In this document: positions 1-61,767 of the stretch, piece after piece
Position numbering within the stretch: the first letter of the stretch is position 1
Layout: each line of letters starts with the position of its first letter
Assembly: GCA_024683975.1 (NCBI GenBank)
Contig: JAIKXR010000124.1
Span: 1 to 61,767, forward strand
Direction of reading: 5' to 3'
DNA length: 61,767 nucleotides
DNA from: Paludibacteraceae bacterium
GTDB taxonomy: Bacteria; Bacteroidota; Bacteroidia; Bacteroidales; Paludibacteraceae
Notes under the pieces: generated by a model
The model's input: the letters and a program-made list of their open reading frames with translations, nothing else
Databases searched by the model: none
Told to the model about the DNA's origin: nothing
Translations under genes and position numbers: made by a program

Positions 1-1089
1 TGCATAAATATTGATGGTAGTCAATTTACCGCCATTACCAAAGGCGTTGGTTCCCAAGGTCTGAATACCTTTCCCAAAAGTCAGCGTGGTAAGGTTGGTA
101 CATCCGTAAAACGCAGACGGGTTGATGGTGGTGACATTATCGGGAATGCTGACCTGTGTCAATGTTGTACAATCGCTAAATGCATTTTTCCCAATTTCCG
201 TCAGCCCTGCACCGAGTTTCATCGATACCAGTTTATCACACCCGGCAAAGGCGCATTCTCCTATCGATTTCACGTTGTCAGGAATAACCAGATTGCGCAG
301 TTCGCCTTGAAAATTGTAACACAGATAAGCGGGGATATGCTCTACTTCGTCGCCGAAGGTTATTTGTGTGGTCCAATTATTTCTCTCTTCTGTATGCCCA
401 CTACTATAAGATCCAACATAATAAGAAGAAAAAGGAGCGTTTATGGCGGATGTAAAATCCGAGCAATGCACAGGTTTCCATACTATTTTAGCGAGTCCGG
501 TACAATTGTAGAATGAGGCTCTTCCCATATCTTCCATTGTTGAAGGGATGGTTATGCTTTTCAGTTTCTGTAATCCATAGAACGCCCTGCCACCGATATA
601 GGTAAGTCCTTCGTTCAGTGTTATTTCGGCAAGGTTACTACAATCGGCAAATGCCTGTTCCTCTATGCGCTTGACGCTTGATGGGATGTTGATTTTCGCG
701 AGGGCGGAGCAGCGGTTGAAAGCCTTTGTGTTGATTACTTCGCAGCCTTCGGCTATGGTAACGCTGTTAAGCGAGGAGCAGCCCTCGAACGCTGATGAAC
801 CGATAGACGTAACAGTAGCAGGAATAACAACGGAGGTTAAATTTTGTTGTTGGTAGAATGCTTGTTCGTCAATACCAATTACTGTATAATCGCGGTTGTT
901 GTAACTGACCTGTTCAGGGATGACGATGGCACCAGAATAATAATACTGATTATACTGTACAATTTTTGCTACCGTGGCGGTGCGGGTGGTCGCATCAAGG
1001 TTGTACATAATGCCGTTGATTTCCTCGGCGGCGAAGTTTGTGCCTGTCCATAGAATGCTGATGAACAAGGCGAGATAAAGTTTTTTCAT
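1..1089 (-). CDS. BspA-like leucine-rich-repeat surface protein, 3'-partial (runs off the window start)
   Basis: ATG at 1089-1087 gives MKKLYLALFISILWTGTNFAAEE (signal peptide). I checked triplet by triplet that the minus frame stays open to base 1; it is missing from the ORF track because there is no stop in the window. It has repeated ~23-aa units of the IP.SV..IG..AF..C..L type. Confidence 0.75.
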   Translation of the reverse strand, partial: MKKLYLALFISILWTGTNFAAEEINGIMYNLDATTRTATVAKIVQYNQYYYSGAIVIPEQVSYNNRDYTVIGIDEQAFYQQQNLTSVVIPATVTSIGSSAFEGCSSLNSVTIAEGCEVINTKAFNRCSALAKINIPSSVKRIEEQAFADCSNLAEITLNEGLTYIGGRAFYGLQKLKSITIPSTMEDMGRASFYNCTGLAKIVWKPVHCSDFTSAINAPFSSYYVGSYSSGHTEERNNWTTQITFGDEVEHIPAYLCYNFQGELRNLVIPDNVKSIGECAFAGCDKLVSMKLGAGLTEIGKNAFSDCTTLTQVSIPDNVTTINPSAFYGCTNLTTLTFGKGIQTLGTNAFGNGGKLTTINIYA

Positions 1090-1487
1090 TTGGTTTGTTG
1101 GTTTTTAATTTTGCCTACTCACTTATGGCTTTTCGGCATCCTCCATTGAACACTATACAAAAAAGTGGACTCGACATTGTCGTTCCACTCTTTGAGGCTC
1201 TCGCATTGCCCGACTTTATAGAAACCGACAACGCAAAGCCCACAACGAATATACGATACCGCCATATACACCAATCAACACACCATAGGGTGTAAAGGCA
1301 TATACAGACATGGCTGTCCTATACTCACGGAGCATTTATCGTTGCAGAGTTCTGATAAAGTCTGAAACTTGCGAGATTTCAAAGAGTCAGAACGGAGCGC
1401 AATAAACGCATTTCAATATGTTTCCGCTTTTTTACGCTGTCGGAACCAGCGGTGCTGCTGTTTTACGTCGGCAGAGGACGGTGATGG

Positions 1488-1736
1488 TTATAATGCTACG
1501 CCATATTCATATATAGCATCGCTCGGCAAGTCAATTCGGTCATTCCAATAGATGCAAGTGCGACTCGCATCCAACTGCGCATTTTCAAAGAGACCATACT
1601 CTGTCTCAAGATCATGAAAAGCAGGCAAAGTTTTAATATCCTCTGCTACATCATAACACACCCGCCGCCCATCGTCAAACGAAACGAGCAACCGGTAATC
1701 CGCAAGCGGCTGGTATGACTTGATACGCGGTATCAT
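1488..1736 (-). CDS. DUF2442-like small protein
   Basis: ORF 1488..1793. The internal ATG at 1736 (MIPRIKSYQPLADYRLLVSFDDGRRVCYDV...) matches the usual N-terminus and beta-rich pattern of DUF2442 proteins, judged from memory. Confidence 0.55.
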   Translation of the reverse strand: MIPRIKSYQPLADYRLLVSFDDGRRVCYDVAEDIKTLPAFHDLETEYGLFENAQLDASRTCIYWNDRIDLPSDAIYEYGVAL

Positions 1737-2140
1737 TGATTTGGATGTTAATCTTTTAATGGTGGTAGTTTTATAATTTTCTGTGTGTTCCACATTTCTT
1801 GCAGTTCATCTTTATGCACGGTATGGTTTGCGGCGGCAAAGGTAGTATAGAAATGGGGATATATGCAAACGAGAGGGCATTTTTTTTATGATTGTATATT
1901 TGTTGTACTGCTTAATAGGCGGCTATATGAGCAGTGCACGAATAGAATTCGGGGTCAATTGTCAAAGTAAAGAGCGGCTATTAGCTGCTGCAATGAACGA
2001 AAAAGACAGAAGGCTGTCCGTTAGGATAGCCTTCTGTCTTGAAGAGGGGGTCATTGGTTGATGGGCGAGCTAATCGTTGCGGTGCTGACCTTATTAGTTG
2101 AGGTGCTGACACCGACCTATTAGTTGAGGTGCAGACCTTA

Positions 2141-5100
2141 TTAGTTGAGGTGCTGATCTTGGATGGTGTAGATAGAGCCTTGGATGGTGTAGCGGATGCC
2201 GTTGCGCTCGATGTAGAGAATGCCTTTCTCGATGAACTTGCGGCAGTCGTCTGTAGTCTGAATGCCGGTCTCGTAGAGGGCAGTCGGCTCTTTCTTTTCG
2301 TATTGTGCTGTAACGGTGAGGTCGGCAGTCACATGGGTGTAGTCAATGTCCCAGCCTTTGAAGGTGTAACCTTCCACAGCGGGTGCTTCAGGTGCGACAG
2401 CGTCTGCGCCGTGCTCCACTACTTGCGGGGTTCCGATAGTGTTGCCCTCTTTGTCAAGGAAAGTAACAGTGTATTGTTTGATGACGAACCATGCAGTAAC
2501 GAGAGTATCCGTAGTGACGACAAGTCCTGTTTCGGGGTCGTATTTATCCCAATGGTCGAAGGTGTAACCTTCATCGGGTGTTGCTGTAAGGTGTAGGACA
2601 GCCTCATCGGGTACCGCCGTAAGATTGATACCATCCTCTTCTACCGTTATCGTTCCGTTCTCGGCAGTGAGGGTGACTTGGAAAGTAAAGTTGCCCGTGA
2701 AGTATCCGGGGATACCTTTCCTATCGGGGCGAGCATATTCCGCATCCCTATATGCAAAGTCATAGGCCGTTCCTTTTCCTCCAGTCAGAGCGTTACAGTC
2801 AAGGAACATATCGTCCGATAAGTCGGGTGTCCAAGTTCCATTGCAGTAGATAGCAGTTAGTGCTTCGCAGCCGGAAAACATGGCAGTCATATTTTCCACT
2901 TTATCCGTATTGAAGTTGTTCAAGTCAAGCGTTTTGAGAGTTGCGCAGGCAACAAACATTCCATTCATATTCTCCACATTAGCCGTATTGAAGTTCTTCA
3001 AGTCAAGCGTTTTGAGTGCTGCGCAACCGGCAAACATATAGGTCATATTGGTTACTTGAGCCGTATTCAAATAGTCCAAATGTTCTATTTCTTCGAGTGC
3101 TTCAAACATTGCGAACCAATAGTAAGTTGCGATGGGTTGTGCTTCTTTCATAGAGACATCGAAAACGACTTTCCGTATAGCGGTTATCTGTTGTGCCGTT
3201 TCAGGTAACTCAATCTCAGAAACACCAAATAGGCTGCTCCATTCGGTCATTACTCCTGGTCTGGTTCCTTTCTGTGTGTCGTAATAGAGTGTCATAGTTT
3301 TTTCGTCCTCAGACAGAGCGGCATAAATCCCTCTAACAGGAGTGAAGTATCCCGGTTTGCTTTTTTCGTCGGGACGTGCGTAATCCGCATTCGTATGTGC
3401 ATCGTCATAAGCAGTTCCGTTTCCTCCCACAAGACTTGTACAGTCAAGGAACATATCGTCGGAGTCATCCGGTGTCCAAGTGTCATTGCAATAGATGGTG
3501 GTGAGTGCAGTACAACCGGTAAACATTCCTTCCATATCCGACACCCCAAACGTAATGAAACGACTCAGGTCAAGCGTTTTGAGTGCTGTGCAACCGGCAA
3601 ACATAAGGGTCATAGTGGTTACTTTAGCGGTATTGAAGCTGCTGAGGTCAAGACTTTGTAGTGCGGCGCAAGCGGAAAACATTCCTTCCATAAGTTCCAC
3701 GTTAGCGGTATTGAAGCGACTGAGGTCAAGACTTTGTAGTGCGGCGCATCCGTAAAACATTCCACTCATATCGGTCACGTTCTCCGTATTGAAGTTGCTC
3801 ATGTCCAGTTTCATGAGTGAGCTGCAACCGTAGAACATTGAATTCATATTGGTCACGTTCTCCGTATTGAAGTTGCTCAGGTCAAGAGTTTGCAGATCTT
3901 CGCATGAACCAAACATTCCATTCATATTCTCCACGTTTGCCGTATTGAAGTTGCTCAAGTCAAGAGTTTGCAGCCCCATGCACCCCATAAACATTGCGGC
4001 CATATTGGTCACGTTCTCCGTACTGAAGTTGCTGGGGTCAAGACTTTGGATACTTGCGCAAGCGGCAAACATCTCAGCCATATCGGTTACGTTAGCCGTA
4101 TTGAAGTTGCTTATGTCCAATTTTTTGAGGAGGTTGCAACCGGTAAACATTCCTGCCATATTGGTCACATTAGCCGTATTGAAGTTGCTTATGTTAAGAC
4201 TAAAAAGGTTGTTACACTCACTAAACATTTCTGCCATATTGGTCACATTAGCCGTATTGAAGTTGCTCAGGTCCAGTTTCACGAGTGACTCGCAATTGTT
4301 GAACATTTTATTCATATCGGTCACGTTATCCGTACTGAAGCCGCTTAAATCTAAATTATTGACGTTTTTACAGCGATAAAACATTTCAGCCATATTGGTT
4401 ACTTCCGTAGTGTTCAGATAGTTTAAGTTCTCGATTTTATCTAAATCCTCCATATCATAGAACCATCTGTAAGTGGAGGTCGGTCTTGCCTCTTTCATAG
4501 AGGCATCTACTATTACGTTTGTGATATCCCTATCGCAATATGAAGCTCCATCGGTTATATTCCATAATTTAAGAATCTTGTGTGACGCTTTGTTTTCATC
4601 GTAATAGAGCGTCATTGTCTTTCCGTCCTCGGAGCGCGCGGCATAAATCTCTTTTTTTTCGGTGAAGTATCCTTTATTATCTTCTCTGTCAGGTCTTGCG
4701 TAAAGGATATTCGTATGTGCATCGTCATATACCGTTCCGTTTCCGCCTTTCAGACTTGTACAGTTGGCGAACATGTCATCGGAAGAGTCAGAAGACCATT
4801 TGTCATTACAATAAATAGTGGTGAGTGCCGTGCAGTCGGAAAACATTCCCATCATAACGTCCACATAATTCGGAAAGACGTTGCACATATCCAGCGTTTG
4901 AAGGCTTTTGCAACCGTAAAACATACCGGTCGTATTTTCCACGTGTCCAGCAAAGAAGGTACTTAGGTCAAGACTTTGGAGGCTTGTGCAGAAAGCAAAC
5001 ATACCGTTCATAGCGGTAGCAGAAGCCGTATTCAGGTAGTCCAGATGCTCGAACTCCACCACCCCTTCCATTCGGTAGAACCATTGTTTGGTCGTGGTGA

Positions 5101-5365
5101 GTTTTGCCTCTTTCATTGACTCGTGCAATACGACTTTTTCTATATCCGCCAACTCGGCGGCAAAACTGCCGCTGTAATCAGCATCGGATGCTCCGTCCGT
5201 TTCATTCCACTCGTCCAAGACATTGTCCCTCGCTGCTTTCATTTCATCGTAATAGAGGGTCATCGTCTTTCCTCCATCGGACAAAACGGCGTAGATTTCC
5301 TGTGCACGTGCCACGTTCACAACGAGCATGGTCAGTGCGAACAAAAAGAATAGTTTTTTCTTCAT
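2141..5365 (-). CDS. Large BspA-type leucine-rich-repeat surface protein with C-terminal Listeria-Bacteroides repeat domains
   Basis: 1074-aa ORF with signal peptide MKKKLFFLFALTMLVVNVARAQ. It has dozens of 23-aa LDLSNFNTANVTNM..MF..C..L units and three paralogous modules beginning IYA.LS.D.KTMTLYYD. The C-terminus carries YTVTFLDKEGN...GYTFKGWD repeats. Confidence 0.88.
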   Translation of the reverse strand: MKKKLFFLFALTMLVVNVARAQEIYAVLSDGGKTMTLYYDEMKAARDNVLDEWNETDGASDADYSGSFAAELADIEKVVLHESMKEAKLTTTKQWFYRMEGVVEFEHLDYLNTASATAMNGMFAFCTSLQSLDLSTFFAGHVENTTGMFYGCKSLQTLDMCNVFPNYVDVMMGMFSDCTALTTIYCNDKWSSDSSDDMFANCTSLKGGNGTVYDDAHTNILYARPDREDNKGYFTEKKEIYAARSEDGKTMTLYYDENKASHKILKLWNITDGASYCDRDITNVIVDASMKEARPTSTYRWFYDMEDLDKIENLNYLNTTEVTNMAEMFYRCKNVNNLDLSGFSTDNVTDMNKMFNNCESLVKLDLSNFNTANVTNMAEMFSECNNLFSLNISNFNTANVTNMAGMFTGCNLLKKLDISNFNTANVTDMAEMFAACASIQSLDPSNFSTENVTNMAAMFMGCMGLQTLDLSNFNTANVENMNGMFGSCEDLQTLDLSNFNTENVTNMNSMFYGCSSLMKLDMSNFNTENVTDMSGMFYGCAALQSLDLSRFNTANVELMEGMFSACAALQSLDLSSFNTAKVTTMTLMFAGCTALKTLDLSRFITFGVSDMEGMFTGCTALTTIYCNDTWTPDDSDDMFLDCTSLVGGNGTAYDDAHTNADYARPDEKSKPGYFTPVRGIYAALSEDEKTMTLYYDTQKGTRPGVMTEWSSLFGVSEIELPETAQQITAIRKVVFDVSMKEAQPIATYYWFAMFEALEEIEHLDYLNTAQVTNMTYMFAGCAALKTLDLKNFNTANVENMNGMFVACATLKTLDLNNFNTDKVENMTAMFSGCEALTAIYCNGTWTPDLSDDMFLDCNALTGGKGTAYDFAYRDAEYARPDRKGIPGYFTGNFTFQVTLTAENGTITVEEDGINLTAVPDEAVLHLTATPDEGYTFDHWDKYDPETGLVVTTDTLVTAWFVIKQYTVTFLDKEGNTIGTPQVVEHGADAVAPEAPAVEGYTFKGWDIDYTHVTADLTVTAQYEKKEPTALYETGIQTTDDCRKFIEKGILYIERNGIRYTIQGSIYTIQDQHLN

Positions 5366-5536
5366 AGTTGTTTTGTTTATGTTATGTTGTTATTTGTTTC
5401 GTTAAAAGTACGGTATCATAACGCAAGCAAGCGATGTCGGATATGCAAATCCGGCACCGCTTGTGCGTTGCGAATGGTTGTTTTTGTTGTTTTTAGTACC
5501 CTGTTCGCAGTGGGGGGGGGGGTAATATATGTGGTG

Positions 5537-5809
5537 CTATTTGTCTTCATAGTGACCGTAGGCGGTAAGGACTTCTATATGTACTTCCGTTTCATAGATA
5601 CGGTAAACTAAACGATGTTTCTTTGTAATCTGGCGACTCCAACGCCCTTCCGGTTTGCCTTTTAACGGTTCGGGATGACCAGTACCTGTTTTTGGGTGAT
5701 CCACTAATTCTCCAAGCAGAATAAATGCTTTTTGAAAAACTTTAGGCTCACTACGTTTTAATTTACGTAAATCTTCCTCAGCACGGGGAGAATAGGTGAT
5801 AGTGTACAT
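5537..5809 (-). CDS. yoeB: YoeB/Txe-family toxin of a type II toxin-antitoxin pair
   Basis: MYTITYSP...GTGHPEPLKGKPEGRWSRQITKKHRLVYRI...AYGHYEDK matches the YoeB G.G.PEPLK...WSRRI..HRLVY...GHY signature. Starting at the ATG at 5809 removes the overlap with the upstream gene. Confidence 0.8.
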   Translation of the reverse strand: MYTITYSPRAEEDLRKLKRSEPKVFQKAFILLGELVDHPKTGTGHPEPLKGKPEGRWSRQITKKHRLVYRIYETEVHIEVLTAYGHYEDK

Positions 5810-5811
5810 AG

Positions 5812-6060
5812 TTATAAAGCATTGAGCCAAGCAATCATATCTGCTTTGTTATTGAACCTTGTTCCTTTTCCTTCTGCTATTTGCTTATCCGCTTCGTCTA
5901 TACGACGGAAAAACTCCTCCTTGGTCATACAAGTGGGGTCTTCGGTCATCTTATTAGCCAATTTGCGCACGTACTTGACCACCTTATCAAACATGGTCTC
6001 GTCTTCGGCGATAATGGCGAGATTGCGGTAGAGTTCCGCGTTCAATTGTAATGCGTTCAT
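5812..6060 (-). CDS. Putative antitoxin partner of YoeB
   Basis: Small acidic ORF ending 2 nt before the toxin start. I chose the ATG at 6060 (MNALQLNAELYRN...) because a TACCTTTG -7 box lies inside the longer ORF-track version. Confidence 0.6.
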   Translation of the reverse strand: MNALQLNAELYRNLAIIAEDETMFDKVVKYVRKLANKMTEDPTCMTKEEFFRRIDEADKQIAEGKGTRFNNKADMIAWLNAL

Positions 6061-6294
6061 AATTGCGTTCTTTTTCAAACCGGCGGCAAAGGTAGGTAAA
6101 AAATTACAAACAGAGAAAACAAACCGTGCGAATTTTGCGAAATTCATACTCACGAGTCAGTGTGACGGGGGCTTGCTGTGAGTGTGTTCCTTCGGTGTGA
6201 GTATTGTGTGATTTGCTTAATCACCCGCTAATCACCCGCTAATATCCCGATGGTATATGCTGCCAACAAGGGAATTTTTATAGAGAATTGTGGC

Positions 6295-6393
6295 GGAAGG
6301 ATGGTGTTTGGCACGGAGTTTTATGGAGGAAGGATGGTGTTTGGCACGAAGATTTATGGTGGAAGGAGGGTGTTTGGCACGGAGTTTGCAGGG
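6295..6393. repeat. 3 x 33-bp tandem repeat (GGAAGGATGGTGTTTGGCACGGAGTTTTATGGA)
   Basis: Units at 6295-6327, 6328-6360 and 6361-6393, read directly. It lies between the TA promoter and the moxR start. Confidence 0.9.
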
Positions 6394-6443
6394 GAAAGAA
6401 CGGAAAGAAATACCTGATTGCAAACATACATAAAACATATACT

Positions 6444-7439
6444 ATGGAAACGACAGTAGATATTCGCGAACTTCAAGAGCGCATCGAGCGCGAGAGTTCA
6501 TTTGTAGATGCCCTGAGCATGGGCATGAACCAAGTCATTGTGGGTCAAAAACACCTGATAGAAAGCCTTCTGATAGGTCTATTGAGCGACGGTCACATTC
6601 TGTTGGAAGGCGTGCCGGGCTTGGCAAAGACATTGGCAATAAAGACGATGTCAGAGTTGATTAAAGCACGCTTCAGCCGCATCCAGTTCACTCCCGACCT
6701 TCTACCCGCCGACGTGATAGGTACACAGATATACTCGCAAAAGCGCGAAGAGTTCAGCATCAAACGGGGACCCATCTTCGCGAACTTCGTCCTTGCAGAC
6801 GAGATAAACCGCGCCCCCGCCAAAGTGCAATCGGCACTGCTTGAGGCTATGCAGGAAAGACAAGTGACGATAGGCGAAGAGACATTCCGCTTGGACGACC
6901 CGTTCCTCGTACTCGCCACACAGAACCCCATAGAACAAGAAGGCACCTACCCTCTCCCCGAAGCACAAACCGACCGATTCATGCTCAAAGTGGTAATCGG
7001 TTACCCGCAAAAAGATGAGGAACAACAGATAATCCGCCAGAACATATCGGGCGAGAAGAAACAAGTGCTCCCCATCCTGTCACCGGAAGATATACAGAAA
7101 GCACGTGCAGTGGTCCGCCAAGTGTATTTGGACGAGAAGATAGAACGTTACATCATTGATATAGTGTTCGCTACCCGTAACCCCGAACAATACGGATTGG
7201 ACCAACTGAAGCCCATGATAGCGTTCGGCGGCAGCCCGCGTGCAAGCATCAACCTCGCCCTCGCCGCCCGCGCATACGCCTTTATCCACAGACGCGGTTA
7301 CGTGGTGCCGGAGGATGTCCGCGCCGTGTGCTATGACGTACTTCGTCACAGGATAGGTCTGACATACGAGGCAGAAGCCAACAACATGACCGCCGAGGAT
7401 ATGATAACAGAGATACTGAATGCGGTACAGGTTCCGTAA
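6444..7439 (+). CDS. moxR: MoxR-family AAA+ ATPase
   Basis: METTVDIRELQERI...LLEGVPGLAKT (Walker A)...FVLADEINRAP (Walker B)...ATQNPIEQEGTYPLPEAQTDRF. I chose the start at 6444 because the upstream ORF part only translates the 33-bp repeat. Confidence 0.92.
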   Translation: METTVDIRELQERIERESSFVDALSMGMNQVIVGQKHLIESLLIGLLSDGHILLEGVPGLAKTLAIKTMSELIKARFSRIQFTPDLLPADVIGTQIYSQKREEFSIKRGPIFANFVLADEINRAPAKVQSALLEAMQERQVTIGEETFRLDDPFLVLATQNPIEQEGTYPLPEAQTDRFMLKVVIGYPQKDEEQQIIRQNISGEKKQVLPILSPEDIQKARAVVRQVYLDEKIERYIIDIVFATRNPEQYGLDQLKPMIAFGGSPRASINLALAARAYAFIHRRGYVVPEDVRAVCYDVLRHRIGLTYEAEANNMTAEDMITEILNAVQVP

Positions 7440-7530
7440 TCAGTTGATGAGTTGATGGGTTGATGGGGTTATGGGTGGTTGATAAGTTAATGAGTTTATG
7501 GGTTGTTCAGCAGTTGAAAGTTTATAGTTT

Positions 7531-8403
7531 ATGACATCAGAGGAGTTATTACACAAGGTCAGGAAGATAGAAATCAAGACACGGTCGCTGAGCCGCAATA
7601 TCTTCGCTGGCGAATACCACAGCCAGTTCAAGGGCCGCGGTATGGCCTTCTCCGAAGTGCGCGAATACCAGCCCGGCGACGATGTGCGCTCCATCGACTG
7701 GAACGTGACCGCCCGCCTCAACCGGCCGTTCATCAAAGTGTATGAGGAAGAACGGGAACTGACAGTGATGCTGTTAGTGGATGTGAGCGGCAGCAGCGAG
7801 TTCGGCACGCTAAGCCAGATGAAACGCGACACGATGGCAGAGATAGCCGCTACATTAGCGTTCTCAACAATAGAGAACAACGACAAGGTCGGGGTGTTGT
7901 TCTTCTCGGACAAGATAGAGAAATTCATACCTCCGAAGAAAGGCAAGAGCCACGTGCTGCACATCATCCGCGAGCTGATATCGTTTGAACCCCAGTCAAA
8001 AGGCACAGACGCGGGTCAGGCATTGCAGTACTTCACCAATGCGTTGAAACGGCGCTCGACCGCTTTCCTTATCAGCGACATGCTGCTGAAAGAGGATATA
8101 AAGCAGTTGGAGAAGCCTGTGATGATAGCAAGGAACCGACACGATTTGCATGTGGTGCAAGTGTATGACAAGCGAGACAGAGAACTTCCCAACATAGGTC
8201 TTGTGAAGATGCACGATGCGGAGACAGGCAAGGACGTATGGACAGATACAGCCTTGCGGTCGGTAAGACAAGCCTACTCCACCCAGCGCGCAAAGAAACA
8301 GGCGGCTGTGGATATGCTGTGGAAAAAGACCGGCATATCCAACGTGAGCGTAAGGACAGACGAAGATTATGTGAGAGCGTTAATGAAACTTTTCAAGAAG
8401 TGA
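7531..8403 (+). CDS. DUF58 protein (MoxR-associated, vWA-like)
   Basis: EVREYQPGDDVRSIDWNVTAR...LLVDVSGS pattern, in the conserved position after moxR. Confidence 0.85.
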   Translation: MTSEELLHKVRKIEIKTRSLSRNIFAGEYHSQFKGRGMAFSEVREYQPGDDVRSIDWNVTARLNRPFIKVYEEERELTVMLLVDVSGSSEFGTLSQMKRDTMAEIAATLAFSTIENNDKVGVLFFSDKIEKFIPPKKGKSHVLHIIRELISFEPQSKGTDAGQALQYFTNALKRRSTAFLISDMLLKEDIKQLEKPVMIARNRHDLHVVQVYDKRDRELPNIGLVKMHDAETGKDVWTDTALRSVRQAYSTQRAKKQAAVDMLWKKTGISNVSVRTDEDYVRALMKLFKK

Positions 8404-8404
8404 T

Positions 8405-9304
8405 ATGTTCAAATTATTGTTAGCGATAATAGTAAGTGCGACGATTGATTCGACGACTCTGTTTTTGGGTGACCAGACGGCGTTGCGTCTTGAGGCAGTT
8501 GCACCGAAAGAGGAGCGGGTCCAGATGCCTGTTTATGGCAAGTATCTTATACCCGGGATAGAGATAGTCAAGCGGACGGGTGTTGACTCGACGCAACTGA
8601 AAGACGGACGGGTTCAACTGAGACAGACGCTGACAATCACATCGTTTCAGGATTCTCTGTTTGCCATCCCCCCCATTGTTTTTTACGCAGACGGCGACAC
8701 ACTTTACAGCCAGCCGCTGATGCTTAATGTGGTTCAGCCTTTTGAGTTGGACTCAACCGCCGCGATAACGGACATCAAACCGATTCAGAAAGCGCCTGTA
8801 TGGGTATGGGGCATAGTCCGCTGGATAATGCTTCTGCTGATATTGCTACTTATGTGCGCGGGCATCTATTACCTTCTGAAGCACGTCCGTGACGGCAGAG
8901 ACAAACGCCGCATATACATTCCCAAAGAGCCGGAAAGACCCGCCGAAGAGGTTGCTCTGGAGAAATTGGATGCCATTCGCGAGGAGAAGATATGGCAAGC
9001 CGGCAGGGAGAAAGACTACCACACACAACTGACGGATGTGGTAAGAGAGTACATAGGCAAGCGGTTTGACGTACATTCGACGGAGAAGACATCGAACGAG
9101 ACACTGAGGGAGATGAAGACGGTGCTGAAGAATCAGAAGGAACTGTATACTGGTCTGTCGCAGATGCTGCAGCTGGCGGATTTGATAAAGTTCGCGAAAT
9201 GGAAAGCTACACCCGATGAGAACGAGAGGAGTCTGCAGACGGCTTATCAGTTTGTGAAAGAGACGACCCCGCTGGACGAACCAAAAAAGGAGGACAAGCC
9301 ATGA
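8405..9304 (+). CDS. Membrane protein of the Bat cluster (DUF4381-like, tentative)
   Basis: 299-aa ORF with a central TM helix (WIMLLLILLLMCAGIYYLL). It overlaps neighbours by 1-4 nt, which suggests translational coupling. The position between DUF58 and batA is conserved in Bacteroides. Confidence 0.6.
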   Translation: MFKLLLAIIVSATIDSTTLFLGDQTALRLEAVAPKEERVQMPVYGKYLIPGIEIVKRTGVDSTQLKDGRVQLRQTLTITSFQDSLFAIPPIVFYADGDTLYSQPLMLNVVQPFELDSTAAITDIKPIQKAPVWVWGIVRWIMLLLILLLMCAGIYYLLKHVRDGRDKRRIYIPKEPERPAEEVALEKLDAIREEKIWQAGREKDYHTQLTDVVREYIGKRFDVHSTEKTSNETLREMKTVLKNQKELYTGLSQMLQLADLIKFAKWKATPDENERSLQTAYQFVKETTPLDEPKKEDKP

Positions 9305-10287
9305 CATTCCATTCACCCGAATACTTATTTCTGCTGCTGTTTCTGATACCGATAACCGGCTGGTATATATGGCATTTGCACGATGCACACGCCACCCTGA
9401 GGATGAGCGACACAAGCGAGTTGGCAGGTCAGCCCAAGCCGCTACGGGTATGGCTGATACACGTTCCTTTTGCATTGCGGGTGCTGACCGTGACGATGTT
9501 GTCAATATCGTTGGCGCGTCCCCAGTTGAGCAACCGCTGGCAGTCGGAATCGACAGAAGGTATAGACATAATGATGGCTATAGACGTGTCAGGAACGATG
9601 CTGGCGGAGGACTTGCGCCCCAACCGATTGGAGGCAGCCAAAGAGGTGGCGACCAACTTTGTGCTCAACCGTCCAAACGACAACATAGGCTTGGTTGTGT
9701 TTGCCGGCGAAAGTTTCACCCAATGTCCCCTGACGACCGACCATGCGGTGTTGGTCAATCTGTTCGGGGCAGTCAAGTTCGGCCTGATAGAGGACGGCAC
9801 GGCGATAGGTCTGGGTTTGGCAAACTGCGTAAACAGGATGAAAGATTCGCCAACCAAATCGAAGGTGATCATACTGCTGACAGACGGAAGCAACAACAGA
9901 GGCGAGATAACCCCCCAGACGGCAGCGGAGATAGCCAAGACATACGGCATAAGAGTGTATGCAGTAGGCGTAGGCTCTTACGGTCAAGCCCGTGTGCCTG
10001 TGCAGACACCTTACGGGACGCAATATATGACTATGGACAGTGAGTTTGACGAGGGTACACTGCAAAGCATAGCGAAGGCGACCGGCGGGGAATATTTCAG
10101 AGCCACCAACAACGCAAGCCTTCACAAGATATACGAGCAGATAGACCAATTGGAGAAGTCGAAAATAAGAGTAAGAGAGTATTCGAAACGTTATGAGAAC
10201 TTTATGCCGTTCCTGTATGCGGCTCTGGCCTGCCTGATTCTGGATATACTGTTAAGACATTTTGTATTACGAACGATAGCTGAATAA
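9301..10287 (+). CDS. batA: BatA, vWA-domain membrane protein (aerotolerance operon)
   Basis: N-terminal TM helices followed by a vWA MIDAS motif (DIMMAIDVSGTM). It has a C-terminal TM helix and the operon context fits. Confidence 0.85.
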   Translation: MTFHSPEYLFLLLFLIPITGWYIWHLHDAHATLRMSDTSELAGQPKPLRVWLIHVPFALRVLTVTMLSISLARPQLSNRWQSESTEGIDIMMAIDVSGTMLAEDLRPNRLEAAKEVATNFVLNRPNDNIGLVVFAGESFTQCPLTTDHAVLVNLFGAVKFGLIEDGTAIGLGLANCVNRMKDSPTKSKVIILLTDGSNNRGEITPQTAAEIAKTYGIRVYAVGVGSYGQARVPVQTPYGTQYMTMDSEFDEGTLQSIAKATGGEYFRATNNASLHKIYEQIDQLEKSKIRVREYSKRYENFMPFLYAALACLILDILLRHFVLRTIAE

Positions 10288-10291
10288 GAAT

Positions 10292-11323
10292 ATGTTTAGA
10301 TTTGCCAATATAGAGATGTTGTGGCTGCTGCTGTTAGTGCCCGTGATGGCAGATGTCTATTTTTATATGACCCGCCGCAAGCGTCAGCAGTTGCGTGAAC
10401 TGGGTGATGATGAGTTGGTAAGCGCATTGATGCCAGACGCATCTCATCGCCGTCCGACGGTCAAGTTCGTGCTGCTGCTGGTGGCAATGGTGCTGTTGAT
10501 AATCGCGTCAGCGCGTCCACAAGCGGGTACAAACACTGAAACGGTCAAGAGATCCGGCATAGAGGTGATGATAGCAATGGACATCTCTAATTCGATGATG
10601 GCGGAGGATGTGGCCCCCAACCGACTGGACCGTGCCAAACAGATGCTCAGCAAGATGATAGACAAGATGCAGGACGACAAAGTCGGTTTGGTGGTTTTTG
10701 CCGGCGAGGCATACACACAATTGCCTATCACGTGCGATTATATAAGTGCGAAAATGTTTTTGAACAGCATCACACCGGATTTGATACCGACACAAGGCAC
10801 GGCCATAGGAGCAGCGATACGAACCTCGGTCAGGAGTTTCGGCAGCGAGCAGAGTGAGGCAGGAAGAGCCATCATACTGCTGACTGACGCAGAGAACCAT
10901 GAGGACGACGCCATAGGTGCAGCCAAAGAGGCGAAAGAGAAAGGGATACAAGTGTTTGTAGTAGGTGTAGGCAAGCCCGACGGGACTCCAATCCCCATTC
11001 CGGGGACGGGTAATTTCCGCAAGGACAGACAAGGCCAGGTGGTAGTGTCAAGGTTGAACGAGCAGTTAGGCAAAGACATAGCACAGGCAGGCAACGGCAT
11101 GTATGTGCGCTGCGACAACACGAACACGGCAATGAAAGCGTTGCAACAAGAATTGGACAAGATAGCCACAGCCGAAATAGAGACGCAGTTATACACTGAA
11201 TATCAAGAGCAATATCAGTCATTCCTGTTGTTGGCACTGCTGCTGTTGGTAGTGGATTTCTTGATAATGAGCCGTCAGAACAGAACGCTGACAAGAATGG
11301 ACATATTCAAAGAGAGGAGATGA
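10292..11323 (+). CDS. batB: BatB, vWA-domain membrane protein
   Basis: Paralogous architecture to batA: EVMIAMDISNSM MIDAS motif with flanking TM helices. Confidence 0.85.
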   Translation: MFRFANIEMLWLLLLVPVMADVYFYMTRRKRQQLRELGDDELVSALMPDASHRRPTVKFVLLLVAMVLLIIASARPQAGTNTETVKRSGIEVMIAMDISNSMMAEDVAPNRLDRAKQMLSKMIDKMQDDKVGLVVFAGEAYTQLPITCDYISAKMFLNSITPDLIPTQGTAIGAAIRTSVRSFGSEQSEAGRAIILLTDAENHEDDAIGAAKEAKEKGIQVFVVGVGKPDGTPIPIPGTGNFRKDRQGQVVVSRLNEQLGKDIAQAGNGMYVRCDNTNTAMKALQQELDKIATAEIETQLYTEYQEQYQSFLLLALLLLVVDFLIMSRQNRTLTRMDIFKERR

Positions 11324-12054
11324 AAATGAAAAAGCAAGTATGCATATTAGGTCTGCTATTGTGTCTGCCAATGATGTTAATGGCCCAAAAGGAGTCCGGC
11401 AACATAAGAAAAGGCAATCGCCACTATGAAAAGGAAGAATATACGGAAGCGGAGGTAGATTACCGCAGAGGAATAGAGAAGAACAAGGAGTCGTTTGCCG
11501 CTCATTACAACTTAGGCAGTTCGCTGTTCCGTCAGGACAAGTACGATGAGGCAGCAAAAGCATACACTAAAGCGGCGGAGTTGATGGCGAACAAGAAAGG
11601 TGATGCAACGGCGGAGGATACGCTGAAACTGGCCCACACCTATCATAACTTAGGCAACTCGTTCTACGGTCAGCAGAAGTTCCAGGAGGCTATAGATGCT
11701 TATAAGCAGTCGCTCAGGCTTAATCCGAAGGACAACGACACGCGATATAACCTGGTTAAAGCGAAGGAGATGCAAAAACAACAGCAAAATCAGCAACAAC
11801 AAGATCAACAGCAGAATCAGCAGCAGCAACAACAAGATCAACAACAGAGCCAGCAGCAAGAGCAACAACAACAGGAGCAAGAACAACAAGAGCAACAGGC
11901 TCAAGAGGCTCAGGCAGAAGAGACTGACGAACAGATGGATAAAGAGACAGCCGAACAGATACTGCAATCACTTGAACAAGACGAGCAAGAGACACAAGAG
12001 AAAGTGCAGCAACAGAAAGGCGGCAAAAAGAAACGTGTAGAAAAAGATTGGTAA
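11320..12054 (+). CDS. batC: BatC, TPR protein with Gln-rich tail
   Basis: Signal or anchor sequence, TPR repeats (YHNLGNSFYGQQKFQEAIDAYKQSLRLNP), then a QQQNQQQQDQQQ... low-complexity tail. Confidence 0.75.
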   Translation: MKMKKQVCILGLLLCLPMMLMAQKESGNIRKGNRHYEKEEYTEAEVDYRRGIEKNKESFAAHYNLGSSLFRQDKYDEAAKAYTKAAELMANKKGDATAEDTLKLAHTYHNLGNSFYGQQKFQEAIDAYKQSLRLNPKDNDTRYNLVKAKEMQKQQQNQQQQDQQQNQQQQQQDQQQSQQQEQQQQEQEQQEQQAQEAQAEETDEQMDKETAEQILQSLEQDEQETQEKVQQQKGGKKKRVEKDW

Positions 12055-12055
12055 A

Positions 12056-13891
12056 ATGAAAAAGATATTAGCAACAATGATCGCTCTTCTGCCCATGATA
12101 ATGTGGGCGGAAGATGTCAGTTTTCGAGCGGAAGCCCCATCTCAGGTGGTTGTAGGCAGGCCATTCCAGCTGCGTTATACGGTCAATCAGAAGGCAAGGG
12201 ATTTGCGTGCGCCGGAGTTTGCCGACTTCGATTTTCTGGCGGGTCCCTATCAATCGACCTCATCGTCCACATCGTTCATCAACGGCAAGCGCACCAGCAC
12301 TTATACACAGACTTTTACGTACACACTGGCAGGCAATAAGACAGGCACGTTCACCATACCGCCAGCCACCATACGTGTGGACGGGAGTGACTATACGAGC
12401 AACGGAGTCAAGATAGAGGTACTGCCCGAAGACGAAAAGCCTCTTCCTACAGGACCGCAAGGACAACAATCGGCTGCCAACCAGCAACAGCAAGCTTCAT
12501 CATCTTCCGCCGGTAATGAAAACATCTTCATAAGGACGATTGTGAACAAGACCAACGTACACGAGCAGGAGGCTGTATTGCTGAGTTACAAACTGTATTT
12601 TGCAGGAGTTGATGTCGCGCAGTTCACCAACAACACCAAATTGCCGGAGTTTGAAGGCTTTGTAAAACAAGATATTGAGCAAGGCGAGATACAGACAGAA
12701 CTGGAGCATTACAACGGCAGGAACTATCAGACGGCTGTTCTATACCAGGCTCTACTCTACCCTCAAAGGAGCGGTGACATAAAGATAGACCCGGCACAGT
12801 TTGAGGCAGTGTTGAGAGTGCAAGTAAGACAACAAGTGAGGTCTATTTTTGACGACTTTTTCGCTTCATACACCAATGTGACCCGTGCGCTTACGGCTCC
12901 GGGAGTGACTATACATACGGAAGCACTGCCCAAGGGCAAACCGCAAAACTTTTCAGGCGGCGTAGGCCAGATGAGTATCAGCGGCGAAATATCAGCAACA
13001 GAAATGAAAGCCAATGAGGCAGTTACCGTAAAACTGACCATTCAAGGTACGGGAAACATGAAGATGGTCAAGCAACCTGTGGTGGATTGGCCGGAAGGAT
13101 TTGAGACATACGACCCCAAAGTGACAAACAAACTCAAGCAGACGACACAGGGAATGAGCGGCACTAAAGAGATTGAGTACCTTGCAATACCACGTTCGGC
13201 AGGCACATACACCATTCCGACAGTGACGTTCTCGTATTTTGACACCAAAGAGAACCAATACAAGACCAAGACAGCAGGCGGCTGGACGCTGAAGATAGCG
13301 CGTGCGGATGGCGAAAGTGAACAAGGCACAGTAGTGCAGAACTATGTGAACAAGGAAGACATCAAACAGATAGGAACAGATATCAGATACATCAGTACGG
13401 ACACATTGGAAACGGAGAGGAAAAGCGAACCGCGTGTGGTGTTCGGGAGTTGGTTGTTCAGGCTGTGCTATATAATTCCACTGATAGCGGCTATTGTACT
13501 GTTTGTCATATTCAGACGCAGGATAGCAGAAAATGCCGACAAAGCAAGAATAAGATACAAGAAAGCCAACAAGGTGGCGCAAAAGCGTCTTCGTGAAGCC
13601 AAACAGGCAATGGACAAGGCAGACAAGACGACATTCTATGAAGCGATAGAGCGTGCGGCGTGGACGTACCTGAGCGACCGCCTGAGCATACCGACGGCAA
13701 ACTTGAACAAAGACAACATAGAGTCAATACTGAGAGACAAAAAAGTGGAAGAGAGCCTGACACACGAGGTTAGAGAGGTGCTGTCAGTTGCCGAACAAGC
13801 AAGGTACGCACCAACCACCAACAGCGATATGGAACAACTCTATTCGCGCACATCAACACTGATTAACGAACTTGAAAACCAGAAACTATGA
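12056..13891 (+). CDS. batD: BatD (oxygen-tolerance protein)
   Basis: 611 aa with a signal peptide, a late TM helix (LCYIIPLIAAIVLFVIF) and the expected position in the Bat cluster. Confidence 0.8.
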   Translation: MKKILATMIALLPMIMWAEDVSFRAEAPSQVVVGRPFQLRYTVNQKARDLRAPEFADFDFLAGPYQSTSSSTSFINGKRTSTYTQTFTYTLAGNKTGTFTIPPATIRVDGSDYTSNGVKIEVLPEDEKPLPTGPQGQQSAANQQQQASSSSAGNENIFIRTIVNKTNVHEQEAVLLSYKLYFAGVDVAQFTNNTKLPEFEGFVKQDIEQGEIQTELEHYNGRNYQTAVLYQALLYPQRSGDIKIDPAQFEAVLRVQVRQQVRSIFDDFFASYTNVTRALTAPGVTIHTEALPKGKPQNFSGGVGQMSISGEISATEMKANEAVTVKLTIQGTGNMKMVKQPVVDWPEGFETYDPKVTNKLKQTTQGMSGTKEIEYLAIPRSAGTYTIPTVTFSYFDTKENQYKTKTAGGWTLKIARADGESEQGTVVQNYVNKEDIKQIGTDIRYISTDTLETERKSEPRVVFGSWLFRLCYIIPLIAAIVLFVIFRRRIAENADKARIRYKKANKVAQKRLREAKQAMDKADKTTFYEAIERAAWTYLSDRLSIPTANLNKDNIESILRDKKVEESLTHEVREVLSVAEQARYAPTTNSDMEQLYSRTSTLINELENQKL

Positions 13892-14670
13892 GAAGGACAT
13901 TTTTGTTAATAGCGACCATTATATCGGGAATCGGAGTGCTGAAAGCGGATTTTGCAGCACTGCCACAGTTTGAACAAGGTAATCAGGTATATGCGGCAGG
14001 CGAATATGCCGAAGCAGCGGAGTTGTATGAACAGTGCCTGTCGAGCGTGACAGAGTCGGAGCGACTGACACGCAAAAGCAAGGCCAAGGTGTATTATAAT
14101 TTAGGCAATGCACGGTTCAAACAGGGTGAGCTGGCACAGTCAATATTAGCATACGAGAGATGCTTAAGGCTTGATCCGAGGCATAAGGACGCAAAGTATA
14201 ATCTTGAGATTGCGCATGGGCGCATAACAGACAATCTGACAGATAACACGTCATTCTTTTTCAGCACATGGTTCAGGTCGGTCAGAGATATGCTACCCGA
14301 GGGGACATGGACTTGGATGAGTATATTGTTGTTTGTGCTGTCGCTGGCAGGAGCGCTACTGTTTGCAATGTCCGGTCAGGTGGTGGTTCGCAAGACGGCA
14401 TTTCACAGCACATGGGTAGCACTAATAATTAGCATCATAGCGGTATGCAATGCAGGTTCGTTACATAATCGTGACACGGAGAGAGCGGAAGCAATAATAA
14501 CGCAAGGAGTGCTGAATGCCAAGTCTTCGCCGGACAGGAGCGGTACGGAATTATTCACATTGCATGAAGGGACGAAAGTGACTATAACGGAAGAACTTGG
14601 TGAATGGTGCAATATCCGTGTTGGCAACAACGAAGGCTGGGTGGAGAAAGGACACTTGGTGAGGATTTAG
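13888..14670 (+). CDS. batE: BatE, TPR plus SH3-like protein
   Basis: TPR repeats (YYNLGNARFKQGELAQSILAYERCLRLDP), TM helices and a C-terminal SH3-like GEWCNIRVGNNEGWVEKGHL. It overlaps batD by 4 nt. Confidence 0.75.
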   Translation: MRRTFLLIATIISGIGVLKADFAALPQFEQGNQVYAAGEYAEAAELYEQCLSSVTESERLTRKSKAKVYYNLGNARFKQGELAQSILAYERCLRLDPRHKDAKYNLEIAHGRITDNLTDNTSFFFSTWFRSVRDMLPEGTWTWMSILLFVLSLAGALLFAMSGQVVVRKTAFHSTWVALIISIIAVCNAGSLHNRDTERAEAIITQGVLNAKSSPDRSGTELFTLHEGTKVTITEELGEWCNIRVGNNEGWVEKGHLVRI

Positions 14671-14776
14671 TTGATATTTCAGGGTTTGAAAAGAGTTATA
14701 GAGTTGAGATTGAGCGGAAAAAGTGAGAAAAGTATAAAAAAATCCCGGAAAGTTTTGGCAGTTTGGAAAAAAGGTG

Positions 14777-14784
14777 TACTTTTG
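14777..14784 (+). promoter_or_regulatory. Bacteroidetes -7 promoter box TACTTTTG upstream of rplU
   Basis: Matches the TAnnTTTG consensus about 125 nt upstream of the rplU ATG. The long leader contains small hairpins (for example CAAGAatcagTCTTG) and could be an r-protein leader. Confidence 0.45.
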
Positions 14785-14909
14785 CGCTCGTTTTGCGCGT
14801 TAAGGCTCGAATAAGAAGCCGCCAGAGTCAGTAAAGCCGACAAGAATCAGTCTTGATGAGTCTTGGAGAGGTCGCCTTAGCCGCTGTAAATAAAAACATT
14901 ATAAGTACA

Positions 14910-15227
14910 ATGTACGCAATTGTAAACATGCAGGGCCAGCAATTCAAGGTAGAGGCCGGCAAGAAACTGTTTATCCATCGCATGGAAACCGAGAAGGGTG
15001 CAACGGTGGAATTTGATGAAGTGTTACTCGTAGATAACGACGGGGCTGTATCAGTAGGTGTTCCGACAGTACAGGGCGCGAAAGTAGTATGCGAGGTATT
15101 AGACAACGAATGCCGCGGCGAGAAGATTCTTGTATTCCACAAGAAACGCCGTAAGGGTTATCGCAAACTTAACGGTCACCGTCAGGATTTGACTAACGTA
15201 GTCGTAAAAGAGATAGTGGTGGCATAG
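14910..15227 (+). CDS. rplU: 50S ribosomal protein L21
   Basis: [24 protein letters not shown]... is the canonical L21 N-terminus. The ATG at 14910 lies inside ORF 14853..15227. Confidence 0.93.
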
Positions 15228-15262
15228 GAAACAAAAACTCAAACATCCAAACACAGAAGATT

Positions 15263-15523
15263 ATGGCACATAAGAAAGGTGTCGGTAGTTCGAAGAACGG
15301 CCGTGAATCAGAAAGCAAACGTTTAGGCGTTAAGATATTTGGCGGACAAATGGCAAAAGCAGGCAACATCATCGTTCGTCAACGTGGTACAGTTCACAAT
15401 CCCGGTGAGAATATGGGTATGGGTAGTGACCATACATTGTATGCTTTGACCGATGGTATTGTAACTTTTACCCGCAAACGTAACAACAAGTCGTTTGTCA
15501 GCATTCAACCCATACAAGGATAA
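15263..15523 (+). CDS. rpmA: 50S ribosomal protein L27
   Basis: [28 protein letters not shown]...IIVRQRGT is the canonical L27 sequence. Confidence 0.95.
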
Positions 15524-15527
15524 GTAT

Positions 15528-16907
15528 ATGCTAACATTACGTCAGATTCTTGCCGACAAGGAGGCCATCATTGCCGGCTTGGACAAGAAACATTTCAATA
15601 ACGCTCGCGAGGTCATCGAGAGCGTTATTGCTATAGACCAACAACGTAAGAGTGCGCAGCAGAAGAAAGACAACGCTTCGCAACAGATGAACACGTTGTC
15701 GAAGTCGATAGGCGCGTTGATGGCCAAAGGAGAGCGCGACAAAGCCGAGGAGGCTAAGCGACAGACAGCCCAACTGAAAGAGGACATACGCACTTATGAG
15801 GGTGAGATGTCAAAGGCGGAGGATGAACTTCGCGGACTGCTACTCACAATACCTAATGTACCCTACTCCATTGTTCCCGACGGCGCAACGGCAGACGACA
15901 ATCTTGCCGTCAAAGTGGGCGGTTGGCAGGCAGGCAACGGTATCGAAATACTGTGCCAGGACAATGACAAGGCTTTCGCTATAGAAGGCGCATCCATTGC
16001 CTTACGCGACTGGAAAGACGAGTACAATCCTATCAGTCAGTCAGAGTTGCTTCCCCACTGGGAACTTGCCAAGAAGTACCATCTGATAGATTTCGATCTT
16101 GGAGTGAAGATTGCCGGTGCCGGTTTTCCTGTCTATACGGGTCAGGGTGCCCACCTGCAACGCGCACTTATCCAGTTCTTCCTTGACGAAGCGACAAAAG
16201 CAGGCTATACAGAGATTATGCCCCCAACGGTAGTGAATGCCGCCTCGGGTTACGGTACGGGCCAACTGCCCGACAAAGAGGGTCAGATGTACCATGCCGA
16301 AGTGGATGACCTCTATCTGATTCCGACAGCGGAAGTGCCAGTGACCAATCTGTATCGCGATGAGATAGTGGATGAGAAGCAGTTGCCTGTTAAGATGTGC
16401 GCCTATACGGAGTGTTTCCGTCGCGAAGCAGGCAGTTACGGCAAGGACGTACGCGGTCTGAACCGTCTGCATGAGTTCTCGAAGACAGAGATCGTACGTA
16501 TAGACACTCCCGAACACAGTGCACAAAGCCACCGCGAGATGCTTGACCACGTAGAGGGGCTGCTCAAAAAACTGGAGTTGCCATACCGCATATTGCGTTT
16601 GTGCGGCGGAGATATGAGTTTCACGGCGGCATTGTGCTACGACTTCGAGGTCTATTCATTGGCACAGCAACGCTGGCTTGAGGTCAGCTCGACGAGCAAC
16701 TTTGACACATATCAGGCTAACCGTCTCCACTGCCGTTACCGCGATGCGGAGAAGAAAGTGCAACTGGCACATACGCTTAACGGTTCGGCACTGGCATTGC
16801 CACGTATAATGGCAGCATTGTTGGAGAATGGTCAGACAGTTGACGGTATAGTTCTACCTAAAGCATTGCAGCCATATTTTGGTAAAGAAAAGATAGAGAG
16901 CATATAA
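15528..16907 (+). CDS. serS: Seryl-tRNA synthetase
   Basis: N-terminal coiled coil followed by class II motifs (FRREAGSYGKDVRGLNRLHEF, GSALALPRIMAALLEN). I chose the ATG at 15528 (MLTLRQIL...) to avoid overlap with rpmA. Confidence 0.92.
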   Translation: MLTLRQILADKEAIIAGLDKKHFNNAREVIESVIAIDQQRKSAQQKKDNASQQMNTLSKSIGALMAKGERDKAEEAKRQTAQLKEDIRTYEGEMSKAEDELRGLLLTIPNVPYSIVPDGATADDNLAVKVGGWQAGNGIEILCQDNDKAFAIEGASIALRDWKDEYNPISQSELLPHWELAKKYHLIDFDLGVKIAGAGFPVYTGQGAHLQRALIQFFLDEATKAGYTEIMPPTVVNAASGYGTGQLPDKEGQMYHAEVDDLYLIPTAEVPVTNLYRDEIVDEKQLPVKMCAYTECFRREAGSYGKDVRGLNRLHEFSKTEIVRIDTPEHSAQSHREMLDHVEGLLKKLELPYRILRLCGGDMSFTAALCYDFEVYSLAQQRWLEVSSTSNFDTYQANRLHCRYRDAEKKVQLAHTLNGSALALPRIMAALLENGQTVDGIVLPKALQPYFGKEKIESI

Positions 16908-16920
16908 AGTCACTGACAAT

Positions 16921-16957
16921 AAAATATCCCGCAGTCCAAAAGGCTGCGGGATATTTT
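16921..16957 (+). terminator. Intrinsic terminator after serS
   Basis: AAAATATCCCGCAG-tccaaaagg-CTGCGGGATATTTT is a perfect 14-bp stem with a T-run on the 3' side. Confidence 0.7.
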
Positions 16958-17215
16958 ATTGTCAGATGAGAGGAACGCCCCCACTCGGAAACTGTTGCGT
17001 AATCTGAAGGGACAAAATAATATGAAGAAAATGTAAAAAAGCAAGAAAGTTTGTGGTTATTATAAAATTACACTATTTTTGCGGGCAAATATAAGCGTTT
17101 TTTACGTTTTTTATTGGAGTTACAGAAAGATTCAGCCAACTTATCAACTTTTCCTCATACAAGAGTGTATGTGTACGAGGAGGAAAACAATCAGACAAAA
17201 AACAGACAACAGAAT

Positions 17216-18778
17216 ATGGAATTGAGTGAACAAGAACAAGTAAGACGACAAAGTCTTCAGACAATGCGTGATATGGGCATCAACCCCTACCCCGCAGACG
17301 AATATGCGGTAACCGGCTATTCGACAGACATCAAGGCAGGCTTCACAGACCGGGCAGAAGGAGAAGCCCAACCTGACACCGAGTGGTTTACCGGCAAAGA
17401 AGTGAGAATAGCGGGACGGCTGATGTCGAAACGCATAATGGGCAAAGCGTCCTTCATAGAGGTGCAGGACTCAAAAGGCCGGATACAAGTGTATGTGAGT
17501 CGCGACGACATACAAGCCCCCGTGGCAGAAAGCGAACAGGCACAGACCGTAGAACAGCAGATGTACAACGTTGTATTCAAGAAACTGCTTGATATAGGCG
17601 ATTTTATAGGTATTGAAGGTTTTGTGTTCCGCACACAGATGGGCGAGATATCCGTTCATGCAAAAAGACTGACAGTACTCGCCAAGAGTTTGCGTCCGCT
17701 GCCGATAGTCAAATACAAAGACGGTGTGGCATACGACGGCTTTAATGACCCCGAACAGAGATACAGACAGAGGTATGTGGACTTGGTGGTGAATGAAGGA
17801 GTGAAAGATACGTTCATGAAGAGAGCCACCATCATACGCACAATGCGCAGTTTCTTTGACGAGGCAGGTTACACAGAGGTGGAAACGCCTATTCTCCAAC
17901 AGATTGCGGGTGGAGCTACGGCACGTCCGTTCATCACTCATCACAACACTTTGGATGTGGATATGTATCTGCGGATAGCCACAGAACTGTACCTTAAGAG
18001 ACTGATAGTAGGCGGATTTGAGGGAGTGTATGAGATAGGCAGGAACTTCCGCAACGAAGGAATGGACAGAACACATAATCCGGAGTTCACGTGTATGGAA
18101 CTATACGTACAATACAAGGACTACAACTGGATGATGTCGTTCACAGAGAGGCTGTTAGAGAAGATTGCCATTGCCTGCAACGGCACGACCAAAGTGAAAA
18201 TCGGCGACAAAGAGATAGACTTCAAGGCACCCTACCGCCGTCTGCCAATACTTGATGCCATAAAAGAAAAGACGGGCAAAGACGCAGAACACATGAGTGA
18301 AGAAGAGTTGCGCACTTTTGCCCGCTCGCTGGGTGTTGAAGGTACAGACAAAATGGGCAAAGGCAAACTTATAGACGAGATTTTCGGCGAGACATGTGAA
18401 GGAACGTTCTTACAACCAACCTTCATCATTGATTATCCCATCGAGATGTCACCGCTGACGAAGATGCACCGTGCCAAAGCCGGTCTGACAGAGCGTTTTG
18501 AACTGATGGTCAACGGCAAAGAACTGGCTAACGCTTACAGCGAACTGAACGACCCCATAGACCAGTACGAACGATTTGTGGAGCAAATGAAATTAGCAGA
18601 CAAGGGCGATGACGAGGCAATGGTGATAGACCACGACTTTATGCGCGCACTCGAATACGGAATGCCTCCAACGTCCGGCATAGGCATAGGTATAGACCGC
18701 CTGACAATGCTGATGACCGGTCAGCAAAGCATACAGGAAGTGCTGCTGTTCCCGACAATGAAACCTGAGGCCAACTGA
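17216..18778 (+). CDS. lysS: Lysyl-tRNA synthetase (class II)
   Basis: MELSEQEQVRRQSL..., an OB-fold region, then FRNEGMDRTHNPEFTCMELY and GIGIGIDRLTMLMTG motifs. A TATTTTTG -7 box lies at about 17076. Confidence 0.92.
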   Translation: MELSEQEQVRRQSLQTMRDMGINPYPADEYAVTGYSTDIKAGFTDRAEGEAQPDTEWFTGKEVRIAGRLMSKRIMGKASFIEVQDSKGRIQVYVSRDDIQAPVAESEQAQTVEQQMYNVVFKKLLDIGDFIGIEGFVFRTQMGEISVHAKRLTVLAKSLRPLPIVKYKDGVAYDGFNDPEQRYRQRYVDLVVNEGVKDTFMKRATIIRTMRSFFDEAGYTEVETPILQQIAGGATARPFITHHNTLDVDMYLRIATELYLKRLIVGGFEGVYEIGRNFRNEGMDRTHNPEFTCMELYVQYKDYNWMMSFTERLLEKIAIACNGTTKVKIGDKEIDFKAPYRRLPILDAIKEKTGKDAEHMSEEELRTFARSLGVEGTDKMGKGKLIDEIFGETCEGTFLQPTFIIDYPIEMSPLTKMHRAKAGLTERFELMVNGKELANAYSELNDPIDQYERFVEQMKLADKGDDEAMVIDHDFMRALEYGMPPTSGIGIGIDRLTMLMTGQQSIQEVLLFPTMKPEAN

Positions 18779-18782
18779 TACT

Positions 18783-19775
18783 ATGGAAAAGCGACATATA
18801 GCGATAGTCGGGAACGGAAGCTGGGCCACCGCACTTGCCAAGATAGTGCTTCATAACGAAGAGAAAATCAACTGGTTCATACGTCGTCAGGAGGCAATAG
18901 ACGAGTTTGTGCGTATGGGTAAGAACCCAGGATACCTGACGCAAGTACACTTCGACATAGACCGTATACAATTCACATCGGACATCAATGAGGTGATAGC
19001 GAATTCAGACGTGCTGATAATAGCCATTCCGTCCCCTTATCTGAAGACTACGCTGAACAAAGTACGCAGATCACTGAGACGTAAGACAGTGATTTCAGCC
19101 GTGAAAGGAATGATTATAGAAGACAACGTGACAGTGACCGATTATCTTCATTTTCACTTCCTGATACCTAATGAGCAGTTGGCAGTCATAGCCGGTCCGT
19201 GCCATGCTGAAGAAATAGCATTGGAACGCCAGAGTTACCTGACCATTGGCTCTACATCCGCCGAAACAGCCACCAAAGCAGCAGCAATCTTCCATACCCC
19301 ATACGTACATACGACCACGAGCGATGATGTGGACGGACTGGAATACTCGTCTGTAATGAAGAACATATATTCAATAGCTTCGGGCCTCTGCCATAGTCTG
19401 AGGTACGGCGACAACTTCCAAGCAGTACTGATATCCAATGCTGTACAAGAGATACAAAGATTTGTAGCAGCCAATAACGGCATGCCTATAAACATAGATG
19501 CTTCGGGGTATCTTGGAGACGTGCTGGTGACTTCTTATTCGAAGTTCTCACGCAACAGGCAATTCGGACAAATGGTGGGTATGGGCTATTCGGTAAGAGC
19601 CGCACAAATAGAAATGGAAATGGTGGCAGAAGGCTACTACGGAACACGATGCATATACGAAATGAACAAGAAACAGAGAGTAAACCTGCCGATTGTAGAT
19701 GCTGTGTATGACATCCTATACAACTTCAAGTCACCATCGCTGGTGATTCAAGAATTGACTCAAAAACTTAAATAA
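18783..19775 (+). CDS. gpsA: NAD(P)H-dependent glycerol-3-phosphate dehydrogenase
   Basis: IAIVGNGSWATALAKIV Rossmann motif. The length and the C-terminal GpsA-like region fit. Confidence 0.85.
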   Translation: MEKRHIAIVGNGSWATALAKIVLHNEEKINWFIRRQEAIDEFVRMGKNPGYLTQVHFDIDRIQFTSDINEVIANSDVLIIAIPSPYLKTTLNKVRRSLRRKTVISAVKGMIIEDNVTVTDYLHFHFLIPNEQLAVIAGPCHAEEIALERQSYLTIGSTSAETATKAAAIFHTPYVHTTTSDDVDGLEYSSVMKNIYSIASGLCHSLRYGDNFQAVLISNAVQEIQRFVAANNGMPINIDASGYLGDVLVTSYSKFSRNRQFGQMVGMGYSVRAAQIEMEMVAEGYYGTRCIYEMNKKQRVNLPIVDAVYDILYNFKSPSLVIQELTQKLK

Positions 19776-19782
19776 CTGAGAT

Positions 19783-21102
19783 ATGAGATTCACATATTCA
19801 TACGCAACAGACATTGAGACGTTGCGTAAATATAAAGAAGAGACAGAGAACGCTCTTCAGACGTTAGTCAAAGGAACAGGTGCCGGCAACGACTTTTTAG
19901 GCTGGCTTGGTCTGCCCAAAGATATACGCAATCAAGTGAGCGGAATCAAAATGACGGCAGAACGTCTTCGCAAAGGCTGTGAAGTGATAGTATGTGTAGG
20001 CATAGGCGGTTCGTACTTGGGTGCGAAGGCGGTAATAGACGCTCTGCAATCATCGTTCGCACAATTAGAAGCCAAAACACCACAGATTGTTTACGCGGGC
20101 AACAATATAGGCGAAGACTATTTATATGAACTGCAAGAGATGCTTCGCCATAAAAAGTTCGGTATCATATGCATCTCCAAATCCGGCACAACGACCGAAC
20201 CGGCATTGGCTTTCAGGCTGCTCAAGCAACAGTTGGAAAATCAGGCGGGCAAAGAGGCTGCGCGTGAACGAATAGTCTGCATAACCGATGCGAAGAGAGG
20301 TGCTTTGCGCACGCTGGCAACCAATGAAGGCTACGATACTTATGTAATCGAAGACAATATAGGCGGCAGATTTTCCGTGCTGAGTCCTGTTGGTCTGTTG
20401 CCAATAGCATGCGCCGGAATGGATATAGACGCTTTGCTGGACGGAGCAGAAAAGATGATGGACACTTGCACCACTGCAGACTTTGAAAATAACCCCGCCC
20501 TACTCTATGCGGCTGCAAGAAACAGTCTCTATCGCAAAGGGAAGAAGATTGAACTATTGGTCAATTTCCACCCCAAGTTACACTATTTGAGCGAATGGTG
20601 GAAACAACTATACGGCGAGAGCGAAGGCAAAGAGAACAAAGGTATTTTCCCTGCATCAGCAGACTTTACGACCGACCTTCACTCGATGGGACAATACGTG
20701 CAGGAAGGAGAGAGACTTCTGTTTGAGACGGTTATATCGGTAGAAAAACCTAACAACAAAGTAGTTGTGCCTACTGACGCGGCTAACTTGGACGGTCTGA
20801 ATTTCCTCGCCGGCAAACGTGTGGACGAAGTGAACAAAATGGCAGAATTAGGCACACGCTTGGCCCACATAGACGGCGGAGTACCCAATCTGCTAATAGA
20901 GATACCTCAGCTGAACGAAGAGGCTATCGGTAAGCTGATTACGTTCTTTGAGACCGCTTGCGGTGTGTCAGGCTATATGTTAGGTGTCAATCCGTTCAAC
21001 CAGCCGGGCGTGGAAGCCTACAAGAAGAATATGTTCGCTCTGCTGCATAAACCCGGCTACGAGAAAGAAACGGCTGCAATAAAGGAACGCATATCTAAAT
21101 AA
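19783..21102 (+). CDS. pgi: Glucose-6-phosphate isomerase
   Basis: [24 protein letters not shown] and [12 protein letters not shown] are PGI signatures. Confidence 0.9.
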
Positions 21103-21105
21103 TAG

Positions 21106-21855
21106 TTGATTGTGAATCAGTTATTATCAAACAAAGTTGGCATTGTCACCGGGGCCGCACGCGGCATAGGCAATGCCACGGCAAGGCTATTCGCCAAAGA
21201 AGGCTGTCGTGTGGCAATGATAGTGAGGAGCATCAATGAGAAGGTGACTGACACTATAGAACAGATAAAAGCAGACGGCGGCGAGGTTCAAGCATACGTA
21301 TGTGATGCGTCATCATACGAGCAGGTTCATACAATTACAGAGCAGGTAATGAAAGACTTCGGGCGGATAGACATACTTGTCAATAACGCCGGAATAACAA
21401 AAGACAATCTGCTACTTCGCATGACAGAGGAACAATGGGACAATGTGATTAATGTTAACTTGAAATCCGCATTTAACTTTATCCACGCTGTTTCGCCTCA
21501 CATGATGCGGCAAAAAAGCGGTTCGATAATATCAATGTCTTCAGTAGTAGGCATTTACGGCAATGCCGGTCAGGCCAATTATGCAGCATCCAAAGCAGGT
21601 ATGATAGCCCTGACAGAAACAACGGCCAAAGAGTTTGGCAGTCGCGGTATCAGAGCCAATGCCATTGCCCCCGGTTTTATACTGACCGACATGACGGCTA
21701 ATCTTCCTCAAAACACAATAGATGAGTTTGTAAAGCGTATTCCGATGCATCGTGGCGGTCTGCCGGAAGAGGTGGCTAATGTGGCTCTGTTCCTTGCGAG
21801 CGATCTGTCATCATACGTGAGCGGACAAACGATACAAGTGACGGGAGCGATGTAG
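21106..21855 (+). CDS. fabG: 3-oxoacyl-ACP reductase (SDR family)
   Basis: VTGAARGIGNA, NNAGITKDNLLLRMTEEQW and the YAASKAG catalytic motif. It starts with TTG or GTG. Confidence 0.8.
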   Translation: MIVNQLLSNKVGIVTGAARGIGNATARLFAKEGCRVAMIVRSINEKVTDTIEQIKADGGEVQAYVCDASSYEQVHTITEQVMKDFGRIDILVNNAGITKDNLLLRMTEEQWDNVINVNLKSAFNFIHAVSPHMMRQKSGSIISMSSVVGIYGNAGQANYAASKAGMIALTETTAKEFGSRGIRANAIAPGFILTDMTANLPQNTIDEFVKRIPMHRGGLPEEVANVALFLASDLSSYVSGQTIQVTGAM

Positions 21856-21905
21856 ATAATTGATAATTGAAAATTGATAATTGATAATTATTAAATCGTT
21901 TGATT

Positions 21906-23267
21906 ATGAAGAATATGAAACTGCGTCTTATCGTGATGAACTTCCTTGAATTTGCTGTTTGGGGTGCATATCTGACGAGTATGGGACGCTACTTGGGCAG
22001 TATCGGTTTCGGCAGCAATATCGGCTGGTTCTACTCCATTCAAGGCATAGTCAGTTTGTTTATGCCCGCGATGATGGGTATCGTTGCGGACCGTTGGATA
22101 CCCGCTCAGAAACTGCTGTCACTATGTCATGCATTGGCGGGTGCATTTATGATTTCCGCGGGAGTGTATGGCTGGACGGCCGGTGCAAATGTTCAATTCG
22201 CGTCACTTTTCACGCTTTACACACTTTCAGTTGCGTTTTTTATGCCGACCATAGCATTGTCCAATTCGGTGGCTTTCAATGCATTGATTAAGGCGAAGTT
22301 AGACACCGTGAAAGATTTTCCGCCCATTCGGGTGTTCGGTACTGTCGGATTCATAGTGACGATGTGGATAGTTGATTTGGCAGGTGCGATGGACTCATAT
22401 CGCCAGTTTCTTATCAGCGGCGGTTTGAGCATTGTTCTTGCCGTATATTCGCTGTCCCTGCCCGAATGTGAGATTAACAAAGGAACGGGAAAACAATCGA
22501 TAGCAGAAGCGTTGGGTCTAAAAGCCTTTGCATTGTTCGGGCAGAAAAAGATGGCATTGTTTTTCATTTTCTCTATGCTATTGGGTATGTGCCTTCAGGT
22601 GACGAACGGGTATGCCAATCCTTTTCTCGGCAGTTTCGAATATTTCAGCCAGTGGTCTGACACGTTCGGCGTAAAACACTCGGGCATACTCATTTCCATC
22701 TCGCAGATATCGGAAGCCCTCTGCATACTGACCATTCCCTTCTTCCTCAAGCGATTTGGGATAAAGAATGTCATGTTTATGTCAATGATAGCGTGGGTAC
22801 TCCGTTTCGGTTTGTTTGGCGCGGGCAATCCGGGTTTTCCCGGAGTGGTACTCTTTGTGTTGAGTTGCATTGTATATGGTTTTGCGTTTGACTTTTTCAA
22901 TATTTCTGGCGCATTGTATGTTGACCAAGAGACGGACCCGAAGTTGCGTTCATCTGCGCAAGGTATGTTTATGATGATGACCAACGGACTGGGGGCTACA
23001 ATAGGTACACTTGCCGCACAAGCGATTGTAAATAAATTTGTTCCATCCATTGACAAGAGCAATGAGGCTACATTGGGCATTATCCGCAATTCAGATGGAG
23101 TTATTGACTGGCATGCCATTTCTTCGACCGATCTTTTGCAAATACAAGAGAAGGTCACTCAGATGTGGTCAGGTTGGCAGGAAGCATGGTATATTTTTGC
23201 CGCCTTCGCTTTGGTGGTAGCGGTATTGTTCTGGGTAAGTTTCCCTAAAACAGAAGTCAAGGATTGA
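21906..23267 (+). CDS. Nucleoside:H+ symporter-family MFS permease
   Basis: 12-TM protein. MKLRLIVMNFLEFAVWGAYLTSMG resembles NupG/XapB-type permeases, judged from memory. Confidence 0.7.
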   Translation: MKNMKLRLIVMNFLEFAVWGAYLTSMGRYLGSIGFGSNIGWFYSIQGIVSLFMPAMMGIVADRWIPAQKLLSLCHALAGAFMISAGVYGWTAGANVQFASLFTLYTLSVAFFMPTIALSNSVAFNALIKAKLDTVKDFPPIRVFGTVGFIVTMWIVDLAGAMDSYRQFLISGGLSIVLAVYSLSLPECEINKGTGKQSIAEALGLKAFALFGQKKMALFFIFSMLLGMCLQVTNGYANPFLGSFEYFSQWSDTFGVKHSGILISISQISEALCILTIPFFLKRFGIKNVMFMSMIAWVLRFGLFGAGNPGFPGVVLFVLSCIVYGFAFDFFNISGALYVDQETDPKLRSSAQGMFMMMTNGLGATIGTLAAQAIVNKFVPSIDKSNEATLGIIRNSDGVIDWHAISSTDLLQIQEKVTQMWSGWQEAWYIFAAFALVVAVLFWVSFPKTEVKD

Positions 23268-24190
23268 GTCGTATTGCTACCATAGGGATGTTCGACGGAG
23301 TGCATCGAGGTCATCAGTTCCTGCTCCGTGAACTCACGACCAAGGCACGTGAATGCGGTCTTAAGAGTATGGTTGTCACCTTCTTTAACCACCCTCGCAA
23401 TACATTGTCAGGACAGTCTGAACAGTTGTTGACCACCCGCGAAGAGAGGAAAGCACTATTGGAGTCGTGCGGTGTGGACAAAGTGGTGATGCTGGAATTT
23501 GCCGACATACACAGACAGACGGCATGTGAGTTTATGCGTTTCCTCAATGAACGATACGATGTGGAAGTTTTAATGATGGGTTATGACCACCGTTTTGGAT
23601 GCGATTGTCTGACATCATTCGATGATTATGTCAGTGCCGGCAATGCCGCAGGTGTGGAGGTGTTGTTACTGAAAGAAGCGTCTTCCTCCACCTTGCCCGA
23701 TGACAAAGACGATGCAACAGATATGCCACTTCCCATATCGTCATCACTCATTCGCAAAGCATTAAAAAATGGCTGCATAGAAGCCGCGAATAATATGTTA
23801 GGGCGCGAATACTCCCTCTTCGGCAAGGTTGTCCACGGCAAAGGACTGGGTACGCGGTTAGGGTTTCCGACCGCCAACATATCAATTTCAGATCCGGACA
23901 AATTGCTGCCCAAAGAAGGTGTTTATGCGGTTCAGACTGAAGTCAGCGGCATAGTATATAAGGCAGTAATGAACATAGGGACTAATCCGACTGTACAAGA
24001 CAGAGAAGAACCGCGCACTTTTATTGAGGTGCATATTATTGGTTTTGATGGCAATCTATATAATCAGCTGCTGCGAGTAGAGATTCTCCGTCGTTTGCGG
24101 GATGAGCAGCGGTTTGAATCGTTGGAGGCATTGAAACGTCAGATTGAAACGGACATTCATATGGTACAAACGGATACAGCCGTTGAGTAA
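23264..24190 (+). CDS. ribF: Bifunctional riboflavin kinase / FMN adenylyltransferase
   Basis: IGMFDGVHRGHQFL, then GKVVHGKGLGTRLGFPTANI and a RIEILRRLRDEQRF tail. The TTG start overlaps the upstream stop. Confidence 0.88.
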   Translation: MSRIATIGMFDGVHRGHQFLLRELTTKARECGLKSMVVTFFNHPRNTLSGQSEQLLTTREERKALLESCGVDKVVMLEFADIHRQTACEFMRFLNERYDVEVLMMGYDHRFGCDCLTSFDDYVSAGNAAGVEVLLLKEASSSTLPDDKDDATDMPLPISSSLIRKALKNGCIEAANNMLGREYSLFGKVVHGKGLGTRLGFPTANISISDPDKLLPKEGVYAVQTEVSGIVYKAVMNIGTNPTVQDREEPRTFIEVHIIGFDGNLYNQLLRVEILRRLRDEQRFESLEALKRQIETDIHMVQTDTAVE

Positions 24191-24237
24191 TTTTTCTGCG
24201 ACTTTATCATACACACTTTTTGTCGGACACAAAAACA

Positions 24238-24281
24238 ACAAGCGACCTGTGCCACGTTATATGAGGCGCAGGTCGCTTGTA
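24238..24281 (-). terminator. Hairpin terminator downstream of the trpB2-like gene (between convergent genes)
   Basis: ACAAGCGACCTG ... CAGGTCGCTTGT is a 12-bp stem. On the minus strand it is followed by TGTTTTTGT. Confidence 0.6.
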
Positions 24282-24324
24282 AAAAGAGGCATCTTGAGAA
24301 ACAGTGTCTTAATCAGCCCCTTAG

Positions 24325-25698
24325 TTAATCCATTTTCGGAAGTTTGGCGAGTGAAAGAGCGAGTTCCTCGTCTGTCGGGATATAGTCTGTCATTCTGCCA
24401 TCGTTGTACTCCTCGTAGGCTTTGAGGTCGAAATATCCTGTGCCAGTCAGTCCGAAGAGTATTGTTTTCTCTTCCCCTGTTTCCTTACAGCGGATTGCCT
24501 CGTCAAGAGCCACCCTGATGGCGTGACTGCTTTCTGGAGCCGGCAGGATGCCTTCCACGCGGGCGAAATACTCGGCTGCTTCAAAGACCGATGTCTGTTC
24601 CACGCTGCGCGCCTCCAACAATCCTTGGTGGTAAAGTTCGGAGAGGACGGGACTCATTCCATGGTAACGCAGTCCTCCGGCGTGGTTTGGCGAAGGAATG
24701 AAATCTGCACCGAGAGTGTACATTTTAGCTAACGGACAAATCATACCCGTGTCGCAAAAGTCGTATGCATACTTTCCGCGTGTCAGGGAGGGACAGGATG
24801 CCGGTTCAACGGCAATGATACGGTAGTCGGCTTCACCGCGCAGTTTCTCTCCCATAAATGGAGCAATCAGTCCTCCGAGATTAGAGCCTCCGCCCGCACA
24901 GCCGATGATGATGTCGGGATGAATACCATATTTGTCCATAGCGGTTTTAGTTTCAAGTCCGATGACGGACTGGTGGAGCAACACCTGATTAAGCACACTG
25001 CCCAGTACATATCGGTAGCCTTCGTGGGTGACAGCATATTCGACAGCTTCGGAGATGGCGCAGCCGAGACTGCCAGTAGTGTCGGGATGAGCTCCGAGAA
25101 TACGGCGACCTACTTCAGTAGTGTCAGACGGCGATGGTGTAACAGAAGCCCCATAGGTGCGCATCACTTCGCGCCGGAAAGGTTTCTGATGGAACGAGCC
25201 TTTGACCATATAGACTTTGAGATCCATACCGAGATAAGCACATGCCATTGAGAGAGCCGTACCCCATTGTCCGGCACCCGTTTCGGTGGTCAGACCTTTA
25301 AGTCCCTGGTGTTTGGCATAATAAGCCTGTGCAATAGCGGAATTGAGTTTATGGCTACCACTGGTGTTGTTGCCTTCAAACTTATAATATATATGTGCCG
25401 GCGTTTGCATTTTGCGTTCAAGTTCGTAAGCACGAACAAGCGGTGAAGGGCGGTACATCTTGTAGAAACTGCGTATCTCGTCAGGAATAGCGATGAGAGG
25501 AGTGTCATTGTCAAGTTCCTGTTTGACGAGTTCGGTACAGAAGACGTGTTCCAACTCTTGTGCTGTCATCGGCTGACGGGTAGCGGGATTGAGCAGCGGA
25601 GCGGGTTTTTGTTTCATGTCGGCACGTACGTTGTAATAATGGGTCGGCATTTCTTGTTCTTCAAGATAAATCTTGTAAGGGATTGTTTGTTTTTTCAT
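24325..25698 (-). CDS. trpB: TrpB-like PLP-dependent enzyme (tryptophan synthase beta, TrpB2 type)
   Basis: 457 aa with the HKLNS PLP-lysine region (GSHKLNSAIAQAYYAK), GAGQWGTALS and GCAGGGSNLGG motifs. It stands alone, with no trpA nearby. Confidence 0.85.
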   Translation of the reverse strand: MKKQTIPYKIYLEEQEMPTHYYNVRADMKQKPAPLLNPATRQPMTAQELEHVFCTELVKQELDNDTPLIAIPDEIRSFYKMYRPSPLVRAYELERKMQTPAHIYYKFEGNNTSGSHKLNSAIAQAYYAKHQGLKGLTTETGAGQWGTALSMACAYLGMDLKVYMVKGSFHQKPFRREVMRTYGASVTPSPSDTTEVGRRILGAHPDTTGSLGCAISEAVEYAVTHEGYRYVLGSVLNQVLLHQSVIGLETKTAMDKYGIHPDIIIGCAGGGSNLGGLIAPFMGEKLRGEADYRIIAVEPASCPSLTRGKYAYDFCDTGMICPLAKMYTLGADFIPSPNHAGGLRYHGMSPVLSELYHQGLLEARSVEQTSVFEAAEYFARVEGILPAPESSHAIRVALDEAIRCKETGEEKTILFGLTGTGYFDLKAYEEYNDGRMTDYIPTDEELALSLAKLPKMD

Positions 25699-25792
25699 AG
25701 TGATTTTGAATTTATTGGTTTATTATTTTAGGTGTTTAGACGTTGTTTGGATTCTTATTAGTTTATTCTTTGTTGTCCGTTTTGATAAAAAT

Positions 25793-25820
25793 CAGCCGTA
25801 GGAGGGTTTCCTACGGCTGG
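25793..25820 (-). terminator. Attenuator terminator in the trpB2 leader
   Basis: Minus strand reads CAGCCGTAGGA-aaccc-TCCTACGGCTG followed by ATTTTTAT: a perfect 11-bp stem with a U-run. It lies 95 nt upstream of the trpB2 ATG and downstream of the leader ORF. Confidence 0.7.
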
Positions 25821-25871
25821 TATTTGTCTTTTCATAATGTGTGTCAAACGATTTGATTTCGGCAAAATGAC

Positions 25872-25955
25872 TTACATACTCTGACAAACGGCACGCGACC
25901 CTCCTTTTGCTATGGGAGTGCGCCACCACCAGAAATTAGCCATTTGTGCGTTCAT
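25872..25955 (-). CDS. Trp leader peptide (27 aa, MNAQMANFWWWRTPIAKGGSRAVCQSM)
   Basis: ATG at 25955, TAA at 25874-25872. Three consecutive TGG codons lie at 25931-25923. It sits between a TACCTTTG -7 box and the terminator. Confidence 0.65.
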   Translation of the reverse strand: MNAQMANFWWWRTPIAKGGSRAVCQSM

Positions 25956-25984
25956 CGTCTGTTATTTTGTTTGAAAACCGAGCG

Positions 25985-25992
25985 CAAAGGTA
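25985..25992 (-). promoter_or_regulatory. -7 box TACCTTTG for the trpB2 leader transcript
   Basis: The plus strand reads CAAAGGTA, which is the TAnnTTTG consensus on the minus strand, about 30 nt upstream of the leader-peptide ATG. Confidence 0.5.
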
Positions 25993-26051
25993 TAGTGTTT
26001 TTGCGAATGCAACCAAACAAATTGTGTATTTTTTAGTAAAAAGTTTGTAAT

Positions 26052-27002
26052 TCACTGATTTTGAGCAGTAGTTTTGGGCGGCTTATTATACTGGCATATA
26101 AAGAGTCCGATTATGATAAGAACTATACCAAGTAGTTTGCCGAGAGGGAGATGTTCACTAAAAATGAGGAACATAGCGATGGCAGTAAAAGCCGGACGAA
26201 TGTTATTGAATGCGTTGGCACGTGTGATACCTATTCTCCGTACGGTATAGCAGAACAGTATAAACGCCGTAACCGATGAGAATACCGCGAGATAGATGAT
26301 TGACAGTACGGATGAGATAGTGACAGGTTCGATTTTTTTGTCAGTAAAAAGCCACAAAATGGTGAACAGCAGGAGTGAGAAAGCCTGCATATAAAAGACC
26401 AGAGTAAGTGAGTTGTAGTGTTCGGGAATACGTTTGAGGGTGACCGAATAGAGCAGTGCGGCAGATACAGCGAGGAAGGCAGTGAGCAGTCCCCACGGAT
26501 TGCCAAGAGCAAAAGAGTCTGCCCCAAAGAGTACGAGCAACAACATTCCTAAGGTGGAAATGACTATACCGAGTATATTGTTGCGTGTCACTTTTTCACG
26601 CAGAAAAACGATACCAAAAAGGGGAGCAAAGACGGGAGCTGTGGACAGAAGTGCCTCAGAGATAGTGGGAGAAGAGAGAGAGTCGTATGTGAAAGTCTCC
26701 AACAAATAGTACAAAAAAGGTTGAAAAAATCCGCCTAAAAGGAATACCGGAAGGTCTTTGCGGCTGACTTTCTGGAGAGCGAGTCCACTCATTTGTTGCG
26801 ATTGACCGTCAGCTATTCGTTTGCGTGAGATGTTTCTGGCGGCAATACCTATAATGAGCATCAAGAGGACAGCCAACGCAAAGCGAATGACAATCATCGT
26901 CATAGGCGGGAATACGGTCAGTGCTTCTTTGATGGCGATACCCGCTACAGACCAAATGAGCATAGAGGTAACAATAGCGATATATGGCCGCAGGTTTTTC
27001 AT
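26052..27002 (-). CDS. EamA/DMT-family transporter
   Basis: 316 aa with about 10 TM helices and a duplicated EamA-like architecture. It lies 2 nt downstream of rhaD. Confidence 0.72.
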   Translation of the reverse strand: MKNLRPYIAIVTSMLIWSVAGIAIKEALTVFPPMTMIVIRFALAVLLMLIIGIAARNISRKRIADGQSQQMSGLALQKVSRKDLPVFLLGGFFQPFLYYLLETFTYDSLSSPTISEALLSTAPVFAPLFGIVFLREKVTRNNILGIVISTLGMLLLVLFGADSFALGNPWGLLTAFLAVSAALLYSVTLKRIPEHYNSLTLVFYMQAFSLLLFTILWLFTDKKIEPVTISSVLSIIYLAVFSSVTAFILFCYTVRRIGITRANAFNNIRPAFTAIAMFLIFSEHLPLGKLLGIVLIIIGLFICQYNKPPKTTAQNQ

Positions 27003-27004
27003 TA

Positions 27005-27880
27005 TCAGCAGGGGCGACGGGTAGGAAGGTGGAAAACTTGTTGAACTGTCTGCATGGCTTGGGCTGTCATTCCTTCGGGTTGCGATTCGGGGTAAGCGGC
27101 AGTATATGCCAGAGCGTCAAGATAGATGCGGGCAGCCTTATTGAGTACATCGACTTGGTCAAAAGCATCGATTATGTCTTGCCCTACGGCAAAGACTCCG
27201 TGTTTTTCCCAAAGCACGACATCGTAGTCACGGATTTTCTCCAGTGTGGCTTCAGCCAGTTCCTTTGATCCGGGGATTTCGTAAGGGACTATACCCAAAC
27301 CGAGCGGGGCGAACGCAAGTGTTTCAGGAATCATTGACCAAAGAGTACGCGTCAGGCGGTTGGGGCGAGAGTTGTCATCCAGCAGTTCGCGGTGATGGCT
27401 GAGAGCCACCAGTTCAATGGGGTGCGTATGGAGTGTCGCCGTATAACGCGAACCGCTCTGCCGCAGGTAGTTCTGCACCATAAGATGAGACGGCAGTTCG
27501 CTGGTGGGCGGTACCCTTTTCGAAACGTATGTATATTTGGTTCCATCGGGTGAAATCAAAATGATACAGCCGTTCGCCATCGGGTCGCGTGCCATATCGC
27601 GCATCCTTTTCTGTGTCCCCTTGACATAGAAATACTGATCAGCGATGTAAGGCAAGGCAGTACCCATCGGATACCAGTCGCTAAACATCATATATTCATC
27701 CGTATCGTCTGACTGTATGCCATATTTATCCAAAACATATTCAGGAAAAATCGCTTCACCTTCGTCATCAAGGAAGAATCGTGTAACGTTCACAGTGAGG
27801 TTGCCGCCGTTGCGCTCCCCCCACCCTTTTTGCCAAAGGTAGCCGGAAATTTCAGCTATTTGATTGAGCAGTTGTTGCAT
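27005..27880 (-). CDS. rhaD: Rhamnulose-1-phosphate aldolase (class II aldolase)
   Basis: YLWQKGWGERNGGNLTV and LHTHP motifs, in rha cluster context. Confidence 0.85.
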   Translation of the reverse strand: MQQLLNQIAEISGYLWQKGWGERNGGNLTVNVTRFFLDDEGEAIFPEYVLDKYGIQSDDTDEYMMFSDWYPMGTALPYIADQYFYVKGTQKRMRDMARDPMANGCIILISPDGTKYTYVSKRVPPTSELPSHLMVQNYLRQSGSRYTATLHTHPIELVALSHHRELLDDNSRPNRLTRTLWSMIPETLAFAPLGLGIVPYEIPGSKELAEATLEKIRDYDVVLWEKHGVFAVGQDIIDAFDQVDVLNKAARIYLDALAYTAAYPESQPEGMTAQAMQTVQQVFHLPTRRPC

Positions 27881-27883
27881 ACT

Positions 27884-28909
27884 TTAAAGTAGTTGTGGAA
27901 GGAAAGAACTGATAATAAGAATGGTCAGTCCGATGAGTAATATAGCGATAGTGGTTCGTGATGCACCTTTCCACTCGCGAAGGATGATACCCCACACGTT
28001 GGAGAAAGTGACATTAAGAGCCATAAGGATGCAGAATGAGAAAGTGAGGAGTGCCGGACTTTCAGCGAGAAAACCTTTACCGAGGCTCAGTCCGAAGAAC
28101 TGGCTATACCACAACAGCCCTGCCAAGCAACAAAAGAGGAGGTTGTTACCCCACACTTCTTTTTTACCATAGTCACAGAAAGAATGATTCATATAGTTCT
28201 GACAGAGACAATAAACAGCATTAGTGATGAATCCGCCGAGCGTGACAAGAAAAGTAGCGGGAAGGGATTCAAAAAGAGGCGATGTCTGCGAAAAATGGAT
28301 GTCTTGTCCGAAAGTAAGTCCTACATTGAAACAACCCGACATACAGCCTGCGAGCAGTGCTATGAGTATGCCTTTGGGAAAATTGAATTCAGTGACGGCT
28401 GACTGTTGCGCCTTTGTCTCACGTGATTTTCTGCCTCCTGCAATACCAATGACGGTTATGCCCAACAGAGTAATCCCGACTCCCCAGAGGACACTTGCTG
28501 TAAGCGAGGCAATAGCGTTCATCTCAGGGAAGAAAATCTGTAGCAACATCGGTCCGAGTACGGTACCGAGAGCGGCACATGTACCAAGTGAGATGCTTTG
28601 TCCCAAGGCAACACCGAGGTAACGCATAGAGAGTCCGAAAGTAAGTCCTCCTACCCCCCACAGGACACCAAAAAGGACAGTCATCCACAGGTGGAAAGAG
28701 TCGGCAGAGGCGAAGAGAGCGAACAGCGATCCGCCTTGCGGAACGGCAAGCAACGCCCCTAGGAGAGGGAACAGTAGCCATGCAAATATACCCTGTACTA
28801 ACCAATAACTCTCCCACGACCACGACTTGATGCGGTTGATGGGGACATACGACGAGGACTGACAGAACGCACCTATGGCGATAATAAGAAGTCCTATAAG
28901 TATTTTCAT
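27884..28909 (-). CDS. rhaT: L-rhamnose/H+ symporter
   Basis: 341 aa with 10 TM helices. The N-terminus GAFCQSSSYVPINRIKSWSWESYWLVQG is typical of RhaT. Confidence 0.85.
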   Translation of the reverse strand: MKILIGLLIIAIGAFCQSSSYVPINRIKSWSWESYWLVQGIFAWLLFPLLGALLAVPQGGSLFALFASADSFHLWMTVLFGVLWGVGGLTFGLSMRYLGVALGQSISLGTCAALGTVLGPMLLQIFFPEMNAIASLTASVLWGVGITLLGITVIGIAGGRKSRETKAQQSAVTEFNFPKGILIALLAGCMSGCFNVGLTFGQDIHFSQTSPLFESLPATFLVTLGGFITNAVYCLCQNYMNHSFCDYGKKEVWGNNLLFCCLAGLLWYSQFFGLSLGKGFLAESPALLTFSFCILMALNVTFSNVWGIILREWKGASRTTIAILLIGLTILIISSFLPQLL

Positions 28910-28913
28910 AAAG

Positions 28914-30173
28914 TTAACCGCGTTTGGAGGTGATATTGCGTTCGTATTGTTCTATCTCGGGTATGATATCAAGTCCTACAGGCACATTTTCCCGAACGCA
29001 GAACTCGTCATAGACAGCCGCCCAAGGGAGAGATTTTTGCTCTTCTATATATGCAAGTTTTTGGAAGCCTTGTCCGGCAAGTTCATATTGATTGATTGTC
29101 TTAACAGGTTCAAGCAGTGCCCGCGTCATACAACGTTGTGCCGCACGTGAGCCTATAACGTATGCACCTATGCGGTTGATACTGCCGTCAAAATAGTCCA
29201 GTCCGTAATGCACACGGTCAAGAGCGTTAGCGCGGACTATCTCTTGGAAAAGTTCGAGTGTCTGGTCATCCATAAGCGTTACGTGGTCGCTGTCCCAACG
29301 AACAGGGCGCGAAACGTGGAGCATAAGTTCGGGGACGAAGAGAAGCATAGACGACACCTTGTCGGCAACGCTCTCAGTTGGATGGAAATGACCTGTATCA
29401 AGAGTAATCATAATATTATGCCGCGAGGCATAGGCAGTATAGAAATCGTTGCTACCGACGGTCATTGTCTCGAGTCCGATGCCGAAGAGTTTACTTTCAA
29501 CGGATGTTTTCTCCCACTTGTACTGTTTGGCGAGTATCTGGTCGAGCGAATCCTTGAGCAGTGAACGATAGAGATAGCGATTGGCGGTAAAGTCTTTGCT
29601 GCCATCATGAATCCAGATGTTGATGCAGCAGGGGTCTTGCTGGAACTTACCTATCTCGTTGGCTATTTCGCGGCAGCGGCTTGTATGTTCAATCCAGAAT
29701 GAGCGTATTCTTTCGTCAGGGTTTGCAAGCGTGAGACTGCCTGACTTGGGATGGGAGAAAGAAGTGGAGTTGAAATCAAGTTTGGTATTGTTCTCCATAG
29801 CCCATTGCATCCAGCCTCGGAAGAGGTCGATGGTACACTCGTTGCGGTCAATGAACTGTCCTTTGAACTCGCCGTAGATTTCGTGCAGGTTAAGACGGTG
29901 TGTACCGGGAATGAGAGACTTGGCTTTTAGAATGTCCTGCCGCAGTTCGTCAATGTTTCGTGCTTTGCCCGGATAGTTACCGGTAGATTGGATACCTCCG
30001 GAGAGTGCGTTTTGCGCAGGTTCGAAACCTGTCACATCGTCTGCCTGCCAGCAGTGCATAGAGAGGTGGAAGTTGCGCAGTGTATTGATTACTTGCTCAG
30101 TATCGATGCCAAGTTCGGCATAACGCTCCTTGGCAATAGCATAGGCAGCGTGTGTGGTGATTTCGCGTATCAT
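28914..30173 (-). CDS. rhaA: L-rhamnose isomerase
   Basis: 419 aa with FHLSMHCWQADDVTGFE and DTGHFHPTE metal-site motifs. Confidence 0.9.
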   Translation of the reverse strand: MIREITTHAAYAIAKERYAELGIDTEQVINTLRNFHLSMHCWQADDVTGFEPAQNALSGGIQSTGNYPGKARNIDELRQDILKAKSLIPGTHRLNLHEIYGEFKGQFIDRNECTIDLFRGWMQWAMENNTKLDFNSTSFSHPKSGSLTLANPDERIRSFWIEHTSRCREIANEIGKFQQDPCCINIWIHDGSKDFTANRYLYRSLLKDSLDQILAKQYKWEKTSVESKLFGIGLETMTVGSNDFYTAYASRHNIMITLDTGHFHPTESVADKVSSMLLFVPELMLHVSRPVRWDSDHVTLMDDQTLELFQEIVRANALDRVHYGLDYFDGSINRIGAYVIGSRAAQRCMTRALLEPVKTINQYELAGQGFQKLAYIEEQKSLPWAAVYDEFCVRENVPVGLDIIPEIEQYERNITSKRG

Positions 30174-30185
30174 AGTTATGATGAT

Positions 30186-31694
30186 TTATAAGGCTTTGCT
30201 TTGGATCAGTATGTTACCGAGAGCAGTCGCTTCGGTGGAGCCGACAGTAACGGGAACGCCGATGGCTTGTTCAGTAAGCTGATTAAGCCAGGCATTTCGT
30301 GCGCCACCGCCGATGATGTGCAATCTTGTAATGGTGAAAGGAGCGAGTTGCTGTAGCAAATGGAACACTTCGCCGTAGCGGTGGGCAAGCGAGTGGTAGA
30401 TGGTCCAAACGGTGAGTGCATCGCGGTTGTCGGATTGCGGTATATCTTTTTGCACTTCGTTAAGCATTGACACCGGATTAGCAAATCGCGGGTCATCGGG
30501 ATTGAAGAGTTGCGGTGGCTTGATAAGACCATTGTCAATCTTGTAGTCCGTTTGTTGCGCCATCTGTATGAGTTGTTCGTGCGGGTAGTCTTTGCCTTGT
30601 TTTTTCCATTCACTCCGGCATTGTTCGAGAATCCACATACCCGTTATGTTCTTGAGCAACCGAGATGTCTGCCCCACTCCGCCTTCGTTAGTGAAATTGA
30701 AGGCGAAACTATGCTGTGTGATAACGGGTTCAGGCGATACTATTCCCATAAGCGACCACGTCCCGCTACTGAGGTAAGCTATTGGTTCATCAGGCACGGT
30801 AGTGACCGCGCTTGCCGTGTCGTGTGACGCGACAGCAATGACGGGCACTTCATGAGCGAACGGGGATATTTCGCCGCGCAACATCCCTATTCGCTCTGAC
30901 GGATATGCCATAGGGGCGAATTTAGAGAGGTCAGCCCCACAAGCCTGCAAGAGGTCTGAATCCAAATGGGGACAGACTGTTTTGGAGGATTGCGTACTGA
31001 CAAATTGAGAGATATGGGAATTTGTTTGCGAGATATTTGAATTGTCAGTATTTTGAGTTATTTTTGCAGACTCATTTGAATACCAGTTGAGCAGTTGGGA
31101 AGTTGAGAGGAGAGTATATTCGCAGCGCATCACTCCAGTAAGCAGATAGTTAAAATAGTCAGCGATGAGGAGATAGTGAGCGGCTTGGAGGAATGGAGCG
31201 TATTGTTGCTGACTGCAAGCATAAAGTTGGTAGATCGTATTGAACGGCAACATCTGGATACCAGTTTTTAAATAGACAATGTTGCGTCCGACAGATACAG
31301 GGTCTTTGACATATTGGTTATCAGCACTGTGTGCGTATGCGAGTTGTTGCCACAGTTGCTCCATACGTCCGTTAGTATAAGGGTCACGATAGGCACGCGG
31401 GTGAGCGATGGGTTGTCCCTGCGAGTCAAGGAAGATAATATCGCATCCCCAACTATCCACACCTATACTGAGGACATGCAGGTCTTTGCGGTCGGCAAGC
31501 AGTCGCAACCCTTTTTGTATTTCCAGCCAGAGCGAGTCGGTATTCCAAAAGAACATGCCGTTTTGCTCATAGATGGCGTTAGGGAAACGATAGATGACTT
31601 GCAGGTCGTCATCGGCGACGGAGGTGCCTGCGGGTGCGATGATTATTCGTCCTGATGTAGCACCGAGGTCAATGGCGCAAAAGACATCTTTCAT
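30186..31694 (-). CDS. rhaB: Rhamnulokinase (FGGY family)
   Basis: MKDVFCAIDLGATSGR (FGGY N-terminal motif) and a C-terminal HIIGGGARNAWLNQL. I chose the ATG at 31694; the longer ORF-track version overlaps secA. Confidence 0.85.
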   Translation of the reverse strand: MKDVFCAIDLGATSGRIIIAPAGTSVADDDLQVIYRFPNAIYEQNGMFFWNTDSLWLEIQKGLRLLADRKDLHVLSIGVDSWGCDIIFLDSQGQPIAHPRAYRDPYTNGRMEQLWQQLAYAHSADNQYVKDPVSVGRNIVYLKTGIQMLPFNTIYQLYACSQQQYAPFLQAAHYLLIADYFNYLLTGVMRCEYTLLSTSQLLNWYSNESAKITQNTDNSNISQTNSHISQFVSTQSSKTVCPHLDSDLLQACGADLSKFAPMAYPSERIGMLRGEISPFAHEVPVIAVASHDTASAVTTVPDEPIAYLSSGTWSLMGIVSPEPVITQHSFAFNFTNEGGVGQTSRLLKNITGMWILEQCRSEWKKQGKDYPHEQLIQMAQQTDYKIDNGLIKPPQLFNPDDPRFANPVSMLNEVQKDIPQSDNRDALTVWTIYHSLAHRYGEVFHLLQQLAPFTITRLHIIGGGARNAWLNQLTEQAIGVPVTVGSTEATALGNILIQSKAL

Positions 31695-31695
31695 G

Positions 31696-34600
31696 CTATT
31701 CCAATTTACCGTGGCATTGTTTGTATTTTTTTCCGCTGCCGCATGGACACGGGTCATTGGGACGCGGTTTCTTGTCAGCGATAATCGGCATCACTTTCTG
31801 CGGTTCACGTGTGTCTCGCTGAGCCGCTCCAGCCATACCCGACTGCTGCGCCGCCTGCTGCACCACATCTTTCTGCGTGCGATAGCGGCTCATGTCTGTT
31901 CGTTGCGGGGCACGTGCCTGCTGCATTTGTGAGGGTTGCTGCTGTGGTATGAATCCGCGCAGGAGGATAGCGATGGCACGACGGTTGAAACTGTCGAGCA
32001 TCTCGCGGAATATATTGAAGGATTCAAGTTTGTAGATAAGCAGCGGGTCTTTCTGTTCATAGGAGGCGTTCTGGACTGACTGTTTGAGGTCGTCCAACCG
32101 GCGCAGATGCTCTTTCCACTCATCATCGATTACATAGAGAACCATACGTTTTTCGAACTCTTTGACCACTTCCTTGCAATCGGTTTCGGCTGCGCGGCGC
32201 AGATTGACAGAAATGTTATACACCCTCTGCCCGTCAGAGACAGGAATGAGAATGTTCTCATACATGGCACCTTTATCCTTATATACTTGCTGAATAACAG
32301 GATTGGCAGTGGTCATAAGTTTGTCCATACGACGTTTGAAACTGTCGAGTGCCGCTTCGGCAAGTTGGTTGGACAAAGGTTCCTCTTTAGAGTGGCGGAA
32401 CGTGTCTTCATCGAACGGCACTTCGATGGCGAAGGTCTGCATGACGCTGTAGGCCAGGGTTCCGTAGTCCAAAGTCGGTTTTGATTCGGCGATGATGGCT
32501 TCGGCAGCATCGTAGATCATATTGGTTATGTCCACACCAATACGTTCGCCCATCAGGGCGTGGTGACGCTTGGCGTAGATGACGTTACGTTGCTGGTTCA
32601 TAACATCGTCATACTCAATAAGCCGTTTGCGGATACCAAAGTTATTCTCTTCTACTTTCTTTTGTGCGGTTTCGACGTTGGAAGAAATCATTTTGTGTTC
32701 GATGGCTTCGCCTTCTTCCCAACCCAAGCGGTCCATAACAGAAGCTATACGGTCAGAGCCGAAACGACGCATAAGGTCGTCTTCGAGTGAGATGAAGAAG
32801 ACGCTGCTACCGGGGTCCCCCTGACGACCTGAACGTCCGCGCAACTGGCGATCCACACGCCGACTCTCGTGTCGTTCAGTACCAAGGATAGCGAGACCAC
32901 CTGCGGCTTTGACTTCCGGAGTAAGTTTGATATCAGTACCACGACCTGCCATGTTAGTGGCAATAGTAACGACACCTTTCTCACCTGCGTGCGCCACCAC
33001 TTCAGCCTCTTTCTGGTGAAGTTTGGCATTGAGTACATTGTGCGGTATATGACGCATTGTGAGCATCTTAGAGAGCAGTTCGGAAATCTCGACAGAGGTT
33101 GTACCGACGAGAACCGGGCGTCCTGCTGCAACGAGGTTTTGAATTTCATCAATGACGGCTTTGTACTTTTCACGTTTGGTACGGTAGATACGGTCGTTGA
33201 GGTCGGTACGGGCAATAGGTTTGTTGGTAGGAATAACAACCACATCGAGTTTGTAGATATTCCAGAACTCCCCTGCTTCTGTTTCGGCAGTACCGGTCAT
33301 ACCTGAGAGTTTGCGGTACATACGGAAATAGTTTTGCAGTGTTATGGTAGCGAAAGTCTGCGTCGCACCTTCCACTTTGACATTTTCTTTGGCTTCTACA
33401 GCCTGATGCAGTCCGTCGGACCAGCGGCGGCCTTCCATTATACGTCCTGTTTGCTCGTCAACAATCTTAACCTCGTTGTTGTCAATGATATAGTCAACAT
33501 CTTTTTCAAAGAGCGTATATGCTTTTAGCAGTTGCTGTACGGTATGGACGCGCTCGGACTTGACTGAATAGTTGGTCATTATGTCGTCTTTGCGCTGCTG
33601 CTTCTGTTCGGGCGTGAGATTTTCTTTTTCAAGATCCGCCATTTCGGAGCCGACATCAGGGAGTACAAAGAAGTTAGGGTCTTCGCTGTTGCCTGCAAGC
33701 GTTTCGTTACCTTTGTCGGTCATTTCGACAGATTTCTGTTTCTCATCAATAACGAAATATAGGGGGTCGGTAGCGATGTGCATGTTTTTTTCCTGCTCCT
33801 GCAGGTAGAACTCTTCTGTTTTTTGGAGTCTGACCTTTATACCCGGTTCGCTCAAGAACTTGATGAGGGCTTTGTTTTTAGGCATCTCTTTGTATGAACG
33901 GAAGAGTGCGAGTTCGCCTTCTTCTTTCTCTTTCGGGTCGGAACTTGCCATCTTGCGCTTGGCTTCAATGAGGTACTGGTTGGCTTGCTGAACTCCAGTA
34001 CGGTAGAGAAGTTCGACACGATGCTTATACTCATCAAACATCTGGTCTTCTCCCTTGGGTATAGGACCGGAAATGATAAGCGGTGTACGAGCGTCATCAA
34101 TAAGCACTGAGTCCACCTCATCAACGATAGCGAAATTGTGACCGCGTTGAACGAGGTCAAGAGGTGATGTCGCCATATTGTCACGCAGATAGTCAAAACC
34201 GAACTCGTTGTTGGTGCCGAAAGTTATATCGCAGGCATAGGCACGGCGGCGTTCGTCGGAATTGGGCCGGTGCTTGTCGATACAATCGACTGTCAGACCG
34301 TGGAACATATAGAGCGGTCCCATCCATTCGGAGTCACGCTTGGCGAGGTAGTCGTTGACAGTGACCACGTGAATACCCTCGTGAGTCAGGGCGTTAAGGA
34401 ACACCGGCAGTGTGGCAACCAGCGTTTTACCTTCACCTGTCGCCATTTCGGCAATCTTACCTTGGTGCAGGACGACACCGCCGAAAAGCTGCACATCGTA
34501 GTGAATCATATCCCACGTTATCTCGTTACCTCCCGCCATCCAATGGTTGTGATAGACAGCATCCTCTCCGTCTATTTCGATGAAGTCGAATCTCGGGTCG

Positions 34601-35019
34601 GCAGCGAGGTCACGGTCACGGTCATTAGCCTTGACACGGACAGACTCGTTTTCGGCAAAGCGTCGTGCAGTGGACTTGACGATAGCGAATGCTTCGGGAA
34701 GGATGTCGTTGAGGACACGTTTGTAGTCTTCCTGAATTTCCTTTTCGAGGCGGTCCACCTCGTCATAGACTTTTTCGCGTTTGTCAATCTCAAGGTCTTC
34801 GATAGAGGCTTTGAGGGTGACTATCTGTTGTTTTTTGTCTTTTACAGTGTCGGCAATACGCTGCATCAGAGCCTGACTATGTGTACGCAGTTCATCGTGA
34901 GAGAGGGCATCAATTTCGGGGTAGATGCTTTTGATTTTGTCAACGACAGGCTGTATCTCGCGCATATCGCGCTGCGCCTTGTTGCCGAAAATTTTGCTGA
35001 TAAATCCAATAAAGTTCAT
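31696..35019 (-). CDS. secA: Preprotein translocase ATPase SecA
   Basis: [19 protein letters not shown]..., with [33 protein letters not shown] and [12 protein letters not shown] motifs. The C-terminal zinc motif is [14 protein letters not shown]. Confidence 0.96.
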
Positions 35020-35472
35020 AGTTGTTTTTTCATTTTCACGCGACAAAAGTACGACTTTTTTCTGAGTTGTGCAGATTTTTTTGATTTTTCTTTTTCGGAA
35101 GCAAAACCGGGAGGATTTCCGGAGTGTTTGTTTTCGAGTTTTTTTCGTCCTTTTTTCGAGTTTTTTTCAAGTTTTTTATGTTGAAGGCAGGGAGAAACAT
35201 CGACAAAATACATTACACATTTTTATTGTGATCACGATTTGGAATCAAAAGTGGCATCAAAAGTGGTATCAAAAGTGCAACAGAGGAAAAATGTGAAATT
35301 TGTGAGAAGATTGTGCAAAGTGAAAGATTTTTGTATTTTTGCGGCGTTTTTTTCAGTGAGGTATATGCGATGTGCTTTTGTTGCGGGCGAGACACCTGCG
35401 TACCAAGTGAGTTACCGAAGTTGTGAAATTACTTAATATACATTCAATTATAGATTCAAAAATTATCAGATT

Positions 35473-37152
35473 ATGAGAAAAGGATTGATGTTGGCAGGCA
35501 TCGTGTCGGTGTTTGCCATTGGCAGTTCGTTTGCCTGCACTAATTTTATGGCAGGCAAAGCAGCGACGGCGGACGGCAGCACAATAATCAGTTATGCAGC
35601 CGACAGTTACTCATTCTACGGCTATCTGCACTACAAAGCAGCGGCCGACCATTCTTCGGGCGAGATGCGTGACGTGGTATGTTGGGATGACGGCAAACCG
35701 CTAATGAAGATACCAGAGGTGGCGCATACATATACAGTGGTAGGCAACACCAACGAGCATCAAGTGACTATAGGCGAGACCACATGGGGCGGCAGAGACA
35801 TGGCAGACACAGTAGGCATAGACTACGGCAGCCTTATCTATATAGCCTTGGAGCGCAGCAAGACAGCCCGCGAGGCTATAGACTGGATCACAACTCTTGC
35901 TACTGAATACGGCTATGTGAGCGGTGGCGAGAGTTTTTCAATAGGTGACCCGAACGAGGTATGGATTATGGAGATGACGGGCAAAGGCAAAGGCAAAAAA
36001 GGCGTGGTATGGGCAGCAGCACGCATACCAGATGACTGCATATCAGGTCATGCCAATCAAGCAAGAATCACCTATCTGCCCCTAAAAGGCGCGAAGAAGA
36101 AAGGCGATGTGTTTACATCGAAAGACGGTCAGTGGATGTGGCACAAGGACGTGATACAGGTGGCGAGAGACAACGGGTTCTTTGATGGCAAGGACGAGGA
36201 GTTTCAATTCAATCACGCCTATAACCCGTTCGATTTCACAGGATTGTACGTATGCGAAGCACGCGTATGGAGCGTATTCAGGAAGTTTGCAGACGATATG
36301 GACAAGTACCTGGGTTATTCGGCCGGCAAGATTTACCTTGCGACCGACGGTCGTGAAGCCGGTGAGCCTATGCCGCTTTGGGTCAAACCTAACCATAAGA
36401 TAACGGTACAAGAGATGAAAGACGCCATGCGTGACCAGTATGAGGGTACAGAACTGGACATAACTCAGGGAACAGATGCCGGTCCTTACCACAGCAAACT
36501 GCGTTACGGCGGTTTGGGTTTCAAGCAAGACAGCATCCAGTACTGGTTTGAGCGTCCGGTAGCCACCCAACAGACGGCATGGTCGTATGTGAGCCAGATG
36601 CGCGGATATGAGAGTGCAAAGGCCGGAGGCATATTCTGGTTCGGGCTGGACGATGCAGCAACGACTGTGTATGTACCGCTTTACAACACAATAATGAAAG
36701 CCCCTGAGTGTATGCGTGAGGGCAACGGCGACTTATACACCTACTCGCCGACATCGGCATGGTGGGCTTACAACCGCGTGGCCAACTGGGCCTACCCCCT
36801 CTACTCACTGATGTTACCGGACATAAAGAACGTACAGAAGACATGGGAGGAGAAGTTCAACAGCCAAGTGGAAACAATAGACCAGAAAGTGGCAACCATG
36901 AACGAAAAGGAGAGACGTGAGTTTCTGACCCAATACTCGTGCCAACAGGCGGATGAGTCAACAGCGGCATGGAATGACCTGTTCACATACCTGACCGTAA
37001 AATATATAGACGGCAACATACGCAAGGAAGAGAACGGCCAGTTCAAGCGTAACGAATGGGGCGAACCAGTCGGACCGAAACGCGTGGGATACCCGAAAGA
37101 GTTCCAAGACAAGTTCAAAGGTGAATTGTACAAAGAGACAGTGAAGAATTGA
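35473..37152 (+). CDS. C69-family dipeptidase (secreted)
   Basis: Signal peptide ending ...GSSFAC-TNF, with the catalytic Cys directly after the cleavage site as in C69 peptidases. Length 559 aa. Confidence 0.82.
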   Translation: MRKGLMLAGIVSVFAIGSSFACTNFMAGKAATADGSTIISYAADSYSFYGYLHYKAAADHSSGEMRDVVCWDDGKPLMKIPEVAHTYTVVGNTNEHQVTIGETTWGGRDMADTVGIDYGSLIYIALERSKTAREAIDWITTLATEYGYVSGGESFSIGDPNEVWIMEMTGKGKGKKGVVWAAARIPDDCISGHANQARITYLPLKGAKKKGDVFTSKDGQWMWHKDVIQVARDNGFFDGKDEEFQFNHAYNPFDFTGLYVCEARVWSVFRKFADDMDKYLGYSAGKIYLATDGREAGEPMPLWVKPNHKITVQEMKDAMRDQYEGTELDITQGTDAGPYHSKLRYGGLGFKQDSIQYWFERPVATQQTAWSYVSQMRGYESAKAGGIFWFGLDDAATTVYVPLYNTIMKAPECMREGNGDLYTYSPTSAWWAYNRVANWAYPLYSLMLPDIKNVQKTWEEKFNSQVETIDQKVATMNEKERREFLTQYSCQQADESTAAWNDLFTYLTVKYIDGNIRKEENGQFKRNEWGEPVGPKRVGYPKEFQDKFKGELYKETVKN

Positions 37153-37179
37153 GAATTTGAAAATTAAAAATTAACGAAT

Positions 37180-38622
37180 ATGAACAATTTAGAACCGAAG
37201 GAAGTATTTTCCATTTTTGACGAGATAAGAAAAGTGCCTCGTCCGAGTAAACACGAAGAGCAAATATCAGCGTGGCTGGTGCGTTTTGCCGAAGCACACG
37301 GGATAGAGCATACAGTGGATGACGCGATGAACGTGATAATGCGCGTTCCAGCCACAGCCGGATATGAAGACAAACCCGGCGTTATACTTCAGGCACACAT
37401 GGATATGGTATGCGAGAAGAACGGCGATGTGGATCACGACTTTATGAAAGACCCGATAGACACATACGTTGACGGCGACTGGCTCAAGGCACGAGGCACC
37501 ACGCTGGGTGGTGATGACGGGATAGGCGTAGCAATGGGATTGGCAGCGTTGACATCAAAGACGCTCAAACACCCTGCATTGGAGTGCCTGTTCACGGTAG
37601 ATGAAGAAACAGGTCTTACCGGTGCCAACCAACTGAAAGACGGCTGTTTACAGGGCAAGAGACTGATTAACCTTGACTCGGAAGACGATGGTCAGATATT
37701 TATCGGTTGCGCCGGCGGAATAGACACATTGGCAAAGATGCACTATACGCCTGCAACAGTGGACACAAAGGATTTGTTTGCAGCAAGAGTGAGTGTCAAA
37801 GGCTTGATGGGCGGTCACTCGGGCGACGATATAAGCAAAGGCCGCGGGAATGCCAACATAATGATTGCACGTTTCTTATACGAGATGATACAAACAGAAG
37901 GTTTTGAACTTGCATCCATCAGCGGCGGCAACTTGCGGAACGCAATAGCAAGAGAAGCAGAGGCTATATTCACCGTGAGAATGAGCGAGAAGGAGAATAT
38001 GCGTGTGCGTTTCAACGAATATGTGGCAGCCATAGAAGGTGAATACGGGGACATCGAGAAAGATATGCACTTTGACCTTGAGAGTACAGATATGCCAAAG
38101 GCTTTCATACCGACAGAGCAAGCCAAACGCCTCATCCGCACACTGATGGCTTGTCCTCACGGCGTAGTGGAGATGTCGCGGGATATGCCCGGACTGGTAC
38201 AGACATCAACTAATCTCGCGTCTGTGAAGATGAGAGACGGCTACGTGGAAATCAACACAAGCCAACGCTCGTCAGTAGAGAGCCAGAAACACTATATCAA
38301 AGACAAGGTAGAGTGCGCGCTGTCAGCCGTTTGCGATGAGATAACCCACGGTGACGGTTATCCGGGATGGAAACCCAATGTAAACTCACCGCTGAAAGAA
38401 GTGGTAAGACAGACATACGTTGAACTGTTCAAAGAAGAGCCTAAAGTGCTGGCTATCCATGCGGGTTTGGAATGCGGTCTGTTTTTGGAAAAATATCCGT
38501 ATTTGGATATGGTAAGTATAGGTCCGCAAATGTACGGGGTACACTCACCACAAGAGAGACTGAGTATCAGTTCGACCGGCAGGTGCTGGCAATGGCTGTG
38601 CAGAACGTTGGAGAAACTGTAA
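37180..38622 (+). CDS. pepD: Aminoacyl-histidine dipeptidase (M20 family, PepD)
   Basis: FDEIRKVPRPSKHEEQIS, LQAHMDMVCEKN, GTTLGGDDGIG and FTVDEETGLTGA motifs. Confidence 0.88.
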   Translation: MNNLEPKEVFSIFDEIRKVPRPSKHEEQISAWLVRFAEAHGIEHTVDDAMNVIMRVPATAGYEDKPGVILQAHMDMVCEKNGDVDHDFMKDPIDTYVDGDWLKARGTTLGGDDGIGVAMGLAALTSKTLKHPALECLFTVDEETGLTGANQLKDGCLQGKRLINLDSEDDGQIFIGCAGGIDTLAKMHYTPATVDTKDLFAARVSVKGLMGGHSGDDISKGRGNANIMIARFLYEMIQTEGFELASISGGNLRNAIAREAEAIFTVRMSEKENMRVRFNEYVAAIEGEYGDIEKDMHFDLESTDMPKAFIPTEQAKRLIRTLMACPHGVVEMSRDMPGLVQTSTNLASVKMRDGYVEINTSQRSSVESQKHYIKDKVECALSAVCDEITHGDGYPGWKPNVNSPLKEVVRQTYVELFKEEPKVLAIHAGLECGLFLEKYPYLDMVSIGPQMYGVHSPQERLSISSTGRCWQWLCRTLEKL

Positions 38623-38636
38623 GAAAGCGGAGTTGT

Positions 38637-39182
38637 ATGGACTACGAGATTATCTCCGAACGACAAGCAAAAGTACTGAAGTACTTGGTAGAGAACAATA
38701 TACCTTTCACCACATATAATCACCCCGAAGGCAAGACGATAGAAGAGGCCAAGCGTTGGTGGAAAGATGACGGCAGCGTTCACTGCAAGAACATCTTCAT
38801 GCGCAATCATAAAGGCAATCAGCATTATCTGATATGTTTTCCTTGCGATGACGACCTGGCGATACATGACATAGAGCATTGGCTCAAGGATGTGTTGGTG
38901 TCGCAAGGCCAGCCTGCTCCAGGCAAACTGTCGTTCGCCTCACCTGAAAGAATGCTGCGCTACTTGGGTTTGGAACCCGGTAGCGTCAGCCCTTTCGGAC
39001 TGATCAATGATGAAGCACACCACGTGATACTGTTTCTTGACAGCAGGCTGAAAGAAGCTCCATCGTTGAGTTTTCACCCTAACGACTGCCGGGGAACGGT
39101 GGTGATAGGACAAGACGCCTTTCAGAAATACCTTAAATCAGTGGGAAACAAAACGGAGTATATAGAGACGACACATAGTTAG
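38637..39182 (+). CDS. YbaK/ProX-type aminoacyl-tRNA editing domain protein
   Basis: MDYEIISERQAKVLKYL...CKNIFMRNHKGNQHYLI...LSFASPERMLRYLGLEPGSVSPFGLIND. I used the internal ATG at 38637 because the ORF-track start overlaps pepD. Confidence 0.7.
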   Translation: MDYEIISERQAKVLKYLVENNIPFTTYNHPEGKTIEEAKRWWKDDGSVHCKNIFMRNHKGNQHYLICFPCDDDLAIHDIEHWLKDVLVSQGQPAPGKLSFASPERMLRYLGLEPGSVSPFGLINDEAHHVILFLDSRLKEAPSLSFHPNDCRGTVVIGQDAFQKYLKSVGNKTEYIETTHS

Positions 39183-39211
39183 CCACATTCGTGTGCGAAC
39201 GTGTACACTTA

Positions 39212-40579
39212 ATGACCTTTAGCGATTATTTACCATATTACCGCAGGAACTTAAAGGTGGCGTTGCCTGTTATGCTGACTCATATAGGCGCGTCGTTGGT
39301 TGGTTTGGTGGACACGATGATGGTGGGTCACTACTCGACTACCGCCTTGGCGGCAGTGTCATTCTCCAATGCCATTTTCTTTACGGTAATGGTATTTGCG
39401 ATGGGTGTTCTGATGGGTATGACACCACTGATTAGCCAGCAAGTCGGTCATAAAGTTTCATCAGAAGCTGACGGCGAAGAGGACAACAAGATATCACACC
39501 TGCTGAAAGCATCTGTTATACTGACGGTTATACTGAGCGTAGTGATGGTAATAATGCTGGCATTGGTGATACCTTTCTTTGACAATCTGGGTCAGGATCC
39601 AGAGGTGGTTGCCGATGCAAGGACTTATTATCTGCTGATAATGCTGTCGCTTATACCATTCATGTTTTTCTGCACAGAGAAACAATTTCTTGAGGGTTTA
39701 GGCAATACGACAGTAGCAATGGTGATATCAATTGTAATGAACCTGCTTAACGTTGGGCTGAACTACATACTGATATACGGTCACTTAGGTCTGCCTGCAA
39801 TGGGGGCGACAGGCGCAGGAATAGCGACACTAATATCACGAACGCTACTGCCGATAATGTTTTTTGCCTTTATATACATAAGGAAAGAGTGGCGTTGGTA
39901 CTTGCGAGACAGGAGCGGATTGTCTATCACCCCTGCGGTAAAAGAGGTGTGGCGAGTAGGTGCGCCGATAGGAATGCAGACGTGGATTGAGACAGTGACA
40001 TTCACTCTGACAACAGTAATAGTAGGCTGGTTGGGAAAAGAATCAATAGCAGCCCACCAGATTGCCACACAGATTGCCGACCTCACTTTTATGCTGGCAG
40101 TTGGCGTTGGCAGCGCGACAACAATCAGAGTGTCGTATCAATTGGGCAAAGGCGACTTGCAGGCAGTGAGAATGGCAAGCAATGCGAGTATACATTTGGT
40201 GCTGCTAATGAACACGATAGGTGCCGCCTTGATGATTGGGTTTAGACAATACATACCTATGTTGTTCACGGAGGATAAAGCTGTCATAGAGATTGCTTCG
40301 ATGCTGATATTGTGCGCGGGGTTCTTCCAATACGCTGACGGAACACAATGCGTTGGGGCGGCTATGCTCAGAGGTATAACGGACGTACGCCGTCCGATGG
40401 TCTATGCCTTCATCGCCTATATAGTCATCTCCCTGCCCGTAGGACTGGTTTGCACCTTTACGCTGAAGATGGGTGCCGTAGGAATGTGGATTGGTTTTAT
40501 CGTGGCTCTGTCAGTTGCAGCCGTGCTGTTTCACGCAAGGTTCAGAAGGAAACTTAAACAACTGAAAACAACATACTGA
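39212..40579 (+). CDS. MATE-family efflux transporter
   Basis: 12 TM helices, with N-terminal YRRNLKVALPVMLTHIGASLVGLVDTMMVGH typical of NorM/MATE proteins. Confidence 0.85.
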   Translation: MTFSDYLPYYRRNLKVALPVMLTHIGASLVGLVDTMMVGHYSTTALAAVSFSNAIFFTVMVFAMGVLMGMTPLISQQVGHKVSSEADGEEDNKISHLLKASVILTVILSVVMVIMLALVIPFFDNLGQDPEVVADARTYYLLIMLSLIPFMFFCTEKQFLEGLGNTTVAMVISIVMNLLNVGLNYILIYGHLGLPAMGATGAGIATLISRTLLPIMFFAFIYIRKEWRWYLRDRSGLSITPAVKEVWRVGAPIGMQTWIETVTFTLTTVIVGWLGKESIAAHQIATQIADLTFMLAVGVGSATTIRVSYQLGKGDLQAVRMASNASIHLVLLMNTIGAALMIGFRQYIPMLFTEDKAVIEIASMLILCAGFFQYADGTQCVGAAMLRGITDVRRPMVYAFIAYIVISLPVGLVCTFTLKMGAVGMWIGFIVALSVAAVLFHARFRRKLKQLKTTY

Positions 40580-40635
40580 AAAACATACTCTGAAAAGGAT
40601 ATATATATAAATATTCACAACATATTCACATCAAT

Positions 40636-41514
40636 ATGAAAACAGAAGACAAAACACGTGTTGCCGTCCTTGGTTACGGCAATATAGGCAAAGCCGTAGA
40701 AGAGGCAGTCAGCACAACCAACGATATGACCCTCGCGGGCATTTTCCACCACGATGAGATAAGCCGGTTGGAAGCCGCTTATCCCGATATAGTCCTGCTC
40801 GGTGTCCCGTCAAGGGAAGTCCCAGCCACAGCTGAACAACTTCTCAAAAAAGGACTCAACACTGTGGACAGTTTTGACATTCACACGCAGATTCCCGCCG
40901 TTCATCAACGCCTGAACGAGTCGGCACGCGCAAACAAAGCGGTCAGCATTCTGTCAGCCGGCTGGGATCCGGGGTCAGACTCGGTTGTCCGCGCCCTAAT
41001 GCAGGCCCTCCTTCCTCAGGGAATCACCTACACGGACTTTGGTCCCGGTCGGTCAATGGGGCATACAGTGGCAGCCAAAGCGATTGAAGGAGTGAAGAAT
41101 GCACTATCAATGACCATTCCTCTCGGAACAGGCATTCACAGGCGAATGGTGTATGTAGAGATAAAAGACGGCTATTCGTACAATCAGGTGCGCGATGCGA
41201 TACTCAAAGACGACTATTTCGCACACGATGAAACACACGTGATCGAAGTGGACAATGTGGAGGCATTGAACAATGTGGCACACGGTGTTAGATTGACACG
41301 CAACGGAGTGAGCGGACAAACACATAACCAACGAATAGAGATGACGATGAGCATCAATAATCCGGCTCTGACCGGGCAGATAATGGTGGCATCAGCTCGC
41401 GCCGCAATACGAATGGCACGGAATGAGAAATACGGTTGCTATACGATGATCGAATTGGCACCGGTGGACTTGTTGGAAGGAGAGAGAGAGGATTGGATAA
41501 GAAAAATAGTCTGA
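40636..41514 (+). CDS. ddh: meso-diaminopimelate D-dehydrogenase
   Basis: VAVLGYGNIGKAV Rossmann motif and SAGWDPGSDSVVRALM. Its length of 292 aa is close to Bacteroides Ddh. Confidence 0.78.
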   Translation: MKTEDKTRVAVLGYGNIGKAVEEAVSTTNDMTLAGIFHHDEISRLEAAYPDIVLLGVPSREVPATAEQLLKKGLNTVDSFDIHTQIPAVHQRLNESARANKAVSILSAGWDPGSDSVVRALMQALLPQGITYTDFGPGRSMGHTVAAKAIEGVKNALSMTIPLGTGIHRRMVYVEIKDGYSYNQVRDAILKDDYFAHDETHVIEVDNVEALNNVAHGVRLTRNGVSGQTHNQRIEMTMSINNPALTGQIMVASARAAIRMARNEKYGCYTMIELAPVDLLEGEREDWIRKIV

Positions 41515-41578
41515 CTCTTATAGCAATAATCTGAACAATCTGAAGATTCAGGACAAACAACAGAAAAAGAAGAATATA

Positions 41579-42391
41579 ATGAAATCACGTTCATTTCTTA
41601 TTGCGCTTTTGATGGCTTGCAATATGTCAGTCAGCGCGCAAACGATTAGTTTTCAAATAGTGTATGACGAGATAGAATCGGTGCGCGGTGAGTTGTACCA
41701 GTACAGCGAGCGGTATCTTGGCACCAAAGAGGCTGTCAAAGAGAGCGGAACCAACTTTGTATTGCGTTCAATAAGCCTGCAAGATGAAGATACGGCAGTC
41801 ATGTCAAGCAAAAGGAACAGACATCAACACAACTGTTACCGCAAGTTCGAAAAAAAGCAAGTTGCACATCTGCCGGCATTGAATGAGGATGCCTTGTTAG
41901 CATCAAACACAGCCAAGAAAGCGGAAACAGTTGCCAAACAGATTTACCGTATACGCGAGGCACGAATAGCCATTCTGAGCGGTGAGAGCGAACATACGCC
42001 TGCCGATGGCAAGGCAATGGAACTGACTCTGAAAGAACTCAACAGGCAGGAAGAAGAGTTGACGGAACTGTTTGTAGGCACAACCTACTCCACCCGACGC
42101 GAAAAGACAATCGAATATACACTAAACGACTCAATATGTGAAGAGGTCAGCGATGTGATGATTCGTTTTTCGCAGTTTGCAGGACCGGTGGCGGTGGACG
42201 ACTTAAGCGGTGAACCGATACAAATAGTACGTCATAACAAACTGGCAGAACGGCCGTCTTCCAACAAAAAAGCAAAAAAAGGCGCAACAGAAACGTATAT
42301 ATCGGGAAGCAAAATAGAAGTCGTATATGACGGCAAAACGCTGATGGAAAACAAGTTGCAACAGAAAGAAGATACAATACAAAAGAAATGA
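41579..42391 (+). CDS. Secreted hypothetical protein (DUF4831-like, tentative)
   Basis: Signal peptide MKSRSFLIALLMACNMSVSAQ. The family assignment is from memory of recN neighbourhoods only. Confidence 0.45.
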   Translation: MKSRSFLIALLMACNMSVSAQTISFQIVYDEIESVRGELYQYSERYLGTKEAVKESGTNFVLRSISLQDEDTAVMSSKRNRHQHNCYRKFEKKQVAHLPALNEDALLASNTAKKAETVAKQIYRIREARIAILSGESEHTPADGKAMELTLKELNRQEEELTELFVGTTYSTRREKTIEYTLNDSICEEVSDVMIRFSQFAGPVAVDDLSGEPIQIVRHNKLAERPSSNKKAKKGATETYISGSKIEVVYDGKTLMENKLQQKEDTIQKK

Positions 42392-43320
42392 CCTATATGA
42401 ATAAACATATTCAGCTATATGCAATATGTCTGCTGTTGTTGTGGGCAGGAGCATTGAATGCACAAGAGTTGCGTTGCACGGTGAATGTGAATGCAGACAA
42501 AGTGGACGGATCGAACAAAGAGATGTTCAAGACATTGCAACAGACAATAACAGACTTTGTGAACACCACTCGTTGGACAGATATGGTTTTTACAGAACAG
42601 GAGCGGATTGAATGCAGTATGATGTTCATTGTCAATTCAGTAACCACAGACGGTATAGTGGATGCCACGCTCCAAGTACAAAGCAAACGACCTGTCTATG
42701 GAACTTCCTACTCCACTCCCCTGCTGAATATGATGGACGAAGACTGCGGGTTTGCATATCAGGAATACGACAGGATGGAATACCAACCGACACAGTTCAC
42801 GACCAATCTGACAGCGATTGTAACGTATTACTGTTACCTGATAATCGGTTATGATTTAGACAGTTACTCCAAATTAGGCGGAACAAGTTGCTTTCAAGTA
42901 TGCGAGCAGATAGCAGCCGGCGCACAAACGGCATCAATAACCAATGGCGAACAAGCAGGTTGGAAAGCATTTGGAAGCTCACATAACCGCTACGTATTGA
43001 TTAACAACCTGATGGACGAAGCATTCAAGAACTACAGGTTGTATTTTTATCAGTACCATCGGATGGGTTTAGACGTGATGAGTACTAATGTGACGAACGG
43101 CAGGGCTACCATAAGCGAAGGTATGGCTGTGCTGAAAGAAGCCAAGCAGGCACGTCCTAACTCGTTTGTAGTGAACGTGTTCATGGACTCGAAGAACGAT
43201 GAACTGACCAATCTTTACAGCAAGGCTCCGGATAGCGAGAAGAACAGTTTTTTGACGCTTATGGAGTCCGTCGATCCGACACGTATGTCGCAATATGAAA
43301 AGATAAAAGAAGGAAAATAA
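42388..43320 (+). CDS. Secreted hypothetical protein (DUF4835-like, tentative)
   Basis: Signal peptide ...LLLLWAGALNAQ. It overlaps the previous gene by 4 nt. The family assignment is from memory only. Confidence 0.45.
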   Translation: MTYMNKHIQLYAICLLLLWAGALNAQELRCTVNVNADKVDGSNKEMFKTLQQTITDFVNTTRWTDMVFTEQERIECSMMFIVNSVTTDGIVDATLQVQSKRPVYGTSYSTPLLNMMDEDCGFAYQEYDRMEYQPTQFTTNLTAIVTYYCYLIIGYDLDSYSKLGGTSCFQVCEQIAAGAQTASITNGEQAGWKAFGSSHNRYVLINNLMDEAFKNYRLYFYQYHRMGLDVMSTNVTNGRATISEGMAVLKEAKQARPNSFVVNVFMDSKNDELTNLYSKAPDSEKNSFLTLMESVDPTRMSQYEKIKEGK

Positions 43321-43327
43321 GATTTTT

Positions 43328-44917
43328 GTGCTGACACATTTACATATTCAGAACTACGCACTGATAGGTCAATTGGATATTGATTTCGGTGAGGGCTTTT
43401 CGGTGCTGACTGGTGAGACCGGAGCCGGCAAGAGCATTATACTTGGTGCTTTGGCGTTGGTGATGGGCGGCAGGGCGGATACAAAAACTATAACAGAAGG
43501 AGAAACACGATGCGTGATTGAAGCCACTTTTGTGGATAACTGTGAAGAACTGCTTATTCGGAGAGAACTGAATCAAAACGGCAGGTCGCGCTCATTTGTC
43601 AATGATGAGGTCGTGTCTCAAGCAGAACTGAAACAACTTGCCGGCAGGTTGATAGATATCCATTCGCAGCACGAGAACCTGCTGTTAGGGGACGACTCGT
43701 TCCAACTCAATATAGTGGATGCCATCGCATTTGCCGGAGATAGTAATCCATTGGAGCAGTTCTCCACCATGTTTGACAAGTATCAAGACCTGCAGAACAG
43801 ATTGACGGCATTGCAACAAGAGGCAAAAAAAGCACGTCAAGAGGCTGACTATTTGCGCTTTCAAAGAGACCAACTGTTAGATGCCCAACTGAGAAAAGGC
43901 GAGGAGGACGAACTGACTGAAGAAGAGTATCGGTTGAGCCATGCAGAGGAGTTGCAACAACACTTGCAGACAGCAATACATACACTTACTGATGACGGAG
44001 GCGTGCTGGGTATGATACATTCGATTCAGTTAGCCGCTGCTTCTTCTGCTTTAAACGAACGGCTGCAAAGCGCTTACATTGAACTGAATGACATAGCCGA
44101 TGAAACTCAACGAATAGCCGACCGTACGGAAGTCAATCCACAACGGTTGGCGGAAGTGGAAGAGCGAATCAGTCAGTTGGATACTCTGAAGCGCAAACAC
44201 GGAGTGCAGACGGCGGACGAACTGATAGAGGTAAGGGACAGACTTGACATACAGTGCCGGCATATTGACTCCTACGATACAGAGATAGAAGACCTGCAAA
44301 AAGAACTGTCAGAGCAGGAAAGCAAGATAACAGCGGCAGCAAGAATACTGACAGAAAGGCGAAAAGCGGTGGTGCCTGATATTGTGGAGGAATTGACCGA
44401 CAATCTGACTAAGTTAGGTATCCGTCATGCCAAAGTTGATGTGGCAATTGGCGAATTGAACAACTATACGAGCAAGGGAAAGGATGATGTACAATTCCTC
44501 TTTGCCGCCAATCTTAATCAGACACCACGCCGCGTGAGTGAGGTGGCAAGCGGGGGGGAGATGAGCAGGTTGATGCTATGTATCAAGTCGCTTATCGCAT
44601 CCACCAACGGTTTGCCTACCATTATTTTTGACGAGATAGACACAGGTGTCAGCGGCGAGATTGCTGCGCGAATGGGGGAAATAATGGGACAGATGGCCTG
44701 TTCGCGGCAAATAATCGCCATAACACATCTTCCGCAGATAGCGGCAATGGGCGAGGCGCAATATAAGGTTTATAAGCAAGATACGGAAAAAAGGACGGAG
44801 ACTTCAATTCGAATTCTGAGCAAAGAGGAACGTATTGACGAGATTGCTTCCATGCTCAGCGGCAGCACCCCTACCCCTGCTGCACGTGACAACGCACTGC
44901 AACTGTTACAACACTGA
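43328..44917 (+). CDS. recN: DNA repair protein RecN
   Basis: LHIQNYALIGQLDIDFGEGFSVLTGETGAGKSI (Walker A), a long coiled coil, then SGGEMSRLMLCIK and IIFDEIDTGVSG. It starts with GTG. Confidence 0.9.
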   Translation: MLTHLHIQNYALIGQLDIDFGEGFSVLTGETGAGKSIILGALALVMGGRADTKTITEGETRCVIEATFVDNCEELLIRRELNQNGRSRSFVNDEVVSQAELKQLAGRLIDIHSQHENLLLGDDSFQLNIVDAIAFAGDSNPLEQFSTMFDKYQDLQNRLTALQQEAKKARQEADYLRFQRDQLLDAQLRKGEEDELTEEEYRLSHAEELQQHLQTAIHTLTDDGGVLGMIHSIQLAAASSALNERLQSAYIELNDIADETQRIADRTEVNPQRLAEVEERISQLDTLKRKHGVQTADELIEVRDRLDIQCRHIDSYDTEIEDLQKELSEQESKITAAARILTERRKAVVPDIVEELTDNLTKLGIRHAKVDVAIGELNNYTSKGKDDVQFLFAANLNQTPRRVSEVASGGEMSRLMLCIKSLIASTNGLPTIIFDEIDTGVSGEIAARMGEIMGQMACSRQIIAITHLPQIAAMGEAQYKVYKQDTEKRTETSIRILSKEERIDEIASMLSGSTPTPAARDNALQLLQH

Positions 44918-45001
44918 CAGAAGTGGTTTTCCTCTGTTTCCCGAAATAAGCCCAAAGGTCACCCAAAGATAACTCGTATAAAAACGACACGGTAATATAA
45001 C

Positions 45002-45045
45002 AAACAAGACCATACAATCAGTAGCAGATTTGTATGGTCTTGTTT
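45002..45045. terminator. Bidirectional hairpin between recN and rpmE2
   Basis: AACAAGACCATACAA-tcagtagcagat-TTGTATGGTCTTGTT is a 15-bp perfect stem. Confidence 0.65.
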
Positions 45046-45059
45046 ATCAATTTCAGCTG

Positions 45060-45317
45060 TTAGGCTTTCTTCTGGCGGTTGCCATAGCGTGACAAGAACT
45101 TGTCCACACGACCGGCGGTATCCACCAGTTTGGCTTGACCGGTATAGAAGGGGTGAGAGGTGTTGGAAATTTCCAACTTGATGAGCGGATACTGAACGCC
45201 ATCTATCTCAATCGTGTCCTTCGTGGCTGCCGTTGAACGGCTGAAGAACTGCGTGCCGTCACTCATATCCTTGAAAACGACTACACGGTAATTATCCGGA
45301 TGAATTCCTTTTTTCAT
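45060..45317 (-). CDS. rpmE2: 50S ribosomal protein L31, type B (zinc-independent)
   Basis: [17 protein letters not shown]...HPFYTG. It lacks the CxxC pair, so I call it type B. Confidence 0.9.
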
Positions 45318-45364
45318 AATTCTGTTTTTTAGTTTTTGCTTTTTTACGTCAGTCAGTCGCTTTC

Positions 45365-45808
45365 TTATTCGGCAGCAACTACGTCAAGACGGATGTCAGC
45401 TTTCACTTCGCGGTGCAGGCGGGCGTGAGCCGTACCTTCGCCAAGTTGCTTGATTGGTTCAACGGTGATGACACGGCGGTCGATTTCCATACCCTGCTCC
45501 TTGAGAGCGTCAGAAACCTGCTGGGCGGTAACCGAACCGAAAATCTTGCCGTCTTCGTTAGCCTTGACTGCCACGCGGATAACCGTTTGTGAGAGGCGTG
45601 TCGCAAGGTCTTGGGCGGCTGCGAGTGCCTGAGCAAACTTGCGGGCCTGTTGGCGAAGGTTCTCGGCGTTCTGCTTCTTGTTGCTCTCGTTGGCGATAAT
45701 GGCCATTTTCTGGGGGATAAGATAGTTGCGGGCATAGCCGTCGCGAACTTTCACGATGTCGCTCTTGTAGCCGAGCGTGTCAATGTCTTGCAAAAGTATA
45801 ACTTCCAT
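45365..45808 (-). CDS. rplI: 50S ribosomal protein L9
   Basis: [36 protein letters not shown] is the canonical L9 N-terminus. Confidence 0.93.
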
Positions 45809-45820
45809 AGTGTGCCCTCC

Positions 45821-46087
45821 TTATTTCATCAAATCGATTACGTATGGCAGCAAAGCCAAGTGGCGTGCTTTCTTCACGGCCTGAGCTACTTTGCGCTGGA
45901 ACTTAAGACTGGTACCGGTAATACGGCGAGGAAGAATCTTACCCTGCTCATTGAGGAACTTCTTCAAGAAATCCGGATCTTTGTAGTCGATGTAACGAAT
46001 TCCCGCTTTCTTGAAACGGCAGTACTTTTTCTTGCTCTTGTCTCTCACTTGCGGAGTGAGGAAACGAATCTCATCGTTCTGTGCCAT
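45821..46087 (-). CDS. rpsR: 30S ribosomal protein S18
   Basis: [46 protein letters not shown] is the canonical S18 sequence. Confidence 0.93.
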
Positions 46088-46089
46088 AA

Positions 46090-46452
46090 TTATGCCTCCT
46101 CTTGGTTAGCGGGTTCAACATTTTTCTTACCGCCACGGCGTTTCTCGCTGTACTGGTAAGCATACTTGTCAAGACGTGTGGTGAGGAAACGAATAACGCG
46201 CTCGTCACGACGGAATTCGGTCTCGAGAGTGGCTATTACACTCGGCTCAACGTCAAACTGCAACAGGGCATAGAAACCTGTTGTCTTGCCTTGGATGGGG
46301 TATGCCAGTTTGCGCAACCCCCACTCCTCGCGCTCTATAACGGTACCGCCGTTCTGCACGAGAAGGTCACTGAACTTGCTGACTGTTTCCTTCATCTGCG
46401 GCTCAGACAAAACGGGAGTTAAGATGAAAACAGCCTCGTAGTGATTGATCAT
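46090..46452 (-). CDS. rpsF: 30S ribosomal protein S6
   Basis: [17 protein letters not shown]...GLRKLAYPI is the canonical S6 sequence. Confidence 0.93.
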
Positions 46453-46558
46453 TTGTGTTAAAAATTATTTAATTGGTTAATAAAACTGTCGTTTTTGCAG
46501 TTCTACTATACGTAACCGGTAAAATGAATTATCGTACGCTATAGCACACAAAAACGCG

Positions 46559-46566
46559 CAAAAGTA
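46559..46566 (-). promoter_or_regulatory. -7 box TACTTTTG of the rpsF-rpsR-rplI operon
   Basis: The plus strand reads CAAAAGTA. It is followed on the minus strand by a ~100-nt leader containing a hairpin (46509-46547, CTATACGTA.../...TACGCTATAG). Confidence 0.5.
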
Positions 46567-46644
46567 CTGCATTTTTTCTACCCACCAAACAAAATTCTCA
46601 AAAAATCTTTACAAATCAGCAAATATTAACCGTTCACCGGTCGC

Positions 46645-46868
46645 TGTCTGTATGCTATATCGAGCGGGTGATTACCGGGTGATTACCGGGTGATTTGCGG
46701 ATTGTTCAGCAAACCGCACCGAAGGATCACTGTAAGTTCACAAAAATATCACATCACATATTGCATATATCCTCATTTCTTTTGTACCTTTGCCGCTGTT
46801 AAACATGCCGTCCCCTGCCGAAACAGCAGGAACACTGGTTCCGGCAGCGTAAAAAAGCGGGAACATAA
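46645..46868 (+). repeat. Promoter/micro-ORF module, copy 1
   Basis: About 85-90% identical by eye to 58123-58332. It contains 3 x 11-bp GGGTGATTACC (46666-46698), CACCGAAGGA, a TACCTTTG -7 box (46785-46792) and a 15-codon ORF (46805-46852). Confidence 0.85.
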
Positions 46869-47337
46869 TCCACGAATATTTTTTGCTCATCAACGGTCAT
46901 CATATTTTGATTGTAACCGGCTGAAAATGGTCATTTTAATATGCGTTAAGTGCTGTACTTTTTTGCGATGTTCACCGGTCGCGATATTGATTTTTGTAAT
47001 TAACGGAATATCAACAGTTTGTGAATTTTAGGTTATGCGAAGGTTATGTGAAGGTATTGGGAAGGTATTGGGAAAGTGTTATAATATACTGAAAATAAGC
47101 CGAATGTAATACAGAAGAAATAATGTAATTCAAGTTTCGCAAGTTGAGGGAAGTCGTGTTGCTGACGCAACATTACAGATGAAAACGATTGGGGATGAAC
47201 AAAAATATTCGTAAAAAATCCGTGAGCAATCATATTTTTTCCACGACAATGAACCAACCGATATACAACCAACTGACAGCCTATAACATACCACCCCGCA
47301 CAGACATCAGTCCCGAATTAGATAATCCACCACATAT

Positions 47338-50300
47338 ATGTTCTTTCAAAACTCCATCCTGAAGAAATACCTCGCCATGCTCAATGATGAGCAGGTCAAG
47401 GCGGCATGGGAGCAATACCAGGCTTTGTTCCTGAATCAGACCAGGCAGGACAACATCCTTACCTCGAAAGAGGAGCAGTACCAGGAAGGTTTCCTGCGCG
47501 AGTTGTTTGTCAAGACGCTGGGTTATACCATCAACCCCGACCCCGACTTCAATCTCATTACCGAGAAGAAGAACGAGACAGACTCCAAGAAGGCGGACGG
47601 AGCCATCCAGCGTGACGGCAAAGTGATTGGCATCATCGAACTCAAAGACCATAAAACGCCGGACTTGAAGCAGGTGGAGACACAGGCATTCGGCTACAAG
47701 AACCGGCATCGTGGCACGCGGTATGTGGTCATCTCCAATTTTGAGAAACTGCGTTTCTATATTGATGACGCGACAGAATACATGGAGTGGGATTTGTTCT
47801 CGCTCAAAGAAGAGGATTTCCGTGAACTCTTTTTCTGCCTGTCATGGGACACGCTCAGCCAGGATCTGCCGATTAAAGCCAAGACGGAGAGCGTCAGCAG
47901 CGAGGACCAGATAACGCAGCAGCTCTATCGCGACTATTCCGCTTTCAAGCGTGAACTGTTTGCCGACATCCTCAAGAACAACACCACGGACGAGACACCC
48001 AAAGAGCAGATACTCCTCCTTTTCAAAAAGACACAGAAACTCCTTGACCGCCTGCTGTTCATCTTCTTTGCCGAGGACAGCGGACTGCTGCCGCCCAATT
48101 CGATGGTCCTGATTTTAGACGACTGGCAGAAACTCAAGGATATGGACGAGTACCGGCCGCTATACAGCCGCATACGGAAGTACTTCGGCTATCTCGACAC
48201 GGGCTTTCAGGGGAAACATTACGAAATCTTCGCTTACAACGGCGGCTTGTTCAAACCCGACGAGGTATTAGACAGCATCACCATCAGCGATGAGGTGCTG
48301 GCTGCGCACTGCCGCCGTCTGTCGGACTACAACTACGCTTCCGAGGTCGATGTCAATATCCTCGGACACATCTTCGAGAACTCGCTCAACGAGATTGAGG
48401 AAGTCACAGCACAAATCAACAGGAGCGCAAGCGTCCCGCTTGCGAAAAATGAAGATGCGTCAAACAGCCGCGAGCGGGACGCTCACGCTCCCGGCAAACG
48501 CAAGCGCGACGGCGTGTTCTATACCCCGCAGTATATCACCAAATACATCGTTGAGAACACTGTCGGCCGCCTCTGCGCGGAGAAAAAAGCGGAACTGGGC
48601 GTAACCGGGAGCGCAAGCGTCCCGCTTGCGAAGAAGGCTGACAAACAAGCGCGCCTGGCAGTTCTTGAACGCTACCGTGAGTGGCTTAAAGGAATCACCA
48701 TCTGCGACCCTGCCTGCGGTTCGGGTGCATTCCTCAATGCCGCGCTCCGTTTCCTGATGGATGAGCACAAACTGCTTGATGAGATGGAAGCGAAAGTGGC
48801 TGGAGCCAGTATCGTCTTCCAGAATGTGGAAAACGCCATTTTGGAGAACAACCTCTTTGGCGTGGATATCAACGAGGAGAGTGTGGAGATAGCGAAACTG
48901 GCTTTGTGGCTCCGTACCGCCAAGCCGCACCGCAAACTGAGTTCGCTTAATGATAACATTAAATGCGGTAACTCTCTTATTAACGACCCGGAAATCGCAA
49001 GAGAAAAAGCCTTCAACTGGCAGGCCGAGTTCCCGGATGTCTTCAAGAGCGCGAGCGTCCCGCTCGCGACAAATATGTCAACAGTCATGAGCGACCAACG
49101 CGAGCGGGACGCTCACGCTCCTGTTAAGCCATGGCATAGCAGACACTACGTGCCGCATATTGAGGACAAAAAATTCCAGTTTGTCACTTTCCGCTTATAC
49201 GACAGTATGCCAAAGGATATTATAGACAAATGGAAGGAAGAATTAAAGATTACTGACGAAGAGAAAACACCTGTTCCGATTTTAACCCGATTGTTAGAAC
49301 GAATAAACAAATTTGAGGATACAGGATATGGTCAGTGCTTCTTACGTGATGAACGGATAGCCAAGCTGGTGGAGGATGCTTTACTGCGTTTTGACGGTCA
49401 ACAATACAGATTGTTAAGGTGGTGCATTATGCCCAATCATGTACACGTTCTTATTGAAGTGTTACCAAACAACAGTCTGACTGCTATTATGCACTCATGG
49501 CGTTCCTATACAGCACATGAAGCAAACAAGATTTTAGAACGTACAGGAGAGTTTTGGCAAAAAGAGTATTTTGACCGTTATATACGTAATGCCCAGCATT
49601 TCCGTGATACGGTGGATTATATCGATAATAACCCTGTTAATGCAGGACTGGTTGCCACACCTGAAGATTGGCAGTGGTGTACCAGGAGCGCGAGCGTCCC
49701 GCTCGCGACAAGTGAGACGACTAACACTAACGACCTTCGCAAGCGAGACGCTTGCGCTCCTGAAGACCAACGCGAGCGGGACGCTCACGCTCCTGAAGAC
49801 CTTCGCAAGCGAGACGCTTGCGCTCCCGGCTTCGACATCGTAATCGGCAATCCGCCGTATGTGAATATGGTCAATATACTTGACGAGAACCAACGCAAGT
49901 ATTACCAAAAGAACTACAAGACTGTCAAGAACAAGTCGGATTTATATTCCATCTTTACCGAGAAGTCCGCACAACTCCTTAAACCCAACGGAAAATTCGG
50001 ATTTATCTTCTCCAACAGTTGGATGGGGACAGAGAGTTTCTCCACTTTCAGAGAGTTCCTTGCACATGATGTGAAAGTGACCAAACTGGTGGAATTGCCG
50101 CCAGGTGTCTTTTCGGATGCGACAGTGACTACCGTCCTGTGTTTTTACGAGAACACCAAACCGAAGGAAACAGATATCATTGAAATAGAGACATACAAAG
50201 ACGGGCAGTTTATTCCCAAAGGCTTTTTCCTTCCCTATAAGCAGGTACTGGAGAACCCCAATACTTCATTCTCATTTGAGAAGACAATAGAACTGAACAA

Positions 50301-51198
50301 AGTGCCGACAATCGAGTTGGGAGATATTGTCTCTTTCTCTTTGGGTATTAAGACGAGCGATGACAAGCGGTTTGTATTTGAGGAGAAGAAAGACGATGAC
50401 TGCCATTTGTTTTTGAGAGGCAGAAATATAAAAAGATGGAACACTCCGGAGAATAACGAGTGGTTGTGGTATAAACCGGAACTCATCTGCGAGAAACCCG
50501 GCGGCAGACCACGGATATTTGAAAACTTTGTAGTTGATAAGAAGATTGTAATCCAAGATATTGCTGCTGAAATAATAGCGACATTGGATTGTAATAAATA
50601 TCTGTGTAATGACACATTGAATATCATATTTGACATTGACAGAAAATATGATTTTGAATATATTTTGGTTCTGTTAAACTCTAAATTGGTAAATACTTGG
50701 TTCAAGAAAGTCTATCCAGCTGGATTACATATAAAAACCAATCAACTGGAAACAATTCCTATACCTGTTATATCTGCTGCCGACCAACAGCCCTTTATAG
50801 ACCATGCTGACCGGATGTTGTCTTTGAACAAAGACTTACAAGAGAAGCGTGCGCGGTTCCTGCGGAGACTGCAGGACAACATCAGGAGCGCGAGCGTCAC
50901 GCTCGCGGCAAACACAGACAACAATCGCGAGCGGGACGCTCACGCTCCTGTGCGTATCACCGCCGCGTTTGAGACCTTCGAAACCCTTGATTTTGCAGGC
51001 TTTGTTGCCGAACTCAAAAAGCAGAAGATCCAACTCTCCCTTGTGCAACAGGACGAGTGGGAGGACTATTTCACCCGATACAAATCTGATTGCAACGCCT
51101 TGACTGCAACAATCGCAGAGACAGACAAAGAGATTGACGCTCTTGTCTATGCCCTCTACGGTCTTACAGACGATGAAATAAAGTTGATAGAGCAATAA
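47338..51198 (+). CDS. Type IIG restriction-modification enzyme (Eco57I/MmeI-like nuclease + gamma-class N6-adenine methyltransferase + TRD) with in-frame REP and RAYT insertions
   Basis: N-terminal PD-(D/E)xK-like KADGAI...VIGIIELKD. MTase motifs are GVFYTPQYI, ICDPACGSGAFL, NLFGVDINEESVEIAKLALWL and VIGNPPYV (NPPY at 49849-49860). The C-terminus is TaqI-like (LGDIVSFSLGIKTSDDKRF). It is one uninterrupted 1286-aa frame. Confidence 0.85.
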   Translation: MFFQNSILKKYLAMLNDEQVKAAWEQYQALFLNQTRQDNILTSKEEQYQEGFLRELFVKTLGYTINPDPDFNLITEKKNETDSKKADGAIQRDGKVIGIIELKDHKTPDLKQVETQAFGYKNRHRGTRYVVISNFEKLRFYIDDATEYMEWDLFSLKEEDFRELFFCLSWDTLSQDLPIKAKTESVSSEDQITQQLYRDYSAFKRELFADILKNNTTDETPKEQILLLFKKTQKLLDRLLFIFFAEDSGLLPPNSMVLILDDWQKLKDMDEYRPLYSRIRKYFGYLDTGFQGKHYEIFAYNGGLFKPDEVLDSITISDEVLAAHCRRLSDYNYASEVDVNILGHIFENSLNEIEEVTAQINRSASVPLAKNEDASNSRERDAHAPGKRKRDGVFYTPQYITKYIVENTVGRLCAEKKAELGVTGSASVPLAKKADKQARLAVLERYREWLKGITICDPACGSGAFLNAALRFLMDEHKLLDEMEAKVAGASIVFQNVENAILENNLFGVDINEESVEIAKLALWLRTAKPHRKLSSLNDNIKCGNSLINDPEIAREKAFNWQAEFPDVFKSASVPLATNMSTVMSDQRERDAHAPVKPWHSRHYVPHIEDKKFQFVTFRLYDSMPKDIIDKWKEELKITDEEKTPVPILTRLLERINKFEDTGYGQCFLRDERIAKLVEDALLRFDGQQYRLLRWCIMPNHVHVLIEVLPNNSLTAIMHSWRSYTAHEANKILERTGEFWQKEYFDRYIRNAQHFRDTVDYIDNNPVNAGLVATPEDWQWCTRSASVPLATSETTNTNDLRKRDACAPEDQRERDAHAPEDLRKRDACAPGFDIVIGNPPYVNMVNILDENQRKYYQKNYKTVKNKSDLYSIFTEKSAQLLKPNGKFGFIFSNSWMGTESFSTFREFLAHDVKVTKLVELPPGVFSDATVTTVLCFYENTKPKETDIIEIETYKDGQFIPKGFFLPYKQVLENPNTSFSFEKTIELNKVPTIELGDIVSFSLGIKTSDDKRFVFEEKKDDDCHLFLRGRNIKRWNTPENNEWLWYKPELICEKPGGRPRIFENFVVDKKIVIQDIAAEIIATLDCNKYLCNDTLNIIFDIDRKYDFEYILVLLNSKLVNTWFKKVYPAGLHIKTNQLETIPIPVISAADQQPFIDHADRMLSLNKDLQEKRARFLRRLQDNIRSASVTLAANTDNNRERDAHAPVRITAAFETFETLDFAGFVAELKKQKIQLSLVQQDEWEDYFTRYKSDCNALTATIAETDKEIDALVYALYGLTDDEIKLIEQ
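48422..48491. repeat. REP inverted doublet 1 (forward 48422-48444, reverse 48469-48491)
   Basis: GGAGCGCAAGCGTCCCGCTTGCG / CGCGAGCGGGACGCTCACGCTCC with a 24-nt spacer. It translates as SASVPLA...RERDAHAP. Confidence 0.9.
48608..48630 (+). repeat. Solo REP unit
   Basis: GGAGCGCAAGCGTCCCGCTTGCG, identical to the forward unit of doublet 1. No inverted partner was seen. Confidence 0.85.
49046..49121. repeat. REP inverted doublet flanking the RAYT on the left (forward 49046-49068, reverse 49099-49121)
   Basis: AGAGCGCGAGCGTCCCGCTCGCG / CGCGAGCGGGACGCTCACGCTCC with a 30-nt spacer. The spacer contains in-frame ATGs at 49075 and 49087. Confidence 0.9.
49123..49683 (+). mobile_element. REP-associated tyrosine transposase (RAYT / TnpA-REP, IS200-IS605 Y1 HUH family) domain embedded in the RM ORF
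   Basis: RHYVPHIEDKKFQFVTFRL..., the HUH motif in IMPNHVHVLI (49438-49449), Tyr in SWRSYTAHEANK (49507-49509), and FWQKEYFDRYIRN..TVDYIDNNPVNAGLV..PEDWQWC. It resembles E. coli RayT/YafM-type proteins, judged from memory. It has no stop codon of its own. Confidence 0.8.
49685..49826. repeat. REP cluster right of the RAYT: one forward unit (49685-49707) plus three reverse units (49738-49760, 49771-49793, 49804-49826)
   Basis: The reverse units form three tandem 33-nt (11-codon) repeats at 49728-49826. They alternate between variants CGCAAGCGAGACGCTTGCGCTCC and CGCGAGCGGGACGCTCACGCTCC. Confidence 0.9.
50885..50948. repeat. REP inverted doublet 5 (forward 50885-50907, reverse 50926-50948)
   Basis: GGAGCGCGAGCGTCACGCTCGCG / CGCGAGCGGGACGCTCACGCTCC with an 18-nt spacer. 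It translates as SASVTLA...RERDAHAP. Confidence 0.9.
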
Positions 51199-51218
51199 TT
51201 TGTGCTTGATGCGTACAA

Positions 51219-51451
51219 GGGGGCAAGGCTTGGGGAAATTCCGTTTGACAAACTGAAATCGGAGTATTATCCCTATGTTATCGTTTGGGAAAGTTATGAT
51301 TTTGTTCTTGACAAACTCAAACAGGCAGGTTGGAATAAAAGACAGGTCAATTGACACAACAAACTAAGCCGAACATCCGATTAAAGAATAAGTAAAATGT
51401 TATATTCATTGGCATATCACAAGGCCTACAAAATAATAACAATCATAAAAA
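51219..51451 (+). repeat. 233-bp direct repeat, copy A (partner at 54704-54939)
   Basis: About 93% identical by eye. Bases 51219-51354 are a 3' gene fragment encoding GARLGEIPFDKLKSEYYPYVIVWESYDFVLDKLKQAGWNKRQVN*, paralogous to the end of CDS 53847-54839. It starts 20 nt after the RM stop. Confidence 0.9.
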
Positions 51452-51461
51452 TTATACATTT

Positions 51462-52820
51462 ATGGAAACAACTGAAAACCAAAGACCCACAATTGTACTT
51501 AATCGTATGTTTGCTGGTAAATATCTCTCCAATCATATCGGGCATGAGATAATTAATATGTTCAAGTCCGACAACGGACATAACTATATATACATTCAAC
51601 CGTATGGCACCTATGATGCCATACATTTTGGAGAGATAGGCTATGTGATGCTGGTTAGAGGTTTGGAGGGTAAGCGGGCGTTGGAAGTCCTCGGTATAGC
51701 CACAGATCTGAAAGATATTTATGACCCCAAGAATACAGATATTTATGACCCCAAGAATACAAAACAGTGGAAATTTACACAGGAACTAATTAAAAAACAA
51801 GAAATCACATACGGCGGTGTGCATTTAGATAAGATATTCGTTCATAAAGTAGGAGACAAAGATGCGCAAAGTGTATATATCACTTTTGAGGCGGGCAAGG
51901 TAATGCGTCCGAATAAGCCTCTGTATTTGGTGTATGGCGAAAAAGATACTATCTGCGATTCAAATGCAAAGGTGATACTTCTTCCGAATACCGGACAGGC
52001 AAAGTCTTCTTTGAAGCAGTATTTTACAAGTGATAATGAAGATTACAAAAAACTGCTTGATTTGATTAATGAAAAGGACTTATGGACTGTTGAAACAACC
52101 AAAGTGAATACTGAGAAATCGCTTGACATGAAGAAAGAAGACAATTTCTTTGATATTTGTGGAGTGGATGACTATGAGTTGGCTTTTTCTAATGCCTTCG
52201 CCTACTTTATGGATAAATATCCGGAACTGGTAGTAGAATTTGCAAAAGAAGTTCTTGCGAAAGAAAATATCAAGGTAACCGACAAACCATTCTACATCAT
52301 TGAGCGTGAAGTGAATAATGTGGATATTCTGTTGGAAAATGATGAAAAAGTGGTTGTGATAGAGAACAAAGTAACATCAAAAATAAATGGTGTTAAGGTC
52401 GTGGATAATAAAACAATCGGAACACAACTGGATAAGTATTACAGATACGCTTTGGAGCGTGCAAATGGAGAGGATAAAGAGAATAAGGGCAAAGGCCAAG
52501 TGAAAAGGAAACAAAACAAAGAAGTTGCTTGCTATATATTGACTCCCAATTACAACCCAATAGACCTTAGCAGTTATTTTATTCCAGGGTTCAATCCGGT
52601 AAATCATTACAAACAGATTTTTTATAAACAAGTTTATGATTTCCTTAAGAACAAGCATCCCGAAGACTGGTATTTTCAAGAATTTATAAAGGGTCTGGAG
52701 AAACACACAAAGGAACATCATAATGATTTGTTTGAAGATACTATGCAGAAGTTTGTCAAACAAATCAAAGTAAAGTCAAATGAGGATAAACAAGGGAGTA
52801 CGCCCGAAATTGGTGGATAA
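51462..52820 (+). CDS. PD-(D/E)xK nuclease-family protein with an uncharacterised ~210-aa N-terminal domain
   Basis: The C-terminal half (NFFDICGVDDYELAFSNAFAYFM ... VNNVDILLENDEKVVVIENKV ... QLDKYYRY) fits the D...E.K nuclease family common in defence islands, judged from memory. The N-terminal half has no motif I recognise. Confidence 0.6.
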   Translation: METTENQRPTIVLNRMFAGKYLSNHIGHEIINMFKSDNGHNYIYIQPYGTYDAIHFGEIGYVMLVRGLEGKRALEVLGIATDLKDIYDPKNTDIYDPKNTKQWKFTQELIKKQEITYGGVHLDKIFVHKVGDKDAQSVYITFEAGKVMRPNKPLYLVYGEKDTICDSNAKVILLPNTGQAKSSLKQYFTSDNEDYKKLLDLINEKDLWTVETTKVNTEKSLDMKKEDNFFDICGVDDYELAFSNAFAYFMDKYPELVVEFAKEVLAKENIKVTDKPFYIIEREVNNVDILLENDEKVVVIENKVTSKINGVKVVDNKTIGTQLDKYYRYALERANGEDKENKGKGQVKRKQNKEVACYILTPNYNPIDLSSYFIPGFNPVNHYKQIFYKQVYDFLKNKHPEDWYFQEFIKGLEKHTKEHHNDLFEDTMQKFVKQIKVKSNEDKQGSTPEIGG

Positions 52821-53271
52821 GAATTTTGTCGCTTGCGGACGTCCGTTTCCCGAACAGCAGATTTGGGAAAAACGAAAGTGACTTATGGCGTATTGCTGAC
52901 AAGGCAAGGGAGTCTGACCGCTCCCTTGCTTACAAATGATTATGTATCTGTACTGATGTTCTTTGCCCGAATTACAATCGGATAAAAATCAGTGACTATA
53001 ACGACCTACAGAATATGACTCTGATGGCGCGTTATTACAAAGACGGCTATATAAAAAACGAAGAAAATGTTATCACTTAACTAAATTTATTGAGGTTTTT
53101 TGTTATATATAAAACAGAAGTCCCGTATTTTGCCGATTTCAAGAAGCCTTGGAACTTCACTCTCACAACCACGACACACAACTCGAAGACCTGATGTTTG
53201 CCCGCTTCCTTGCCATGACAACAAAATAACGGTTCCGCAATTTCTGGTAATCTACTATATCAAACACAACT

Positions 53272-53823
53272 ATGGACTTTAATGAATTGTCTGTTCGCTC
53301 TTTACGGCACCACCAGGTTACGCCGAGGATAATAATCAACCGCATGACAGGTGACATACTGAATTGGCTCCGTTCCATCGTCTGCACTAACGAAGAAAAA
53401 GCGGTATATGTTTTGGACGGACGAGAAATGACCGACTATCAATGGTTTTGCCAGCATTTGGAGGAAGTGCCGAACGGGTATATTGTTTTTACGCACTTAT
53501 CTGAAATTCCGTCTGGCAAGGACGCATTTCGTATCAAAGAGATGATTCGGTTTTGCCTCAGGGGATACTGGCGGTGGTGGACTATGGATGGTCTCCCTTA
53601 TCCCTTTTCCGAAAAATGGATGAGGACACTGGCGAAGAAATCCAAATTCATCGACATAATAATTATCTCTGAACGGAATGAATACAAGAAAAGCGGCACT
53701 TTCAAATCAATCGCAGAAAAGGATATTTCCTTCTCCTATCTTGCCGTATCCGACAATGGTTTTGAACCGATAAAGAAAACAAAGATAAAAACGGAGCAAG
53801 CCGAAAATCCGATTAAAGAGTAG
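53272..53823 (+). CDS. Hypothetical protein
   Basis: 183-aa ORF in an AT-rich cassette, on the same strand as its neighbours. I recognised no motif. Confidence 0.4.
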   Translation: MDFNELSVRSLRHHQVTPRIIINRMTGDILNWLRSIVCTNEEKAVYVLDGREMTDYQWFCQHLEEVPNGYIVFTHLSEIPSGKDAFRIKEMIRFCLRGYWRWWTMDGLPYPFSEKWMRTLAKKSKFIDIIIISERNEYKKSGTFKSIAEKDISFSYLAVSDNGFEPIKKTKIKTEQAENPIKE

Positions 53824-53846
53824 GCAATAATAAAACAACAACTATT

Positions 53847-54839
53847 ATGGAAAAAATTCAAGTCAATGACGACGGTGTTCTTGTTATTCCCGATGGAGTG
53901 ACATGTATAGAGAAAGATTCTATTGATTATCCTTATGAGATTAAAGAACTGGTAATCCCTGATTCTGTGATAAAAATTGCACGGGACGCTTTCAATAACT
54001 GTCATAACTTGGAGTCGGTCACTCTGCCTGCTAGATATTCTGTGTGCTATCCCGAGAACAAGGATGAAGCGCAAACATTATATTGGATTGCGGACCATAT
54101 AGATGAATGGGCGGACCAATTAAATGAACAACTAGAGGCACAAATGAAACAATCTCAACAGACTGGTGATGATGCACTTGCTAACGCGTTTGCTAAAACT
54201 ACAACAACATATTCATTTTCTTTTGACCGACTGTTTCGTGACTGCCGCAAGATTAAAAGAATAACATTTACGGGTAACAAACAGAAACTGGACTTCAGCC
54301 GTTGGGGATTTTCCGACAAACCAATCATTCGTTTGGACGGGGAAATCAAACATCTGGTTGTCGGTGAAAAATTCCATGACCGCTATGGCAAGCAGCGTGA
54401 TCAGTATAAGTTCCATATCAACAACTTTATTGAGAATGTTGAGGTTAGTGGAACAGACAAATGGACAGACGAAGACATGCTGTTCCGTGCCCCCTTGTCC
54501 GACAAAAAGCCTGTGGACGGTAGAATAGCGGAATTTACATTGTCGCCTTATACAATACATCATGATGGACTGCTGCGTGGTGTCAACTGGGAAAGATGGA
54601 GTTGCCCGATATCTATCGACAGTGACGCTGTTACCTGCATCTATCCTATATCTGTTCCTTGTTACGAAAGCGATCAACATGAGGGATGTTACATCCTGCT
54701 GATGGGGGCAAGGCTTGGGGAAATTCCGTTTGACCAATTGAAATCGGAGTATTATCCCTATGTTATAGTTTGGGAAAGTTATGATTTTGTTCTTGACAAA
54801 CTCAAACAGGCAGGTTGGAATAAAAGACAGGTCAATTGA
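53847..54839 (+). CDS. Hypothetical cytoplasmic protein with BspA-like LRR fragments
   Basis: No signal peptide. LVIPDGVTCIEKDSI...LVIPDSVIKIARDAFNNCHNLESVTLP and FRDCRKIKRITFTG resemble BspA LRR units. Its last 45 codons are duplicated at 51219-51354. Confidence 0.55.
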   Translation: MEKIQVNDDGVLVIPDGVTCIEKDSIDYPYEIKELVIPDSVIKIARDAFNNCHNLESVTLPARYSVCYPENKDEAQTLYWIADHIDEWADQLNEQLEAQMKQSQQTGDDALANAFAKTTTTYSFSFDRLFRDCRKIKRITFTGNKQKLDFSRWGFSDKPIIRLDGEIKHLVVGEKFHDRYGKQRDQYKFHINNFIENVEVSGTDKWTDEDMLFRAPLSDKKPVDGRIAEFTLSPYTIHHDGLLRGVNWERWSCPISIDSDAVTCIYPISVPCYESDQHEGCYILLMGARLGEIPFDQLKSEYYPYVIVWESYDFVLDKLKQAGWNKRQVN

Positions 54840-54939
54840 CATAACAAACCAAGCCGATCATCCGATTAAAGAGTAAGTAAAATGTTATATTCAATGGGCA
54901 TATCACAAGGCCTACAAAAATAATAACAATCATAAAAAG
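54704..54939 (+). repeat. Direct repeat, copy B (partner at 51219-51451)
   Basis: See copy A. It spans the 3' end of CDS 53847-54839 plus about 100 nt downstream. Confidence 0.9.
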
Positions 54940-55091
54940 AACCTGTTGTAGATAGCGTTTTTGCCGGAGACAGGCGGGCATCCTTCTAATCCTGTATCAG
55001 AAAGGTCTTGGGATGCCATTTTTTTGTTGCCGACAGTTAATTTTCCATCTCTTTTGGGTATATTATAGTTGTAACTATAATCTTATAGAAT

Positions 55092-55340
55092 ATGAACAAC
55101 TTACAAAAACTTGTTGGGCCGTACCATGAAGTAGATTGTCTGCGTCGGGAACTGAAAGTGCTGAATGCCAAGCGTGCTAAAATGACCGACCCTATAGAGC
55201 AAGAGGCCGCCAAAAAGCAGGCGCACGCACTACAGGCCGAATACAATGCCGCATTACAGAAACTGAAAGAGATGGCAAACGAGTACGAGTGGGACAGTAT
55301 AAGTCTTAAATTTAGGTTTATCGATGCCGCAGATATATGA
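55092..55340 (+). CDS. Hypothetical small coiled-coil protein
   Basis: 82-aa ORF with a charged heptad-like composition. No homolog recognised. Confidence 0.3.
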   Translation: MNNLQKLVGPYHEVDCLRRELKVLNAKRAKMTDPIEQEAAKKQAHALQAEYNAALQKLKEMANEYEWDSISLKFRFIDAADI

Positions 55341-55646
55341 ACGATGAAGACGACACTCTCTTGCATACTAAAACAATAAGATTATGAAGATTCTGGCGAT
55401 TTGTGAACATTCAGACAAAAGAGGCTTGTTCTTGAAACTTGGCAGGCAGAACCAGCCTGATAAAGTCAGAGTAATAGTTTCGCTGTTAAACAGCAGTATG
55501 GATGTTGATGATATTGTCAGTCCTGCCAAGACCGCTGAAGCCAAGCGGCAGGCTGCAACGGAAGTCATGCGCCGCCTTATGATGTTACGGATAATGCCAT
55601 TCACTATCTTTTCAATGAATACAGATTCAGTTAATCACCACAATCA

Positions 55647-55670
55647 GTCAGGCGGGCTTGCCCGCCTGAC
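55647..55670 (+). repeat. GC-rich hairpin family, member 1
   Basis: GTCAGGCGGGC-tt-GCCCGCCTGAC is a perfect 11-bp palindrome. Related hairpins lie at 60117 and 61147. Confidence 0.8.
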
Positions 55671-55896
55671 TACTCATATAGCGACTAAACAAATACATTT
55701 TTCTGACCTGTTATGTTCACTTTTTTGGTACTTTTATAAAACAGCATTATCTTTGCAACGTCATTCTTATAAAATCATTTTTAACAAAACATGCTGATTT
55801 TATAAAACCACACTTAACAAACACACCGAATAAATCATTTAAGCGAGACAGTGATATTTATTTTGTAATCTTGCTATATTCAACAGATATTGACAC

Positions 55897-56151
55897 ATGG
55901 AAACAGACAATTATAATGCAACGACAGATAGAGTTCAGCAGTTCAAGCGTGAACTCTCGCGGGTGTTCGATGACAACCTGCATACCAAGCAGTGGCATAA
56001 CTATGTGGACTATGCCATTATCGGATTGATTATACTATCCACAGTGGAGGTGTTCCGGGTCATCTCACCTTTTGTGTTTTTGGTATTTTTCTGTAAAAAT
56101 ATTTGCTCATGCAGTGAAAAGCAGTACTTTTGTAGTCGATTATATGATTAA
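55897..56151 (+). pseudogene. N-terminal fragment of an ion-transport (voltage-gated channel-like) protein
   Basis: RVFDDNLHTKQWHNYVDYAIIGLIILSTVEVF resembles the N-terminus and first TM helix of Bacteroidales ion transporters, judged from memory. The reading frame degenerates after about 60 aa, just before a TACTTTTG promoter box for the next gene. Confidence 0.4.
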
Positions 56152-56174
56152 TTAAACCATTAAATTGTATTGAT

Positions 56175-57395
56175 ATGAAAAAACTCTTGACTTCCATTCT
56201 GATTTGTATGTCCGCGACGGGGGCATACGCACTACGAGTATCGGACTCAATTTATATTGGTCCATCTAACAACGTAGCCAATCTGGTAATGTCCACCGAG
56301 GATTATGACAATTGGATACAAAATGACGGGTTTAGAACAAGCACACAACCAGTTACAATAACTAAGAAATTGTACCAGTATTTCAAGGATGATTTTGATG
56401 TTATCATGTTGATAACCAATGAAGCAAAAAAACCTCAAACTATTTCCTATTATGGAGTGAACAGGCCTATTGCCAATAGTGTGGAAGGCATAGGTATGAG
56501 TATTTATAGCAACGCCTCATATTATGGATCGGCAGAAAAATTATTCTCATTGATGTATCTGCCTTATATGGATGCCATTAAATATGGTCCCACACTGCAT
56601 GAATTTTGTCATTGCTGGGCTAATTATGCCATCCCTACTGCGGTAGATGGGCATTGGGGAATATGTGGTGGTAATACCAGAGGACAATTGGGAGGTTTCA
56701 AACAAAGCACGCTTCTTACTAATGTAGATGGCATTGCCAATAAATATTCTGCAGAGACATTCGGAACTAATGCTAATGGAGGAAACGGTGTTCCTTATAA
56801 CGAATTTGAATTGTATCTGATGGGAATGCTGCCTATTGAATCCGTTCAGGAGTTCGATGCTTTTCCTGTAGTACCTTCTGAGACTTTTCAATACTGCGAT
56901 GAAAGCAAACAGCGCATTTGCTTTTACGCGGATACACGTAATCATTACACGCAAGCATCACTTATCAATTTGCTCGGACAACGCGTTCCAAACTATACAG
57001 ATTCTCAAAAACAATTCAAAGCACTCTTCGTCATTCTTTCTAAAGAGCCGTTGACATCACTGGAATGGACGGCATGTGAATCTGCGATAGGATGGTTCTG
57101 CCAGACATCCGACGATGGTAGTAGCCTGTATAATTTCTGGGAGGCAACGGGAGGTGTCGGGTCTATTGATCCGAGCGACTTGAGTTCTTCATTAAAGAAC
57201 CCGACTCAGATACAAACCGTTGATTCGGACATGCAGATAGATATACATATTATGCCATCTACCATTATCTGCTCGGAGCCTTTCCATGTATTTAATATGT
57301 CCGGACAAGATGTAACGGAACAAAATGGCTCACTTCCATACGGTATATATATTGTCCATACAACAAATGGATCACATAAAGTATATGTAAAATAA
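56175..57395 (+). CDS. Secreted putative zinc metalloprotease with T9SS C-terminal sorting domain
   Basis: Signal peptide MKKLLTSILICMSATGAYA, an HExxH motif (HEFCHCW), and a C-terminal beta-rich tail ...GSLPYGIYIVHTTNGSHKVYVK typical of Por/T9SS CTDs. Confidence 0.62.
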   Translation: MKKLLTSILICMSATGAYALRVSDSIYIGPSNNVANLVMSTEDYDNWIQNDGFRTSTQPVTITKKLYQYFKDDFDVIMLITNEAKKPQTISYYGVNRPIANSVEGIGMSIYSNASYYGSAEKLFSLMYLPYMDAIKYGPTLHEFCHCWANYAIPTAVDGHWGICGGNTRGQLGGFKQSTLLTNVDGIANKYSAETFGTNANGGNGVPYNEFELYLMGMLPIESVQEFDAFPVVPSETFQYCDESKQRICFYADTRNHYTQASLINLLGQRVPNYTDSQKQFKALFVILSKEPLTSLEWTACESAIGWFCQTSDDGSSLYNFWEATGGVGSIDPSDLSSSLKNPTQIQTVDSDMQIDIHIMPSTIICSEPFHVFNMSGQDVTEQNGSLPYGIYIVHTTNGSHKVYVK

Positions 57396-57447
57396 TGTTA
57401 GTTCGATATAATTTTCAAAAGAGACAAAGTTTATTCGACTGTTCAAA

Positions 57448-58122
57448 CTACAGATTCTGCGAGGGTTTCTTCGGAAAATAACAGTACGCAGCAAGTGCAG
57501 CAAACGTATTGCATAGAAAATTCGCAATCGATTTATGGCGTGAGTATTCAACTCGCGCCATATTTTTCAGTTCGTCATTGATGGTTTCAATCAATGCTCT
57601 GGGACTCAATATGACTTTGTCCGCTTGGCTCACCAACATGTTCTTCATATTCTTCTTTAGCTTGATAATCAGTTGGATGCCTCCAATAAACAGGTTCTCA
57701 AACAACGACTGTCCGATGTAACCCTTGTCCCCGCACAACTTGCCTGTTATCTTCTCCACAAACCTCGGATTGTAGAGCGGTTTCCTGTCATCGGTATCAC
57801 CGGGACTGATTGCAAAATTGATAATCTCTCCCTTGTCGTTGATAATCAGATGCAGTTTGAAGCCGTAGAACCAGCCCATAGAGCATTTTCCTCTGGCAGC
57901 AAACCCTGCAAAGGTCTTGTGGATATGGATGCGCTGGTTCTTGCATACACGTAGGGGCGTTGAATCCACAAAGGATATTCCTGTACATTCAGCAAGCAGG
58001 CAAAATTTGACAAAGATTCCCGTTTCCTGCATCACTTCCATCTCCAGTTCCACAAAACGGTTATAGGAAACCGGTTTCGGGAACGGATGCCGGCAATGCG
58101 TGCAGATTTGTCTGCCAGTCAC
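57448..58122 (-). pseudogene. IS982-family DDE transposase, 5'-truncated
   Basis: FPKPVSYNRFVELE...FVDSTPLRVCKNQRI...GWFYGFKLHLIINDKGEI...LCGDKGYI...RALIETINDELKN matches IS982 transposases, judged from memory. About 80 N-terminal residues are missing. The truncation point abuts repeat copy 2 at 58123. Confidence 0.78.
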
Positions 58123-58332
58123 TGTATGTATGCTATTTTGAGCGGGTGAGTTGCGGATGATTCAGCAGACCGCAACGAAGGATCACAGTAAGTTCATAAA
58201 AAAATCACATCACGTATTGCATATATCTTCATTTCTTTTGTACCTTTGCCGCATGTTAATTATGCCGTCCCCTGCCGGCTGTAAAACTGCAGGGACGCTG
58301 GTTCCGACAGCGTAAAAAAGCGGAAACATAAG
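58123..58332 (+). repeat. Promoter/micro-ORF module, copy 2
   Basis: Homologous to 46645-46868. It has a TACCTTTG box at 58241-58248 and a 17-codon ORF at 58262-58315. It carries one GGGTGA unit instead of three. Confidence 0.85.
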
Positions 58333-58664
58333 AAAAGGCGTTTATTGACGCTTTGTTATTGACGGACTGAAAGCTTCGCAACCTTTTTATTGACAAGTCA
58401 GATACAAAGTAAGCAATAGATGCCTACGGGTATGACTGGTGTACCCGCACTGCCGTTTCTTTGGCAGGCGGTGTGTCATATCGGCGTAGGTTTCATTGTT
58501 GTTTATTTGACTTGTCGGCATTGCGAAGGCCTCAGTTCGTGAGTAAGCAACGAATGGGGTCTGCGCTTTTGTTTTTGCAAAAGGACCAAAAAGGACCACG
58601 CGTATATCAACAGAAAGCAGCAACTTTGCCGCCGAAAATAACAACAACCTAAAATTTTATCATT

Positions 58665-59033
58665 ATGGGACTTCTCAACAACCTGAAAGACCACTTCACG
58701 AACGCGGAGTTCGCAGTGGCACCGAACAAGAAAGTGAAAACCGTATGCGCCGACTTCAAGAAAGCCTTCGGCGTGACACTCTGCATCTACAAGGGCAACC
58801 AACTCGCCGACCCGGAGATGACGCTTGCCGCGCTCAACAAACGCACAACCAAGGATGTCAAGACACAAGGGGCGGGCGAACTGAAAATCAAGGCCTCTAT
58901 GAAAGTCGGCGAAGCCGAGAAACTCTTCGATCAGACTTTCGGACTCACCGTCCAAATCAAAGACCCCGAAGGCAAAGTATGCGTTGACAACAAACTGACC
59001 ATCGGCCAGGCCGCCCGTGGCGAAAGCAAATAA
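58665..59033 (+). CDS. Hypothetical small protein (internally duplicated ~45-aa motif)
   Basis: 122 aa. VKTVCADFKKAFGVTLCIYKG...TLAALNK resembles MKVGEAEKLFDQTFGLTVQIKD...TIGQAAR. The codon composition looks coding. Confidence 0.45.
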   Translation: MGLLNNLKDHFTNAEFAVAPNKKVKTVCADFKKAFGVTLCIYKGNQLADPEMTLAALNKRTTKDVKTQGAGELKIKASMKVGEAEKLFDQTFGLTVQIKDPEGKVCVDNKLTIGQAARGESK

Positions 59034-59149
59034 CACGCAGTCACCAACAGCGCAGTTGACAAACACGCAGTAATTAACACGCAGTCACCAACAGCGTAGC
59101 TGACTAACACGAAGTAACTAACATTCACTAAAAAACATTCACTGAATTT

Positions 59150-60106
59150 ATGCCAAGCAAAGTAAGAGTCAATGCCAAGTCCCAGAAGTGGGCGGCATTA
59201 GGAGTTATTGACGCGTACATGAAAATGTACCCCCATGCGACACTGGATGACCTGAACAAGGCGTTCCCGCGCAGTATTTTCACAGAGTCCGATCCCAATC
59301 TGCCTCTTCTGGTCACATTGGAGGAAAAGGAGAGAATGGCGGCAGCCACCAAAACGACCTTTGATGACGACCAACTGGTGGAATGGAAGAACACCCATTA
59401 CTATCTGACGACCAATGACGGGAAAGACATCGCCTTCACTGTTCCAATGTGGACAAAGGAGATGTTTGACAAAATGCTTTCCCAGGCCAAGTTGTATGAC
59501 ATCGAGTTTGCCAAATACGAAGCCGCTGAAAAGGGCTTCGGCAAGCGCGGAGAATACAGTCTGGAATATCTCAACGGCTATGTGCCGCCTGTGCCGGAAG
59601 AAAAGAAGTCAAAGGCTTGGCTCTGGATTCTTCTTGCCGCACTCGCCGTCATCGCCATCCTCGTCATCCTGCTGCTTATGAAGGGCTGCTGCAAGGAGGA
59701 GCCGCAGGTGGTAGAGGTGGAGAAGGTCGTTGTCGTCCACGACACGCTCTATGTGCAAGAGATTGAGGAGATTGAGAAGAACTTCAACGCCGCCGAGTTC
59801 ATCAAGGGCAAGGCTGACCTCTCCGAGAGTGCCAAGTTCGTGCTTCACGACCTCGCCAAGGTGATGCAGAAGAACCCGCAGGTGCGTCTGCGTCTGGAGG
59901 GACATACATCCGCTGAAGGCGATGCCGCTTTCAACCAGAAACTCAGCGAACAGCGCGCACAGGCGGCTGTTGATTTCATGATTGAGTCCGAAGGCATCGA
60001 CGCTGCCCGTCTTGAGGCTGTGGGCAAAGGCTCGTCCGAACCCAAGAACGCCGATGACCCCACCGCACCCGAAAACCGCAGAACGGAATTCATCGTTCTG
60101 GAATGA
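59150..60106 (+). CDS. OmpA/MotB-family peptidoglycan-binding protein with cytoplasmic N-domain and a single TM helix
   Basis: TM helix AWLWILLAALAVIAILVILLLM. The C-terminal OmpA-like domain reads NPQVRLRLEGHTSAEGDAAFNQKLSEQRAQAAVDFM...NRRTEFIVLE. Confidence 0.8.
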   Translation: MPSKVRVNAKSQKWAALGVIDAYMKMYPHATLDDLNKAFPRSIFTESDPNLPLLVTLEEKERMAAATKTTFDDDQLVEWKNTHYYLTTNDGKDIAFTVPMWTKEMFDKMLSQAKLYDIEFAKYEAAEKGFGKRGEYSLEYLNGYVPPVPEEKKSKAWLWILLAALAVIAILVILLLMKGCCKEEPQVVEVEKVVVVHDTLYVQEIEEIEKNFNAAEFIKGKADLSESAKFVLHDLAKVMQKNPQVRLRLEGHTSAEGDAAFNQKLSEQRAQAAVDFMIESEGIDAARLEAVGKGSSEPKNADDPTAPENRRTEFIVLE

Positions 60107-60116
60107 CTCTGATAAA

Positions 60117-60144
60117 GTCAGGCGGGCTTGACCGCCCGTCTGAC
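60117..60144 (+). repeat. GC-rich hairpin family, member 2 (probable terminator of the OmpA-like gene)
   Basis: GTCAGGCGGGC-ttgacc-GCCCGTCTGAC, 11 nt after the stop codon. No U-run follows. Confidence 0.75.
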
Positions 60145-60393
60145 CACAAACAGAATCCGCTACCCTAAGGCTACCCTTGCGCTACCCTCGCAATAAATAA
60201 GGTCAGCCAAACTGCTCAAACACAAACGACATGACTATGCATACTCACTATACGGATACTATAGGAATAGTATAGGGACAACAGCAGGTTCTGCTCTCGC
60301 GGCTAACCAGCGAGCAAAAAAAACAGAAATTACAACCAACACGCAATAACTAACATTCACTCATAAACATTCACTAACCAACATTCACTTACT

Positions 60394-60774
60394 ATGGCAA
60401 AGAAATCAGCTATTTCGGGTGAGTATCTCATCCAAGTGGAAGACAACGGCAGCATCGTTGTTTATCGTATTTTCGACAATGTGAAGGCTTCGCTTCGCGA
60501 GGCTGCGGAAACCAAAGGCTTCGCCTATGATGAGAAATGGAACACCCGCCAGTTCGGAAAGAACCTCTGCAAGGAGTACGGCGATGGCGTTTCAGCAACC
60601 ATCGGCAACTATGTCATTCGTGTGAAGGCGGACGGAGGTATCGAGACCTACCGCACCTACGACAACACGAAAGCTGCGCTCCGCGAGATTGCTGACAAGA
60701 CAGGCTTCGTTTACGATGACAACTGGACAACCCGCCAGTTCGGAAGCAAACTTGTGGACGCTCTGGATAAATAA
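60394..60774 (+). CDS. Hypothetical protein made of two tandem ~55-aa domains
   Basis: GEYLIQVEDNGSIVVYRIFDNVKASLREAAETKGFAYDEKWNTRQFGKNL resembles GNYVIRVKADGGIETYRTYDNTKAALREIADKTGFVYDDNWTTRQFGSKL. Confidence 0.5.
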   Translation: MAKKSAISGEYLIQVEDNGSIVVYRIFDNVKASLREAAETKGFAYDEKWNTRQFGKNLCKEYGDGVSATIGNYVIRVKADGGIETYRTYDNTKAALREIADKTGFVYDDNWTTRQFGSKLVDALDK

Positions 60775-60863
60775 GTTAATCAAACTGATTAAATCATTAT
60801 CAAAAATGGAGTAAGCAGAAAATCCCAAAAAGAGTATGCAAAACAATTAAATTTATTTTTATT

Positions 60864-61136
60864 ATGAGTTATTCAAAAATTAGAGTTTATTATTATGGCG
60901 ATGGAATTAGTCTTGATGGAACAAATACTCGCCAAGGTGTAGAGAAGAAAATCACAATCACGCTTCCTAAAAAAGTTGTTGAGTATGGAGATAGATATGG
61001 TTATGGCAGCTTAAGTATTAGTTATTCAGGAGACCATATCATTATCAGAGGAGGTGGTGATACTTTGATGGATCAAGATTTTAACGGAGCCAGCAAAGAA
61101 TATATTACTAGAATTACTCGTTACGAGTGGTTGTAA
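60864..61136 (+). CDS. Hypothetical small protein
   Basis: 90-aa AT-rich ORF, followed 10 nt later by hairpin family member 3. Confidence 0.35.
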   Translation: MSYSKIRVYYYGDGISLDGTNTRQGVEKKITITLPKKVVEYGDRYGYGSLSISYSGDHIIIRGGGDTLMDQDFNGASKEYITRITRYEWL

Positions 61137-61146
61137 ACTTCTCAAA

Positions 61147-61174
61147 GGCAGGCGGGCTTGACCGCCCATCTGCC
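61147..61174 (+). repeat. GC-rich hairpin family, member 3
   Basis: GGCAGGCGGGC-ttgacc-GCCCATCTGCC. The outer stem carries a compensatory change relative to member 2 (GTCAG/CTGAC to GGCAG/CTGCC). Confidence 0.75.
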
Positions 61175-61192
61175 AACAAAACAGAATGAAAT

Positions 61193-61767
61193 ATGATAAA
61201 CTTCAGTAAAGAAATTGAGAAGTGCTTGAATAATGTGCACAACACAAACAACAAAGAGCAAAATTTTCAAGGTCGCTTGTATGCCCATTTTCTGCCGTTT
61301 GAGAAGGAAGGCTATGTTGTAGAAATGGAAACGAGTGTCAATGATGAGCATCTGAAACCTATTCTCAAGAAACGGATGAATGTCAAAGACGAAAATGATT
61401 TTAAGAAGGCCGATTTCAAAAAAATAGAGATTGACATGCTGGTTTACAAAAAGGATTATTCCGAAATGTATGCCGCAGAACTCAAATGGATATACAACCG
61501 TACAACTGGCTGGAATGTGGTTGACCATTTAGAGGAGTTCAAGGATGATGCTGTCTTTTGTCACCAGTTGGTTGAGAAGGCTCATTTTGATGAGACTTGC
61601 AGCGTGGTGGTATATGACTTTAACCGCAAAAAACAAGTTCGGCGCTATAGCCCCAAAAACAAGGAAACCATTCAAGAGAAACTGGATTTCTTAGGAGGAA
61701 GTTATCCCGCGACAGATCATGGCAGTATCATATCCGATGAACAGGGCGGGAAAACAAACTTTGAATG
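61193..61767 (+). CDS. Hypothetical protein, 3'-partial, possible PD-(D/E)xK fold
   Basis: ATG at 61193. I translated it by hand and it stays open to the window end (191+ aa), so it is absent from the ORF track. KKIEIDMLVY...YAAELKW looks like a D...E.K nuclease motif. Confidence 0.45.
   Translation, partial: MINFSKEIEKCLNNVHNTNNKEQNFQGRLYAHFLPFEKEGYVVEMETSVNDEHLKPILKKRMNVKDENDFKKADFKKIEIDMLVYKKDYSEMYAAELKWIYNRTTGWNVVDHLEEFKDDAVFCHQLVEKAHFDETCSVVVYDFNRKKQVRRYSPKNKETIQEKLDFLGGSYPATDHGSIISDEQGGKTNFE

Follow-up and report, generated by a model that had tools for sequence, protein, structure and literature searches.

How can one restriction-modification (RM) gene carry a transposase and eleven copies of a repeat hairpin and still read open from end to end? 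The question is raised by a contig of a Paludibacteraceae bacterium (JAIKXR010000124.1, assembly GCA_024683975.1), whose 61,767 nt, read on the forward strand, are the stretch of DNA analysed here and called the window. All inserts, the REP hairpins and the RAYT transposase alike, fall within a single open frame, which is laid out as follows.

47338..51198, + strand: host ORF, an intact Type IIG restriction-methyltransferase (Eco57I/MmeI-like) of 1286 aa (Pfam, NCBIfam, PADLOC)
47596..47646, + strand: PD-(D/E)xK nuclease motif, D87 ... E101-L-K103 (columns invariant across the family alignment)
48422..48491, + strand: REP site 1, a REPIN (inverted doublet) in the variable loop between helical spacer and methyltransferase (dG -25.7 kcal/mol, z -5.4)
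48608..48630, + strand: REP site 2, lone forward REP in the loop that precedes motif I (pattern search, folding)
48706..48732, + strand: methyltransferase motif I, DPACGSGAF, aa 457 (motif reading)
49046..49121, + strand: REP site 3, REPIN doublet abutting the RAYT on its upstream side, the REPtron's left arm (dG -29.6 kcal/mol, z -6.6)
49123..49695, + strand: RAYT domain, aa 596-786, in frame (Pfam, NCBIfam, AF2, Foldseek, profile match)
49438-49446, + strand: RAYT HUH motif, H701-V-H703 (motif reading)
49618-49620, + strand: RAYT catalytic Tyr, Y761 (motif reading)
49685..49826, + strand: REP site 4, four REPs (1 forward, 3 reverse) on the downstream side of the RAYT, the REPtron's right arm (dG -52.9 kcal/mol, z -9.4)
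49828..50877, + strand: methyltransferase C-half and TaqI_C target-recognition domain (TRD), with NPPY at 49849-49860, aa 838 (Pfam, P0002 comparison)
50885..50948, + strand: REP site 5, REPIN doublet between TRD and C-terminal helices (pattern search, folding, P0002 comparison)
50950..51198, + strand: C-terminal helical tail of the host ORF (P0002 comparison)

An earlier note on this DNA had read the gene as an intact single-chain Type IIG enzyme of 1286 aa, and this was confirmed. Pfam matches Eco57I, N6_Mtase, TaqI_C, MmeI_Mtase, MmeI_hel and Y1_Tnp (aa 688-765) in the frame, with weak matches to HSDR_N/MmeI_N, the PADLOC model REase_MTase_IIG scores 755 bits, and the catalytic motifs of nuclease, methyltransferase and TRD are all intact. 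GC content is 41% in the methyltransferase C-half against 51-53% in the N-half. The same note had estimated that about 970 aa would remain once the inserts were removed, which is near but slightly low, since uninterrupted homologues have 991-1005 aa.

The RAYT lies between methyltransferase motifs III and IV. Its identification held up in HMM and structure tests: besides Y1_Tnp, the NCBIfam model REP_Tyr_transpos matches aa 667-781 with 86.8 bits (curated cut-off 80), the core of the AF2 model has a pLDDT of 80-97, and the top Foldseek match of that model is 4ER8, the TnpA-REP structure (Messing 2012); a profile match to 4er8 aligns both HUH and Tyr. The domain lacks its own stop codon; a ribosome translating the RAYT would therefore read on into the host C-half. 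Compared with the RAYT of P0043, a distant carrier, pS is 0.90 (saturated) and pN 0.13, and on these substitution patterns the domain is under strong purifying selection. The closest of its relatives that stand alone (59-61% identity) are organised in the classical way.

The 23-nt REP, GGAG-CGCRAGCG-TCC-CGCTYGCG, is built from a 4-nt tag and a hairpin with an 8-bp stem and 3-nt loop; as doublets, the copies fold into REPIN hairpins. A pattern search of the window allowing up to 3 mismatches returned the 11 copies counted earlier (5 forward, 6 reverse), with 0-1 mismatches, at five sites all in the host ORF; the other 57.9 kb held none, as had also been claimed. Dinucleotide shuffles give an expectation of 0 copies, and the chance of all five sites falling in the ORF is about (0.0625)^5, roughly 1e-6, if sites are independent. 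This confinement applies to the 61.8-kb contig only, and copies elsewhere in the host genome are not excluded. All five forward REPs share one codon phase (SASVPLA) and all six reverse REPs another (R[EK]RDA[HC]AP). Every one of the six reading frames of the element is stop-free, so the uniform phase is not explained by simple stop avoidance. Site 1 encodes SASVPLA...RERDAHAP, and site 4 ends 2 codons upstream of GFDIVIGNPPY. In the AF2 model the REP-coded sites 3 and 4 on both RAYT flanks have pLDDT <50, and the peptides that the REPs encode are predicted to form disordered linkers. The locus is thus a REPtron, a RAYT with flanking cognate REP/REPIN hairpins, inside a Type IIG RM gene, with all parts in frame and stop-free.

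That the segments are insertions and not family features, as previously proposed, is borne out by the nearest homologue, P0002 (1003 aa), which lacks all of them while being 93-99% identical in nucleotides over most of the gene. At site 1 it has an unrelated loop. At several sites, compared with homologues, the inserts take the place of short loop sequences and are not pure additions; without clean insertion, a transposition signature was not recovered. Each REP site is bordered by divergent tracts within otherwise near-identical DNA. In the C-half, identity to P0002 is 98-99% (dS 0.07), the N-terminus has a dS of 0.27 with dN/dS 0.05, and similarity falls from just upstream of site 5 through the gene end. 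The tail beyond site 5 is only 69-76% identical, with a dS of 1.17, and must have an ancestry different from the adjacent C-half.

Two further, distant alleles, P0043 (from ENA) and L138 (from JGI), come from independent samples and assemblies and were both retrieved through their RAYT. Each carries it in frame at the identical junction, FPxVF followed by GFDxVIGNPPY. The REPs of the window, P0043 and L138 differ and co-vary with the RAYT (stems CGCGAGCG, CGCAAGCA and CGCAAGTG), and in all three the copies are intra-ORF, with one codon phase per orientation. The site-2 loop in L138 holds a REPIN of its own. An internal ATG in the site-3 spacer of the window (aa 581/585) is not conserved in L138, and its use as a start is undemonstrated. 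The carriers are only 68-74% identical among themselves, and their nearest host-gene relatives (97%, 95% and 85% identity) are without a RAYT. From sequence comparison alone, this patchy presence and the divergent tracts at REPs suggest allele-to-allele spread by recombination, much like homing, although the tracts could instead reflect relaxed loop constraint and not co-conversion.

The window is not an isolated case. Among 80 metagenome loci sampled by RAYT alone, 24 carry the RAYT within a large ORF, and in at least 15 of them the host is a DNA methyltransferase. Hosts in this sample include DUF1156, N6_N4 and Type IIG methylases, an SNF2 helicase and WYL proteins; a separate set of hosts comprises MmeI-type, Eco57I-type and PriA proteins. 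HUH and Tyr are kept in all embedded RAYTs, and in most informative loci the repeats are concentrated inside the host ORF. A rough NJ tree groups embedded RAYTs by host family. Insertion position varies between families. RAYTs lying in frame inside DNA-methyltransferase and defence-type genes form a widespread class, of which the window is one example.

The three readings offered in the earlier note fared unequally: an enzyme tolerating a passenger fits best, recast as a selfish nested REPtron, while a chimeric activity and an excision switch are without evidence but not excluded. We think it probable, if well short of settled, that in-frame REPtrons reside in mobile defence and methylase genes, the activity of the host enzyme being inferred. 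Translation would yield the RAYT as a domain within the host polypeptide, between motifs III and IV, with Ser/Ala/Pro/Arg/Asp-rich REP-encoded peptides as disordered tethers and satellite REPINs occupying other variable surface loops. The restriction-methyltransferase would remain functional, as inferred without activity data, because, we propose, only frame-keeping insertions in permissive loops survive. Expressed from the host gene's signals, the REPtron would travel with the horizontally mobile RM gene and move from allele to allele by homologous recombination, in a homing-like gene conversion, and not by chromosome-wide spread.

A 250-aa insert in the Rossmann fold between motifs III and IV could, however, cripple the methyltransferase, and the large AlphaFold model (mean pLDDT 55) is too poor to show the fold intact around it. 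The enzyme might then be dead, its fold split, and the frame open only through the RAYT's need of the host start or because the event is too recent. Loss of a single-chain Type IIG enzyme is not lethal, as restriction and modification vanish together, and selection on the RAYT alone would account for the upstream part staying in frame. Yet the frame also holds through sites 4 and 5, downstream of the RAYT, and does so in three independent alleles, each with a different REP family; the catalytic motifs are undamaged, the C-half nearly matches that of an uninterrupted allele, and RAYTs saturated for synonymous change relative to one another sit at one and the same junction, so that the open frame must be long-lived. 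We regard an inactivated host as quite unlikely. A reversible on/off switch of the RM gene by RAYT excision draws on the precise excision known for Y1 transposases of the IS200/IS605 type and on the existence of uninterrupted alleles, but no excision junctions were observed, and P0002 differs in the tracts flanking every insert and so is not an excision product of the window allele. A chimeric metagenome assembly would not produce the same in-frame architecture in independent samples. Switch and artefact are both scarcely credible.

It is unlikely that the RAYT and REPs are more than passengers and drive REP-site recombination by which the REP-bracketed methyltransferase C-half and TRD are exchanged, diversifying specificity. 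In all three carriers this block is bracketed by sites 4 and 5; L138 and P0114 share about 97% identity as far as the RAYT junction, about 25% in the C-half and again about 93% directly after a three-REP cluster, and P0043 against P0038 has the same pattern. The uneven dS to P0002 fits such exchange, as does a left breakpoint within the methyltransferase fold, at no classical domain border, although that breakpoint could equally fall immediately to the right of the insert, in the ultra-conserved DNA that codes for GNPPYV. The TRD difference in P0043 and L138 is partly ascertainment, since both were found via the RAYT; TRD swapping is frequent in RM families without any RAYT, swap borders and REPs may coincide only through shared restriction to permissive loops, and no biochemical evidence exists that a RAYT catalyses such exchange. 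Recruitment of the Y1/HUH domain as a defence part, perhaps to sense or cut invading DNA that is single-stranded or forms hairpins, would make the fusion a new kind of defence enzyme and not a host with its parasite. The strong bias of embedded RAYTs to DNA methyltransferases, helicases (SNF2, PriA, DinG-like) and WYL proteins, their catalytic residues retained without exception and the purifying selection speak for it. We nevertheless hold it very unlikely: a cognate REP substrate in the same gene, co-evolving with each RAYT, is the hallmark of a RAYT/REP replicator, each host's nearest relatives work without the domain, and insertion positions differ between host families.

The nested REPtron has partial counterparts among known systems. 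Its host shares the full single-chain layout of Type IIG RM enzymes (Eco57I/MmeI family; related also to BREX PglX), namely PD-ExK nuclease, helical spacer, gamma-class m6A methyltransferase and TaqI-like TRD. Described members have about 900-1100 aa and a contiguous methyltransferase domain, whereas here it is split by a 190-aa transposase and about 95 aa of REP-encoded linkers. IS200/IS605 elements share transposase superfamily and hairpin-recognition logic with the window RAYT, but they are autonomous units with their own ORF that normally disrupt the genes they enter, and the RAYT scores below the transpos_IS200 cut-off (28 vs 55 bits). REPtrons, in which a RAYT (TnpA-REP) is flanked by REP/REPIN, were reportedly described by Nunvar in 2010, by Bertels and Rainey in 2011 and by Ton-Hoang and Messing in 2012. 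The window resembles them in its Y1/HUH transposase, which has both HUH and Tyr and matches 4ER8 in fold, in REPs made of a 4-nt tag and GC-rich hairpin, in REPINs flanking the RAYT and in a REP that co-varies with each RAYT. Classical RAYTs, however, are stand-alone, single-copy, extragenic genes with REPs dispersed between genes chromosome-wide, while this one is stopless, lies within another gene's frame and has all its detectable REPs in that gene.

Inteins splice themselves out of the protein; neither a Hint/intein domain nor splice-junction residues were found in the host ORF by Pfam search and sequence reading. Rickettsia palindromic elements (RPEs) are the classic in-frame intragenic palindromes. 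In-frame REPs have been described as short palindromes, often dimers encoding 20-30 aa, in seemingly functional genes (Di Nocera et al. 2013, PMC3733652), with a bias to DNA-metabolism genes already noted. The in-frame intragenic REPs of the window thus have precedents in these REPs and in the RPEs, which like them are short palindromic repeats in frame within genes. There intragenic residence is limited to small non-autonomous repeats and does not extend to the transposase, whereas here the transposase is itself in frame and one gene has 11 copies at five loops. In the literature we found no description of an in-frame RAYT or of a gene-embedded RAYT class. The ShiLan-type homing insertion is stop-free and in frame in a phage DNA methylase, patchy among close alleles, presumed to be looped out without destroying the host enzyme, and conceals an out-of-frame HNH nuclease (PMC11855218). 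Like it and like inteins, the window RAYT is a stop-free, in-frame mobile insert in a DNA-methylase gene, patchy among alleles, and embedded RAYTs have an intein-like host range (methylases, helicases, PriA). It differs from ShiLan in that its nuclease, the RAYT, is read in the host frame, and from both in that the element carries its own hairpin cis-sites.

A single uninterrupted ORF (47338-51198, + strand; 1286 aa) carries a nuclease, a methyltransferase and a target-recognition domain (TRD). Its Pfam matches are Eco57I, N6_Mtase, MmeI_Mtase, MmeI_hel and TaqI_C, with weak matches to MmeI_N/HSDR_N and a Y1_Tnp domain at aa 688-765, and PADLOC identifies it as REase_MTase_IIG with 755 bits. 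The N-terminal PD-(D/E)xK residues D87, E101 and K103 are invariant in family alignments, and the gamma-class m6A motifs follow in order, motif I (DPACGSGAF) at aa 457 and motif IV (NPPY) at aa 838, with a RAYT (REP-associated tyrosine transposase) inserted between them. The ORF meets the sequence criteria of an Eco57I/MmeI-like Type IIG restriction-modification (RM) enzyme; methylation or cleavage activity has not been shown.

Directly downstream of the RM gene lies an ORF of 452 aa (51462-52820, + strand) with weak matches to PD-(D/E)xK (PDDEXK_4, below cut-off) and to the PADLOC candidate PDC-S26; the two genes may make up a small defence islet beside rpsF/rpsR and recN. An unrelated repeat, nine copies of AACTTCAATACGG, occurs at 2905-4264 (- strand) inside an ORF at 2141..5365 (1074 aa). 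The copies are mostly 78 nt apart and fall into two runs (2 at 2905-2995 and 7 at 3784-4264), which corresponds to a 26-aa tandem repeat.

Copies of the REP were sought over the whole window with the pattern GGAGCGCRAGCGTCCCGCTYGCG, allowing up to 3 mismatches and using a shuffled sequence as control. Eleven copies were found (5 forward, 6 reverse; 0-1 mismatch each), at five sites that all lie within the RM ORF, and at this tolerance the remaining 57.9 kb and the shuffled sequence had none. The element, GGAG-CGCGAGCG-TCC-CGCTCGCG, consists of a GGAG tag, a GC-rich 8-bp stem and a 3-nt loop, and the G/A to C/T stem changes between copies are compensatory. Inverted pairs are present at four of the five sites and give REPIN-type long hairpins (-26 to -53 kcal/mol, z -5 to -9). 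A REPIN doublet at 49046-49121 precedes the RAYT and a REP array at 49685-49826 follows it, so that it is flanked in inverted orientation. In form (palindrome with a 5' tetranucleotide, inverted doublets) the elements satisfy the definition of REPs; they do not satisfy the criterion of being extragenic and dispersed over the chromosome, as 11 of 11 are in one ORF, with only the 61.8-kb contig covered. The identical 23-mer is widespread in genomes of many phyla, where it is found mostly in short open stretches (judged only where GC content permits) and is therefore normally extragenic.

All forward copies in the window are read as SASVPLA (5/5) and all reverse copies as R[EK]RDA[HC]AP (6/6). 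One codon phase per orientation is also kept in two sister RM genes, that of L004, the locus of the P0043 allele (6/6 and 4/4), and that of L138 (7/7 forward). The REPs compared for phase span:
48422-50948 of the window, REPs of the RM ORF (+ strand)
4815-7539 of L004, REPs of the P0043 allele
3786-6897 of L138, REPs of the L138 allele
The six frames of the element are all stop-free (window and L004 REPs), so stop avoidance does not account for the uniform phase, and its cause remains unexplained.

In the textbook view, RAYTs and REPINs reside in bacterial chromosomes outside genes and are inherited vertically. The window RAYT is internal to the host ORF and without a stop codon of its own, and so departs from the classical RAYT, a single-copy gene that stands alone outside other genes and has a start and a stop of its own; in-frame ATGs are present in the site-3 spacer (aa 581 and 585), and their use as starts has not been shown. 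The domain scores 86.8 bits against NCBIfam NF047646 (REP_Tyr_transpos), above the curated cut-off of 80. A profile search aligns its HUH motif (H701-V-H703) and catalytic Tyr (Y761) with the motifs of 4ER8, the structure of the E. coli RAYT with a bound REP hairpin. An AlphaFold model of aa 560-840, based on 51 stand-alone RAYTs, has a core at about aa 599-784 with pLDDT 80-97; both REP-encoded flanks are below 50, as expected for the disordered linkers that they are predicted to be. Foldseek placed 4ER8 as the top PDB match of the model (E = 2e-8), followed by IS608, ISDra2 and IS200 TnpA. A model of aa 230-1286 (mean pLDDT 55, pTM 0.39) was left unused, and a joint alignment of RM homologues and RAYTs was dropped because only about 47 of 200 RAYT residues were placed correctly. 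Stand-alone relatives are at most 61% identical and about 200 aa long, with their own flanking palindromes in the classical REPtron layout of a RAYT between cognate REPs, and the metagenome scan returned no RAYT more than 61% identical to that of the window. From its sequence and predicted fold the passenger is a genuine RAYT/REP pair, and action of the RAYT on the intragenic REPs has not been shown.

An exact look-up of the 1286-aa protein gave no record. Homologues of the window protein are nearly all 991-1005 aa long. The closest, P0002 (1003 aa), shares 93-99% DNA identity with the window over most of the gene and has none of the five inserts; at the host N-terminus the dN/dS between the two is 0.05. 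The RAYT with its flanking REP blocks is inserted between the conserved ...EFPxVF and GFDIVIGNPPY, corresponding to methyltransferase motifs III/IV, and the remaining REPs are in loops that vary in length across the family. Judged by these alignments, the RAYT and REPs are insertions, not family features. The earlier note had described an intact 1286-aa Type IIG frame with its catalytic motifs, 11 REPs at five sites and nowhere else in the window, a Y1/RAYT domain, and inserted segments. This description proved accurate, with ORF, REP search, Pfam, NCBIfam and PADLOC all in agreement and the HMM and alignment checks both run, and the interpretation holds at the descriptive level.

Other identities were considered and rejected. 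An intein was discarded on the absence of a Hint/intein Pfam match and on the insert ends (...VFK-SASV and ...CAP-GFD), which have no splice-junction residues. For an IS200/IS605 element, NCBIfam transpos_IS200 gave 28.1 bits against a cut-off of 55, and there is no separate ORF. The reading of the window ORF as a pseudogene was also rejected.

Two distant alleles of the same RM family, P0043 (1355 aa, ENA) and L138 (JGI metagenome), carry a RAYT at the identical junction. Their REPs are GGAG-CGCAAGCA-CCxC-TGCTTGCG and GGTA-CGCAAGTG-TCT-CACTTGCG, respectively, with stem changes that are compensatory relative to the window REP. Every copy is within the RM ORF, in overlapping loops and in a single codon phase per orientation. 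Between the window and P0043 the RAYT has a pS of 0.90 (synonymous saturation) and a pN of 0.13, close to the pN of 0.16-0.17 for the host N-terminal domains; synonymous saturation with so low a pN implies long-lasting purifying selection on the RAYT in this frame. More than 30 REP copies are in frame across the three alleles, including those downstream of the RAYT, and the latter point to selection on the C-terminal half of the host as well, as far as can be inferred without functional data.

Related inserts of other kinds were also seen in the family. P0051 (L005, 8106-11762) has a different, weakly scoring Y1-like domain at the junction used in the window (FPxxF|GGFD), itself split by a palindrome of another kind, CTTCGGGGCATGCCCCGAAG, whose in-frame copies encode the peptide TSGHAPKS (repeats at 10109-10226). 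In P0041 and P0116, both without a RAYT, the same loops 1 and 2 carry GC-rich peptide inserts of another kind, such as SPAPLAGRGLGGG; these could represent orphan palindromic elements that belong to other families.

The distribution of the RAYT is patchy. Over the N-terminal 355 aa each carrier has a RAYT-less nearest relative (window and P0002, 97%; L138 and P0114, 95%; P0043 and P0038, 85%), whereas carrier-to-carrier identity in the host-gene alignment is only 68-74%. This combination requires that the insert was gained more than once at the one site, or else that it was cleanly lost more than once. The window and P0002 share near-identical blocks (48720-48899 and 49827-50819; 0-3 mismatches per 60 nt), and divergent tracts lie beside every REP site (48420-48719, 48900-49079 and 50820 to the end). 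Synonymous divergence between them is 0.27 at the N-terminus, 0.07 in the C-half (the methyltransferase part from NPPY plus the TRD) and 1.17 in the tail beyond site 5. In a donor search for the divergent tracts, the window tail was no nearer to P0043 than to P0002. L138 and P0114 are about 97% identical up to the junction except for REPINs in three loops, about 25% across the C-half and TRD, and then about 93%, with identity recovering right after a three-REP cluster; P0043 and P0038 show the same pattern. GC content jumps within the window gene, from 51-53% in the N-half (47338-49040) to ~41% in the RAYT and in the C-half/TRD (the latter at 49830-50880), which would agree with the C-half being of mosaic origin.

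We infer from these comparisons that REP/RAYT-bearing segments pass between alleles by homologous recombination, in a homing-like manner with co-conversion. That REPs lie where the exchangeable C-half/TRD block begins and ends suggests REP-promoted cassette exchange, but this is confounded by ascertainment, the alleles having been found through their own RAYT, and by the conserved NPPY-coding DNA that adjoins the junction. No target-site or duplication signature was recovered at the L138/P0114 empty sites, where REPINs stand in place of 13-23 nt of loop DNA and are uninformative. A small HTH_3 gene is located directly upstream of the P0114 RM gene (L204, 2761-2985; L138, about 2830-3130). On the upstream side L138 and L204 are homologous for only about 300 nt, as far as the end of this gene, so the RM gene and a putative controller gene together seem to make up the transferable unit.

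Many RAYTs within large proteins were found when a query spanning the junction was used in an exhaustive HMMER search. Pfam scans place the RAYT between methyltransferase and TRD in MmeI-type hosts and upstream of the methyltransferase in Eco57I-type hosts; further hosts in the HMMER set are DUF1156/D12 methylases, PriA, a DinG-like helicase, WYL-WCX and SpoU, with a few terminal fusions. A fixed position just upstream of (N/D)PPY was excluded, the distances being about 55 to 440 aa and the RAYT of MmeI-type hosts lying downstream of NPPF. Metagenome contigs were also scanned with the RAYT domain alone, a RAYT being counted as embedded when its frame continued open for 100 aa or more in each direction. 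This was so for 24 of the 80 best loci (about 30%), often with open flanks of 400-800 aa. DUF1156 methylases are the hosts at 8 of these loci and scanned N6_N4 methylases at 6, with one duplicate locus in addition; a Type IIG enzyme (L138) and an SNF2-NOV_C helicase occur once each, and there are WYL proteins (two scanned and three inferred from identical geometry, of which L148 and L154 also belong to the same RAYT clade); two have no host assignment. HUH and Tyr are kept in all the embedded RAYTs, which cluster by host family in a rough NJ tree without support values. Short repeats are concentrated within the host ORF at most of the informative loci (L138, 15/15; L150, 27/27; L142, 8/8; L168, 20/22). 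A word-indexed protein search with the RAYT part alone misses both P0043 and the 1286-aa query protein itself, so fused long proteins are probably under-counted there; the fused forms were visible only through the exhaustive HMMER search and the DNA scan.

Very abundant are WYL-RAYT(-WCX) proteins of about 540-580 aa, which form dozens of 90% clusters, one with 123 members, and come in part from NCBI genomes. HAD-hydrolase proteins with a C-terminal RAYT (440-504 aa) are also recurrent. These observations come from proteins P0400-P0428 and loci L145, L147, L148 and L154. Some stand-alone RAYTs (P0188, P0231, P0234) bear the JGI label 'putative DNA methylase', which may have been transferred from methylase-RAYT fusions.

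The best explanation of the arrangement in the window is a REPtron that has come to live in frame inside a mobile defence gene, with host and passenger sharing one polypeptide; enzyme activity has not been shown. It represents a different RAYT lifestyle, in which transposase and hairpin sites form part of the coding frame of a defence gene that is horizontally mobile, are inferred to be translated as a domain and linkers, have been maintained over long evolutionary times and show a patchy distribution resembling that of a homing element. Such nesting is common, given the embedded share of about 30% in the RAYT-only metagenome sample of the 80 best loci, mostly in DNA methyltransferases. A more far-reaching proposal, which we think unlikely and put forward as conjecture, is that the RAYT, as an inferred translated part of the restriction enzyme, would nick the REP hairpins bracketing the C-half and TRD, leading to homing into empty alleles and to exchange of REP-bounded specificity cassettes, a gene-resident recombination machine. 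If true, this would be a new transposase-based route to diversify the specificities of RM enzymes and defence methylases, and would explain the concentration of such elements in their genes. For annotation, the common occurrence of such nesting means that fused 'methylase/transposase' ORFs are real; for defence-gene evolution, REP-bracketed specificity modules are now a directly testable idea.

RAYT reviews treat these transposases as stand-alone genes. In the full-text literature that could be searched, no in-frame RAYT in an RM or methylase gene was found described, which is no proof of absence, and plasmid and phage collections held no annotated example of the junction. In-frame intragenic REPs, biased to DNA-metabolism genes, and the Rickettsia RPEs have already been documented (PMC3733652). 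For mobile-element biology, the insert occupies an intein-like niche without protein splicing. The closest conceptual precedent is 'ShiLan', an insertion in a phage DNA methylase that homes, contains no stops and does not splice; it differs in that its nuclease is out of frame (PMC11855218).

Follow-up and report, generated by a model that had tools for sequence, protein, structure and literature searches.

The window analyzed here, a 61,767-nucleotide stretch of DNA from a Paludibacteraceae bacterium, contains a complete REPtron (49044-49826) that lies in frame within a restriction-methyltransferase gene, in the loop just before the methyltransferase motif NPPY. It is probably a long-lived ORF-embedded REPtron whose RAYT is translated as an internal domain of the host protein on disordered, REP-coded linkers. 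The RAYT belongs to a recurrent group of RAYTs carried in frame by defense genes. This arrangement is apparently without earlier description; no prior account of in-frame RAYTs in defense genes was found in the full-text library that we searched.

Host gene and embedded REPtron

ORF 47338-51198 is a Type IIG/IIL (MmeI/Eco57I-like) restriction-methyltransferase fusion, in which a single chain comprises an N-terminal nuclease, a helical spacer, a gamma-class N6A methyltransferase, and a TaqI-like TRD. Pfam detects MmeI_N, MmeI_hel, MmeI_Mtase, Eco57I, N6_Mtase, and TaqI_C together with Y1_Tnp, and PADLOC assigns the protein to REase_MTase_IIG with 754 bits. The features of the gene are as follows.

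47338..51198, + strand: host ORF carrying all inserts, 1286 aa (ORF list, Pfam, NCBIfam, PADLOC)
48420..48491, + strand: site 1, in-frame REP doublet (REPIN-like) encoding RSASVPLAKNEDASNSRERDAHAP (repeat families D2 and D3; inverted pair I24)
48606..48633, + strand: site 2, single in-frame REP encoding GSASVPLAK (motif and repeat searches; hairpin of -10 kcal/mol)
48706..48732, + strand: methyltransferase motif I (DPACGSGAF), upstream half of the split catalytic domain (invariant columns D457-F465, alignment A1)
49044..49123, + strand: left REP doublet of the REPtron (inverted pair I16; fold of -29.6 kcal/mol, z -7.4)
49123..49683, + strand: RAYT core, 187 aa, with neither start nor stop codon of its own (NF047646, PDB 4ER8, AF2, pN/pS against L001)
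49438..49446, + strand: HUH motif (His-Val-His), aligned with H59-M60-H61 of 4ER8
49618..49620, + strand: catalytic Tyr761, within VDYIDNNP, aligned with Y115 of TnpA-REP
49630..49632, + strand: Asn765, equivalent of the metal ligand N119 of TnpA-REP (alignment)
49683..49826, + strand: right REP cluster of one forward REP (49683-49708) and three reverse REPs (49736-49762, 49771-49795, 49802-49826) (fold of -52.6 kcal/mol, z -8.6)
49849..49860, + strand: NPPY, methyltransferase motif IV, directly 3' of the insert (sequence; invariant N838-Y841, alignment A1)
50883..50950, + strand: site 5, in-frame REP doublet encoding RSASVTLAANTDNNRERDAHAP (inverted pair I15; z -9.7)

The flanks of the insert, ...FPDVFK and GFDIVIGNPPY, adjoin in insert-free homologs (FPQVFANG-GFDIVIGNPPY), both in alignment A1 and at the DNA level, as an earlier note on this DNA had proposed for uninterrupted relatives. 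That note had placed the REPtron before NPPY with a RAYT lacking a stop codon, and this holds with the bounds given here. It had also regarded a methyltransferase fold split by a transposase as structurally remarkable. The fold is indeed split, but it is less exotic than was implied: in an alignment to solved PglX/BrxX methyltransferases, a gap of approximately 120 residues separates the matched halves at this very position. The same loop has also been colonized, independently, by another RAYT lineage (L100) and by a different Y1 transposase (P0051), and most members of the host family are insert-free.

The RAYT core scores above the curated cutoff of 80 bits for NCBIfam REP_Tyr_transpos (NF047646), reaching 86.8 bits within the full-length ORF and 91.7 bits when the domain is scored by itself; it also matches Pfam Y1_Tnp (aa 688-765, E 3.6e-11) and PDB 4ER8 (E 6e-7). 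The HUH motif begins at 49438, where the earlier note had put it. The catalytic Tyr, however, was misplaced in that note: in the alignment, codon 49507-49509 falls opposite a residue other than Tyr in E. coli TnpA-REP, of which Y115 is the catalytic residue in PDB 4ER8 (PMC3479197), and the true codon is that of Tyr761, which lies with Asn765 on helix alpha-D. The loss of catalytic residues that was raised there as an objection is not borne out by careful alignment. HVH, Tyr761, and Asn765 are all retained, and the RAYT is a putative active enzyme on the single-stranded DNA of its REPs. The position of H123 is occupied by Ala and the C-terminal extension bearing E161 is missing, as in free-standing relatives. 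REP doublets stand on either side of the core, and arms at 49099-49131 and 49675-49707 are 88% complementary, which identifies the unit as a REPtron.

The RAYT is not a free-standing one: no stop occurs before that of the host ORF at 51196-51198, there is no independent start outside that ORF, and its REPs are intragenic. The uninterrupted frame and the two in-frame ATGs at 49075 and 49087, both in the spacer of the left REP doublet, agree with what had been noted before. No stop or frameshift separates the parts, and therefore only two products can contain the RAYT: the host protein, with the RAYT as an internal domain, and a RAYT-NPPY-TRD fusion that begins at an internal ATG. The promoter search used the Bacteroidetes -7 box, a sigma-70 scan being set aside as unsuited to Bacteroidota, and it found no box inside the host gene and a sole match at 46785. 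TnpA-REP is a monomer (PMC3479197), which is compatible with a RAYT residing as an internal domain. In the AF2 model, pLDDT reaches 85-95 over the greater part of the RAYT core and falls below 50 in the REP-coded linkers, including the right REP cluster, within a whole model of mediocre quality (mean pLDDT 66.8, pTM 0.44). Foldseek matched this model to CamA, TaqI, BseCI, and PglX.

Intragenic REPs and allelic variation

A search of the window with the REP motif GCGAGCGTCCCGCTCGC (window REP CAGGAGCGCGAGCGTCCCGCTCGCGA), allowing up to 3 mismatches, gave 14 matches against 0.08 expected. All of them fall within 48427-50943, so that 14 of the 14 REP matches in 61.8 kb belong to the host gene. 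Besides the REPtron, four more in-frame REPs or REP doublets are present in that gene, and the doublets form hairpins of the REPIN type, their z-scores ranging from -5.8 (site 1) to -9.7. The right cluster encodes RSASVPLA...RKRDACAP..RERDAHAP..RKRDACAP. The frame G-S/N-A-x-V-x-x-A is used by 105 of 140 forward in-ORF REPs, and REP-like hairpins are denser in host ORFs than in flanking DNA (2.05 versus 0.56 per kb; 54 loci). The window's REP variant occurs in 0 of 165 fetched loci. Within the DNA sampled (61.8 kb of the source genome), the REP family appears to be private to the gene.

Locus L001, from an independent assembly, is a diverged homolog in which a RAYT occupies the corresponding site and three of the remaining four sites, among them site 5, carry REPs. 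Its REP stem has co-varied, reading GCAAGCAyCCyTGCTTGC in place of the window motif, and 12 of its 12 REP matches lie in the host gene. The RAYTs of the window and L001 share 77% protein identity, with pN 0.133 and pS 0.90, and are conserved to the same degree as the host domains. Because the protein is conserved while synonymous sites are saturated, we conclude that the RAYT has been selected as a protein in the host frame. Among GTDB genomes and JGI metagenomes, no other RAYT relative exceeds 61% identity.

These data bear on the suspicion of an accident or artefact, namely an assembly chimera or a recent disruptive insertion that would have left a pseudogene with a fortuitously open frame. 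In one isolated case, the frames would agree at both junctions by chance with a probability of roughly 1 in 9 to 1 in 18, which leaves room for coincidence. The same architecture in an independent assembly at saturated synonymous divergence, the RAYT without its own stop codon, the strong frame bias of the REPs, and dozens of further in-frame examples, one of which comes from a cultured isolate with a complete genome, Fontivita pretiosa B-254 (L056), effectively refute this explanation already, and we give it hardly any weight.

A second allele, L002, is 93-100% identical to the window but has none of the inserts, including the doublets of sites 1 and 5, and its ORF is intact. The dN/dS of the host restriction-methyltransferase against L002 is 0.05-0.23, and on this evidence of selection the full-length enzyme would be functional in methylation and cleavage. 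The window is as close or closer to L001 next to the REP sites, whereas elsewhere it retains its 93-100% identity to L002. Clean excision at the empty site of L002 is ruled out by a difference of 8 nt. In the host N-terminal domain, the insert-free P0002 is 97% identical to the window protein P0001 and the insert-free P0038 is 85% identical to P0043, whereas P0001 and P0043 share 74%. Since each is closer to an insert-free protein than to the other, the alleles with inserts do not group as sisters by host backbone, and a single ancestral insertion followed by vertical descent is rejected as the sole history.

Presence and absence between near-identical alleles might instead reflect a DNA-level switch, a phase-variation or intein-like device in which insertion inactivates the enzyme and the RAYT, expressed from the crippled ORF, excises precisely and restores the gene. 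Enzymes of the IS200/IS605 type do excise precisely, and the dependence of the element on host translation signals would fit such a device. Excision of REPs has been discussed as well (PMC3479197). Against it, the frame is kept downstream of the RAYT too (55 copies versus approximately 5), which a pure switch would not need, and the C-terminal parts of the host are under purifying selection. The empty site differs by 8 nt, its flanks look recombined rather than excised, and long co-divergence with the host implies a stable state over frequent toggling. We regard the switch as quite improbable, both as a mechanism of inactivation and restoration and as a phase-variation or intein-like device.

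Recurrence in defense genes

Two public collections yielded 161 related RAYT copies, of which 53 lie in frame within larger ORFs, embedded on both sides (29 of 81 in GTDB, 24 of 80 in metagenomes); copies flanked on both sides by out-of-frame host fragments number only about 5. The embedded copies form 12 homologous site-classes, 11 of them in defense genes, whose products are HmaA/HmaB, Type I/III/IIG methylases, and WYL regulators; the sole exception is PurH. A word-indexed protein search with the RAYT alone returned only free-standing RAYTs among its best 120 matches; P0001 and P0043 were missing from these, and such a search is thus unsuitable for counting embedded copies.

This distribution raises the question of whether defense proteins have recruited the RAYT domain as a functional component to the benefit of the host, where it might serve as a single-strand DNA-nicking effector or sensor, or in REP-guided rearrangement or diversification of the defense gene. 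Several observations point in this direction. Defense genes hold 54 of 55 embedded copies as well as 11 of the 12 site-classes; the identities of RAYT and host are correlated within site-classes (r = 0.65-0.84), with co-divergence down to 45% host identity; the RAYT is conserved like the host domains; the catalytic residues are universally kept (HUH in 55 of 55 embedded relatives, the Y-x-x-x-N motif in 54 of 55); and both genes of one Hma operon (L032) carry RAYTs. Recruitment is nevertheless unlikely in our judgment, although it deserves more weight than a switch. The embedded domain is always bracketed by REP hairpins, as is typical of a mobile REPtron, its position varies within a host family (MmeI-like enzymes carry it at four different sites), the housekeeping gene purH is among the hosts, host-family members are mostly insert-free, and the 93-100% identical allele is insert-free with its ORF intact. 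The strong bias toward defense genes is not explained by simple insertion tolerance and hints at a functional link, which counts against the reading of a long-lived embedded REPtron that we prefer.

Known elements and a proposed mechanism

REPtrons, that is, RAYTs (TnpA-REP) with their REPs or REPINs, have reportedly been characterized by Nunvar in 2010, Bertels and Rainey in 2011, Ton-Hoang in 2012, and Messing in 2012 (PDB 4ER8). Like these, the window element has an HUH-Tyr Y1 enzyme above the REP_Tyr_transpos cutoff, GC-rich inverted hairpin REPs on either side with doublets that resemble long REPIN hairpins, and a REP stem that co-varies between lineages. Classical RAYTs, however, are free-standing and intergenic and their REPs are extragenic and genome-wide, whereas the window RAYT is an internal segment of another protein and its detectable REPs are all intragenic, predicted to be translated, and confined to one gene. 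Its clade further differs from E. coli TnpA-REP by the absent E161 extension and by Ala in place of H123. An IS200/IS605 element is rejected: the IS200 model scores 28-32 bits against a cutoff of 55, no tnpB-like ORF is adjacent, and the flanks are REP arrays.

Small palindromic repeats or MITEs can also be inserted in frame in coding genes, Rickettsia palindromic elements being one example (PMC3184786, a review). As there, palindromic repeats in variable protein loops are translated without destroying the host, but such elements are only non-autonomous repeats, whereas here a transposase gene that depends on the host ORF for its expression is embedded too. Inteins with homing endonucleases are similar in that a selfish nuclease-type module lies in frame in a host protein, is shielded from loss since imprecise removal ruins the host gene, moves between alleles together with co-converted flanks, and repeatedly colonizes the same sites. 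Unlike an intein, the window module would stay in the mature protein, and its enzyme is of the HUH transposase type instead of a LAGLIDADG or HNH endonuclease. An intein proper is rejected, as Pfam finds no Hint/intein domain and the insert ends in ...DACAP followed by Gly (CAP|G) rather than in HN and C/S/T, so that no protein splicing is expected. IStrons, in which a group I intron is fused to an IS200/IS605 element, likewise place an IS200/IS605-superfamily element inside a coding gene without abolishing it; their group I ribozyme removes them from the mRNA, whereas the window insert would be translated, and a Rfam gathering scan found no group I or II intron family in the window. That scan of the whole window returned only two DUF805b motifs, located elsewhere. 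Finally, PglX and BrxX of BREX, which are related gamma-class N6-adenine methyltransferases, show approximately 120 residues between the motif I-III half and the NPPY half in the sequence alignment, but their intervening part is an ordinary protein segment and not a repeat-flanked transposase.

From the anatomy, selection, recurrence, host bias, and co-divergence described above, a mechanism can be proposed in which the host protein would be translated as one chain, its enzymatic activities would be retained, and the RAYT would act in cis on the intragenic REPs. The RAYT and its REP hairpins would occupy a permissive surface loop immediately N-terminal to the NPPY beta-strand. Since the element has no start, stop, or recognizable promoter of its own, it would be transcribed and translated within the host polypeptide, with possible alternative initiation at ATG 49075 or 49087 giving the RAYT-NPPY-TRD fusion. 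In their preferred frame, the GC-rich REPs encode disordered linkers of small residues (SASVPLA / RERDAHAP), which may allow the RAYT to form an extruded domain and the methyltransferase halves to re-associate around it. Both partners are under purifying selection, and selection on the host would shield the element, because any premature stop or frameshift arising in the RAYT would also cost the host its downstream NPPY and TRD. REP copies would build up in further variable loops of this ORF and not genome-wide, as far as the sampled DNA extends. Presence or absence among close alleles would arise mainly by homologous recombination of REP-bearing patches, to which RAYT-mediated excision or insertion may add.

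More broadly, ORF-embedded REPtrons may constitute a distinct and ancient lifestyle of HUH transposases, a generalization on which we stand evenly divided. Such transposases would be tethered internal domains of defense proteins that have abandoned their own expression signals, keep private intragenic REPs, co-diverge and are horizontally transferred with the defense gene, and are exchanged by gene conversion. They would be a non-splicing, DNA-level analog of inteins and might aid the function or variability of the defense gene.

Transposase inserts of this kind are silent in defense-gene annotation and in surveys of domain architecture, which constitutes a blind spot, and they offer protein engineering a lead in the form of natural methyltransferase folds that tolerate the insertion of large domains. 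In the usual view, RAYTs are domesticated transposases encoded by free-standing, single-copy genes and acting on extragenic REPs, and their cellular role is a long-standing question. A clade that has long survived only as an internal domain, almost exclusively of anti-phage defense proteins, would change this picture. It would represent a new transposon strategy, in which the promoter, start, and stop are borrowed from the host and the element's own repeats serve as peptide linkers, and it would tie REP/RAYT biology to restriction-modification and Hma systems in a directly testable manner.

The restriction-methyltransferase gene and its inserts

The open reading frame at 47338-51198 (+) in the ORF list of the window is uninterrupted and encodes 1286 aa (P0001). 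Its Pfam domains MmeI_N, MmeI_hel, MmeI_Mtase, Eco57I, N6_Mtase, and TaqI_C are parts of an MmeI/Eco57I-like single-chain restriction-methyltransferase, and a Y1_Tnp domain lies at aa 688-765 of the same chain. PADLOC assigns the protein to Type IIG REase-MTase (754 bits), and the NCBIfam model of REP-associated tyrosine transposases (RAYTs) scores 86.8 bits (cutoff, 80); the NCBIfam IS200 model remains under its cutoff on this ORF. The REP core GCGAGCGTCCCGCTCGC occurs 14 times in the whole window with up to 3 mismatches (0.08 expected), and all 14 occurrences fall in 48427-50943, within the gene. The layout below was derived from repeat analysis and direct reading of the sequence.

Inserts in the restriction-methyltransferase gene
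48420-48491, REP doublet (site 1)
48606-48633, single REP
49044-49123, REP doublet
49123-49683, RAYT core
49683-49826, right cluster of 1 forward and 3 reverse REPs
50883-50950, REP doublet (site 5)

Every forward REP copy in the window is translated as (R/G)SASV(P/T)LA and every reverse copy as R(E/K)RDA(H/C)AP, and the folds of the doublets are REPIN-like hairpins (z-scores from -5.8 to -9.7). The two flanks, FPDVFK and GFDIVIGNPPY, adjoin each other in insert-free homologues; this adjacency, stated in the earlier note, is confirmed by the alignment of homologues (A1) and by the DNA of L002, a 93-100% identical allele, in which the empty site reads ...GTCTTC-GCCAACGG-CGGCTTCGAC... and the window counterpart is AAG together with the 49045-49826 unit. 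The HUH motif (HVH, 49438-49446) and the two in-frame ATGs (49075 and 49087) are located as that note had them. The catalytic tyrosine had been placed at 49507, which aligns with a non-Tyr position of E. coli TnpA-REP (PDB 4ER8); Tyr761 (49618-49620) and Asn765, in the motif VDYIDNNP, align with Y115 and N119 of that enzyme, which are its active-site residues (PMC3479197).

The AlphaFold2 model of aa 330-1286, built on a 102-sequence alignment, is mediocre overall (mean pLDDT = 66.8). The RAYT core is mostly confident (pLDDT 85-95), and the segments encoded by REPs (pLDDT < 50) are predicted to be disordered linkers. Foldseek matches the model to the methyltransferases CamA, TaqI, BseCI, and PglX. 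In the sequence alignment, the two methyltransferase halves match solved PglX/BrxX structures at segments separated by approximately 120 residues at the place where the window enzyme holds its insert, so the insertion site is intrinsically permissive. TnpA-REP is a monomer (PMC3479197), which suits life as an internal domain. A scan of the window for Bacteroidetes -7 promoter boxes found none inside the gene. Both the window and L001, a diverged homologous locus, retain an in-frame ATG within the spacer of their left doublets, which makes an internally initiated RAYT-NPPY-TRD product possible.

The gene directly 3' of the restriction-modification gene (51462-52820 (+), 452 aa) has a weak PD-(D/E)XK nuclease match just under the cutoff (PDDEXK_4, 21.4 bits) and also matches PDC-S26, a candidate defence family in PADLOC (E = 7e-8); this gene may thus be the second defence gene of a small island. 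The downstream neighbours in L001 and L002 differ from that of the window. The Rfam RNA motif DUF805b (RF02914) is matched twice in the window, at 53791-53826 (+) and 1112-1146 (-), with 45.9 and 38.5 bits, respectively, both over the gathering threshold.

Alleles with and without the insert

The homologue P0043, encoded on contig L001 of a separate ENA assembly, differs from the window enzyme in its TRD and has a RAYT inserted at the identical site, and its REP doublets also occupy positions matching sites 1 and 5. The L001 REPs retain the 5' tail CAGGAGCGC, and their stem is changed to GCAAGCAyCCyTGCTTGC in place of GCGAGCGTCCCGCTCGC; this covariation indicates that the hairpin is maintained at the nucleic acid level. 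The two RAYTs share 77% protein identity with pN of 0.133 and pS of 0.90, i.e., saturated synonymous sites, which argues that the RAYT has long been kept as a protein, in the host frame and without a stop; it is as conserved as the domains of the host itself (pN of 0.14-0.16). In L001, 12 of 12 REP matches lie within the restriction-modification gene and none in the remaining 13.7 kb, and the window REP variant is absent from all 165 loci fetched. The REP family looks private to this gene.

The closest protein to the window enzyme, P0002 of L002, carries none of the inserts; it is 97% identical over the N-terminal 355 aa, and dS in the NPPY+TRD segment is 0.035. The host N-terminal domains of P0001 and P0043 are 74% identical, and insert-free neighbours are nearer (97% or 85%), whereas the two RAYTs are sisters with a next best match of at most 61%. 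In the three-way DNA comparison, the window is 93-100% identical to L002 except in short patches abutting the REP sites (48388-48501, 48924-49013, 50816-50995, and 51056-51115), where it resembles L001, the REP-bearing allele, at least as closely. We read this as homologous recombination that exchanged REP-bearing patches between alleles and co-converted the sequence flanking them. The three alleles occupy unrelated genomic neighbourhoods, so the restriction-modification gene itself is mobile. In the window, housekeeping proteins near the gene group with those of Paludibacteraceae (Bacteroidales) MAGs.

The gene at 47338-51198 diverges from L002 in a strongly mosaic way (N-terminal part, dS = 0.26; last 81 codons, dS = 1.17), and the TRD of P0043 is unrelated to that of the window from NPPY to about aa 1150; alleles evidently trade TRD cassettes and gene ends. 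Where the window has REPs in a loop, its homologues carry other small repeats: a tandem direct repeat GGTCTAACATCTAACAG x2 at site 1 of the insert-free allele (L002:11070-11130) and two unrelated palindromes, AGCACGTTTCCGAACGTGCT and GTGCAACGTTTGGAAACGTTGCAC, at L001:4988-5071. Small repeats in general seem to collect in these loops.

Independent colonisation of the pre-NPPY loop has occurred at least three times.

Colonisations of the pre-NPPY loop
Window and L001: one RAYT lineage
L100:4001-4549 (ORF of 1382 aa): other RAYT lineage, 55% identical, read as FPQVFGTG, RAYT, RGFDVVIGNPPY
L005:8106-11762 (protein P0051): different Y1_Tnp-like transposase (Pfam E = 1e-9)

L100 and L005 both encode homologues of the window enzyme. 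The REPs at L100 belong to a different family and are translated as GTQVSHLR and AAGETPAY. The P0051 insert has the motifs HMH and EYVKNN (Tyr motif), with repeated TSGHAPKS(E/Q)HA peptides inside the transposase between them.

Embedded RAYTs in other hosts

The RAYT query against GTDB species-representative genomes and JGI metagenomes gave 160 loci with 161 RAYT copies. Copies in a stop-to-stop ORF reaching >150 aa upstream and >130 aa downstream were defined as embedded (29 of 81 from GTDB and 24 of 80 from metagenomes); out-of-frame host fragments flank only about 5 copies on both sides. The hosts of 55 embedded copies, including the window and L001, were assigned with Pfam and PADLOC and afterwards by blastp against the hosts already typed.

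Hosts of embedded RAYTs
DUF1156 methylase (HmaB), 19 copies
N6_N4 (Type III Mod), 12 copies
MmeI/Eco57I Type IIG, 10 copies
WYL regulators, 9 copies
SNF2 helicase (HmaA), 2 copies
HsdM, 2 copies
PurH, 1 copy

These copies form 12 homologous-position classes, 11 of them in defence genes, and MmeI-like enzymes by themselves hold RAYTs at four different positions. Such a near-exclusive tie is not accounted for by tolerance alone, which leaves room for a functional role of the RAYT, as an exapted module, in defence proteins. HUH is present in 55/55 copies and Y-x-x-x-N in 54/55, and the flanking REPs have a single architecture (tail TGGGAGCGC, GC stem, and TCCC loop). REP-like hairpins are about 3.6-fold denser in host ORFs than in flanking DNA (crude detector), and one small-residue reading frame is shared by 105 of the 140 forward REPs inside ORFs. 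Within site-classes, the identity of the RAYTs rises with that of their hosts (r = 0.65-0.84), and does so down to 45% host identity. A reversible on/off switch by excision at the DNA level fits poorly with this long co-divergence and with the maintained downstream reading frame.

One carrier, Fontivita pretiosa B-254 (L056), is a cultured isolate with a complete genome, which argues against assembly artefacts. Accident or artefact is excluded as an explanation. When phmmer was run exhaustively against 1.84 billion representative proteins, the RAYT domain lay within a protein of at least 450 aa in about 21 of the 150 best matches. A word-indexed protein search for which the RAYT domain was the sole query lists neither the window protein nor P0043 among its 120 best matches; embedded RAYTs are thus easily missed by such searches. 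Some short RAYT proteins (208-231 aa) among the matches listed bear the JGI name 'putative DNA methylase'.

One Hma defence operon contains two RAYTs (L032:3208-7644 and L032:10843-12574), the first in-frame within HmaA (aa 932-1126) and the second in HmaB, with the downstream host part in another frame. The sole non-defence host among the 55 is the housekeeping purH of a Planctomycetota MAG (L083:5275-7623), in which the RAYT and flanking REPs lie in-frame between the MGS-like and AICARFT domains. Other RAYTs are fused in-frame at one end only, to the C-terminus of an HAD hydrolase (L016, L048, and L103) or the N-terminus of a radical-SAM protein (L068; radical SAM/DUF3641). Many free Bacteroidales RAYTs are syntenic, just 3' of the outer-membrane beta-barrel gene OMP_b-brl_3 (L010-L026 and L088-L094), with read-through from this gene into the RAYT in L010.

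A probable ORF-embedded REPtron

The best-supported model is an ORF-embedded REPtron, for which the host gene would supply transcription and translation and the REP-encoded flexible linkers would tether the RAYT. The RAYT would be shielded from decay because a nonsense or frameshift mutation in it would cost the host gene its downstream NPPY and TRD as well, and it is itself under purifying selection. The element would deposit or maintain REPs locally, and its movement between alleles would occur mostly via recombination.

RAYTs, REPtrons, and in-frame palindromic repeats are already known separately. A full-text literature search found no description of a RAYT that occurs solely as a stop-less internal domain within a host protein, of a private intragenic REP set, or of embedded RAYTs recurring in different defence gene families and phyla. 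The chance that the ORF-embedded REPtron merits recognition as a separate class of element is substantial.

What the first reader, a model, noticed from the sequence alone, without database searches (positions are those of the whole stretch)
48422..50948. Every REP copy is in the same codon phase and every doublet spacer is a multiple of 3
All 5 forward units are read as S-A-S-V-P/T-L-A, with the AGC codon starting at REP position 3 (48424, 48610, 49048, 49687, 50887). All 6 reverse units are read as R-E/K-R-D-A-H/C-A-P, with the CGC codon at REP position 1 (48469, 49099, 49738, 49771, 49804, 50926). None of the three frames of either orientation contains a stop, so stop avoidance does not force this phase. 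For five independent sites, chance agreement is about (1/3)^4. The spacers inside the four doublets differ in sequence but are 24, 30, 30 and 18 nt long. This points to selection at the translation or peptide level, or to phase-specific insertion or copying. Either would be new for REP-type elements.
Basis: seen in the sequence. Interest (0 to 1): 0.8.

Follow-up and report, generated by a model that had tools for sequence, protein, structure and literature searches.

The report
REP transposase nested in-frame in restriction gene
The eleven hairpin repeats flank a REP-associated transposase gene that sits, in frame, inside an intact restriction-modification gene, so their shared codon phase mostly reflects the need to keep one long reading frame open; the nesting itself recurs in many other genes and appears to be undescribed.

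Summary
There are 11 REP units, 5 forward and 6 reverse. All lie in one 1286-codon ORF (47338-51198), each orientation in a single codon phase, with doublet spacers of 24, 30, 30 and 18 nt.

The ORF is an Eco57I/MmeI-like Type IIG restriction-modification enzyme. Between REP sites 3 and 4 it carries a complete REP-associated tyrosine transposase (RAYT) in frame, with no stop codon of its own. Sites 3 and 4 are therefore one REPtron whose phase is fixed by the RAYT frame. The multiple-of-3 spacers follow from keeping the ORF open. That leaves three free sites, and the chance of agreement is about 1/27, not 1/81.

A homolog, P0043, has the same layout. It is 74-77% identical in protein and saturated at synonymous sites. 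Its REPs have 4-nt loops, and its spacers compensate (all 1 mod 3). This indicates long-term selection to preserve the frame.

Stem changes are compensatory while the encoded residues change (E/K, H/C). The hairpin is conserved, not the peptide.

A phase-specific insertion mechanism is not supported. The same REP core is read in other phases in other genomes, and related Type IIG genes show mixed phases (7:2, 3:1, 6:2).

In-frame REPs are already known. In-frame nested RAYTs, also found in ClpB and HAD hydrolase genes, appear to be new.

The parts
47338..51198 (+). Host ORF of 1286 aa: an Eco57I/MmeI-like Type IIG restriction-modification enzyme. It has an N-terminal nuclease region, a helicase-spacer domain, a gamma-class N6-adenine methyltransferase (motif I DPACGSGAF at aa 457-465, motif IV NPPY at aa 838-841) and a TaqI_C specificity domain. 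It carries all the insertions listed below in frame.
   Evidence: ORF list and translation. Pfam: Eco57I 146.8 bits, N6_Mtase, TaqI_C, MmeI_Mtase, MmeI_hel. About 120 homologs of roughly 991-1005 aa lack the insertions.
48422..48491 (+). REPIN 1 (site 1): forward REP 48423-48444, 24-nt spacer, reverse REP 48469-48490. It encodes RSASVPLAKNEDASNSRERDAHAP and lies in the variable linker between the helicase-spacer and methyltransferase domains.
   Evidence: Folds as a long hairpin: -25.7 kcal/mol, z = -5.2. The linker varies in length among homologs.
48609..48630 (+). Solo forward REP (site 2), encoding SASVPLA. It replaces host sequence rather than adding to it: this stretch is 2 aa shorter than in the empty allele P0002. 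It sits inside a diverged patch of about 120 nt (48578-48697).
   Evidence: Hairpin of -10 kcal/mol.
49047..49120 (+). REPIN 3, the left end of the REPtron: forward REP 49047-49068, 30-nt spacer, reverse REP 49099-49120. The spacer holds two in-frame ATG codons (MSTVMS) that could start the RAYT.
   Evidence: Hairpin of -29.6 kcal/mol, z = -6.7.
49121..49683 (+). RAYT (REP-associated tyrosine transposase) coding region, in frame with the host and with no stop codon of its own. The HUH motif NHVH is at aa 700-703, WQ lies in FWQKEY, and the catalytic Tyr motif YIDNNP is at aa 761-766.
   Evidence: NCBIfam REP_Tyr_transpos NF047646 scores 86.8-91.5 bits against a cut-off of 80. Pfam Y1_Tnp. PDB 4er8 TnpArep. 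77% aa identity to the RAYT in P0043, with pN 0.13 and pS 0.90.
49686..49825 (+). REP cluster 4, the right end of the REPtron: forward REP 49686-49707, 30-nt spacer, then three reverse REPs at 49738, 49771 and 49804 with a 33-nt period. It ends directly before GFDIVIGNPPY.
   Evidence: Folding energy -50.9 kcal/mol, z = -8.0.
50886..50947 (+). REPIN 5 (site 5): forward REP 50886-50907, 18-nt spacer, reverse REP 50926-50947. It encodes SASVTLAANTDNNRERDAHAP, in the loop between the specificity domain and the C-terminal helices.
   Evidence: Hairpin of -28.4 kcal/mol, z = -8.8. Empty alleles have 2 codons here (P-G, P-D or D-G).

Best explanation
The window holds a REPtron nested in frame inside a chromosomal Type IIG restriction-modification gene. 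A REPtron is a RAYT transposase gene together with its cognate REP/REPIN hairpins. The RAYT here is subclass-2.4-like, judged by its motifs.

The REP units are DNA hairpins, the kind of site a RAYT binds and cuts on single-stranded DNA. They lie in parts of the host gene that encode linkers and loops.

The RAYT has no stop codon. It is therefore translated either as part of the host polypeptide or from an ATG in the left REPIN spacer (this step is inferred).

The host ORF is under purifying selection. Only arrangements whose lengths are multiples of 3 and that contain no stop codons persist. This explains the spacer rule and fixes the phase of the REPs on either side of the RAYT.

Three outlying sites (1, 2 and 5) share that phase. 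The most likely reason is survivorship. The observed phase gives near-neutral, hydrophilic linker peptides, whereas the other two give arginine-rich peptides of +3 to +7 net charge. Off-frame stops in the doublet spacer may have contributed, and ready-made in-frame modules may have spread between alleles by recombination.

What is conserved is the hairpin plus the reading frame, not the peptide. No mechanism that senses codon phase is needed.
For: **Shown**
- All 11 REPs lie in one intact ORF.
- The RAYT is identified above its curated cut-off, has HUH and Tyr motifs, and is in frame without a stop.
- The doublets fold as REPIN hairpins, z = -5 to -9.
- P0043 has REPs and a RAYT at the same sites. 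Its host part is 74-77% and its RAYT 77% identical in protein, with pS 0.7-0.9 and pN 0.13-0.17.
- P0043's REP loops are 4 nt rather than 3, and its spacers are 19, 10, 31 and 10 nt. The outer REP ends keep the same phase as in the window.
- Stem variants are compensatory in the DNA but change amino acids in reverse units.
- The insertion sites map to length-variable linkers.
- Host segments of the window allele and the empty allele P0002 differ with omega 0.05-0.14.
- In-frame nesting of this RAYT group recurs:
  - Type IIG enzymes P0254, P0355, P0241 and L131;
  - ClpB, in 10 loci;
  - HAD hydrolases, a WYL regulator, SpoU and a ferredoxin.
- The observed phase gives net charge -1 to 0, against +3 to +7 for the other two phases.
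- Diverged patches surround each REP site in an otherwise 93-100% identical allele pair, whose flanks are unrelated.

**From the literature**
- Subclass 2.4 has REP insertions that keep the reading frame (PMC6006769).
Against: - Only three sites are free, so the statistical signal is weak (about 0.04). The charge argument was made after the fact.
- In Acidobacteriota genes the same REP core survives mainly in a different phase, so no single phase is universally the tolerated one.
- There is no expression or activity data. I cannot show that the 1286-aa protein is made or active, or that the RAYT is active.
- The structure model of aa 330-960 has low confidence (mean pLDDT 60, pTM 0.40). It cannot show that the two methyltransferase halves still assemble.
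- Only one 61.8-kb contig of the source genome is available, so genome-wide REP phase could not be tabulated.
- One related gene (L127) is broken just after the RAYT, so nesting is not always harmless.
Confidence: 0.7

Rival explanations
1. Phase-specific insertion or copying. The RAYT, or a copying process, places REP doublets only at codon boundaries, so phase is set by the mechanism.
For: - 5 of 5 forward and 6 of 6 reverse units are in one phase.
- The same holds in P0043: 6 of 6 and 4 of 4.
- Every insertion is preceded by a C in third codon position and starts with AGG, GGG or AAG.
Against: - A DNA transposase has no known way to sense the reading frame.
- P0043's sites are homologous to the window's, so they are not independent.
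- The same REP core is read in other phases in other genomes: GA(Q/R)ASRLR, ASxTLALQ and LERERLACE. It is read as GTQASRLR next to the Bacteroidales RAYTs P0143 and P0134.
- DNA-level counts in related Y1-bearing Type IIG genes give mixed phases: 7:2 in L124, 3:1 in L125 and 6:2 in L127.
Confidence: 0.05
2. Chance plus survivorship only. Insertions landed in random phases, frame-breaking ones were lost, and the agreement of the three free sites is luck.
For: - Once the REPtron is counted as a single event, the probability is only about 1/27.
- Other loci show a majority phase with exceptions.
- A broken relative exists: L127.
Against: A bias towards one phase recurs in several independent families: the window, L124, L125, L127, and 4 of 5 credible genic copies in Acidobacteriota. 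This is more than pure chance would be expected to give. None of these counts is significant on its own.
Confidence: 0.15
3. Co-option. The Y1/RAYT domain and the hairpins are a working part of the restriction enzyme gene, for example to exchange the specificity module between alleles or to control expression, rather than a passenger.
For: - Two different Y1 classes occupy exactly the same loop, after FPQVF and before GFDxVIGNPPY. They do so in Type IIG enzymes that are only about 40% identical.
- REPs are confined to the gene in every locus examined.
- In the window-P0043 comparison, aa 832-1175 (methyltransferase C-terminal half plus specificity domain) is only 30-39% identical while the flanks are 68-83% identical, and REP sites 4 and 5 bracket this region.
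- Alleles are mosaic, with patches of divergence at the REP sites.
Against: - The same RAYT group is nested in unrelated genes (ClpB, HAD hydrolase, SpoU, WYL regulator, ferredoxin). No restriction-specific role is therefore needed.
- The module boundaries coincide with conserved sequence islands that would promote recombination anyway.
- Most family members have no Y1 domain: 117 of the top 120.
Confidence: 0.08
4. Intragenic duplication of a single ancestral insertion. All REP sites in the gene would descend from one in-frame insertion, copied in register within the gene.
For: - The spacers at sites 3 and 4 share their ends (ACAA.T...CGACC).
- The three reverse units at site 4 are a 33-nt tandem array.
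- L127 has a 135-nt direct repeat on both sides of its RAYT.
Against: - Spacers at sites 1 and 5 differ in both length and sequence.
- The host flanks of the sites are unrelated to each other.
- Copying a 72-nt unit to a new position does not in itself preserve phase.
Confidence: 0.02

Closest known systems
REPtron: a RAYT gene flanked by its REP/REPIN hairpins (Nunvar 2010; Bertels & Rainey 2011, PMC3116915; Ton-Hoang 2012), specifically TnpA-REP subclass 2.4 of Quentin et al. 2018 (PMC6006769)
   Same: - A Y1 HUH transposase with NHVH, WQ and YIxNNP motifs.
- Flanked by inverted REP units that pair into REPIN hairpins.
- G.T wobble on one strand of the reverse units.
- REP sequence co-varies with its RAYT (window compared with P0043).
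- In-frame REP insertions are already noted for this subclass.
   Different: - The RAYT is not a stand-alone gene. It has no stop codon and lies in frame inside a larger host ORF.
- All REP copies seen are genic and confined to that one gene, rather than extragenic and dispersed.
Rickettsia palindromic elements (RPE; Ogata 2000, as summarised in PMC10969869) and the intragenic GTAG/CGTC REPs of Di Nocera et al. 2013 (PMC3733652)
   Same: - Short palindromic repeats inserted in frame in protein-coding genes.
- They add 20-30 residues per doublet, usually in loops or linkers.
- They are read as a recurring peptide, and the host protein is presumed still functional.
   Different: - In the window the transposase itself is also nested in the same ORF.
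- Five sites are concentrated in one gene.
- RPEs are 100-150 bp elements of Rickettsia with no associated transposase.
Inteins and other in-frame selfish elements
   Same: A selfish enzyme gene is carried in frame within a host gene, recurs at one position in a host protein family, and is expressed through the host ORF.
   Different: - There is no Hint or splicing domain and no splice-junction residues (Pfam; sequence).
- The insert presumably stays in the mature protein as an extra domain joined by repeat-coded linkers.
IS200/IS605 insertion sequences
   Same: A Y1 HUH transposase lies between sub-terminal hairpins, and single-strand 'peel and paste' chemistry is expected.
   Different: - The NCBIfam IS200 model scores below its cut-off (28-31 bits against 55), whereas the RAYT model passes.
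- There are no multiple identical copies, and the hairpins are REP doublets.

Membership tests
REP / REPIN | Short conserved palindrome present in multiple copies | tested here: met
   11 copies of a 22-nt unit with an 8-bp stem and 3-nt loop; 0 expected by chance.
REP / REPIN | Inverted doublets that fold into one long hairpin (REPIN) | tested here: met
   Four doublets fold with -25 to -51 kcal/mol and z = -5 to -9.
REP / REPIN | Extragenic location and dispersal around the genome | tested here: not met
   All 11 copies lie inside one ORF, with none in the other 58 kb of the window. The rest of the genome is not available. The same core is dispersed and mostly extragenic in Acidobacteriota: 58 of 68 copies are outside long ORFs.
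REP / REPIN | Association with a cognate RAYT | tested here: met
   The RAYT lies between REP sites 3 and 4.
RAYT (TnpA-REP), subclass 2.4 | Curated family model passed | tested here: met
   NF047646 REP_Tyr_transpos scores 86.8 bits for the whole ORF and 91.5 bits for the segment, against a cut-off of 80.
RAYT (TnpA-REP), subclass 2.4 | Motifs NH[IFV]H, WQ and YIxNNP (table in PMC6006769) | tested here: met
   NHVH at aa 700, FWQKEY, and YIDNNP at aa 761. The subclass is assigned from motifs only, not from a tree.
RAYT (TnpA-REP), subclass 2.4 | Stand-alone gene of roughly 150-330 aa, as RAYT genes are normally described (TnpA-Y1 subclass medians 148-325 aa, PMC6006769) | tested here: not met
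   There is no stop codon, and the reading frame continues into the host gene on both sides.
Type IIG restriction-modification enzyme (Eco57I/MmeI-like) | Gamma-class N6-adenine methyltransferase with motif I and NPPY, plus a specificity domain, in one polypeptide | tested here: met
   Eco57I 146.8 bits, N6_Mtase 66.7, TaqI_C 61.5 and MmeI_Mtase 58.1, all above their cut-offs. DPACGSGAF and NPPY are present.
Type IIG restriction-modification enzyme (Eco57I/MmeI-like) | N-terminal PD-(D/E)xK nuclease domain | tested here: inconclusive
   MmeI_N 19.4 bits and HSDR_N 23.5 bits are both below their cut-offs. MmeI_hel passes at 28.2 bits. D87...E101-x-K103 are invariant among homologs.
BREX PglX methyltransferase | Curated PglX model passed and BREX neighbour genes present | tested here: not met
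   BREX_1_MTaseX scores 176 bits against a cut-off of 500. The neighbours are rpsF and a PD-(D/E)xK gene.
Intein | Hint splicing domain and conserved splice-junction residues | tested here: not met
   Pfam finds no Hint or intein family. The junctions read FK|SAS... and ...CAP|GFD.
Rickettsia palindromic element | 100-150 bp element families of Rickettsia that encode a conserved peptide | tested here: not met
   The units here are 22 nt, or 62-74 nt as doublets, and the homologs come from Bacteroidales-type metagenomes. The resemblance is in behaviour only.

The most novel reading that the evidence does not exclude
One group of RAYTs and their REPs may have adopted an intein-like lifestyle without splicing. 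They would live as in-frame domain insertions inside host genes: Type IIG restriction enzymes, ClpB, HAD hydrolases, WYL regulators and SpoU. They would be translated through the host reading frame, with the REP hairpins doubling as codons for flexible linkers. The repeats would then be under a dual constraint, as a DNA hairpin for the transposase and as an open, benign reading frame for the host. In Type IIG enzymes, the recurrent use of one loop by two different Y1 classes could further mean that the domain has been co-opted.
Probability: 0.4. Interest if true: 0.75.

Novelty: new variant of a known kind. Interest (0 to 1): 0.6.

Why it matters
RAYTs are regarded as single-copy, stand-alone, domesticated transposases, and REPs as extragenic by definition. 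Here both are carried inside an intact reading frame, and a diverged homolog shows that this arrangement has been kept over long evolutionary time.

If it is real, three things follow.

- It gives a natural set of tolerated domain-insertion sites and repeat-coded linkers.
- It offers a new way for a selfish gene to secure expression.
- It makes directly testable how DNA-structure constraints and coding constraints coexist in the same bases.

There is also a practical point. Long "fusion" RAYT proteins were filtered out as annotation errors in the main survey of the family (PMC6006769). The phenomenon has probably been overlooked for that reason.

Tried and rejected
1. **Scan of 185,579 species genomes with the REP pattern.** It returned mostly Acidobacteriota REPINs with the same core, which I used as an outside comparison.
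2. **Metagenome scan with the host-RAYT junction.** It found no close RAYT-bearing allele. It did find empty alleles (L153, L154), more distant RAYTs, and the nested RAYTs in ClpB and HAD hydrolase genes.
3. **AlphaFold2 model of aa 330-960 with a mixed alignment.** Mean pLDDT was 60 and pTM 0.40.
   - The RAYT core is confident (blocks up to pLDDT 94).
   - The REP-coded segments at sites 1 and 4 are below pLDDT 50.
   - The model is too poor to judge whether the methyltransferase still assembles, so I ran no fold search.
4. **Exact insertion boundaries and target duplications.** Comparison with empty alleles shows that each site replaces 2-8 variable linker codons rather than being a clean insertion. 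No target site could be defined.
5. **Codon usage as the reason for the phase.** A CAI-like index does not favour the observed phase (0.74-0.78, against 0.76-0.81 for one alternative). Rejected.
6. **BREX PglX and intein membership.** Both rejected.
7. **A universally preferred 'mirror-symmetric' phase for palindromes.** It holds in the window, P0043 and L124 but not in L125. Rejected as a rule.
8. **Literature searches for Y1/RAYT domains nested in Type IIG or ClpB genes.** They found nothing relevant, and one search timed out.

Full report
**1. The observation**

A search with the degenerate REP consensus, allowing up to three mismatches, finds exactly 11 copies in the 61.8-kb window where none is expected. 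All 11 lie between 48423 and 50947. They all fall in a single ORF, 47338..51198 on the + strand, 1286 codons.

- Forward units start at 48423, 48609, 49047, 49686 and 50886. All are in phase 2 relative to the ORF start.
- Reverse units start at 48469, 49099, 49738, 49771, 49804 and 50926. All are in phase 0.
- The four doublet spacers are 24, 30, 30 and 18 nt.
- The REP arms have no stop codon in any frame.

**2. What the ORF is**

Pfam and NCBIfam identify an Eco57I/MmeI-like Type IIG restriction-modification enzyme. It has a helicase-spacer domain, a gamma-class N6-adenine methyltransferase with DPACGSGAF and NPPY motifs, and a TaqI_C specificity domain.

Between methyltransferase motif I and motif IV they also find a REP-associated tyrosine transposase (RAYT). 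It scores 86.8-91.5 bits on NF047646 against a cut-off of 80, and it also hits Y1_Tnp and the solved TnpArep structure 4er8.

The RAYT occupies about 49121-49683. It has HUH (NHVH), WQ and YIDNNP motifs, which are the motif set of TnpA-REP subclass 2.4 in PMC6006769. It is in frame with the host and has no stop codon.

REP sites 3 and 4 are its left and right ends, so this is a REPtron nested in a gene. The left spacer contains two in-frame ATGs (MSTVMS), which could give an independent start. That possibility is inference only.

The doublets fold as long REPIN hairpins with z-scores of -5 to -9. The gene is chromosomal. rpsF lies upstream on the other strand, and a PD-(D/E)xK gene lies downstream.

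**3. Consequences for the statistics**

- Sites 3 and 4 are one element. Their phase is dictated by the RAYT frame if the host ORF is to stay open.
- The three reverse units at site 4 are a 33-nt tandem array.
- Because the element ends are constant (AGGAGCG...CGCTCCY), a spacer that is a multiple of 3 is simply the condition for not shifting the frame.
- This leaves sites 1, 2 and 5 as free events. The chance that all three match the REPtron phase is about 1/27.
- The spacers, unlike the arms, do carry stops in other frames. A master doublet with such stops could have forced the phase.

**4. Comparison with relatives**

Nearly all of the top 120 homologs are 980-1050 aa and lack every insertion. 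The closest, P0002, is 97-99% identical in protein over most host segments.

P0043 (1355 aa) has the same architecture. REP doublets sit at sites 1 and 5, and a RAYT flanked by REPs sits at the same loop.

- Its REP is a relative of the window's, with a 4-nt loop (CGCAAGCA-NNNN-TGCTTGCG). There are 10 copies, all inside the gene, and none in 13.7 kb of flanks.
- All six forward and all four reverse units are each in one phase.
- The outer ends are in the same phase as in the window.
- The doublet spacers are 19, 10, 31 and 10 nt, all 1 mod 3. This exactly offsets the two extra loop bases.
- The window and P0043 differ by pN 0.13-0.17 with synonymous sites saturated. RAYT identity (77%) equals host identity (74-77%).

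The nested arrangement is therefore old, and the frame has been kept open through it. This is the strongest evidence for selection acting through translation.

**5. Hairpin, not peptide**

The two stem variants, CGCGAGCG/CGCTCGCG and CGCAAGCG/CGCTTGCG, are compensatory at the DNA level.

- In forward units the changes fall on third codon positions (GCG/GCA, CTC/CTT).
- In reverse units they change Glu to Lys and His to Cys.
- Four reverse units carry a G.T wobble on the minus strand, which is a C.A mismatch on the mRNA strand.

The constraint is on DNA structure plus an open frame, not on the peptide sequence.

**6. Is phase a property of the REP family?**

The evidence says no.

- *Other genomes.* The same core (CTGGAGCGCAAGCGTCYCGCTTGCG) is a dispersed REPIN in Acidobacteriota and other phyla. 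58 of 68 copies lie outside long ORFs.
- *Genic copies there.* The credible ones are read differently from the window:
  - GARASRLRS in a metallo-beta-lactamase-fold protein;
  - GAQASRLRN in an FAD oxidoreductase;
  - ASGTLALQ in Mfd;
  - SASETLALQ in a glycerate-kinase-like protein;
  - LERERLACE in ThiC.

  That is four in one phase and one in another, and none in the window's phase.
- *Bacteroidales RAYTs.* P0143 and P0134 are flanked by the related peptide GTQASRLR, again a phase different from the window's.
- *Other Type IIG genes with a Y1 domain.* DNA-level counts show a majority phase with exceptions:
  - L124: 9 palindromes, 7:2, with the third phase blocked by TAA;
  - L125: 3:1;
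  - L127: 6:2.

A mechanism that senses phase is therefore unlikely. A bias from differential tolerance is plausible. In the window the observed phase gives net charge -1 to 0, whereas the two alternatives give +3 to +7. This argument was made after the fact. Codon usage does not favour the observed phase.

**7. Presence/absence polymorphism**

At the nucleotide level the window allele and P0002 are 93-100% identical along the gene, with two kinds of exception:

- short diverged patches around each REP site (48398-48460, 48578-48697, 48938-49057, and 50798 to the gene end);
- unrelated flanks.

dS varies by segment: 0.27, 0.08, 0.04 and 1.17. P0043's host part is closer to empty alleles (85%) than to the window (74%).

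The alleles are mosaics. REP and RAYT modules are probably gained or lost by recombination between alleles, although precise excision cannot be excluded. Compared with empty alleles, each site replaces 2-8 variable linker codons, and site 2 is even 2 aa shorter. No clean target site can be defined.

**8. A wider pattern**

A search of 1.84 billion cluster representatives, together with Pfam scans, shows in-frame Y1 domains in many Type IIG enzymes.

- RAYT-like domains occur in P0254, P0265, P0355, P0241 and L131.
- A second Y1 class (DH.H ... YI.NNR.KH) occurs in P0051, P0370, P0283, P0277, P0326 and P0342. It sits at exactly the same loop before GFDxVIGNPPY, in proteins that are only about 40% identical. 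These genes carry their own in-frame palindromes.
- Of the 120 closest RAYT clusters, 17 are longer than 300 aa. They include fusions with HAD hydrolases, WYL-type regulators, DUF1156 and a CYTH-like protein.
- The metagenome scan added ten loci with a RAYT nested in frame in ClpB, between the first and second ATPase domains. The ORFs are 1124-1196 aa and Pfam confirms the architecture. It also added four HAD hydrolase fusions, one of them broken.
- A stand-alone relative, L126, has its five REPs only at the ends of the RAYT and none elsewhere in 20.8 kb.

**9. What is known**

- In-frame palindromic elements that encode a conserved peptide are the hallmark of Rickettsia RPEs (PMC10969869).
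- Di Nocera et al. list intragenic REPs that encode 20-30 residues per dimer and argue that they sit in linkers (PMC3733652).
- Quentin et al. report that subclass 2.4 REPs insert within tnpA-REP itself without disrupting the frame. They discarded unexpectedly long proteins as fusions or annotation errors (PMC6006769).

I found no paper describing RAYT or Y1 domains nested in Type IIG or ClpB genes. The searchable library is incomplete, so this is not proof of novelty.

**10. Verdict**

Its statistical weight is smaller than claimed. Its main cause is ordinary: an ORF that must stay open across a nested REPtron.

What lies underneath is the interesting part: a RAYT and its hairpins maintained in frame inside a restriction enzyme gene, as one case of a recurrent and apparently undescribed nesting habit. 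It is a new variant of a known kind.

Not shown are expression of the fusion protein, activity of either enzyme, the mode of REP spread, and the phase of copies elsewhere in the genome.

Noticed in passing
L141-L151 (for example L142:2300-5710): Ten metagenome loci, mostly from peat, bog or soil samples judging by their JGI sample series, carry a RAYT-like Y1 domain nested in frame in ClpB. It lies between the first ATPase/middle region and the second ATPase domain, in ORFs of 1124-1196 aa. It is flanked by repeat-coded Gly/Ser/Ala/Pro-rich peptides and an inverted repeat (L142:4577-4642).
   Followed up: partly
P0051 (L002:8106-11762), P0370 (L124:2608-6237), P0283 (L125:6001-9822), P0277, P0326, P0342: A second Y1 transposase-like class (HUH as DH.H, Tyr motif YI.NNR.KH) sits at exactly the same loop of Eco57I-like Type IIG enzymes as the window's RAYT. 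The host proteins are only about 40% identical to each other. Each gene carries its own in-frame perfect palindromes, for example CAAGGGGTTTAAACCCCTTG x9, CAATGGGGCATGCCCCATTG x4 and CTTCGGGGCATGCCCCGAAG x2, and these are found only inside the gene.
   Followed up: partly
window 47258-51198 compared with L003:10001-13012: The window allele and the empty allele P0002 are 93-100% identical in DNA except for short patches around each REP site. dS differs strongly between segments (0.04 to 1.17), and the flanking genes are unrelated. The restriction gene itself appears to move or recombine as a unit, and its alleles are mosaics.
   Followed up: partly
L006-L123 (for example L053, L067, L104, L118): The same 22-25 nt REP core as in the window is a dispersed REPIN family in Acidobacteriota, mainly Pyrinomonadaceae; one MAG has about 20 contigs with hits. 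It also occurs as a longer single hairpin in several other phyla. The cause could be shared ancestry or transfer of the RAYT-REP system, or convergence.
   Followed up: partly
L130, L135, L139, L140; P0176, P0177, P0229, P0263: A RAYT is fused in frame to the C-terminus of a HAD-family hydrolase in several rumen or gut-type metagenome contigs. The two are joined by repeat-coded peptides. In L140 the fusion carries an in-frame stop.
   Followed up: partly
L127:6-2937: This is a Type IIG gene with a nested RAYT whose reading frame is broken just after the RAYT, giving two overlapping ORFs (6-1559 and 1519-2937). It also has a 135-nt direct repeat on both sides of the RAYT and a 45-nt tandem REP array at the contig start.
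   Followed up: partly
L003:11072-11155 (P0002 aa 358-385): At site 1 the empty allele P0002 has its own 24-nt tandem duplication (GGTCTAACATCTAACAG...), encoding GLTSNSVS-GLTSNS. It shares the peptide SNS and 8 of 9 of its bases (TCT/TCA AAC AGC) with the window's REPIN spacer. This could be a remnant of the REPIN or a coincidence.
   Followed up: no
L001:5007-5026, approximate (P0043, site 2 equivalent): Where the window has its solo REP, P0043 has a different 20-nt hairpin, GCAACGTTT-GG-AAACGTTGC, within a 6-codon insertion (TFGNVA).
   Followed up: no
window 50001-58000: G+C drops to 0.38-0.41 here, compared with 0.45-0.51 over most of the window. The drop starts in the specificity-domain half of the restriction gene and covers the downstream PD-(D/E)xK gene (51462-52820). 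This may be a horizontally acquired defence islet next to rpsF (46090-46452, minus strand).
   Followed up: no
L125:8169-8277: A 15-nt tandem repeat (CACCTCCGTATCCGG and variants, about 6 copies) lies inside the P0283 gene next to its Y1 domain and encodes TSVSG repeats.
   Followed up: no
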